Assembly (NCBI GenBank): GCA_045105775.1
Contig: JBGCDW010000054.1
Span: 27,559-51,558 of the forward strand
DNA from: Aureispira sp.
GTDB taxonomy: Bacteria > Bacteroidota > Bacteroidia > Chitinophagales > Saprospiraceae
Length of the DNA: 24,000 nt
Direction: 5' to 3'
A program made the translations under genes and the position numbers. Every line of letters begins with the position of its first letter. Positions within the stretch are counted from its first letter, which is position 1. Shown here one piece after another: positions 1 through 24,000 of the stretch. A model generated the notes under the pieces. The model searched no databases and was not told where the DNA came from. It saw nothing but the letters and a program-made list of their open reading frames with translations.

Positions 1-1
1 A

Positions 2-706
2 TTGGTTGCTGCTGTCAAAGGCTTGTTGGATGGACTCAACAAACGCCGTGTACTGAGTCCGCGCTGGCGTTCTGCTGTACAAGCAGTGTTAGACATCTAT
101 CTTGGTGCCACTCCCGAAGAATTTACATACCAGGGCAAACGGTATTCCCCTAAGTCCTTTGCACAATATCTAGGCATCAATAGTAGTGATTACATAAGTT
201 TGAGTTCTTACACACATCATCCTTTTTATGAGAATTTCATTTTAGAAATTCCTGATAATTATTCTAATGGACATTATCAAAATGTGCCGCTAACAGAATT
301 GGAGCAAATTGTAGATCATGCCCTAGAAAATGGATTTACCATTGCTTGGGATGGTGATGTGAGTGAGAAAACGTTTAATCATAGCAAAGGCTTGGCCATC
401 TTACCAGCAGATGATACGCGCAAAGATCTCTGGGAAAAACCAGATGCGGAGCAAAAAGTCAGTCAAGAAATGCGTCAATCTACCTTTGAAAGCAAACTTA
501 CTACCGATGACCATTTGATGCACTTGGTGGGATTGGCATATGATGATAAAGGCACCAAATACTACAAAATCAAGAATTCTTGGGGCGATGGCAACAAAAT
601 GGAGGGCTATCTGTATATGTCGCAAGCTTATTTCCAACTCAAAACAGTGGGTATTTTGCTGCACAAAGATGGCATTCCAAAAGGCATTCAAAAAAAGTTT
701 CAATAA
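2..706 (+). CDS. pepC: Aminopeptidase C / bleomycin-hydrolase-type cysteine peptidase (MEROPS C1B), 3' portion; the 5' end lies outside the window
   Basis: The frame is open to the left edge; the leading M in the track is an artefact of TTG at position 2. The C-terminal hallmarks of C1B peptidases are present: DDHLMHLVG (catalytic His region) and YYKIKNSWG (catalytic Asn/Trp region). Stop TAA at 704-706. Confidence 0.8.
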   Translation: MVAAVKGLLDGLNKRRVLSPRWRSAVQAVLDIYLGATPEEFTYQGKRYSPKSFAQYLGINSSDYISLSSYTHHPFYENFILEIPDNYSNGHYQNVPLTELEQIVDHALENGFTIAWDGDVSEKTFNHSKGLAILPADDTRKDLWEKPDAEQKVSQEMRQSTFESKLTTDDHLMHLVGLAYDDKGTKYYKIKNSWGDGNKMEGYLYMSQAYFQLKTVGILLHKDGIPKGIQKKFQ

Positions 707-715
707 AACTTAAAT

Positions 716-756
716 CATAGTTGTTGGGTATACATACACATGGCCCAACAACTATG
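716..756 (+). terminator. Perfect 13-bp inverted repeat 10 nt after the peptidase stop; probable terminator hairpin
   Basis: Read directly: CATAGTTGTTGGG (716-728) pairs with CCCAACAACTATG (744-756) around a 15-nt loop. No tight T-run follows, so terminator function is inferred. Confidence 0.4.
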
Positions 757-778
757 TATTCTACCGTTACGTTTTCTT

Positions 779-1582
779 ATGGACAACACACCACAATACT
801 TTGAGGCAAACCGCCAACTCTGGAACCACAAAGCAAGCCTGCACCCCGATTCTGACTTCTACGATCAAGCTTCCTTTGAACAAGGCAGAAACAGCCTAAA
901 TACTATTGAACTAGAATTATTAGGCCCCGTGCAACAAACTTCAACCCTACATATACAGTGTCATTTTGGACAAGATAGCTTATCCTTGGTGCGTATGGGT
1001 GCCCAAGTAACAGGGGTTGATTTTTCTTCTCAGGCTATTGCAACTGCTCAAGAATTATCTCAACGCCTCAGCTTGCCTGCTCAATTTGTTTGTTGCAATG
1101 TATTGGACATGGATCAACATATTGAAGAGCAGTTTGAACTAGTATTTGCTTCTTATGGTATTTGTGGCTGGTTTCCTGACTTTGGAGCTTGGGCACAGCA
1201 AGCTGCCCAGCGTGTTGCGGTTGGTGGCCGCTTAATTTTGGTAGATTTTCATCCTACTTTATGGATGTTTGACCATGAATTTACCTTCTTACAACATTCT
1301 TATTTTAATAAGGAATTGATTGAGGAAGTAGAAACCACCACTTATACAGGGCAAGCACAGAAAAAGCTTTCTTCTTATGGCTGGAACCACAGTTTGGCTG
1401 CCATCATAACGGCTTTCTTGGATCAAGGGCTCACACTTCAGCAATTCAAGGAGTATGATTATTCGCCTTATCCTTGTTTTTCCAAGGTTGTGGCATGTCC
1501 CAATGGCGGTTATTATATACAGGGTTTGGAAGGTAAATTGCCGATGATTTATGGCTTGGAATTTGTCAAACTTCCTGAATAA
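779..1582 (+). CDS. Class I SAM-dependent methyltransferase
   Basis: Rossmann-type SAM-binding region LHIQCHFGQDSLSLVRMGAQVTGVDFSSQAI, followed by FELVFASYG and GGRLILVDFHP. The track ORF starts at ATG 740, but that ATG and the first codons lie inside the hairpin 716-756. ATG 779 (MDNTPQYFEANRQLWN) is the more plausible start. Confidence 0.75.
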   Translation: MDNTPQYFEANRQLWNHKASLHPDSDFYDQASFEQGRNSLNTIELELLGPVQQTSTLHIQCHFGQDSLSLVRMGAQVTGVDFSSQAIATAQELSQRLSLPAQFVCCNVLDMDQHIEEQFELVFASYGICGWFPDFGAWAQQAAQRVAVGGRLILVDFHPTLWMFDHEFTFLQHSYFNKELIEEVETTTYTGQAQKKLSSYGWNHSLAAIITAFLDQGLTLQQFKEYDYSPYPCFSKVVACPNGGYYIQGLEGKLPMIYGLEFVKLPE

Positions 1583-1664
1583 GAGTACTATTTTACAACA
1601 ACAATCGCTCTATTTTTGTTAGTGAATAAGTTATTCATTGGCTACTAATTCTAAAAACTATAAC

Positions 1665-2231
1665 ATGACCTTAGAAGAATACAGACAATTATTTACCAAC
1701 ATATTAGAAGGCCGTTATACCCAAGTTCCCTACGACAATCCTGCTTATCACAATTATGTTAAGCTCAACCTATCGAGAATGAAGCGTTGGACAAAACGAT
1801 CCAAAATTGGCAAAGAATTGGGGGATTTGATTAAACAAATCAATAAACCTCAATACTGGATTATCATTACAGAGCCTTGGTGTGGAGATGCTGCCAACTT
1901 GATTCCTTATTTTGAGAAAATGGCTGCTATCAATCCTATGATTGATGTATCCGTACAATTGCGAGATTCTAACAGCGAGATTGACCAATACCTGACCAAT
2001 GGTGGACGCTCTATTCCGATTGTAATAGCTAGAGGCCAGCGAGGCAAAGATTTGTTTGTTTGGGGGCCACGTCCTGCCCCTGCCCAAGCTTTGGTAATCG
2101 CTCAAAAAGAATCGGATGCGCCCAAAGATGAAAAATATGCAGAAATTTTGCAGTGGTATAAGGAGGATGATGGGGCTACTTTACAAGCAGAAATTATGAC
2201 CTTGTTGCAGGAGGTGCTTTTACAAGAATAA
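1665..2231 (+). CDS. Thioredoxin-fold family protein with a single-Cys WCGD motif
   Basis: ITEPWCGDAANLIPY occupies the position of the thioredoxin WCxxC motif. NGGRSIPIVI matches the cis-Pro loop region of the thioredoxin fold. The track start at 1638 is TTG; the first ATG (1665, MTLEEYRQLF) is preferred. Confidence 0.7.
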   Translation: MTLEEYRQLFTNILEGRYTQVPYDNPAYHNYVKLNLSRMKRWTKRSKIGKELGDLIKQINKPQYWIIITEPWCGDAANLIPYFEKMAAINPMIDVSVQLRDSNSEIDQYLTNGGRSIPIVIARGQRGKDLFVWGPRPAPAQALVIAQKESDAPKDEKYAEILQWYKEDDGATLQAEIMTLLQEVLLQE

Positions 2232-2272
2232 ATGATAATAGTTGGGTGTTGATAAAATTTAGCTCTGTCTAG

Positions 2273-2518
2273 ACAGATTTTAGGTACTTAAGCAAAGTTT
2301 GTGTCTTATTATTTTATGAAGCATTGAATACATATGCAAAGGAAAAAGTTAGACTTCAAAAAGAAGGCAATTTAATTCCTGATTTTGACTTATTGATAGG
2401 AACAACAGCTACGAACAACCATTTAATTTTGGTTACGAATAATGAAAAACACATGAACAGAATTAGTAACATCTGCATCAAAAATTGGAAAAAAGATTCT
2501 GATATAAATTTCTCATAA
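2273..2518 (+). pseudogene. Remnant of a PIN-domain (VapC-type) toxin gene; only the C-terminal half survives
   Basis: The translation ...YAKEKVRLQKEGNLIPDFDLLIGTTATNNHLILVTNNEKHMNRISNICIKNW matches the C-terminal PIN pattern (G-x-x-I-x-x-x-D-x-L-I-A-A-x-A ... L-V-T-x-N-x-x-x-F-x-R-I ... N-W). The frame is closed by an in-frame TAG at 2270-2272. The ~60 N-terminal residues carrying the first acidic residues are absent, there is no ATG start, and no antitoxin ORF lies upstream. Confidence 0.55.
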
Positions 2519-2723
2519 TATCTACTCCTACAATACCACAAAAAAACAAAAACATGAGTATAGAAATATCAGGAGAAGCAGACAGGTGTATAAGGAGAGG
2601 GTATTTTTAAGAAAATCACAATTGCTTGCATTTTTAATGAGAACTAAAAAATTAGAACACTCATTAGTTTGTGGTAATCATTGTATTAAGTTGTATAACT
2701 GTGTGCAGAGATGGGCATATGAA

Positions 2724-2908
2724 TTCTAAGGGTAAGCAAATTGGTTTTTCAGGAGCTGTTTTTTGCTGGCAAAAAACAAAACTTTTATTGTTTGAGCGAT
2801 AGCGAGTTTAAAAGTTTTAGCGGATGAAAAGGCTGTTTGCCCCTTAGAAGTCATCAAGCCCTAGCGTTTTTTTGCTTACTTTTTTGGGGCAATTGCCAAA
2901 AAAGTAAG
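2724..2908. repeat. Hairpin-dense non-coding element made of nested inverted repeats
   Basis: Read directly. Outer pairing: 2724-2740 (TTCTAAGGG[TAA]GCAAA) with 2836-2849 (TTTGCCCCTTAGAA), 14 bp with a 3-nt bulge. Inside it: GTTTTTTGC/GCAAAAAAC (2758-2766 / 2769-2777) and AAAACTTTTA/TAAAAGTTTT (2778-2787 / 2809-2818). A separate 13-bp perfect stem follows: CTTACTTTTTTGG/CCAAAAAAGTAAG (2875-2887 / 2896-2908). Confidence 0.4.
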
Positions 2909-3001
2909 ACCACTAAAGCCAAATACAAGGTATAAGATTTTGATTACCAAAGCTTTGAAAAGCCAAGAGTACATCAATATTAAAGAATCATAACTTACAA
3001 T

Positions 3002-3041
3002 AAAAAAACATGAGTCACCCCCAACTTAAGGGATGACTCAT
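3002..3041 (-). terminator. Rho-independent terminator of the minus-strand lipoprotein gene
   Basis: Stem 3010-3021 / 3030-3041 (ATGAGTCACCCC / GGGATGACTCAT, 11 bp plus 1 mismatch) with an 8-nt loop. On the minus strand it is followed by a 7-T run (A-run 3002-3008) and sits 24 nt after the stop. Confidence 0.65.
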
Positions 3042-3064
3042 ATTCCACTATCTGATAATGGGGA

Positions 3065-3589
3065 CTATTTCTTGAATGAAATAGACATGCTAGAACCTTT
3101 AGCCATTTCTTCGATGTTCATTCCCTCTGTGCCTCTTAGTGCATCTGGGTACTTTTCTTTTACTTGTGCTAAGATTTCCTCTGCGGTCATAGAAACCGTG
3201 AATTTGTCTCCACTTACTTCAGAAATAGTAAGATCAACATCCACTTTTTCGCCTTCCATATCACCACTTAGATTCAATTTTGAACCATCAAAGGTGTAAT
3301 TCATCTCTTCTGTTTTTTCTTCTCCTACTTTAGAAAGAATGACCTTACCAGCTTCTGTAAACTCGATGGTAACATCGTCTGATTGTTCTTCACCTTGCTT
3401 CACTAAGCCATCTTTTTGGCCTTCTACCATAGCTTTCATAGGTGCAGGCACCCCATCTCCCAATACTAAGTCCAAAGAGCTTAGATCTACATGCCACTTA
3501 CCTACTAGTCCAGCACCCGATCCGCCACAAGAAACTATTAATAAAGCAGCAATAGAAACAATTGTTAATAATTTGAATACACTTTTCAT
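3065..3589 (-). CDS. Small lipoprotein of unknown function
   Basis: N-terminus MKSVFKLLTIVSIAALLIVSCGGSG is a signal peptide with a lipobox (I-V-S-C). The mature part is acidic and Lys-rich with a GKW motif near the N-terminus, which is lipocalin-like in flavour. No family assignment is possible by eye. Confidence 0.7.
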   Translation of the reverse strand: MKSVFKLLTIVSIAALLIVSCGGSGAGLVGKWHVDLSSLDLVLGDGVPAPMKAMVEGQKDGLVKQGEEQSDDVTIEFTEAGKVILSKVGEEKTEEMNYTFDGSKLNLSGDMEGEKVDVDLTISEVSGDKFTVSMTAEEILAQVKEKYPDALRGTEGMNIEEMAKGSSMSISFKK

Positions 3590-3824
3590 GTTTTTGTTTT
3601 ATTTGGTTATTCAGTAGCTGCTATTTTAGCCTATTTTTTTGAAGATTGCAATTTTTAGGTCATAAACTTGCCCAAAAATCATTCTATTTTCTTAACTAAT
3701 AAAAGTTATCACGTATACCGTTTCATTCGTGATAAGGTCTAATGTATGCTATATAATAGGAAGTGTTCGGCGAAATGTATTTAAACTCCTGTGAAATGTT
3801 TAGGTGATTCTTTTTTGCAGCCAC

Positions 3825-3832
3825 TACTTTTG
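3825..3832 (+). promoter_or_regulatory. Candidate Bacteroidota sigma-A -7 box TACTTTTG (consensus TAnnTTTG)
   Basis: Exact match to TAnnTTTG, 38 nt upstream of the SDR ATG (3870). No convincing -33 TTTG was seen. Confidence 0.35.
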
Positions 3833-3869
3833 TAGTATCAATTTATTTAAACAACTTCAATAAACAAAT

Positions 3870-4775
3870 ATGGCAAAGACAAAATGGGATGCCAATAATA
3901 TCCCCAATCAAGAAGGAAAAATTATTGTTATTACTGGTGCAAGCAGTGGCTTAGGCAAAGAAGCTGCTAGAGTATTGGCTGGCAAAAAAGCCAAAGTAAT
4001 TATGGCGGTTAGAAACATAGAAAAAACAGCCAAAGTAGCACAAGCGATCAAACAGGAATTTCCTGATGCACAATTGGATATTCGGAAATTAGATCTAAGT
4101 AGCCTAGCATCGGTCAAAAATTTTGCGGATGGTATTCTTGCTGATTATACTCGTTTGGATGTTTTAATCAACAATGCAGGAGTTATGCTTACCCCTGATA
4201 ACAAAACAGTAGATGGCTTTGAATTACAAATGGGGGTGAATCATTTTGGACATTTTGCACTCACAGGACATCTATTGCCCTTGTTGCAACAAACCAAGGA
4301 CGCTAGAATAATAGCCACTTCTAGTGTAGCGCATCGATACGGAGACATCAATTTTGAAGACATCAATTGGGAAAAACGTTCACACAACAGTGCCAAAGCC
4401 TATAGTGATAGTAAATTGGCCAATTTGTACTTTGCTTATGAGTTGGTCCATCGTTTGCAAAATACCCCTAATGCACCCTTGGTGGTAGCGGCACACCCTG
4501 GGTATACCAACACTGACTTGCAACAAAATAGTTTGTTTTGGAGAGCATTAAATCCTATTGTAGCACAAAGTGTAGCGATGGGCACACTACCAACACTACG
4601 GGCAGCCATTGATCCCAATGCTAAAGCGGGGGAATTTTATGCTCCTACAGGTTTCTTAGAAATAAAAGGTTATCCTGTGGTGGTAAAATCTAATAATAGA
4701 TCGTATAATAAGACCCATGCAAAACAACTCTGGGAATTATCAGAAACGCTAACAGGTGTTCAGTATTCATTCTAA
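3870..4775 (+). CDS. Short-chain dehydrogenase/reductase (SDR) family oxidoreductase
   Basis: Cofactor motif VITGASSGLG (TGxxxGxG), NNAG, a catalytic Ser in ATSSVAH, and YSDSK (YxxxK). Confidence 0.9.
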   Translation: MAKTKWDANNIPNQEGKIIVITGASSGLGKEAARVLAGKKAKVIMAVRNIEKTAKVAQAIKQEFPDAQLDIRKLDLSSLASVKNFADGILADYTRLDVLINNAGVMLTPDNKTVDGFELQMGVNHFGHFALTGHLLPLLQQTKDARIIATSSVAHRYGDINFEDINWEKRSHNSAKAYSDSKLANLYFAYELVHRLQNTPNAPLVVAAHPGYTNTDLQQNSLFWRALNPIVAQSVAMGTLPTLRAAIDPNAKAGEFYAPTGFLEIKGYPVVVKSNNRSYNKTHAKQLWELSETLTGVQYSF

Positions 4776-4794
4776 TTCACTCAACTAATATATT

Positions 4795-5706
4795 ATGTCT
4801 AACTTTCTTCACATTGAGAGTATTGCACAAGTGCATCATTTGTTTAACTTAGGCAAACCATTACATCCTCTCATTACTATTATACGAGAATGGCCTACTA
4901 TTGATTTTGATTTTTCCTCTGCCAAAATGACCAGTCATTTGTATCTCATTGGTATGAAGGGAAATGTCCAGGGCACTTTTCATTATGGTAAAAACACCTA
5001 TGACTACGAAGAGGGAACACTGGCTTTTTTGGCTCCTAATCAGGTAACGGCTTTTGAAAATACCAGCAATAATCCTGAAATCGAGAAAGGTGGTTGGAAC
5101 ATTATTTTTCACCCCGATCTCATCCGAAAATCTGCATTGGGCAAAACCATTAAGGACTATTCTTTTTTTGATTATAGTCTAAATGAGGCGTTGCATGTGG
5201 CCGACAAGGAAAAACAAACGCTCAACAGCTTGGTCAATTCCATCGAATTAGAACTTGACCAAAACATTGACCAACATTCGCAAGATATTATTATTGCTAA
5301 TCTGGAAACACTTCTTAAATATTGTAAACGGTATTACAACCGCCAATTCTATACTAGAACAAATTTGCACAAAGATCACATTATCAAATTTGAACAATAC
5401 CTCAAAGATTATTTTGCTTCGGATGAATTGCTCGAAAAGGGTTTGCCAACACTCACCCAATGTGGCAATGCCTTAAACATGTCGGGAAGTTACCTGAGTG
5501 ATTTGCTCAAGGTAGAAACAGGCAGAAGTGCCAAAGATCATATTCACAGTTATATCATAGAACAAGCCAAAACACTACTGCTGACCTCCAATACTTCTGT
5601 TAGCAACATCGCTTACGATTTAGGTTTTGAGTACCCACAACATTTTTCCAAGTTATTTAAGAACAAAGTAGGAACAACCCCTTCGGCTTTTCGCAAATTA
5701 AATTAA
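4795..5706 (+). CDS. AraC/XylS-family transcriptional regulator
   Basis: C-terminal double-HTH signature: LTQCGNALNMSGSYLSDLLK ... SNIAYDLGFEYPQHFSKLFKNKVGTTPSAFR. It starts 19 nt after the SDR stop, so the two are probably co-transcribed. Confidence 0.9.
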   Translation: MSNFLHIESIAQVHHLFNLGKPLHPLITIIREWPTIDFDFSSAKMTSHLYLIGMKGNVQGTFHYGKNTYDYEEGTLAFLAPNQVTAFENTSNNPEIEKGGWNIIFHPDLIRKSALGKTIKDYSFFDYSLNEALHVADKEKQTLNSLVNSIELELDQNIDQHSQDIIIANLETLLKYCKRYYNRQFYTRTNLHKDHIIKFEQYLKDYFASDELLEKGLPTLTQCGNALNMSGSYLSDLLKVETGRSAKDHIHSYIIEQAKTLLLTSNTSVSNIAYDLGFEYPQHFSKLFKNKVGTTPSAFRKLN

Positions 5707-5825
5707 ATAACGCAATGCTTAACACGGTGTGTTTTTCAAACAACTTCTAAGAATGTCTAATAAAATCAACGATTTTTTAAGTTTTTTTTGCACATTACTG
5801 CCCAATTATCTACAGACAACTACTT

Positions 5826-6992
5826 ATGAAAGACTGGACAGAAATATTGTTGCATCTAGGAGAAGATACACCTTTTAACTCCAAACCCATTGTTCCTCCT
5901 ATTGTACAATCTTCTAATTTTGGTTTTAGCTCTGTGGGGGAATTTAGAGCCGCCTTCAAAAACGAGCAAGCAGCACACTTATATACCAGAGGCAACAACC
6001 CTACGGTAGAAATTGTACGCAAAAAAATTGCGGCCTTAGAGGGCAGTGAAGATGCCTTGTTGTTTGCCAGTGGTTCGGCGGCCATTGCTGCGGCCATTAT
6101 GGGGCAGGTTGCTAGTGGCGATCATGTAGTTTGTGTGCAAAAGCCTTACAACTGGACCTATCTGTTATTACAAGATTACTTGGCGCGTTTTCAGGTGACG
6201 GTTACGTTTGTGGATGGGCGTAGCATAGAAGAGATAGCCCAAGCCATTCAACCCAATACCAAGGTCTTGATGTTGGAAAGCCCCAATTCTTTGACCTTTG
6301 AATTGCAAGACTTAAACGCTTGTGCGGCATTGGCCCAACAACAGGGTTTGGTGAGTATTATTGACAATAGTTACTGTAGTCCTTTTTATCAAAATCCTAT
6401 TGATTATGGGATTGATTTGGTCGTCCATTCTGGTACAAAGTATTTGGGAGGGCACAGTGATGTGGTTTTTGGAGTGGTCTGTGGTTCCAAAGCATTGATT
6501 AAGCCTTTGTTTCATGCCGAATACATGACCTTAGGAGCCTGCCTATCGCCCCATGATGCTTGGCTGGTTTTGCGTAGTTTGAGAACCTTGCCCTTGCGTA
6601 TGCGACAAATTTCGGCCACGACCCAGCAGGTCATTGCCTTTCTAAAGCAACATCCCAAAGTAGATTATATTTTGTACCCACTGGATGAGAATTTTCCTCA
6701 ATACGAATTGGCAAAAGCACAAATGCGTGGTGCTGGCGGCTTATTCTCGGTCAATTACAAAGGAAAATCCATTGAACAAATGGAAAAATTCTGTGATGCC
6801 TTGAGTGCTATTTTCCAAATGGCAGTTTCTTGGGGTGGGCATGAAGCTCTACAAATTCCCACTTGTACCTTTTATAATATTGAAGGCAAAACTCCTCCTC
6901 CTCTGCCCTTTACCTTTGTCCGCTATTACATTGGTTTAGAGGAGCCTGAATACTTAATCAAACATCTAGACAACGCCTTAAAGTTATTGTAA
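5826..6992 (+). CDS. Cys/Met-metabolism PLP-dependent enzyme (cystathionine beta-lyase / gamma-synthase family)
   Basis: Family pattern YTRGNNPT, SGSAAI, and IDNSYCSP...VVHSGTKYLGGHSD, where the Lys of SGTK is the expected PLP-binding residue. The 388-aa length is typical. Confidence 0.85.
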   Translation: MKDWTEILLHLGEDTPFNSKPIVPPIVQSSNFGFSSVGEFRAAFKNEQAAHLYTRGNNPTVEIVRKKIAALEGSEDALLFASGSAAIAAAIMGQVASGDHVVCVQKPYNWTYLLLQDYLARFQVTVTFVDGRSIEEIAQAIQPNTKVLMLESPNSLTFELQDLNACAALAQQQGLVSIIDNSYCSPFYQNPIDYGIDLVVHSGTKYLGGHSDVVFGVVCGSKALIKPLFHAEYMTLGACLSPHDAWLVLRSLRTLPLRMRQISATTQQVIAFLKQHPKVDYILYPLDENFPQYELAKAQMRGAGGLFSVNYKGKSIEQMEKFCDALSAIFQMAVSWGGHEALQIPTCTFYNIEGKTPPPLPFTFVRYYIGLEEPEYLIKHLDNALKLL

Positions 6993-7132
6993 AAGGTGTA
7001 GTGCCAATTGCTAACTTTCACTCCAAAGTACATTTGTAATCTTCTTACAAAAAGTGTATATTGTTGTATGGATAAAACAAGGATTATGACATCTTAAGCC
7101 TTATTATTATAACTAAATAACATTGAAGCACT

Positions 7133-8197
7133 ATGTGGAGAGATTTAAAATATTTGGGGGCTTATAGCATTCCCTTGGCTACAGCCCATGCCCTGTATGC
7201 ACAAGGTTTTTGGTCGTTTAATGGCCTTCTTGTAGCGTTTGTATTGGTTCCCTTGTTAGAGTTCTTTTTTAAAGGCAATACGGATAATTTAGAAGAGGAA
7301 GAAGAACAAAACCAAAACAATAAATGGGTGTTTGATTTGATTTTGTATTTGAATGTGCCCATGCTAATGACCATTGCTATCGGTTATTTTTATGTCTTAT
7401 CAACCGCCTCACTAGAGCTGTATGAAACCATAGGACTAACGATTACCACAGGTATTTATTTGGGTGGCGTTGGTATCAATGTAGCACACGAATTGGGACA
7501 TCGCCAAGAGTGGTTTCCGCGCCTAATGTCCAACGCACTGCTCTTACCCAACTTGTATTTGCATTTTAGTATTGAGCACAACAACGGGCATCATGTGAAT
7601 ATTGCTACCCCCAAAGATCCTGCTTCTTCTCGCTACAACGAACCCATTTACACCTTTTGGCTTCGTTCAGTCATTTTCAGTTATTTATCTGCTTGGAGTA
7701 TAGAGGCACGTCGCTTACGCCAACAAGGCCACGCTCCTTTTTCTTGGCGCAATAGAATGATTTACTTACAATTGATTCAATTGGTTTATGTGGTTGGTAT
7801 TTGCATGGTCTTTAGTTGGGCCATGTTCCCTTTTATTATCATCGTTGCCATCATTGGCTTTTTGATGTTAGAAACCGTAAATTACATTGAGCACTATGGG
7901 CTACAGCGTCGCCAATTGGATTCTGGCCGTTATGAACCTGTGCAACCTTGGCATTCTTGGAATTGCAACCACGATATTGGCCGTATCTTGTTGTATGAAC
8001 TAACACGCCATTCTGACCACCATTACAAAGCCAGCCGAAAATATCAAGTCTTGCGCCACTTTGAAGAAGCCCCACTCCTTCCTTGGGGCTACCCAACCGC
8101 TATGCTTATTGCTTTGGTTCCGCCCTTGTGGTTTCGTTTGATGAACCCTAAAGTCGATCAGTTCAATCAACAATTGGCACAACACTTAGCAGATTAG
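7133..8197 (+). CDS. alkB: Alkane 1-monooxygenase-type integral-membrane di-iron hydroxylase (AlkB / fatty-acid desaturase superfamily)
   Basis: All AlkB histidine boxes are present: HELGHR, EHNNGHH, NYIEHYG and LTRHSDHH. Several hydrophobic spans are visible. Confidence 0.85.
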   Translation: MWRDLKYLGAYSIPLATAHALYAQGFWSFNGLLVAFVLVPLLEFFFKGNTDNLEEEEEQNQNNKWVFDLILYLNVPMLMTIAIGYFYVLSTASLELYETIGLTITTGIYLGGVGINVAHELGHRQEWFPRLMSNALLLPNLYLHFSIEHNNGHHVNIATPKDPASSRYNEPIYTFWLRSVIFSYLSAWSIEARRLRQQGHAPFSWRNRMIYLQLIQLVYVVGICMVFSWAMFPFIIIVAIIGFLMLETVNYIEHYGLQRRQLDSGRYEPVQPWHSWNCNHDIGRILLYELTRHSDHHYKASRKYQVLRHFEEAPLLPWGYPTAMLIALVPPLWFRLMNPKVDQFNQQLAQHLAD

Positions 8198-8378
8198 ATA
8201 ATAATGGCTACCAAGCACTTTTAGAGCGTTTGATAGCCATTTAGCTTAGGGCTTGCTTTGTCTTGATCCTCCAGTGCTAAAACATTATCCATAAATACCT
8301 GACATTTTTATACTTAATTCCCACTAAAAGAAAGATATTTACAGGCAATTTTCACATCACCTAGTTTTCTTACCAATT

Positions 8379-8828
8379 ATGATCAACGCCACTGAGCAAG
8401 CCTATTTGAGTAAATTATTGGCCGAGTCCGAGCAACAATTTCGTTACTATCTGACGATGGCTGCTGTTATCATTATTTTAAGCTGGGGTTTGTACTTTGC
8501 CTTGCGCCGTCCAGGGGCGATGATTATTGCCCTTATTTTGTCTGTGGGCTTGTGGTATTATCCTTGGCGTTATTTTCAGAAAGCGCAACTCTTGCGTTTA
8601 GATTTAGAAGAACAGGAAAAAATTACCCTTACAACCACTATTTATGATAAAAAAATTAGTAAAATCAATCGTTTACAACCCTATTATTATTGCTATACCG
8701 ATGAAGAGGATTTTGAAGTGAATCAAGCCCTTTACAACAGCATTCAAGTACCACAACAAGCCACGATTACCTACGCCCCCAACTCTGGCACCATCCTTCA
8801 CATTGCTCCAGCCAACGCTCCTTCTTAA
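8379..8828 (+). CDS. Hypothetical membrane protein (two predicted TM helices)
   Basis: Hydrophobic spans YYLTMAAVIIILSWGLYFAL and AMIIALILSVGLWYYPW. Its stop overlaps the next start (TAATG at 8826-8830), suggesting translational coupling. No recognisable family. Confidence 0.5.
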   Translation: MINATEQAYLSKLLAESEQQFRYYLTMAAVIIILSWGLYFALRRPGAMIIALILSVGLWYYPWRYFQKAQLLRLDLEEQEKITLTTTIYDKKISKINRLQPYYYCYTDEEDFEVNQALYNSIQVPQQATITYAPNSGTILHIAPANAPS

Positions 8829-9631
8829 TGAATTCTACCAAAAACAGTTTACTTTGGGAAGTCACTCCCCCACAACAAAACAGACCGTCTTATCTATTTG
8901 GCACCATGCACGTACGCGATAAACGGGTATTTGCCTCTATGGATAAATTGACTACTTATTTGCATCAATGTGATGCCTTTGCGGCTGAATTTGACTTTCA
9001 AGAAATTGATATACAAGCATTTGAACAAGCTTCTAGTCTTCCAGATTCAATTTCTTTGTCCACAGCGTTATCGCCCAAAGTTTATAAAAAACTAGAAAAA
9101 ATTGTTGCCAGAGAAACGCAGCAATCCTTGGAGCTATTTGAGCATCGCTCCCCTATGTTTTTGCTCAATCTACTAGCAGAAGTCCAACTGAGTGCCGAGC
9201 AGCAAGTCGCCTTAGACAAAGTGTTGTATAATTTAGCACAACAAGCGGACAAAACAATACTGGGTTTGGAAACATTTGAGGAACAATTGGCCGTTTTTCA
9301 GCATATCAATTTGAAGGAACAATACAGAAGCTTGAAGCAAGTGGCTACTAATTTTAAACGCTATAGATGTAGTTTGCACAAAGTAACTCAATCTTACTTT
9401 GAAGGCAACATTAATAAACTGTATCAACAAAGTAAACGTTCTATTGGTAGTTTACGAAGGGTTTTGTTGTATGAACGCAATCTTGTTATGGCAACAAGAT
9501 TTGAGGCATACACACAGGAACAAACCCTATTTGCAGCTATTGGGTCAGGGCATTTGGCTGGTGCCAAGGGGGTGTTGCGTTTGCTCAAACACAGGGGCTA
9601 TCGCTTGCGTCCGTTGTCCTATCAGCTTTAA
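8828..9631 (+). CDS. TraB/GumN family protein
   Basis: N-terminal LLWEVTPP...PSYLFGTMHVRD and C-terminal FAAIGSGHLAGAKGVLRLLKHRGYRLRPL match the two conserved TraB/GumN blocks. Confidence 0.8.
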   Translation: MNSTKNSLLWEVTPPQQNRPSYLFGTMHVRDKRVFASMDKLTTYLHQCDAFAAEFDFQEIDIQAFEQASSLPDSISLSTALSPKVYKKLEKIVARETQQSLELFEHRSPMFLLNLLAEVQLSAEQQVALDKVLYNLAQQADKTILGLETFEEQLAVFQHINLKEQYRSLKQVATNFKRYRCSLHKVTQSYFEGNINKLYQQSKRSIGSLRRVLLYERNLVMATRFEAYTQEQTLFAAIGSGHLAGAKGVLRLLKHRGYRLRPLSYQL

Positions 9632-9691
9632 TGATTGAAGAGCTATCTTTTTTACAAATTTTAAAAATTAATTTTTATAATATTTTTTTCT

Positions 9692-11014
9692 ATGAACAAC
9701 TTACCGCTCGAATCTTACTTCCAAAACTTAGGCATTCAACAACTCAATGCCATGCAGCAATCGTTCTTAGAAACAACGGCCTTGCAAAAGGATGTTATCT
9801 TGCACGCGCCTACAGGTTCGGGCAAAACACTGGCTTTTCTGCTGGGCTTATTGCAACAGTTAAACATTACGGATACCAATACCACACAAGCCCTCATCTT
9901 AGTGCCTTCTAGAGAACTTGCCTTACAAATTGACCAAGTTTTTAGAAGCTTAAAAACGGGCTACAAAATCAATTGCTGCTATGGTGGGCATCCTATTGCC
10001 ATAGAACTTCAAAACCTACAAACACCCCCTACTATACTGGTGGGTACTCCAGGTAGAATTGCCGATCACTTGCGCCGCGAAAGCATCACCACCGATAGTA
10101 TTACCCATTTGGTCTTAGATGAATTTGATAAATCCTTGGAATTGGGCTTTGAGAAAGAAATGGCGGCTATTATTGAGGCTTTGCCCAATATCCAACAACA
10201 CTTCTTAACCTCGGCAACCAATGCGATTACCCTACCCGAATTTTTATCCCTACAGCAACCGATTCGCCTAGATTTTGTCCCCCGACACCTTCGCAAAAAC
10301 GGGCTGGGCATCAAAGCTATTCTCACCAAAGGCAAACAGCGAAAAGAAGATTTCTTACAACTGGTGCAATGGGTAGGAAACGAGGCCACTTTGATTTTTT
10401 GCAATCAAAAGGCAATTGTAGAACAAGTCAGTCAATGGCTGCACCAACTCCAAATTACACACGGCACCTTTCATGGCGACTTGGATCAAAAAGACCGAGA
10501 ATTGGCCTTAATTCGCTTGAGAAATGGGAGTTATAATATATTGGTAACAACAGATTTGGCCGCTCGTGGATTAGACATCCCCAGCATTCAACACATCATT
10601 CATTACCAATTGCCTCACTCCGAACCCGAATTCATTCATCGCAATGGTCGTACGGCTCGTATGGAGGCCACAGGTACCGCTTATGTCCTTCTGGAAGAGG
10701 ACAAACCTTGGCGTACTTATTTGGACGATAGCCTAGAGTACATCGAATTGCCCCAACAAGTCGCCCCACTCCCCCAACCGTCTTGGGCCACGCTCTACAT
10801 CAGCGCAGGCAAAAAAGACAAAGTAAATAAATTTGACTTAGTAGGCGCGCTCTTCAAAAAAGCCCAACTCAAAAAAGAGGAACTAGGCTTGGTCGTCGTC
10901 AAGGAACATCACGCCTATGCCGCCGTCAAACGCACTTGTGTTAAACAGGTTATTAATGCCTTGCACAAAAAGCGCATCAAGAAGCAGCAGGTAGTGGTGG
11001 AATTGGCTCGGTAG
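9692..11014 (+). CDS. DEAD-box ATP-dependent RNA helicase with a DbpA-type C-terminal RNA-binding domain; motif II reads DEFD
   Basis: Motif I APTGSGKT, Ia PSRELA, Ib GTPGR, II LDEFD, III SAT, V TTDLAARGLDI, VI HRNGRTAR. The C-terminal segment LYISAGKKDKVNKFDLVGALFKKAQLKKEELGLVVVKEHHAYAAV resembles the DbpA RNA-binding domain. Confidence 0.9.
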   Translation: MNNLPLESYFQNLGIQQLNAMQQSFLETTALQKDVILHAPTGSGKTLAFLLGLLQQLNITDTNTTQALILVPSRELALQIDQVFRSLKTGYKINCCYGGHPIAIELQNLQTPPTILVGTPGRIADHLRRESITTDSITHLVLDEFDKSLELGFEKEMAAIIEALPNIQQHFLTSATNAITLPEFLSLQQPIRLDFVPRHLRKNGLGIKAILTKGKQRKEDFLQLVQWVGNEATLIFCNQKAIVEQVSQWLHQLQITHGTFHGDLDQKDRELALIRLRNGSYNILVTTDLAARGLDIPSIQHIIHYQLPHSEPEFIHRNGRTARMEATGTAYVLLEEDKPWRTYLDDSLEYIELPQQVAPLPQPSWATLYISAGKKDKVNKFDLVGALFKKAQLKKEELGLVVVKEHHAYAAVKRTCVKQVINALHKKRIKKQQVVVELAR

Positions 11015-11062
11015 GATTGGAGGGTCTCAGAAATCGGAAGGGTTTTACTTCTTCCTACCTAG

Positions 11063-11109
11063 TATGTCGTCCCTTCAGGACTTAATCCAAGTCCCAACGG
11101 GACGACATA
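11063..11109. repeat. Nested palindrome (REP-like hairpin) between the convergent helicase and Y1-transposase genes
   Basis: Outer 11-bp perfect arms TATGTCGTCCC (11063-11073) / GGGACGACATA (11099-11109). Inner 6-bp arms GGACTT (11078-11083) / AAGTCC (11089-11094). A partial third copy GGACGACAGGG sits at 11120-11130. Confidence 0.5.
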
Positions 11110-11161
11110 ACAAAAGAAAGGACGACAGGGCTGACTCCTCATCCCAAACATACCGCTCATC

Positions 11162-11596
11162 CTATTCCACTTCATACTTCTCAAGCAGCCCTCGATACTC
11201 CTCCTTAAAATCTGTTCTACGGTGATGCGCATGTTGATTCTTAATGCAATTCATAACAACATCTACTTGATGTCGATTAACAGAAAAAGCCCCATAACCA
11301 TTCTGCCAAAAAAAATGAGCAAGGCTTTCATCATTCGTCGTCATCCGCTTAGAGGAATAAGACGTTACCTTTTGAACTAAAGTCATCAAAGGTATCTTTT
11401 GAGACAATCGGCACAAAATATGAATATGGTCAACATACCCTCCAACAATTAACGCAGGACACTCATAATCCTGACAAATCCGTGCCATATAAGCATGTAA
11501 GTCTTGTTCATAAGGAACATAAATAAGAGCTTCTCGATACTTTGTACTAAAGGCAATGTGAATATAATTTTGCACGAGTGACTGTCCCATAGTCAT
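11162..11596 (-). CDS. IS200/IS605-type Y1 (HUH) transposase-like protein, RAYT-like and solo (no tnpB, no IS ends recognised)
   Basis: N-terminal block NYIHIAFSTKYREALI, HUH motif DHIHIL (H57-I58-H59), WQNGYGAFSV, and the C-terminal block CIKNQHAHHRRTDFKEEY. In the family this block reads Y-I-x-N-Q-x-x-H-H; here position 117 is Cys. Confidence 0.8.
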   Translation of the reverse strand: MTMGQSLVQNYIHIAFSTKYREALIYVPYEQDLHAYMARICQDYECPALIVGGYVDHIHILCRLSQKIPLMTLVQKVTSYSSKRMTTNDESLAHFFWQNGYGAFSVNRHQVDVVMNCIKNQHAHHRRTDFKEEYRGLLEKYEVE

Positions 11597-11818
11597 TAAT
11601 TTTCTTTTAGCCGATTACTTTAAAACTTACTCACAATTTCACTAAAAACGTATAATAATTTCATTACGAACACCTCTATTTTAGAAGCCCAACCACCATA
11701 AAAGCCCCAACTTTTCGTTAAAAGATTGTATATTGTTTGAACTGCCTAATGAGGTCAGTGAGAGAATAAGGTATAATAGATACCCAACTTTGCTTTATAA
11801 AGAAAGAAACAAACGCTT

Positions 11819-14800
11819 ATGTGGAATCATAGACCACTTTTACTACTTGGCCTTTTAGCTGCTTTACTCACTCTTGGAAGCACCCTAACTGCCCAAGTTA
11901 CCTTAACAGTAAGAATAACCAGTGGAAGCTCTACCACCACTTGTACAGATGGTTTTTTTGGCGGTGCGCCAGAACCACACTGGCGGGTAGAAATAGATGG
12001 ACAAGGTTACACCACCTACCCCAGACGTGGACTTTGTTTTACCAATGCTCCCAATACACAATATTCCGAAGTATTTAATTGTAGCAATCGTTATCCCGTT
12101 GACTTGCCTATTTGCCTAAGAGCATTTGAAGACGATGGTGGAGCCTGTATTGTAAATGAAAGTTGCTTGGAACAAATCTGCCAAAATTTTGCCACGCCTG
12201 CCCCAGGAAACACCCTCAATTACACCCTCTCTGTCAATGGTTCCAGTTCGGCCACGGTCAACTTTAGCATCACTGCCACAGGAAGTTTCAATCTCCCAGG
12301 AGCCGCTTACAATACGATTTGTAATGCCGTAAACTTGGGCACACTCAATTCTAGCAGCACCATTGGCAATAGCAATTTGAGTAATTATGGTAATTTTTGT
12401 GCAGACAATCTAGGGGAGCCTAATCCTTGGGGCAACAACAACGATCAAGGCGTTTGGTTTCAATTTACCACCAGTGCCAGCCCTGCTGCGGTCATTGATA
12501 TAGAAGCAGAAAGCGATCCACAAAACATTGGTAATGATATAGATTTACAAATAGCCATTTACGAATCCAGCAATGGTACTTGTTCGGGCACCCTCAGCCT
12601 ATTAGAAGACAGTTACACAGGTTTTGGATTGCTCAATGATGAAGATTTATCGGTCAATTGTCTACAACCCAATACCACCTATTTTATTCTAGTAGATGGA
12701 GAAAGAACAAACCTTATTAACAATGGCGGACAAGAAGGATTTTTTGGTTTACAAATCGTAGATGCAGGCGTATTGCAAGCAGCCGATGAAATTTGTGATG
12801 CAGAATTCTTAGGGCTAGTTCCTGCTGGTGGTGCTGTAGCCACCCCCAATCTTAGCCGTTCCAATGTTTGTGCCACCAACACCAATGACCCCAATCCAGG
12901 GGCATGGGCTTCGGATCAAACCGTTTGGTTTCGTTTCCAAGCTCCCCCTACAGGACATGTTATTATAGAAGCAGATAGCGACCCCTTACTCCCCTTATCC
13001 AATGATCCTATTGATTTACAATTAGCCCTTTATGGTACAAATAACAATACTTGTACAGGCACCTTAGATTTTATTGCCTCAGAATACACCCCTGGTTTAT
13101 TTGGAGAAGACCTTGATGTGCGTTGTCTCACCCCAGGGCAAAATTACTGGATTTTGGTAGATGGTTCCCCACTCAATGTCGATGGTATTTTTGATATAAC
13201 GGTACGAGATGGCGGTATTCCACCTGCCCCCAATGACTTGAGTTGTGATGCCATTCCATTGGGCGCACCGGGCAATGGCGGAACCGTAGGTCTCAACAAT
13301 CAAAACAATTACTGTGCGGACAACATTTTTGAGCCCATTCCCAGCAATTGGGGAAATGACCAAGGTGTTTGGTATACCTTTATTGCACCACCTTCGGGTA
13401 AGGTCGAAGTTCGCTTGGACAATGGCAATATTATCACAGGTGATAACATAGATTTGCAAGTAGCTGTATACGATCTTACGGGAGCTGTTTGTACAGGAGT
13501 ACCCAATGAAATACGCTCCCAGCACAATGGTATTGGAATACTATGGGATGAAACCATGGAAGTAGAATGCCTAGAGCCAGGGCGTGAATATTGGATTTTG
13601 GTAGATGGGGAAGGTTCTTTGATTGATCCTGACCTACAAGAAGGCACCTTTGATATTGAAGTCTTTGGCGATCCGCGCGATTTGGCCTCGCCTTATGATG
13701 CCCCTTGCAATGCCTTGGCATTGGGCGATCCTACTGGAGGTTCTATAGGCACCAGCCCCATTACCAACCACGGCTCGCAAAATAATTTCTGCGCCGATGC
13801 CGCAGGTGAACCCCAACCCTCAGGTTTTACAGCCGATCAAACGGTTTGGTATACCTTTGTCGCGCCTTCTACGGGAAATGTCAACATTGATTTGAACTCG
13901 GATGCTGTTCTCGGAGGCGTTGATCCTATCAATTTGCAAATTGCCGTGTGGGAAAGCCCCAGTTGTAATGGGCCTTGGCGCGAGGAAGTGAGTGGTGACG
14001 ATTTGATTTATGATGTGGATTTGGATGTTTTCTGTCTTACGCCAGGACAAGTGTATTATGTGCAAGTAGATGGAGCTCCCCCTGCAATTTTGGGTGGCGA
14101 AGAGGGGTATTTTGATCTTACCATTTCAGAAATTCCTTCTATTCCAGTGGCACCCAATGATTCTATTTGTAATGCCATTGCCTTGGGCAATCCCTTTGCA
14201 GGAACCGTGGGAGTGACCAATCAACAAAATTTATGTGCCGATGATTTGGGTGATCCCAATCCTTCGGCCTTTGGCACCGATCAAACCGTTTGGTACAGCT
14301 TTACCACACCAGCCACAGGCGGGCCTTTTGCGGTAGATATTGATGCCAACTCTAGTTTGCCTTGGCCTTTTGGCAATAGAGATGCCATTGATTTACAAAT
14401 TGCTGTTTTTCAGTCTAGTAATAACACCTGTACAGGCGTACTGACCGAAGTAGAAAGCAGCTATTCGCTTCTAGATTTATTTGACGAGCAATTGAATGTG
14501 GCTTGCTTAGAAGAAAATCGAACCTATTTTGTAATGGTAGATGGATCTTTCTTGGACGTACAAGGCTACTTTGATATTTCTATATCTGCCGCTACCCCTG
14601 TTCCCATTCCAACCAATGACCTTATTTGTCAACACGAAGATTTGGGCACCGTACCTATTGGCGGAAGCCTAAACAACGGGGTCAATTATTACAATTTTTG
14701 TGCTGATGTAGAACCTGGTGAGCCGAGTCCTTTTGGCATTGAACAAACGGTGTGGTTCTCATTTATTGCCCCCAACCACCCTGGCCTCAATGCTACAGCC

Positions 14801-17800
14801 AATGTGACCATTTCGGTAGAGTCTGACCCTGCCAATGTGGGCAACAGTGTGGATTTGCAATTGGCGGTTTATGAATCGAGTAATAATACTTGTACGGGTG
14901 CCATGACTCTATTGGAAGAGGGCTCGGACGATCCTACTTTTAGTTTTGATGCAGAAGTCAATGTAACCTGTCTCTACCCTGGTAGACGATATTGGGTACA
15001 AGTAGATGGTTCTATTATCAACCAAGAAGGCTATTTCCAAATAGAAGTAGAAGACGATGGGGCTGGTTTCCGTCCGCCTTATAATTTAATTTGTAATGCC
15101 GAGCCTCTAGGGGTTGTTCCCAATGGTGGAAACATCAACAATGGGGTCAATTATACCAATTTATGTTCGGATACAGAACCTGGTGAACCCAATCCCAATG
15201 CCTTTTCTATTGACAAAACCGTGTGGTTTACCTTTACGGCTCCTGCCTCTGGTAATGTTACCATCAATGCAGAAAATGACCCCAACAACATTGGTGACGA
15301 AATTGATTTACAATTGGCCTTGTATTACTCGGTCAACAATACCTGCTCTGGCCCTTTCTTAGAAGTAGATAGCGATCATGATATTTTTAATAAAGATGAA
15401 TCCCTAACCGTAGATTGCTTGGAAGGAGGTCGTTTATATTTCTTGCAAGTAGATGGCTCCAATGGAGCATTTGGGGATGAAGATGGATGGTTTACCCTCG
15501 AAGTGACAGATGATGGTGGAACCAGTAGCTTCCCTTACAACAACAATATATGTGCTGCACGCAATTTTGGAATACCACTCGCTCCACAAACCCTCAACAA
15601 TGAATCCAATGAATGTGCAAATGTAGAGTTAGGCGAACCAGGAGCAGGCAGTTATGCCACCCACACCGTTTGGTACGAATTTGTAGCGCCCCCTTCTGGA
15701 CGCGTAGAAATTGAGGTGACTTCTAGTAATATTTTCTTAGGAATGGATCCTGAAGTACGCCTGTTTTCTTCTAGTAATAATACGTGTACAGGCAATTTAT
15801 CCCAAATCGAACGTTCCAACTTACCTACTGCACTGATTCCAGAGAATATTGAGGCCAATTGCTTAATCCCAGGCAACACCTATTTCATTCAAGTAGATGG
15901 CTCTGGTTTGGTCATTGAGGGGCAATTTAACATTACCATCGAAGCCATCTTCCCCAATTATGGGACAGGGCTGGCAGGCGACCCAGAACCAAGCAACAAT
16001 GCTTGTGATAGTGCAATTACATTAGCGGTTCAGTCACAATCTTGCCTCAATGCTTCGGGCACCTTTACCAATCTCAATTATGGCTATCCCACCATCACTT
16101 ACAATCCTGCCTTTGCACAAGGCTGTGGAGGCAATTGTGGGGCTACTTGGTATCAATTTACCATGCCTGCTTCGGGCAATGCTGTTATTGAAGGCAATGA
16201 TGATAATATTGGTGGGGGAATTATTGGAGATTTCTCTGATTTGGTCGTGGCCGCGTATACAGGTACTTGTAACAACCTCACGCCTATTGATTGTGACCAA
16301 GGTGGCTTCACCAGCGATGTTTCCTTCCAAGTAGCCGCCGCTCCAGGCACCACTATTTGGCTGCAAGTGTTTAATGATGATGGTGATGACGAAGGCGAAG
16401 AATACCAATTGTGTATTTCCGAAGGTTGTGGTTTTGATGATTGTTTGAATGCTTTGGCTGTGCCCATGCTGCCCAATGTGCCTTACTGTTTTAATACAGC
16501 AGGAGCCAATGGCGAAGATGTAGCAGGCGGAAGTGCGGGCTATTTTGAATGTTCAGAAGGTGACAACCCCGAAAACTCCGTTTATTATTACTTTGTATCC
16601 GATTGTAATGGTAGCGATGTGACCTTAAGCGTCATCAATGCCGTTTCTAATGGTAATTGTATTTTGGGTATTACCCCTACCGATGGTTTTAATATTTCTT
16701 TGTTCCAAGATGCAACGCCTTGTGATAACAACCCCGATACCTTGGTAGATTGCCAGACCTTTACATCCTGTGATGTACAACCCGTCAACTGGTCACAAAC
16801 CTACACAGGACTCTCACCCAACACCCCTTATATCATTCAAATTGATGGTGGTTTTGGTGCCTTAGGTGGTGACAATGTGGGTGAAATTATGATTACAACT
16901 ACCACCGACCCTGTCGTCGCTCCTGTTTCTACGCCACTCTCTTGTTCTGGGTTGAATAATGGAACCGCTTCGGCAGTTACACAGGGAGGTGTTGGCCCTT
17001 TCACCTTCTTATGGAGCAACAACAGTACAGATTCTACCGCCACCAACCTAGCCGCAGGTACTTATTTTGTTACTGTTACAGGTAGTAATGGTTGTTTTGA
17101 TACCGCTAGTGTAGTGGTAGGCAATAGCACGCCTTTGATCGCCACTATTACCAATGCCTCGGATGCTACTTGTGGTAATAATTGCAATGGACAAGCTTCC
17201 GTAACTGCTTTGGGAGGTTCTGTAGCAACCAATTATACCTATTTGTGGAATGATCCCAATGCCCAAACTACGGCTACTGCTACCAATTTATGTGCAGGAA
17301 CATACACCGTGACGGTTTATGATGATAATGCTTGTTTTGATACCACTAGTGTAGTCATTAATGCTCCACCTCCTATCCTTATTCAAGTAGATTCTATTAG
17401 AAATATTGCTTGTGGGGGTACTTGTGATGGGCAAATTAGCTTGTCTGCTTCTGGTGGAACGGCTCCTAATGGTTATCAATACAATTGGTCTACAGGAGCA
17501 ACAACGGCACAAATCAGCAACTTATGTGCGGGCAATTATACCGTTACTGTAGCAGATGATAACGGCTGTACAGATACCTTAACCATTGTATTAACGCAGC
17601 CTAGCAGTGTCACACTGGCCTTGACCCAACAAAGTAATATTGATTGTAATGGAGATAGTACAGGCAGCATTGCTGTTATTGCCAACAATGGAACACCCAA
17701 TTATACCTATAATTTATACAACAATACAGGATTGCTCTCCAGCAACACCACAGGAAGTTTTGGTAATTTACCTGCTCAAGCTTATGGTATTTTGGTGCAA

Positions 17801-20800
17801 GATGACTTAGGTTGTACCGATTCTATTGCGGTAGTATTGACCGAGCCACTGGCATTGACACTTAACTTGGTAAGTTCTAGCAATAGCAGTTGTTTTGGAG
17901 CCAATGACGGTGCTATTACGGTACAAGGCAATGGAGGAACAGCTCCTTATAGTTATGCTTTGGATGGTATTAATTTTAGTGTTAATAATGCCTTTAATAA
18001 CCTAGTAGCTGGTTCTTATACCATAACCGTCCGCGACAGCCTCAATTGTAACACAACTCTTGCACTCAATCTTACCGAACCAGCCGCAATTGTTCTCACC
18101 AACAACAACCAAACAAATGCGAGTTGTGGGGCTTGTGATGGTACCGCTACGGTGGGTGCTAGTGGTGGCGCGGGTTCATTTAGTTATCTTTGGACAAGTG
18201 GCGAAACCACCCCAACAGCTACGGCTTTGTGTGCTGGAAATAATACGGTAACTGTAACCGATGCCAATGGCTGTACCGCTACCGCTGCTTTTATTATTGG
18301 TAATGCTAGTGGATTTACGGCTAGTGCCAGTATAGATCAAGCTATTAGTTGTTTTGGCAATTGCAATGGTGCCGTAAGTATAGATGCACCTACTGGTGGA
18401 GGCAGTTTTACCACACTCTGGAATACAGGAGCTACAACAGATAGCATTAATAACTTATGTGCAGGTAACTATACCGCTACTGTCACAGATGCCAATGGCT
18501 GTTTTGTTATTCAAACCATCAATTTGGTAGCCCCCGACAGCCTCACGGCTCTTGCAGCTACTTTGCAAGATGTTTCTTGTGTAGGCAATACAGATGGGCA
18601 AGCTACGGTGACTATTAATGGCGGTACAGGGCCTTACACTATTTTGTGGGATGATAACAACGCCAATGCTACCAATACGGCCCTAACGGCAGGGCTACAC
18701 ACAGTGACCGTTACCGATGCAAGAGGGTGTGTGGCTACGGCTAGTACCACTATTGGCAGTCCAACACCACTCAACATTAGCATACAAAACACCACCGCCT
18801 CCAATTGTGGCACCTCAGGCTGTGATGGCACGGCTACCGTTGTGGTAACAGGCGGCCAAGGCTCTTATACCTACTTGTGGAATAATGGCAACACCAGTCC
18901 TACTCCTAATGATTTGTGCCCCAACTTCAATGGCGTTACCGTAACCGATGCCAACGGCTGTACGATTACGGCTAGTGTACTCATTCCAGCCAACAGTTCG
19001 CTCAATCTAAGCCTTAGCAACTCAACCGAACCAAGTTGCCACCGTGCTTGTGATGGCAGCCTAACGGTGGTTGCTGCTGGGGGAAATAACAGCAGCCCTT
19101 ATACCTTCCAATGGGATGATCCTAGCAACCAAAATACCGCTACAGCCAGCAACTTATGTGCAGGAACATATCGAGTAACCGTTAGTGATATTGATGGCTG
19201 TACAGCAGCAGCAGCCTTTACATTGGGGCAGCCCGACAGCATAACCATAAACTTAAGCCCAACAGCCGCGAGTTGTGCTGGGGTTAATAATGGTCGTATC
19301 AGCAGCCTAGCACAAGGAGGCACCATTCCTTACAGCTATCAGTGGAGTTCGGGAGCGACTACAGCTACCCTATCCAATGTTGGAGCAGGCAATTACACCC
19401 TAACGCTTACCGATGCCAATGGCTGTACGGCTATTGCCAATGCTGCTGTATTGGATGCAGATTCGCTGATTACCAATACTAATATTCCTACGCCTTATAA
19501 TGGCCAGCAAATTTCCTGTGCCAATGGCAATGATGGACAAGCTTCTGTCACGGTTACAGGGGGCACCGCTCCTTATAGCTATTTGTGGATTAATGGAGAC
19601 ACAACAGCCACAACTACAGGTTTGCAAGCCAGCACCTATCCTATTACCATCACCGATGCCAATGGCTGCTCTACAATAGATAGTGTTACGCTCATGCATC
19701 CTCCTCAAATTATAGCCAACACACAAATCATTTCTTCTTACAATGGTTATAATACCAGTTGTTATAGTAGCAATGATGGGGTTATTGTTGCGACAGCAAC
19801 AGGGGGCACAGGCAGTTATACTTATCTCTGGTCGGATGGCCAAACAGGAGATACAGCCACGGCACTCAATGGCGGTACTTATGCCCTAACGGTTACAGAC
19901 ATCAATGGATGTTTTATTGTGGTTACCGATTCCCTCACCGCCCCTGATCGTTTGGAAGATACGATTGTGATCAGCCAAACGGTAAGTTGCTTTGGGGGCA
20001 ATGATGGCAATGCAACCGTTATTCCAACAGGTGGTATTGCCCCTTACACTTATACTTGGAGTACAGGAAGCACAACGGCCACTGCTAACAACTTGGCTTT
20101 GGGCTGGCACTATGTTACAATTACGGATCTTAATACCTGCTTCTTGATAGACAGTGTTTATATAACCGAACCAGATGCGATTGAACCCAATTTGAGTGCA
20201 ACCCCAATCAATTGTGCCAATAGTGCGGATGGCTCGGCTACCGCCACAGCAACAGGAGGAACCGCACCCTATCAATTCTTATGGTCTAATAATGGGACTA
20301 CAGCTACCATTAATAATTTAACAGCAGGAACCTATGTGGTTACAATTACTGATGATAATTCTTGTACCATCGTAGATAGTATTGTGGTTGCTGCACCTAC
20401 AGCTATAATTGCAACCGCCCAACAAACACAAGCCATTAGTTGCCCTGTAACAGCCGATGCAGCCGCTACGGCTACCGCCACAGGAGGCACGATTCCCTAT
20501 CGTTTCGTGTGGTCTACAGGGGCCACTACAGCCACCATTCAGACCCTAACGGCAGGCAGCTATCAAGTGACCATTACTGATAATAATGGCTGTTCGGATA
20601 CGGCTAGTATAGTGATTAGTGATCCAGCACCATTACAGGTAACAGTTGCCGCAGATTTGATTTATAATGGGCAAGCTATTAGTTGTGCAGGGGCTGTTGA
20701 TGGGCAAGCGACAGTTACAGCTACAGGCGGCACGGGTTCGTACACCTATTTGTGGCCCGATGGACAAACCACTGCTACGGCTACAGGCTTAGGCCCTCAA

Positions 20801-22798
20801 CTGTATTGGGTATCTGTTACCGATGCCAATGGCTGTTCGGACACCGCTCAAGTACAATTGGCTGCACCAACTCCCTTACAAGGATCGGCCAGTGTTACGG
20901 GTACGATTGATTGTGCTGGGGGCAATGATGGCAGTGCAGCAGCGACCGCCTCAGGGGGCACCCTTCCTTATAGTTATGCTTGGAGTACAGGCGACACCAC
21001 TGCCACAACGACAACCTTGACGGTAGGCAGCCACCAAGTTACCATTACAGATGCCAATGGCTGTTCAGTCACGGCTAGTGTCAACTTGGGCGAACCCAAT
21101 CCAATTGTGCTCATTAGTTCAGCGACTAATGTGAGTTGTTTTGGGGGCAATAATGGTACAGCCAATGTCATTGCTCAAGCAGGCACCTTGCCCTATTCTT
21201 ACTTGTGGTCCAATGGCCAAACAAACAGTACAGCCACAACACTAACGGCTGGCATCCATTATGTCACAGTTACCGATGCCAATGGTTGTTCTCAAATAGA
21301 TTCTCAACTCATCACACAACCTAGCCCAATTGCCATTACATTTAGTAATATCATTGATATTGATTGTGTTAACCATCTAACAGGCACTGCGACAGCTACT
21401 GTAACGGGAGGAGTGGGTGTTTATCGTTACCAATGGAATGGAGTCCCCAATGCTACGGCTACGGCCACCAACCTACTGTATGGTTGGAATGAATTGGTCG
21501 TCTCGGATGCCAATGGTTGCACACAGTTGGATTCGGTCTTTATCAATACGCCCAATCCTATGACCACCACTGCTATTGGTTTAGATGCAGGTTGTTTTGG
21601 GGCTACAGATGGTGAAGGAGCCGTAACCGTTGCAGGCGGAACACCCCCCTATCAATACTTGTGGTCTACAGGAGCGACCAGCTCTGCTATCAACAATTTA
21701 GGAGCAGGTATTTATACCGTCACGGTTACAGATAGTATAGGTTGCTTTACAATAGAAACGGTTGTAATTGGTCAAAATGATCCTTTACAAGCTTTATTCT
21801 CACAGGTCACTGCACCTGATTGTAATAATGGAACAGAAGGTTCTATTACGGCCATTGTACAAGGAGGTTTGTCGCCTTACCAATTCATTTGGAGCACAGG
21901 GCAGCAGCTTATTGATAGCAGTACTTCTACGATTAATAATCTTGGAGCGGGCAACTATTTCTTGACCATTACCGATCAAGAAAATTGTTCTACCACCTTG
22001 GATACAAGCATTCTTGATCCTGCACGTTTGTCAGCTACGGCCAAAGGTTCTAGGTTGCAATGTTTTGGAGATAGTAGTGGTACGATCACAGTGGTCGCTT
22101 CTGGAGGAACAGCCCCCTACTTCTACAGCTTGAACGGCGGGCCTATTCAAAGCAGTGGCAGCTTTACCAACCTAAGCGCAGGTGCATACAATATTGTGGT
22201 GAATGATGCTGGAGGTTGTATATTTACAACTTCTGCAGCCGTTACACAAGCTGATTCGGTGCTACTAGATGTTACAGCTGACCAAAGTATTCGATTTGGA
22301 GAAACCGTTCAATTGTATGTTCGTTTACCCATCAACGCGCCCATCAATCCTGTCATTACTTGGACACCAGCCAATGGATTGAGTTGTACCAATTGTTTCC
22401 AGCCTATTGCACAGCCTTCGCGCTCTACTTTGTATACGGTAACGGTGACAGGAGATAATGGTTGTATCAGTACAGCCGATGTTTTTGTGGAGGTGGATAA
22501 TGATAAAGGGGTATTTGTACCTGATGCTTTTTCTCCCAATGGCGACCGCACCAATGATGTATTTATGCTGTACAGTGCTGGATCCGTAGAAGCTATTGAA
22601 GAATTTATGATCTTTGATCGTTGGGGCGAATTGGTTTGCTTGCACAACAATGTACAACCCAATTATCCAGCTTATGGTTGGGATGGCACCTTCTTGGGCC
22701 AACCTCTGAATGCAGGCGTATTTATTTACTACATCAAGGTGCGTTACTTTGATGGTACCACAGAGATTCTCAAAGGGGATGTGACCTTGATCCGATAA
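11819..22798 (+). CDS. Giant (3,659-aa) T9SS-secreted cell-surface protein, SprB-repeat adhesin-like
   Basis: One uninterrupted ORF. It has an N-terminal signal peptide (MWNHRPLLLLGLLAALLTLGSTLTAQ), a modular repeat body and a type-B T9SS C-terminal domain; sub-features are listed separately. A near-consensus -7 box CAACTTTG lies at 11785-11792. Confidence 0.9.
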   Translation: MWNHRPLLLLGLLAALLTLGSTLTAQVTLTVRITSGSSTTTCTDGFFGGAPEPHWRVEIDGQGYTTYPRRGLCFTNAPNTQYSEVFNCSNRYPVDLPICLRAFEDDGGACIVNESCLEQICQNFATPAPGNTLNYTLSVNGSSSATVNFSITATGSFNLPGAAYNTICNAVNLGTLNSSSTIGNSNLSNYGNFCADNLGEPNPWGNNNDQGVWFQFTTSASPAAVIDIEAESDPQNIGNDIDLQIAIYESSNGTCSGTLSLLEDSYTGFGLLNDEDLSVNCLQPNTTYFILVDGERTNLINNGGQEGFFGLQIVDAGVLQAADEICDAEFLGLVPAGGAVATPNLSRSNVCATNTNDPNPGAWASDQTVWFRFQAPPTGHVIIEADSDPLLPLSNDPIDLQLALYGTNNNTCTGTLDFIASEYTPGLFGEDLDVRCLTPGQNYWILVDGSPLNVDGIFDITVRDGGIPPAPNDLSCDAIPLGAPGNGGTVGLNNQNNYCADNIFEPIPSNWGNDQGVWYTFIAPPSGKVEVRLDNGNIITGDNIDLQVAVYDLTGAVCTGVPNEIRSQHNGIGILWDETMEVECLEPGREYWILVDGEGSLIDPDLQEGTFDIEVFGDPRDLASPYDAPCNALALGDPTGGSIGTSPITNHGSQNNFCADAAGEPQPSGFTADQTVWYTFVAPSTGNVNIDLNSDAVLGGVDPINLQIAVWESPSCNGPWREEVSGDDLIYDVDLDVFCLTPGQVYYVQVDGAPPAILGGEEGYFDLTISEIPSIPVAPNDSICNAIALGNPFAGTVGVTNQQNLCADDLGDPNPSAFGTDQTVWYSFTTPATGGPFAVDIDANSSLPWPFGNRDAIDLQIAVFQSSNNTCTGVLTEVESSYSLLDLFDEQLNVACLEENRTYFVMVDGSFLDVQGYFDISISAATPVPIPTNDLICQHEDLGTVPIGGSLNNGVNYYNFCADVEPGEPSPFGIEQTVWFSFIAPNHPGLNATANVTISVESDPANVGNSVDLQLAVYESSNNTCTGAMTLLEEGSDDPTFSFDAEVNVTCLYPGRRYWVQVDGSIINQEGYFQIEVEDDGAGFRPPYNLICNAEPLGVVPNGGNINNGVNYTNLCSDTEPGEPNPNAFSIDKTVWFTFTAPASGNVTINAENDPNNIGDEIDLQLALYYSVNNTCSGPFLEVDSDHDIFNKDESLTVDCLEGGRLYFLQVDGSNGAFGDEDGWFTLEVTDDGGTSSFPYNNNICAARNFGIPLAPQTLNNESNECANVELGEPGAGSYATHTVWYEFVAPPSGRVEIEVTSSNIFLGMDPEVRLFSSSNNTCTGNLSQIERSNLPTALIPENIEANCLIPGNTYFIQVDGSGLVIEGQFNITIEAIFPNYGTGLAGDPEPSNNACDSAITLAVQSQSCLNASGTFTNLNYGYPTITYNPAFAQGCGGNCGATWYQFTMPASGNAVIEGNDDNIGGGIIGDFSDLVVAAYTGTCNNLTPIDCDQGGFTSDVSFQVAAAPGTTIWLQVFNDDGDDEGEEYQLCISEGCGFDDCLNALAVPMLPNVPYCFNTAGANGEDVAGGSAGYFECSEGDNPENSVYYYFVSDCNGSDVTLSVINAVSNGNCILGITPTDGFNISLFQDATPCDNNPDTLVDCQTFTSCDVQPVNWSQTYTGLSPNTPYIIQIDGGFGALGGDNVGEIMITTTTDPVVAPVSTPLSCSGLNNGTASAVTQGGVGPFTFLWSNNSTDSTATNLAAGTYFVTVTGSNGCFDTASVVVGNSTPLIATITNASDATCGNNCNGQASVTALGGSVATNYTYLWNDPNAQTTATATNLCAGTYTVTVYDDNACFDTTSVVINAPPPILIQVDSIRNIACGGTCDGQISLSASGGTAPNGYQYNWSTGATTAQISNLCAGNYTVTVADDNGCTDTLTIVLTQPSSVTLALTQQSNIDCNGDSTGSIAVIANNGTPNYTYNLYNNTGLLSSNTTGSFGNLPAQAYGILVQDDLGCTDSIAVVLTEPLALTLNLVSSSNSSCFGANDGAITVQGNGGTAPYSYALDGINFSVNNAFNNLVAGSYTITVRDSLNCNTTLALNLTEPAAIVLTNNNQTNASCGACDGTATVGASGGAGSFSYLWTSGETTPTATALCAGNNTVTVTDANGCTATAAFIIGNASGFTASASIDQAISCFGNCNGAVSIDAPTGGGSFTTLWNTGATTDSINNLCAGNYTATVTDANGCFVIQTINLVAPDSLTALAATLQDVSCVGNTDGQATVTINGGTGPYTILWDDNNANATNTALTAGLHTVTVTDARGCVATASTTIGSPTPLNISIQNTTASNCGTSGCDGTATVVVTGGQGSYTYLWNNGNTSPTPNDLCPNFNGVTVTDANGCTITASVLIPANSSLNLSLSNSTEPSCHRACDGSLTVVAAGGNNSSPYTFQWDDPSNQNTATASNLCAGTYRVTVSDIDGCTAAAAFTLGQPDSITINLSPTAASCAGVNNGRISSLAQGGTIPYSYQWSSGATTATLSNVGAGNYTLTLTDANGCTAIANAAVLDADSLITNTNIPTPYNGQQISCANGNDGQASVTVTGGTAPYSYLWINGDTTATTTGLQASTYPITITDANGCSTIDSVTLMHPPQIIANTQIISSYNGYNTSCYSSNDGVIVATATGGTGSYTYLWSDGQTGDTATALNGGTYALTVTDINGCFIVVTDSLTAPDRLEDTIVISQTVSCFGGNDGNATVIPTGGIAPYTYTWSTGSTTATANNLALGWHYVTITDLNTCFLIDSVYITEPDAIEPNLSATPINCANSADGSATATATGGTAPYQFLWSNNGTTATINNLTAGTYVVTITDDNSCTIVDSIVVAAPTAIIATAQQTQAISCPVTADAAATATATGGTIPYRFVWSTGATTATIQTLTAGSYQVTITDNNGCSDTASIVISDPAPLQVTVAADLIYNGQAISCAGAVDGQATVTATGGTGSYTYLWPDGQTTATATGLGPQLYWVSVTDANGCSDTAQVQLAAPTPLQGSASVTGTIDCAGGNDGSAAATASGGTLPYSYAWSTGDTTATTTTLTVGSHQVTITDANGCSVTASVNLGEPNPIVLISSATNVSCFGGNNGTANVIAQAGTLPYSYLWSNGQTNSTATTLTAGIHYVTVTDANGCSQIDSQLITQPSPIAITFSNIIDIDCVNHLTGTATATVTGGVGVYRYQWNGVPNATATATNLLYGWNELVVSDANGCTQLDSVFINTPNPMTTTAIGLDAGCFGATDGEGAVTVAGGTPPYQYLWSTGATSSAINNLGAGIYTVTVTDSIGCFTIETVVIGQNDPLQALFSQVTAPDCNNGTEGSITAIVQGGLSPYQFIWSTGQQLIDSSTSTINNLGAGNYFLTITDQENCSTTLDTSILDPARLSATAKGSRLQCFGDSSGTITVVASGGTAPYFYSLNGGPIQSSGSFTNLSAGAYNIVVNDAGGCIFTTSAAVTQADSVLLDVTADQSIRFGETVQLYVRLPINAPINPVITWTPANGLSCTNCFQPIAQPSRSTLYTVTVTGDNGCISTADVFVEVDNDKGVFVPDAFSPNGDRTNDVFMLYSAGSVEAIEEFMIFDRWGELVCLHNNVQPNYPAYGWDGTFLGQPLNAGVFIYYIKVRYFDGTTEILKGDVTLIR
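11897..12316 (+). other. Unique Cys-rich N-terminal head domain (aa ~27-166) of the giant protein; family unknown
   Basis: VTLTVRITSGSSTTTCTDGFFGGAPEPHWRVEIDGQGY...CLRAFEDDGGACIVNESCLEQICQNF... contains 8 Cys and is not repeated elsewhere in the ORF. Confidence 0.5.
12320..16906 (+). repeat. Tandem array of 10 ~146-158-aa four-cysteine modules (8 canonical, 2 degenerate), coding
   Basis: The first conserved Cys of each module falls at aa 168, 326, 476, 630, 784, 937, 1092, 1245, 1396 and 1542 (nt 12320, 12794, 13244, 13706, 14168, 14627, 15092, 15551, 16004, 16442). Recurrent blocks are C-[ND]-A-x-x-L-G, N-x-C-A-D...E-P-x-P, DQTVW[FY]xFxAPxSGxVxI, IDLQ[IL]A[VIL]Y.S.NNTCTG, V.CL.PG..Y[FW][IV].VDG and G.F.I.V. 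Confidence 0.8.
16934..22258 (+). repeat. 23 tandem SprB-type repeats (~77 aa each), coding
   Basis: Each unit follows the pattern C-x-G-x-x-[DN]-G-x-[AI]-x-V-x-x-x-G-G-x-x-P-Y-x-Y-x-W-[SN]-x-G-x-T-x-x-x-x-x-x-L-x-A-G-x-Y-x-V-T-[VI]-T-D-x-N-G-C. I counted 23 units by eye from SCSGLNNG (aa 1709) to LQCFGDSSG. Confidence 0.85.
22511..22795 (+). other. T9SS type-B C-terminal sorting domain (gliding-motility-associated C-terminal domain, TIGR04131-like), preceded by an Ig-like module (22262-22510)
   Basis: VFVPDAFSPNGDRTNDVFMLY...MIFDRWGELVC...GWDGTFLGQPLNAGVFIYYIKV...LKGDVTLIR matches the conserved blocks of the type-B CTD (P-x-A-F-S-P-N-G-D-x-x-N-D, I-F-[ND]-R-W-G, W-D-G, G-x-Y-x-Y, G-x-V-x-L-I-R). 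Confidence 0.85.
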
Positions 22799-22875
22799 AC
22801 ACACAGATAATTATTATATATATTAATGGTTATCACAAAATAAAAACCATCAACATCATCAACATGTGGGTGGCG

Positions 22876-22912
22876 CGGCAGTACAAAACACGTTTTTTGT
22901 GCTGCCGTTTTT
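22876..22912 (+). terminator. Rho-independent terminator of the giant gene
   Basis: 13-bp stem CGGCAGTACAAAA (22876-22888) / TTTTGTGCTGCCG (22895-22907) with one G-U pair, a 6-nt loop, then TTTTT (22908-22912). It sits 78 nt after the stop. Confidence 0.75.
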
Positions 22913-23068
22913 GTATAACTAAGCATAAGCATCTAGTTTTGCCAGCCTTGATATCACCAATACAATAAATTGCTTAGAAGTTTTTCCTCCAACCATTATT
23001 CGCCTATTCTAAGCTTATTTCAACAATACAATAATGAAAAAATGTTTCAAAACGGAATCAAATCCGCC

Positions 23069-23102
23069 CTTTGTTTTCATTTTGAAAACAAAGTTCTTTT
23101 TT
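23069..23102 (+). terminator. Orphan terminator-like hairpin in the gene-free spacer
   Basis: Perfect 10-bp stem CTTTGTTTTC (23069-23078) / GAAAACAAAG (23084-23093) with loop ATTTT, followed by TTCTTTTTT. No annotated gene ends here. Confidence 0.4.
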
Positions 23103-23263
23103 AAAAATTCATAAAACATTAACCATCATTCATTCTTCATTTTTGGCACTTTATTGGCATAGTGTAAAGCAACTTAACAAGTAAATAACTAAAAATTGAG
23201 TTTTATTGGGAAGTAAAATTCAATGGAAAGATAATAAATTTGGGTTTTAATTGGGGTGATTAA

Positions 23264-23295
23264 AGACTTAGAAAGTCGGGAAGCTTTCTAAGTCT
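23264..23295. repeat. Hairpin A of a twin-hairpin pair (12-bp perfect stem, loop TCGGGAAG)
   Basis: AGACTTAGAAAG (23264-23275) / CTTTCTAAGTCT (23284-23295). Confidence 0.5.
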
Positions 23296-23321
23296 AACTT
23301 CAAAAAATCCAAACAAATTTT

Positions 23322-23367
23322 AAAAAAAGATCTAAAAAGTCGGGAAACTTTTTAGATCTTTTTTTTT
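23322..23367. terminator. Hairpin B of the twin pair (12-bp perfect stem, loop TCGGGAAA) flanked by A-run and T-run; bidirectional terminator-like
   Basis: AGATCTAAAAAG (23328-23339) / CTTTTTAGATCT (23348-23359). An A-run at 23322-23327 and a T-run from 23360 extend the stem. Confidence 0.5.
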
Positions 23368-23509
23368 GTCCCTATTCCAACTGTAAATTTTCAGCTTTTT
23401 AACTACTTCCTAATAAATACCAGTCCCCTACAACTGGTGAATTATCTTTACATTAGTTATACGTACTGTTTTTATAAAAATCTAACTTGTACTTTTAGCT
23501 CAAAAAACT

Positions 23510-23517
23510 TACTTTTG
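23510..23517 (+). promoter_or_regulatory. Candidate Bacteroidota -7 box TACTTTTG with a TTG 20 nt upstream
   Basis: Exact TAnnTTTG match 39 nt upstream of ATG 23556. CTTG at 23486-23489 is at plausible -33 spacing. Confidence 0.4.
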
Positions 23518-23555
23518 GAGACATCATTATCTGACCCCAACGTACACTCTATTCC

Positions 23556-24000
23556 ATGAAAGTATTTTTTCTCTCCTTTTGTTTATTAATTATTGCCACA
23601 ATCACCCAAGCACAGCAAGAGCCTGTCTTGGACACCGTAGCCGTGCTCAACGCCCAAAAAGCACTAGAAGAAGCAGAAATTTTGTATAGCATAGAACATA
23701 TCAATTATGCCAAGGCTGCCCTAGAATTGAGTGTACTGTACATGCAAGTGCCTGATTTGGTATATGAATGGGAAGACATTGCTTTAGAATCCTTGTCCAA
23801 AATTCGACAAGAAGAAGGGGCAGAAAGCAGTGTTTACAAAGCATCTATTGCCAAGCTTCCCAAGCCACTCGATCAGCTATTTGATAGCCAATTGGCACTA
23901 GAAGAAGCCGAAGCCACTAAAAACGAAAACCCTGCTTTGTACGTCGAAAAGCTTTTCTGGCGAGCCAAGATTTTTATAGACAATGATGATTTAGAATCTT
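23556..24000 (+). CDS. Secreted hypothetical protein, 5' portion (runs off the right edge); possibly helical-repeat
   Basis: This ORF is not in the supplied track. I translated it by hand: ATG 23556 gives MKVFFLSFCLLIIATITQAQQEPVLDTVAVLNAQKALEEAEILYSIEHINYAKAALELS... It has a clear signal peptide and the frame stays open to position 24000. Confidence 0.6.
   Translation, partial: MKVFFLSFCLLIIATITQAQQEPVLDTVAVLNAQKALEEAEILYSIEHINYAKAALELSVLYMQVPDLVYEWEDIALESLSKIRQEEGAESSVYKASIAKLPKPLDQLFDSQLALEEAEATKNENPALYVEKLFWRAKIFIDNDDLES

Follow-up and report, generated by a model that had tools for sequence, protein, structure and literature searches.

Ten PPC/GBD-like modules and a predicted C2-like cap make up the N-terminal head of a giant T9SS cargo from an Aureispira-like bacterium

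Layout of the locus and of the encoded protein

The window analysed here, a stretch of 24,000 nt, carries on its forward strand a gene (11819-22798) for a giant type IX secretion system (T9SS) cargo of 3,659 aa, delimited by the open reading frame list, its translation and Pfam and NCBIfam matches. From the N-terminus, the protein consists of a signal peptide, a C2-like cap, ten PPC/GBD-like modules, an SprB stalk and a type B sorting domain, all on the same strand. The signal peptide (aa 1-25, 11819-11893) was recognized by its hydrophobic N-terminus. Its predicted cleavage leaves Gln26 as the mature N-terminus, and this first mature residue is kept in 31 of 31 aligned caps; cleavage before Gln is the rule for signal peptides in Bacteroidota. 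The stalk (16907-22513) is composed of 23 SprB (Ig-like) repeats, matched by PF13573 in 23 stretches (E 7.7e-181, Pfam), and of a terminal Ig-like domain with a BiPBP_C-like match. The T9SS type B C-terminal sorting domain (CHU_C/TIGR04131, 22514-22795) scores 43.2 bits against PF13585 in Pfam and 42.6 bits against TIGR04131 in NCBIfam.

SprB repeats and a type B C-terminal domain are thus both found, as in the SprB-type T9SS gliding adhesin. SprB of Flavobacterium johnsoniae is likewise a very large type B substrate of the T9SS, rich in SprB repeats, and comes from a gliding lineage. However, the likeness covers the repeats and the C-terminal domain, and the protein described here is about half as long as SprB and has no adjacent sprF-like gene. 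The upstream neighbours of the gene are an IS200-like transposase and a DEAD-box helicase; on the downstream side, 750 nt without an ORF separate it from a truncated gene whose product has a signal peptide. Leaving this truncated gene aside, no SprF/PorP-family gene adjoins the giant gene and no PorE gene follows it; scanning the window with Rfam and for tRNAs revealed no RNA genes.

A locus search showed that a 615-aa segment of the protein is 96% identical to an uncultured Aureispira MAG; the host is an Aureispira-like member of Saprospiraceae, a gliding lineage. By exact look-up, no public record of an identical 3,659-aa protein was found, and an orthologue is publicly named only 'T9SS type B sorting domain-containing protein'. 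NCBIfam gave no match in the head region, and no part of the protein matched a peptidase or any other enzyme domain in Pfam or NCBIfam. Public records assign no domain to about 40% of its length, and the same holds for thousands of related T9SS cargos.

Repeat anatomy and family of the modules

The initial annotation had described ten tandem modules with a period of 146-158 aa, eight of them conserved and two degenerate, and our analysis confirmed this description, including their location at 12320-16906. The ten modules have their first Cys at aa 168, 326, 476, 630, 784, 937, 1092, 1245, 1396 and 1542, respectively, giving successive periods of 158, 150, 154, 154, 153, 155, 153, 151 and 146 aa. 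The eight canonical four-Cys modules (aa 162-1389, 12302-15985), defined by alignment, phmmer, AF2, Foldseek and hhalign, occupy positions 12302-12775, 12776-13225, 13226-13687 and 13688-14149 (modules 1-4), and 14150-14608, 14609-15073, 15074-15532 and 15533-15985 (modules 5-8). They share 40-46% identity (alignment A1), and C7, C29, C94, C119, W48, F51, Y126 and V130-D131-G132 (module 5 numbering) are invariant among them. The sequence motifs listed at first were also recovered, with small deviations in module 6 (C-Q-H), module 8 (C-A-A), module 2 (C-A-T) and module 7 (C-S-D). Module 5 detected the seven other canonical copies in phmmer with E-values of 1e-25 to 1e-33; judged by these scores, the canonical repeat is beyond chance by far. 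At the DNA level, Tandem Repeats Finder reported no period of about 460 nt, which argues that the module copies are old rather than the result of a recent expansion.

The last two modules are more distant, with phmmer E-values against module 5 of 6.5e-3 for module 9 and 0.22 for module 10. Module 9 (aa 1390-1535, 15986-16423), which has extra Cys, was delimited by PF23759 and GBD-like HMM scores: it obtained 58.8 bits against an HMM of PF23759-like domains and, taken alone, 21.8 bits against PF23759 itself (gathering cut-off, 27 bits). The best PF23759 stretch of the whole protein (aa 1393-1461) falls inside it, and on these scores module 9 is the one nearest to classical PF23759 among the ten. 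Module 10 (aa 1536-1696, 16424-16906), Cys-rich and the most degenerate, was marginal when scored alone (about 7-8 bits by HMM) and gave no match to PF23759. Its place at the stalk end of the array is conserved. Orthologues of it were found in 16 proteins, and their alignment matched the canonical modules with an hhalign probability of 95.7% (95-96.5% when PF23759-like sets were included). Profile comparison thus identifies modules 9 and 10 as true divergent members of the array.

The modules had been regarded initially as an unassigned family and the likely site of an undescribed domain. At the family level this did not hold. Taken whole, aa 1-1696 scored 55.4 bits (E 9.1e-15, Pfam) against PF23759 (GBD_T9SS_assoc), above the cut-off, and 39.9 bits against PPC (Pfam; cut-off, 25.9 bits). 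What does stand is that none of the eight canonical modules passes a Pfam or NCBIfam cut-off by itself: the best single-module scores were 23.5 bits for PPC, over profile positions 3-68 of 70, and 16.1 bits for PF23759, and only modules 4, 5, 7 and 8 gave any PF23759 match, with none for modules 1-3 and 6. An orthologue (P0003) had no PF23759 match at E 1e-3. Among 61 diverse relatives, 12 matched PF23759 (best E 1.4e-20) and eight matched PPC. One relative, P0081, is a bona fide PF23759 array (873.9 bits, 16 stretches). Alignment A1 matched 15 of its copies with an hhalign probability of 98.4% (E 7.8e-15, 126 columns), against 0.1-0.4% for shuffled controls, and a 31-sequence PF23759-like set with 99.9% (E 6.9e-32); 126-137 columns were aligned in the two comparisons. 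These are confident full-module matches to a catalogued family, contrary to the novelty first proposed. Moreover, an HMM built from the P0081 copies matched nine of the ten modules in the window (E 8e-13 to 4e-5), module 10 being marginal (E 0.011). Sequence comparison therefore places the modules in the PPC/GBD_T9SS_assoc (PF23759) superfamily as a divergent subfamily, and their placement there removes any claim to a new fold. The module alignment is a usable seed for a subfamily model.

The modules share with PF23759 the opening N-D-x-x-C-x-A, the W-[YF]-x-F and Y-x-x-x-V-x-G strands, the C1-C3 pair, the occurrence in tandem arrays and the association with T9SS sorting domains. In contrast to PF23759, the canonical modules of the window are 20-30 aa longer, have an E-P-x-P loop and add a second Cys pair (N-x-C-A-D, V-x-C-L-x-P-G). 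Across 509 domains, C1 co-occurred with C3 (r = 0.72) and C2 with C4 (r = 0.68), and C1 plus C3 alone was the second commonest Cys pattern. This implies putative disulfides C1-C3 and C2-C4, the former common to classical PF23759 and the latter marking the subfamily. The four-Cys pattern, first thought to lie outside the PPC signature, is thus half ancestral and half a mark of the subfamily.

A word-indexed search with a single module returned only two fragments, and an exhaustive HMM search was needed to appreciate the distribution of the module family: it matched 6,214, 1,908 and 342 representatives of 50%-identity clusters at E 1e-3, 1e-10 and 1e-30, respectively. The partner domains include SprB with CHU_C, HYR and Por_Secre_tail; the HMM scan proposed earlier thus reveals a large family with T9SS sorting domains among its partners. 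Literature searches found nothing on PF23759, a family without an experimentally tested function, or on PPC together with T9SS.

The weak PPC matches (39.9 bits over the entire region, at most 23.5 bits for a single module) could be taken to mean that the modules are classical PPC domains, that is, secretion or folding aids cleaved off during the maturation of secreted enzymes. We regard this as extremely unlikely. The array is N-terminal, tenfold and conserved by position, and it is the T9SS C-terminal domain, not the modules, that directs export. As no enzyme domain is present, the classical cleaved-prodomain role was rejected.

Predicted folds of the modules and of the N-terminal cap

The AF2 model of module 5 (pLDDT 85, pTM 0.83) shows nine strands in a confident jelly-roll, and in Foldseek searches it matched PPC-type and galactose-binding-like folds, as expected from the early suggestion of a PPC-type beta-sandwich. 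The best matches in the PDB were C-CPE, the C-terminal domain of Clostridium perfringens enterotoxin (7kp4_B, 2.8e-5), and the collagen-binding domain (CBD) of ColG (1nqd_A, 1e-4, target-normalised TM 0.63), followed by Eph ligand-binding domains, the meprin MAM domain and CBM6. The modules are accordingly modelled as PPC-type or galactose-binding-like jelly-roll beta-sandwiches. When the PDB was searched by sequence, the module profiles A1 and A2 returned noise and one marginal PPC domain (2luw, E 0.069), and the stalk and P0081 gave nothing relevant.

The ColG s3b CBD (1nqd) and PPC (PF04151) belong to the same jelly-roll class, and the core block order of the modules fits PPC profile positions 2-70. 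However, the modules are not C-terminal to a peptidase, they carry about 45 extra N-terminal residues and two predicted disulfides, and they form a tenfold array. The modules have an N-D motif at their junction with the linker, a region that chelates Ca2+ in ColG. PPC-containing segments are reported to bind collagen (PMC6168687); no collagen-binding residues were identified in the modules. C-CPE is a stand-alone receptor-binding beta-sandwich; although it was the top Foldseek match (TM 0.45-0.50), it lacks sequence similarity to the modules (11-15% identity), so that the likeness is at the fold level only, and, unlike the tenfold modules, it occurs once, within a toxin that forms pores.

Between the signal peptide and module 1 lies a cap domain (aa 26-161, 11894-12301), delimited by AF2, Foldseek and Cys conservation. 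This domain, previously unannotated, lies outside the coordinates first given for the array and is architecturally coupled to it. Its AF2 model (pLDDT 94.8) has eight strands, and almost all of the top 50 Foldseek matches were C2 domains (E 1.2e-4 to 1e-2, TM 0.45-0.56), the best being those of Notch ligands, cPLA2, perforin and E-Syt. The model thus points to a C2-type eight-stranded beta-sandwich. Searching Pfam with the cap gave no match, even at E 10, to C2, MNNL or any other family. Like its Notch-ligand counterparts (Jagged/DLL MNNL), it is predicted to be extracellular and to bear disulfides; it differs from the Notch-ligand, cPLA2 and perforin domains in being bacterial, with seven conserved Cys and no sequence-family match. 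Exactly seven Cys were present in 58 of 60 caps, and an F-E-D-D-G loop is conserved. Among the 150 best-scoring module proteins, 72 have one copy of the cap directly after the signal peptide, and the other 78 have modules without a cap.

Composition and possible roles of the head

Homologues range from 1,865 to 4,547 aa in total length, yet they agree in how many modules they have and in what order. The head (cap, eight canonical and two divergent modules) is of fixed composition, and the SprB stalk varies in length. Each module was closest to the module at the same position in homologues (45-83% versus 31-57%); the sequences are distinctive for each position, suggesting that the exposed surfaces differ from one position to the next. 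On the other hand, the residues conserved in all eight canonical modules (Cys, Trp, Phe, Tyr, Gly and the VDG motif) look like a structural core rather than a common surface site, and a scaffold role fits this core-type conservation equally well.

We consider it fairly probable that the module array and the C2-like cap form a conserved distal binding head on an SprB-type stalk anchored through the T9SS. The type IX secretion system would export the protein and hold it on the outer membrane via the type B C-terminal domain; because the C-terminus would be the anchored end, the head would point away from the cell. The two putative disulfides, C1-C3 and C2-C4, would lock each module. The linkers between modules are short and Pro-rich and end in a P-N-D motif that opens each module, the N-D motif being found at module starts in 70% and 84% of 509 domains. 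If the clostridial collagen-binding domains are a guide, Ca2+ would probably stiffen these junctions. The result would probably be a disulfide-stapled, Ca2+-stiffened head, offering a multivalent surface with which a gliding Aureispira-like bacterium that has a predatory cultured relative would bind the substratum or other cells.

Alternatively, the modules could be pure structural spacers, a rigid rod stabilised by disulfides and Ca2+ that extends the stalk and leaves the C2-like cap as the sole binding element. The core-type conservation, the short Pro-rich linkers and the fixed number and order of modules are consistent with a rod, as is the extreme N-terminal position of the cap, whose fold class is known for Ca2+ and membrane binding. 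However, the relatives of the module fold typically bind (ColG CBD, C-CPE, Eph ligand-binding domains, CBM6), the position-specific identity of the modules hints at surfaces of their own, and many members of the family, the 78 mentioned above among the 150 best-scoring module proteins, have modules but no cap. A pure spacer role thus appears rather unlikely, though it is the strongest competitor of the binding head.

In one cultured Aureispira strain, SprB serves in gliding and GhpA in Ca2+-dependent prey capture, both being giant T9SS substrates (bioRxiv 10.1101/2024.01.29.577165). GhpA is a protein of 5,898 aa with 52 Ig-like repeats, an Antigen I/II-like hook, a heptameric stem and PorP and PorE homologues encoded downstream (bioRxiv 10.1101/2024.01.29.577165). 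The two proteins come from the same genus or from close relatives, and the layout is alike (signal peptide, N-terminal head of about 1,400-1,700 aa, Ig-like repeat stem and T9SS C-terminal domain), so the array could be the hook of a GhpA-type grappling appendage. This is very unlikely: the module fold is PPC-like and not Antigen I/II-like, PorP and PorE homologues are lacking downstream if the truncated gene is left aside, 3,659 aa with 23 SprB repeats differ in size from GhpA, and sequence searches matched neither stalk nor modules to a solved chain. Identity with GhpA was rejected on reported fold, gene neighbourhood and size, which set the protein apart from the published description.

A more specific version of the binding head seems to us improbable, if less so than the GhpA hook. 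In this version, ixotrophic or gliding Saprospiraceae and their relatives would share the head as a conserved device for capture, with a Ca2+-dependent C2-like tip acting on the membrane lipids or the envelope of prey cells or of neighbours, a seventh, unpaired Cys providing covalent or oligomeric linkage, and modules giving multivalent, position-specific binding; it would be a second prey-contact or adhesion appendage beside GhpA hooks. Since giant T9SS substrates of Aureispira are known contact organs in gliding and predation, the architecture of the head shows where ligand specificity may sit. The analysis as a whole predicts a C1-C3 and C2-C4 disulfide map, Ca2+-dependent stiffening at the P-N-D junctions and a head unit of fixed composition with the C2-like domain at its tip.

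Repeat anatomy and family assignment of the modules

The giant open reading frame (11819-22798, forward strand; 10,980 nt, 3,659 aa) begins with a signal peptide, a cap domain and ten repeated modules. The remainder carries 23 SprB repeats (E 7.7e-181) and ends in a CHU_C/TIGR04131 type B sorting domain, and these two features bear out the initial annotation of the protein as a T9SS cargo. The modules have their first Cys at aa 168, 326, 476, 630, 784, 937, 1092, 1245, 1396 and 1542, respectively. This corresponds to a period of 146-158 aa and agrees with the coordinates proposed earlier for the array, 12320-16906. The eight canonical modules share 40-46% identity in alignment, with four invariant Cys in addition to invariant W, F, Y and V-D-G positions, and module 5 detects its siblings with E-values of 1e-25 to 1e-33 (phmmer), confirming that the ten-module array is real. 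No DNA-level repeat was found by Tandem Repeats Finder, indicating that these are old copies. Although degenerate, in line with the earlier description, modules 9 and 10 are genuine family members: an HMM of PF23759-like domains gives module 9 a score of 58.8 bits, and module 10 orthologues, aligned from 16 proteins, match the canonical set with an hhalign probability of 95.7%.

When single modules were compared with Pfam, none reached the cut-off (PPC, pre-peptidase C-terminal, ≤23.5 bits; PF23759, GBD_T9SS_assoc, ≤21.8 bits), and the NCBIfam scan of the modules gave no match. Scanned as a whole, the N-terminal 1,696 aa pass both PF23759 (55.4 bits) and PPC (39.9 bits). Among 61 diverse module relatives, 12 match PF23759 (best 1.4e-20) and 8 match PPC. 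P0081, one of the related proteins, is a classic PF23759 array (873.9 bits, 16 full-length stretches). The eight window modules align with 15 of its copies over 126 columns (hhalign, 98.4%, E 7.8e-15; column-shuffled controls, 0.1-0.4%), and with a broader set of 31 sequences over 137 columns (99.9%, E 6.9e-32). These full-length links, together with the PF23759 and PPC matches, make the modules a divergent subfamily of PF23759, a family itself allied to PPC.

An AlphaFold2 model built from the eight-copy alignment is a confident nine-strand beta-sandwich (pLDDT 85, pTM 0.83). Foldseek matched it in the PDB to the C-terminal domain of the C. perfringens enterotoxin (2.8e-5), to the ColG collagen-binding domain 1nqd (1e-4, target-normalised TM 0.63), and further to Eph ligand-binding domains, meprin MAM and CBM6. 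Each of these matches is a jelly roll of the galactose-binding-like or PPC class. The modules thus represent neither a new fold nor a new superfamily, and the earlier suggestion of a PPC-type beta-sandwich was right. The description of the modules as an unassigned family holds only in part: single modules stay below the Pfam cut-offs and PF23759 is itself uncharacterised, but the profile-profile comparison ties them to that family. An E-value below 1e-10 over the full module, which the initial annotation had taken as removing novelty if the family was a characterised one, was likewise obtained between profiles and not with single modules against Pfam.

Proposed cysteine pairing and the C2-like cap

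Exactly four Cys are present in 297 of 509 near-full-length homologous domains. Across the 509, the presence or absence of the first Cys (C1) covaries with that of the third (r = 0.72), as does that of C2 with that of C4 (r = 0.68); C1 and C3 alone are the second commonest pattern. From this co-variation and the C1+C3 pattern, we infer C1-C3 and C2-C4 disulfides. The C1-C3 pair, found in classical PF23759 sequences too, would be ancestral, and the C2-C4 pair (motifs N-x-C-A-D and V-x-C-L-x-P-G) seems to be the mark of the four-Cys subfamily.

The cap (window 11894-12301, forward strand; aa 26-161, 136 aa) directly follows the signal peptide and has no match in Pfam. Among the best 150 module proteins, 72 have a single copy, N-terminal in every case. 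Its AlphaFold2 model (pLDDT 94.8) matches almost exclusively C2 domains in Foldseek (Notch ligands, cPLA2, perforin, E-Syt). The first Gln is invariant, and 58 of 60 cap homologues have exactly seven Cys, located here at aa 42, 73, 88, 99, 110, 116 and 121. Because this number is odd, one Cys has no partner inside the domain; it could be free, intermolecular or joined to another domain. This seven-Cys cap and the fixed-head architecture (see below) are more novel by-products of the analysis than the modules themselves.

A fixed head on a variable stalk

The number of proteins retrieved by exhaustive searching of 1.84 billion cluster representatives with the module HMM was 6,214 at E 1e-3, falling to 1,908 at 1e-10 and to 342 at 1e-30. 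Many of these proteins have 2-20 module copies. Partner domains are SprB with CHU_C, HYR and Por_Secre_tail, and in public records the proteins go by generic names, for example 'T9SS type B sorting domain-containing protein'. Uncultured Aureispira MAGs (96% identity) and other Saprospiraceae provide the closest genomes; Fluviicola has distant copies.

When window 12302-15985 was compared with six homologues (P0003-P0007 and P0011), each module was closest to the one at the same ordinal position (identity 45-83% on the diagonal, 31-57% off it), showing that positional orthology has been retained without concerted evolution. Total length among the homologues runs from 1,865 to 4,547 aa, and their SprB stalks differ more than two-fold in length. 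Set against these varying lengths, the positional orthology makes the cap and modules a fixed head and the SprB stalk the variable part. Outside the window, a recurrent class of ∼1,150-aa proteins from Saprospiraceae MAGs (P0074, P0085 and ∼40 others) has a signal peptide, the cap, two modules, 3-5 SprB repeats and CHU_C, and appears to be a group of short paralogues sharing the head design.

Putative adhesive role and genomic context

Since the type B C-terminal domain would anchor the C-terminus, the cap and modules would form the distal end. The inter-module linkers are short (5-8 residues), Pro-rich, and end in the P-N-D motif that starts each module. In ColG, chelation of Ca2+ at the equivalent linker-domain junction makes tandem domains stiffer. 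The fold relatives of the modelled module are binding modules, and PPC-containing segments are reported to bind collagen (PMC6168687). Giant T9SS substrates of a cultured Aureispira strain mediate gliding, in the case of SprB, and the Ca2+-dependent capture of prey, in that of GhpA, the grappling-hook protein (bioRxiv 10.1101/2024.01.29.577165). By analogy, the distal placement, binding-type relatives, P-N-D linkers and Aureispira precedents lead us to favour, as reasonably probable, a disulfide-stapled and probably Ca2+-stiffened adhesive head. The main rival, in which the modules are pure spacers merely presenting the cap, seems to us unlikely.

Judged by its published description, GhpA is unlikely to be the same protein as this adhesive-head candidate. 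Its hook is reported by its authors to be Antigen I/II-like (bioRxiv 10.1101/2024.01.29.577165), PorP and PorE homologues lie downstream of its gene, and its size and repeat number are unlike those of the giant ORF. No PorP/SprF gene was seen beside the giant gene in the flanks within the window, where its neighbours are housekeeping genes and an IS200-like Y1 transposase gene (11162-11596, reverse strand; PF01797, E 3e-22). The latter lies 220 nt upstream on the opposite strand. In Aureispira, the predation phenotype (ixotrophy) is reported to be toggled by insertion elements (bioRxiv 10.1101/2024.01.29.577165). Amid ordinary housekeeping genes, ORFs of 149 aa (8379-8828, forward strand) and 174 aa (3065-3589, reverse strand) have no Pfam match at E 1e-3. 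The downstream flank (22799-24000) gave no PorP/SprF-like gene and no Rfam or tRNA match. Its first ∼750 nt are AT-rich (34% GC) and devoid of ORFs, and a truncated forward-strand ORF for a signal-peptide protein (MKVFFLSFCLLIIATITQAQQ...) starts at 23556.

Follow-up and report, generated by a model that had tools for sequence, protein, structure and literature searches.

A probable giant T9SS SprB-repeat adhesin from an Aureispira-like bacterium carries a conserved N-terminal cassette with predicted C2-like and PPC-like folds

Introduction

Giant T9SS adhesins are common, and the ligands of their distal ends are mostly unknown. We asked what kind of surface protein is encoded by a single gene that fills nearly half of a 24,000-nt stretch of Aureispira sp. 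DNA (hereafter the window), how this protein would reach the cell surface and what its far end might bind. Our analysis places the protein among the ordinary type of T9SS SprB-repeat adhesins, with a conserved and so far unnamed putative binding cassette at the far end; for these distal 1,700 aa, modelling yields two fold assignments.

Results

The giant gene is intact and recurs in independent assemblies

The open reading frame (ORF) lies at 11819..22798 on the + strand (10,980 nt, 3,659 aa), starts with ATG and has zero internal stops. An initial annotation of the window had described an ORF of this length covering 46% of it, and the frame is indeed uninterrupted and takes up 45.75% of the 24,000 nt. 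The mature product was computed to have a mass of 377 kDa, a pI of about 4.05 and 117 Cys. It is preceded by a predicted Sec signal peptide at 11819..11893 (+; aa 1–25; MWNHRPLLLLGLLAALLTLGSTLTA|QV), in which inspection shows a basic n-region, a hydrophobic core of 15 residues and an A|Q site, with cleavage predicted at A25|Q26. Among 112 heads of the same protein family, 107 have A, G or S at position −1 and 110 have Q at +1, the latter in agreement with the Bacteroidota signal-peptidase-I 'Q-rule'.

Giant repeat-rich genes tend to misassemble, and we therefore considered whether collapsed or chimeric repeats might have produced the ORF, as an artefact of assembly or as a pseudogene in decay. 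Two observations would fit such an origin: an IS200-type gene lies immediately upstream, and one relative (L003) stops early, at 3,412 aa, without a C-terminal domain (CTD). However, TRF found no tandem DNA repeats in the 10,980 stop-free nucleotides, the longest DNA repeats within them are ≤107 nt and ≤84% identical, and at the protein level the SprB units are 21–55% and the modules 15–53% identical to each other, which together make assembly collapse unlikely. The architecture and domain boundaries of the gene are also matched in independent MAG assemblies: the boundaries of the head, the modules including M10 and the 23 SprB units are identical in seven of them (L001, L004–L006, L009, L010 and L012) and almost so in an eighth, L003, which has 22 SprB units. 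The start codon and the upstream region are conserved, and conservation resembling purifying selection spans the full length of the gene. An artefactual origin is thus hardly credible, and the ORF is a genuine gene whose predicted product is a surface filament of an Aureispira-like member of the Saprospiraceae. An exact copy of the protein was not on record in the assembly collection, and an Rfam scan of the window gave zero matches.

Full-length orthologues came from a contig scan and a search of representative sequences; the homologous-protein search yielded no protein longer than about 800 aa. The closest loci in the contig scan belong to Aureispira MAGs with conserved synteny, and the order CysMet–FAdes–orf–TraB–DEAD–giant gene is common to the window, L005, L003 and L011. 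This taxonomy fits the link to ixotrophic Saprospiraceae that the initial annotation had drawn. The syntenic loci reach 10 kb past the match, with the CTD region lying outside them, and for the CTD we used in their place three complete giant relatives with type-B CTDs, P0089 (3,984 aa), P0094 (4,547 aa) and P0088 (3,008 aa).

A SprB-repeat stalk ends in a type-B sorting domain

The stalk comprises aa 1703–3481 (16925..22261, +). The SprB profile PF13573, which the initial annotation had expected to match, does so in 22 stretches (E=1.3e-171, 556 bits), and our own alignment resolves 23 units of 73–82 aa with invariant C7, G22 and C57, each unit carrying 2 or 4 Cys. Motifs of the form D-[ST]-[AILVMT] are concentrated here, with 25 of the 28 in the giant protein falling in the stalk. 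Behind the last unit lies a pre-CTD module (aa 3482–3564; 22262..22510, +) with a YTVTVTGDNGC hairpin that is common to the SprB units. It aligns with the SprB-unit profile over 21 columns (hhalign probability 84%, E=7e-6), includes a copy of DNA repeat family D1 at 22424–22472, and also stands directly before the CTD in relatives of about 1,530 aa.

The CTD occupies aa 3565–3659 and, with the stop codon, 22511..22798 (+). It was likewise expected to be of the T9SS type-B class, and TIGR04131 matches aa 3567–3659 (profile positions 3–85 of 85) with E=5.3e-11 and 42.5 bits against a cut-off of 35; PF13585 (CHU_C) matches aa 3566–3646 with 42.2 bits against a cut-off of 27, and with 49.1 bits when the C-terminal fragment is scanned. 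Scans with Pfam and NCBIfam profiles found no catalytic domain in the giant protein. HMM matches and alignments thus concur on the order that had been proposed: signal peptide, head, modules, 23 SprB units, pre-CTD module and type-B CTD.

The head is modelled as a C2-like beta-sandwich

The N-terminal head (aa 26–159; 11894..12295, +) is present in a single copy within the giant protein and had been described as unique. It is in fact a recurrent family of 145 representative clusters among 1.84 billion, in which it is almost always N-terminal; most members are from Saprospiraceae, and others are found in Ekhidna and Kordia MAGs. The head carries 7 Cys, an odd number, so that one of them would be unpaired or engaged in an inter-domain or inter-chain bond.

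An AF2 model of the head (pLDDT 87.5) is an eight-stranded beta-sandwich. In a Foldseek search against the PDB, the best approximately 47 matches were all C2 domains (E ~1e-4, TM 0.4–0.5), among them those of DLL4 and Jagged, cPLA2 and E-Syt. Four acidic positions are conserved among 112 heads: D44 (in 107), D/E52 (99), E/D104 (111) and D106 (106, with E in 3 more). In the window protein they are D44, E52, E104 and D106, and on the strand map of the model they fall in the b1–b2 and b5–b6 loops, at one end of the sandwich. The head further contains a P-[DE]-P-x-W-x-V motif, which resembles the 'DPY-V-x-V' signature of C2 domains. At the sequence level, the head had zero Pfam matches at E≤1, C2 (PF00168) included, and zero NCBIfam matches, and hhalign of the head profile with an approximate cPLA2 C2 sequence gave a non-significant probability of 0.2%. 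On the model, the head thus resembles the C2 domains of cPLA2, the extended synaptotagmins and the Notch-ligand N-termini, which are likewise eight-stranded beta-sandwiches, with conserved acidic loop residues; it differs from them in being predicted as extracellular, in being bacterial and disulfide-rich (7 Cys), and in that the sequence homology is not significant.

Ten PPC-like modules follow the head

Alignment divides aa 160–1700 into ten consecutive units of about 146–167 aa. M1–M8 (aa 160–1387; 12296..15979, +) are about 150 aa long, have exactly 4 Cys each and are 32–53% mutually identical. M9 (aa 1388–1533; 15980..16417, +) is divergent, with 7 Cys, and cross-matches other modules of the M7 type in phmmer searches (E ~1e-5 to 1e-10). 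M10 (aa 1534–1700; 16418..16918, +), with 9 Cys, is the most divergent module within the giant protein, and its profile matches a module profile made without M9 and M10 (hhalign probability 93%, E=3.3e-7). The annotated array of ten four-Cys modules therefore stands as ten homologous modules, but only eight of the ten have four Cys.

M7 was modelled by AF2 with a pLDDT of 94.3. Its leading Foldseek matches were the claudin-binding C-CPE, the ColG collagen-binding domain and B. anthracis PPC domains (E ~1e-4, probability 1.00, TM by target 0.5–0.66). Weak profile signals concur: the best single-module score is 22.9 bits for PF04151 (PPC; cut-off 25.9) and, in M9, 21.8 bits for PF23759 (GBD_T9SS_assoc; cut-off 27), the latter summing to 39.5 bits over the whole protein. 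The modules, as judged from the M7 model, which superposes on these domains, thus resemble PPC, collagen-binding and C-CPE domains. They differ in being about 150 aa rather than about 100–125 aa long, in having an additional segment at the N-terminus and four conserved Cys, in forming a ten-fold tandem array and, unlike PPC-type domains, in remaining individually below Pfam gathering thresholds. For head and modules alike, the Foldseek TM values are moderate (0.4–0.66) and no curated Pfam threshold is reached by a domain on its own.

Conservation is higher in the tip, which occurs on different stalks

Across orthologues, conservation is clearly higher in the tip, comprising head and modules, than in the SprB stalk, with 67–83% versus 28–65% identity to L009 and 75–94% versus 41–75% to L004. 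M10 is the most conserved module in 6 of the 8 orthologues compared, at 73–99% identity (n=8). The tip cassette is found on stalks of 0, 6, 8–9 and 16–35 SprB units, as would be expected if an adhesive module were mounted on a spacer of variable length. The stalk-less proteins with head and modules carry a type-A CTD, and M10 is also found alone with a type-A CTD (P0036). The cassette is a compact family for which there is no Pfam model at threshold and no NCBIfam model, and PDB sequence searches with head plus module, module, stalk and CTD gave only type-A CTD matches from short relatives. Predatory Saprospiraceae that have it include Aureispira and Saprospira. These results strengthen the idea, put forward in the initial annotation, of a distal ligand-binding tip: its parts are modelled as C2-like and PPC-like, and it is more conserved than the stalk that carries it.

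The gene stands alone, with no adjoining shuttle gene

The interval 11680..11818 (+) is the sole intergenic part of the window that aligns with L005 and L003, and it contains the conserved blocks ...CATAAAAGC.CC..TTTCGTTAAAAGATTGTATATT... and AGAAAGAAAC.AA..CTTATGTGGAA, and on this alignment it is likely to comprise the giant gene's promoter and 5' leader. The IS200-type transposase gene, some 220 nt before the start codon, might influence expression of the giant gene; a DEAD-box helicase gene is also found upstream. An intrinsic-terminator-like hairpin at 22875..22908 (+), with a 14-bp stem followed by a T-run, begins 77 nt after the stop codon; five such sites were found in the region, with 0.4 expected. 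The terminator is followed, after 750 nt of non-coding DNA, by an unrelated ORF without a Pfam match.

In the visible 24 kb of the genome, none of the genes in the 11.8 kb before or the 1.2 kb after the giant gene is of the PorP/SprF, PorE or sprC/sprD/sprF type. Nor is there a PorP/SprF gene next to P0089, one of the complete relatives, or in the flanking ORFs that were scanned at four loci of the ~1,530-aa relatives. With its own terminator and no adjoining PorP/SprF gene, the giant gene would encode an 'orphan' type-B substrate. Type-B substrates require a PorP/SprF shuttle, which for orphans is unlinked and shared among them (PMC12618676; PMC9143113). A downstream shuttle gene accompanies 9 of the 12 type-B substrates of F. 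johnsoniae, so that linkage is common and not universal (PMC12618676). [quoted passage not shown] By this likeness, which is one of gene arrangement alone and not of sequence, they are the closest match for how the giant protein probably leaves the translocon and is targeted; its loading onto a gliding track would be an extrapolation from them.

Discussion

We consider it about three-in-four probable that the giant gene encodes a monocistronic orphan type-B T9SS substrate that serves an Aureispira-like member of the Saprospiraceae as a fibrillar adhesin on its surface, with a multivalent distal tip. From the families involved, we infer the following route. After Sec export, signal peptidase I would cut before Q26, and the protein would fold and form disulfides (117 Cys) in the periplasm. 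T9SS would then recognize the type-B CTD, and a PorP/SprF-type shuttle encoded elsewhere would take over the protein and hold its C-terminus on the outer membrane. The 23 SprB-type units, probably O-glycosylated, would serve as a spacer that projects the N-terminal 1,700 aa some 100–150 nm off the cell, and a C-terminally anchored filament of about 150 nm is our best reading; in GhpA too, it is the N-terminus that lies distally (bioRxiv 10.1101/2024.01.29.577165). The working end would be the ten PPC/galactose-binding-like modules, capped by the C2-like head with its conserved, putative acidic pocket of the Ca2+-binding type. On these models, the tip probably binds Ca2+ and a glycan or lipid: binding would be multivalent and probably Ca2+-dependent, and the conserved ligand, either a glycan or an anionic lipid/LPS, would sit on other cells or on surfaces.

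This layout is that of bacterial fibrillar adhesins, in which an adhesive tip sits on a stalk of repeated beta-sandwiches whose number varies among relatives (PMC8286594, PMC9210967). Here, anchoring would be by a T9SS type-B CTD and not by sortase, T1SS or T5SS, and the adhesive region is unusually large (11 domains, ~1,700 aa). RemA was dropped as an analogue among type-B adhesins, its CTD being type-A (PMC12618676).

Three other readings of the protein were weighed against a fibrillar adhesin with a dedicated binding tip. It might bind only substrate or matrix, such as polysaccharide, detritus or biofilm, for example as a tether to algal surfaces or particles, with no part in cell recognition or predation. 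PPC, collagen-binding and galactose-binding-like folds are typical of the modules with which secreted hydrolases bind their substrates. A type-A CTD, as found on the short family members, is also common to many secreted enzymes and binding proteins, and the giant protein lacks a catalytic domain. This reading mostly overlaps with ours and differs only in the ligand; the type-B CTD and long stalk, however, favour a cell-anchored filament over a released binder, and the strong one-to-one conservation of all ten modules across genera suggests a specific, conserved target. We regard this reading as rather unlikely. A role as the organism's SprB orthologue, the main mobile adhesin on a helical track with an N-terminal array that serves traction only, appears less likely still. 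The SprB operon of F. johnsoniae is sprCDBF. Both proteins are giant, Sec- and T9SS-dependent by family, made mostly of SprB-type repeats and equipped with a type-B CTD; Aureispira glides and has a reported SprB homologue, WP_052599872.1 (bioRxiv 10.1101/2024.01.29.577165), which might even be the window protein itself, and in F. johnsoniae the gliding machinery receives those orphan type-B substrates that lack a linked shuttle (PMC12618676). Yet F. johnsoniae SprB has 6,497 aa and its gene adjoins the shuttle gene sprF (PMC12618676), whereas the window protein has 3,659 aa and its gene stands alone among housekeeping neighbours, with its own terminator and no sprC/sprD/sprF-type operon. Some MAGs, such as L004 and L011, hold more than one giant paralogue, and the occurrence of head and modules on stalk-less type-A CTD proteins is unexpected for a dedicated gliding-track adhesin. 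The N-terminal 1,700 aa of the window protein consist of the C2-like head and PPC-like modules.

The third reading, a static multimeric prey-capture appendage like GhpA and thus a second 'grappling hook' in ixotrophy, is the least probable of the three. The window comes from an Aureispira-like genome, and GhpA (PDB 9flp) is from Aureispira sp. CCB-QB1, of the same genus-level lineage. The window protein is predicted to share with it the giant T9SS cargo, the distal N-terminal binding region, the long beta-sandwich stalk rich in Cys and glycosylation-type motifs, and C-terminal anchoring. The head family, concentrated in Saprospiraceae, also reaches Ekhidna and Kordia MAGs. Kordia includes an algicidal species. 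So does Ekhidna (PMC12998431). Against this stands the sequence comparison. Queries with head plus module, module and CTD miss full-length GhpA (9flp) in the PDB set at E≤1 to 10, phmmer finds no PDB match at E≤0.001 for aa 1701–3659, from the stalk to the CTD, and the SprB-unit profile matches GhpA marginally (E=0.0055, 19.8 bits), so that on sequence the giant protein does not appear to be a detectable GhpA homologue. GhpA has 5,898 aa, is heptameric, forming a straight filament that bears distal hooks, and is followed by ghpB (PorP) and ghpC (PorE) (bioRxiv 10.1101/2024.01.29.577165); no homologues of these two were seen downstream of the window gene, and in F. johnsoniae the static substrates appear to be the ones linked to PorP and PorE (PMC12618676).

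Returning to the orphan fibrillar adhesin that we favour, a bolder version of it can be put forward, in which the tip cassette family would mark undescribed T9SS contact filaments of predatory Saprospiraceae. The giant form might then be a GhpA-independent, Ca2+-dependent, multivalent device that binds anionic lipid, LPS or glycan on the envelopes of prey or hosts, and that rides the gliding track or acts as a long-range tether. We offer this as speculation and think it unlikely in full. More generally, a tip that is more constrained than its stalk, and that occurs on varied stalks and with both CTD types, makes a clean candidate for ligand discovery. The orphan status of the protein makes it useful for studying how cargo is selected by unlinked PorP/SprF shuttles outside Flavobacterium. 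Finally, prey capture by GhpA is known in this lineage, and the giant protein raises the question of whether other T9SS filaments also take part in contact with prey or surfaces.

A single giant ORF encodes a putative binding tip, a SprB stalk and a type-B sorting domain

The giant ORF (11819..22798, + strand) starts with ATG and comprises 3,659 codons with no internal stop, occupying 45.75% of the 24-kb window; the single uninterrupted gene proposed in the initial annotation was thus confirmed. TRF reported no tandem DNA repeats in the gene and its best internal DNA repeats are ≤ 107 nt long and ≤ 84% identical, so assembly collapse is unlikely. Two related genomes (loci L005 and L003) show conservation of the start codon and of about 140 nt 5' of it. 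This region (11680-11818), directly 5' of the start codon, aligns among the window, L005 and L003, and the remainder of the intergenic region 5' of the giant gene is not alignable among them. The conserved region had no Rfam match and may act in regulation, as a promoter, a leader or some other element. A strong terminator-like hairpin (22875-22908) is located 3' of the stop codon.

The mature protein (3,634 aa, 377 kDa, 117 Cys) is highly acidic, with a pI of ~4.05 and 345 D+E vs 51 K+R. It is preceded by a typical Sec signal peptide (aa 1-25, MWNHRPLLLLGLLAALLTLGSTLTA followed by QV). At the predicted cleavage site, the preceding residue is A, G or S in 107 of the 112 aligned family members and the following residue is Q in 110, the pattern seen in Bacteroidota for signal-peptidase-I substrates with a cyclised N-terminal Gln. 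The head (aa 26-159) contains 7 Cys (aa 42, 73, 88, 99, 110, 116 and 121; window 11942-12181), each conserved in ≥ 101 of the 112 sequences. Their odd number implies that one Cys either is a free thiol or pairs with a Cys of another domain or chain; in GhpA, the Aureispira T9SS grappling-hook protein, neighbouring Ig-like domains are joined by disulfides.

The head is followed by ten consecutive, mutually homologous modules of 146-167 aa (M1-M10, aa 160-1700). The ten units had been described as four-Cys modules, which holds for M1-M8 (exactly 4 Cys each, 32-53% identical); M9 and M10 are divergent, with 7 and 9 Cys, respectively. M9 was tied to the other modules through phmmer cross-hits, and M10 by a profile-profile match (93% probability, E = 3.3e-7) to a module profile built without M9 and M10.

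The stalk (aa 1703-3481) comprises 23 SprB-type units of 73-82 aa, the number originally counted, with invariant C7, G22 and C57 and mutual identities of 21-55% (mean 37%). Both expected HMM families were detected: PF13573 (SprB repeat) matched 22 times (E = 1.3e-171), and TIGR04131 (type-B T9SS sorting domain) matched aa 3567-3659 with 42.5 bits against a cut-off of 35. The latter falls within the type-B C-terminal sorting domain (CTD, aa 3565-3659), where PF13585 (CHU_C) also scored above its cut-off. The pre-CTD module (aa 3482-3564) has only a YTVTVTGDNGC hairpin in common with the SprB unit. D-[ST]-[AILVMT] is the Bacteroidota O-glycosylation sequon; 25 of its 28 occurrences fall within the stalk, and the head has none, a distribution consistent with a glycosylated stalk, as reported for GhpA.

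Among orthologues, conservation is higher in the tip than in the stalk

The closest loci in species-representative genomes belong to Aureispira MAGs, with head identities of 92% (L001) and 91% (L005); next comes a Saprospiraceae MAG with 80% (L003). Saprospiraceae account for ~28 of the 40 loci, the remainder including Ekhidna, Kordia, Fluviicola, Vicingus and Maribacter. The genes 5' of the giant gene encode, in order, a Cys/Met-PLP enzyme, a fatty-acid desaturase, an unannotated ORF, TraB/GumN and a DEAD-box helicase. L005 and L003 keep this order, and L011 part of it, with proteins 52-89% identical, which indicates that the window genome is that of an Aureispira-like Saprospiraceae and that the syntenic loci are true orthologues.

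In seven MAGs (L001, L004-L006, L009, L010 and L012), the head and modules occupy the same positions, with M10 at ~aa 1530-1700 and 23 SprB units from ~aa 1700. L003 has a matching layout with 22 units; its orthologue (L003 10001-20237) ends at 3,412 aa, past the 22 SprB units, and the CTD is absent. The gene may be genuinely truncated here, or the shortening may stem from an assembly indel or a sequencing error.

Per-domain comparison of the orthologues with the window protein showed that the tip (head and M1-M10) is better conserved than the stalk: 87-97% vs 68-96% for the SprB units in L005, 75-94% vs 41-75% in L004, and 67-83% vs 28-65% in L009. In six of the eight orthologues, no domain is better conserved than M10. 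From the higher tip identity and the prominence of M10, we interpret the tip as a specific working part kept under constraint, and the stalk as a spacer that can drift more freely in sequence. Two giant head-bearing paralogues were found in each of two MAGs: L004 and L011 in CALDEP01 (Aureispira sp.), and L025 and L041 in JAAEPD01 (Aureispira sp. Cli_1). In CALDEP01, the upstream genes of the window are present at L011 and absent at L004. Since single Aureispira MAGs hold two paralogues, the giant class has been duplicated within genomes.

Predicted folds of the head and modules

The head alone had no Pfam match, and NCBIfam searches of the whole protein reported nothing in the tip. When modules were scanned singly, PPC (PF04151; best 22.9 bits vs 25.9) and GBD_T9SS_assoc (PF23759) both remained sub-threshold. 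Structure prediction from family alignments yielded confident models of the head and M7. The head model (pLDDT 87.5) is an eight-stranded beta-sandwich, and its best ~47 PDB matches are all C2 domains (E ~1e-4, TM 0.4-0.5), including the Notch-ligand N-terminal C2, the cPLA2 C2 and those of extended synaptotagmins. Four acidic positions are near-invariant among the 112 heads: D44 (107), D/E52 (99), E/D104 (111) and D106 (109 if E is counted), within the motifs T-C-T-D...P-[DE]-P-x-W-x-V and F-E-[DN]-D-G. The strand map of the model places them in the b1-b2 and b5-b6 loops, on the same end of the sandwich; in cPLA2-type (topology II) C2 domains, the Ca2+-binding loops are located at this b1-b2/b5-b6 end. 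The head would carry a conserved, predicted acidic pocket. Comparison of the head profile with the cPLA2 C2 sequence was not significant, and the likeness of the modelled head to C2 domains is one of fold and motif only. The M7 model (pLDDT 94.3) matched the claudin-binding C-terminal domain of C. perfringens enterotoxin, the ColG collagen-binding domain and a B. anthracis PPC domain (TM by target 0.5-0.66), all ligand-binding beta-sandwiches of the PPC superfamily.

The head defines a compact family with several architectures

The initial annotation had called the head unique; the head-only profile instead matched 145 representative clusters, and just these, among 1.84 billion (E ≤ 1e-3). Nearly all family members have the head beginning at residue ~18-31, immediately past the signal peptide. 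The giant class, to which the window protein, P0094 (4,547 aa), P0089 (3,984 aa) and P0088 (3,008 aa) belong, has 8-10 modules, usually with an M10-type module, 16-35 SprB units and a type-B CTD. A ~1,530-aa class (for example L028 and L031-L038) has two modules and 8-9 SprB units, and a ~1,150-aa class containing most clusters (P0113 and many others) has two modules and six units, both with type-B CTDs. Proteins of 470-800 aa (for example P0003, P0004 and P0019) have 1-3 modules, no SprB units and a type-A CTD. The tip is used modularly, with several stalk lengths and both CTD types, and its family is concentrated in a predatory lineage. The M10-type module also occurs alone with a type-A CTD (P0036, 360 aa, Cytophagales) and within other head-bearing architectures (L024/L027); M10 may do more than link tip to stalk and may function independently. 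SprB-repeat type-B T9SS giant adhesins were already known; what is new here is the tip as a compact family, now with fold assignments.

Genomic neighbourhood of the giant gene

The neighbours of the giant gene are housekeeping genes. An IS200/IS605-type Y1 transposase gene (11162-11596, - strand; PF01797, E = 3e-22) lies in an insertion (11015-11690) between the DEAD-box helicase and giant genes. The corresponding intergenic stretches of L005 and L003 lack the insertion, which is therefore lineage-specific; its end adjoins the conserved ~140-nt promoter-proximal region, just 5' of it. Insertion sequences have been reported to toggle ixotrophy genes on and off in Aureispira (bioRxiv 10.1101/2024.01.29.577165). 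Further upstream, 2232-3064 (~830 nt) contains only short ORFs, one of which (2324-2518, 64 aa, ...LIPDFDLLIGTTATNNHLILVTNNEKHMNRI...) we take to resemble the C-terminal remnant of a PIN/VapC-type toxin.

The terminator is followed by ~750 nt of AT-rich sequence without an ORF, and then by an unrelated ORF at 23556 that has a signal peptide and no Pfam match and continues past the window end. Two similar long hairpins at 23260-23365 in the ORF-free stretch (GACTTAGAAAGTCGGGAAGCTTTCTAAGTC and AGATCTAAAAAGTCGGGAAACTTTTTAGATCT, then a T-run) have a common loop core, AAGTCGGGAA, and are candidate REP-like elements or bidirectional terminators. Three tandem paralogous ORFs of 181-183 aa without Pfam matches (L041 20264-21984) lie immediately 3' of P0089, and no counterpart is visible in the window's 1.2 kb of downstream sequence.

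Proposed role as a fibrillar adhesin anchored through the T9SS

We propose, with a probability of about 0.75, that the window protein is a fibrillar adhesin anchored through the T9SS and bearing a distal array for binding. It would be exported by Sec, with disulfides forming on folding, and secreted by the T9SS through its type-B CTD. [quoted passage not shown] Multivalent and probably Ca2+-dependent binding of a conserved ligand would be the task of the ten PPC-like modules together with the C2-like head. The same ligand-binding folds would also suit a plain binder of substrate or matrix. An artefact ORF would have to account for the intact frame and for the layout kept across MAGs.

Two further rival readings are an SprB orthologue proper and a static, GhpA-like capture device. 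The SprB-type stalk and type-B CTD are compatible with the former; an Aureispira 'SprB homologue', which could be an orthologue of the giant gene product, has been named as WP_052599872.1 (bioRxiv 10.1101/2024.01.29.577165). The window contains no PorP/SprF, PorE, sprC/sprD or other T9SS gene. Nor was a PorP/SprF neighbour found for P0089, a complete Aureispira relative, or among the flanking ORFs scanned at four ~1,530-aa relative loci (L028, L029, L031 and L035). By the usage of PMC12618676, the window protein counts as an 'orphan' type-B substrate. The 12 type-B substrates of F. johnsoniae include 3 such orphans, all served by one SprF-like shuttle encoded apart from them, Fjoh_1677, and brought to the gliding machinery; a substrate linked to PorP and a PorE homologue appears statically anchored (PMC12618676). 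By analogy, the orphan arrangement leans towards gliding-track loading over static anchoring. GhpA, for its part, is a 5,898-aa protein forming a 240-nm heptameric grappling hook with a distal N-terminal hook, with ghpB/ghpC downstream (bioRxiv 10.1101/2024.01.29.577165). Full-length GhpA was present in the searched PDB sequence set (9flp), and neither the head+module profile, the module profile nor the CTD matched it; the SprB-unit profile gave a marginal match (E = 0.0055). Homology to GhpA was thus not detectable, and the two proteins have only their general design in common. Scaling from GhpA (240 nm per 5,898 aa) would give the window protein a length of very roughly 150 nm.

Beyond the fibrillar adhesin reading, it is conceivable, though we consider it improbable, that these proteins form a second family of prey- or host-contact filaments, independent of GhpA and with a Ca2+-dependent envelope-binding tip.
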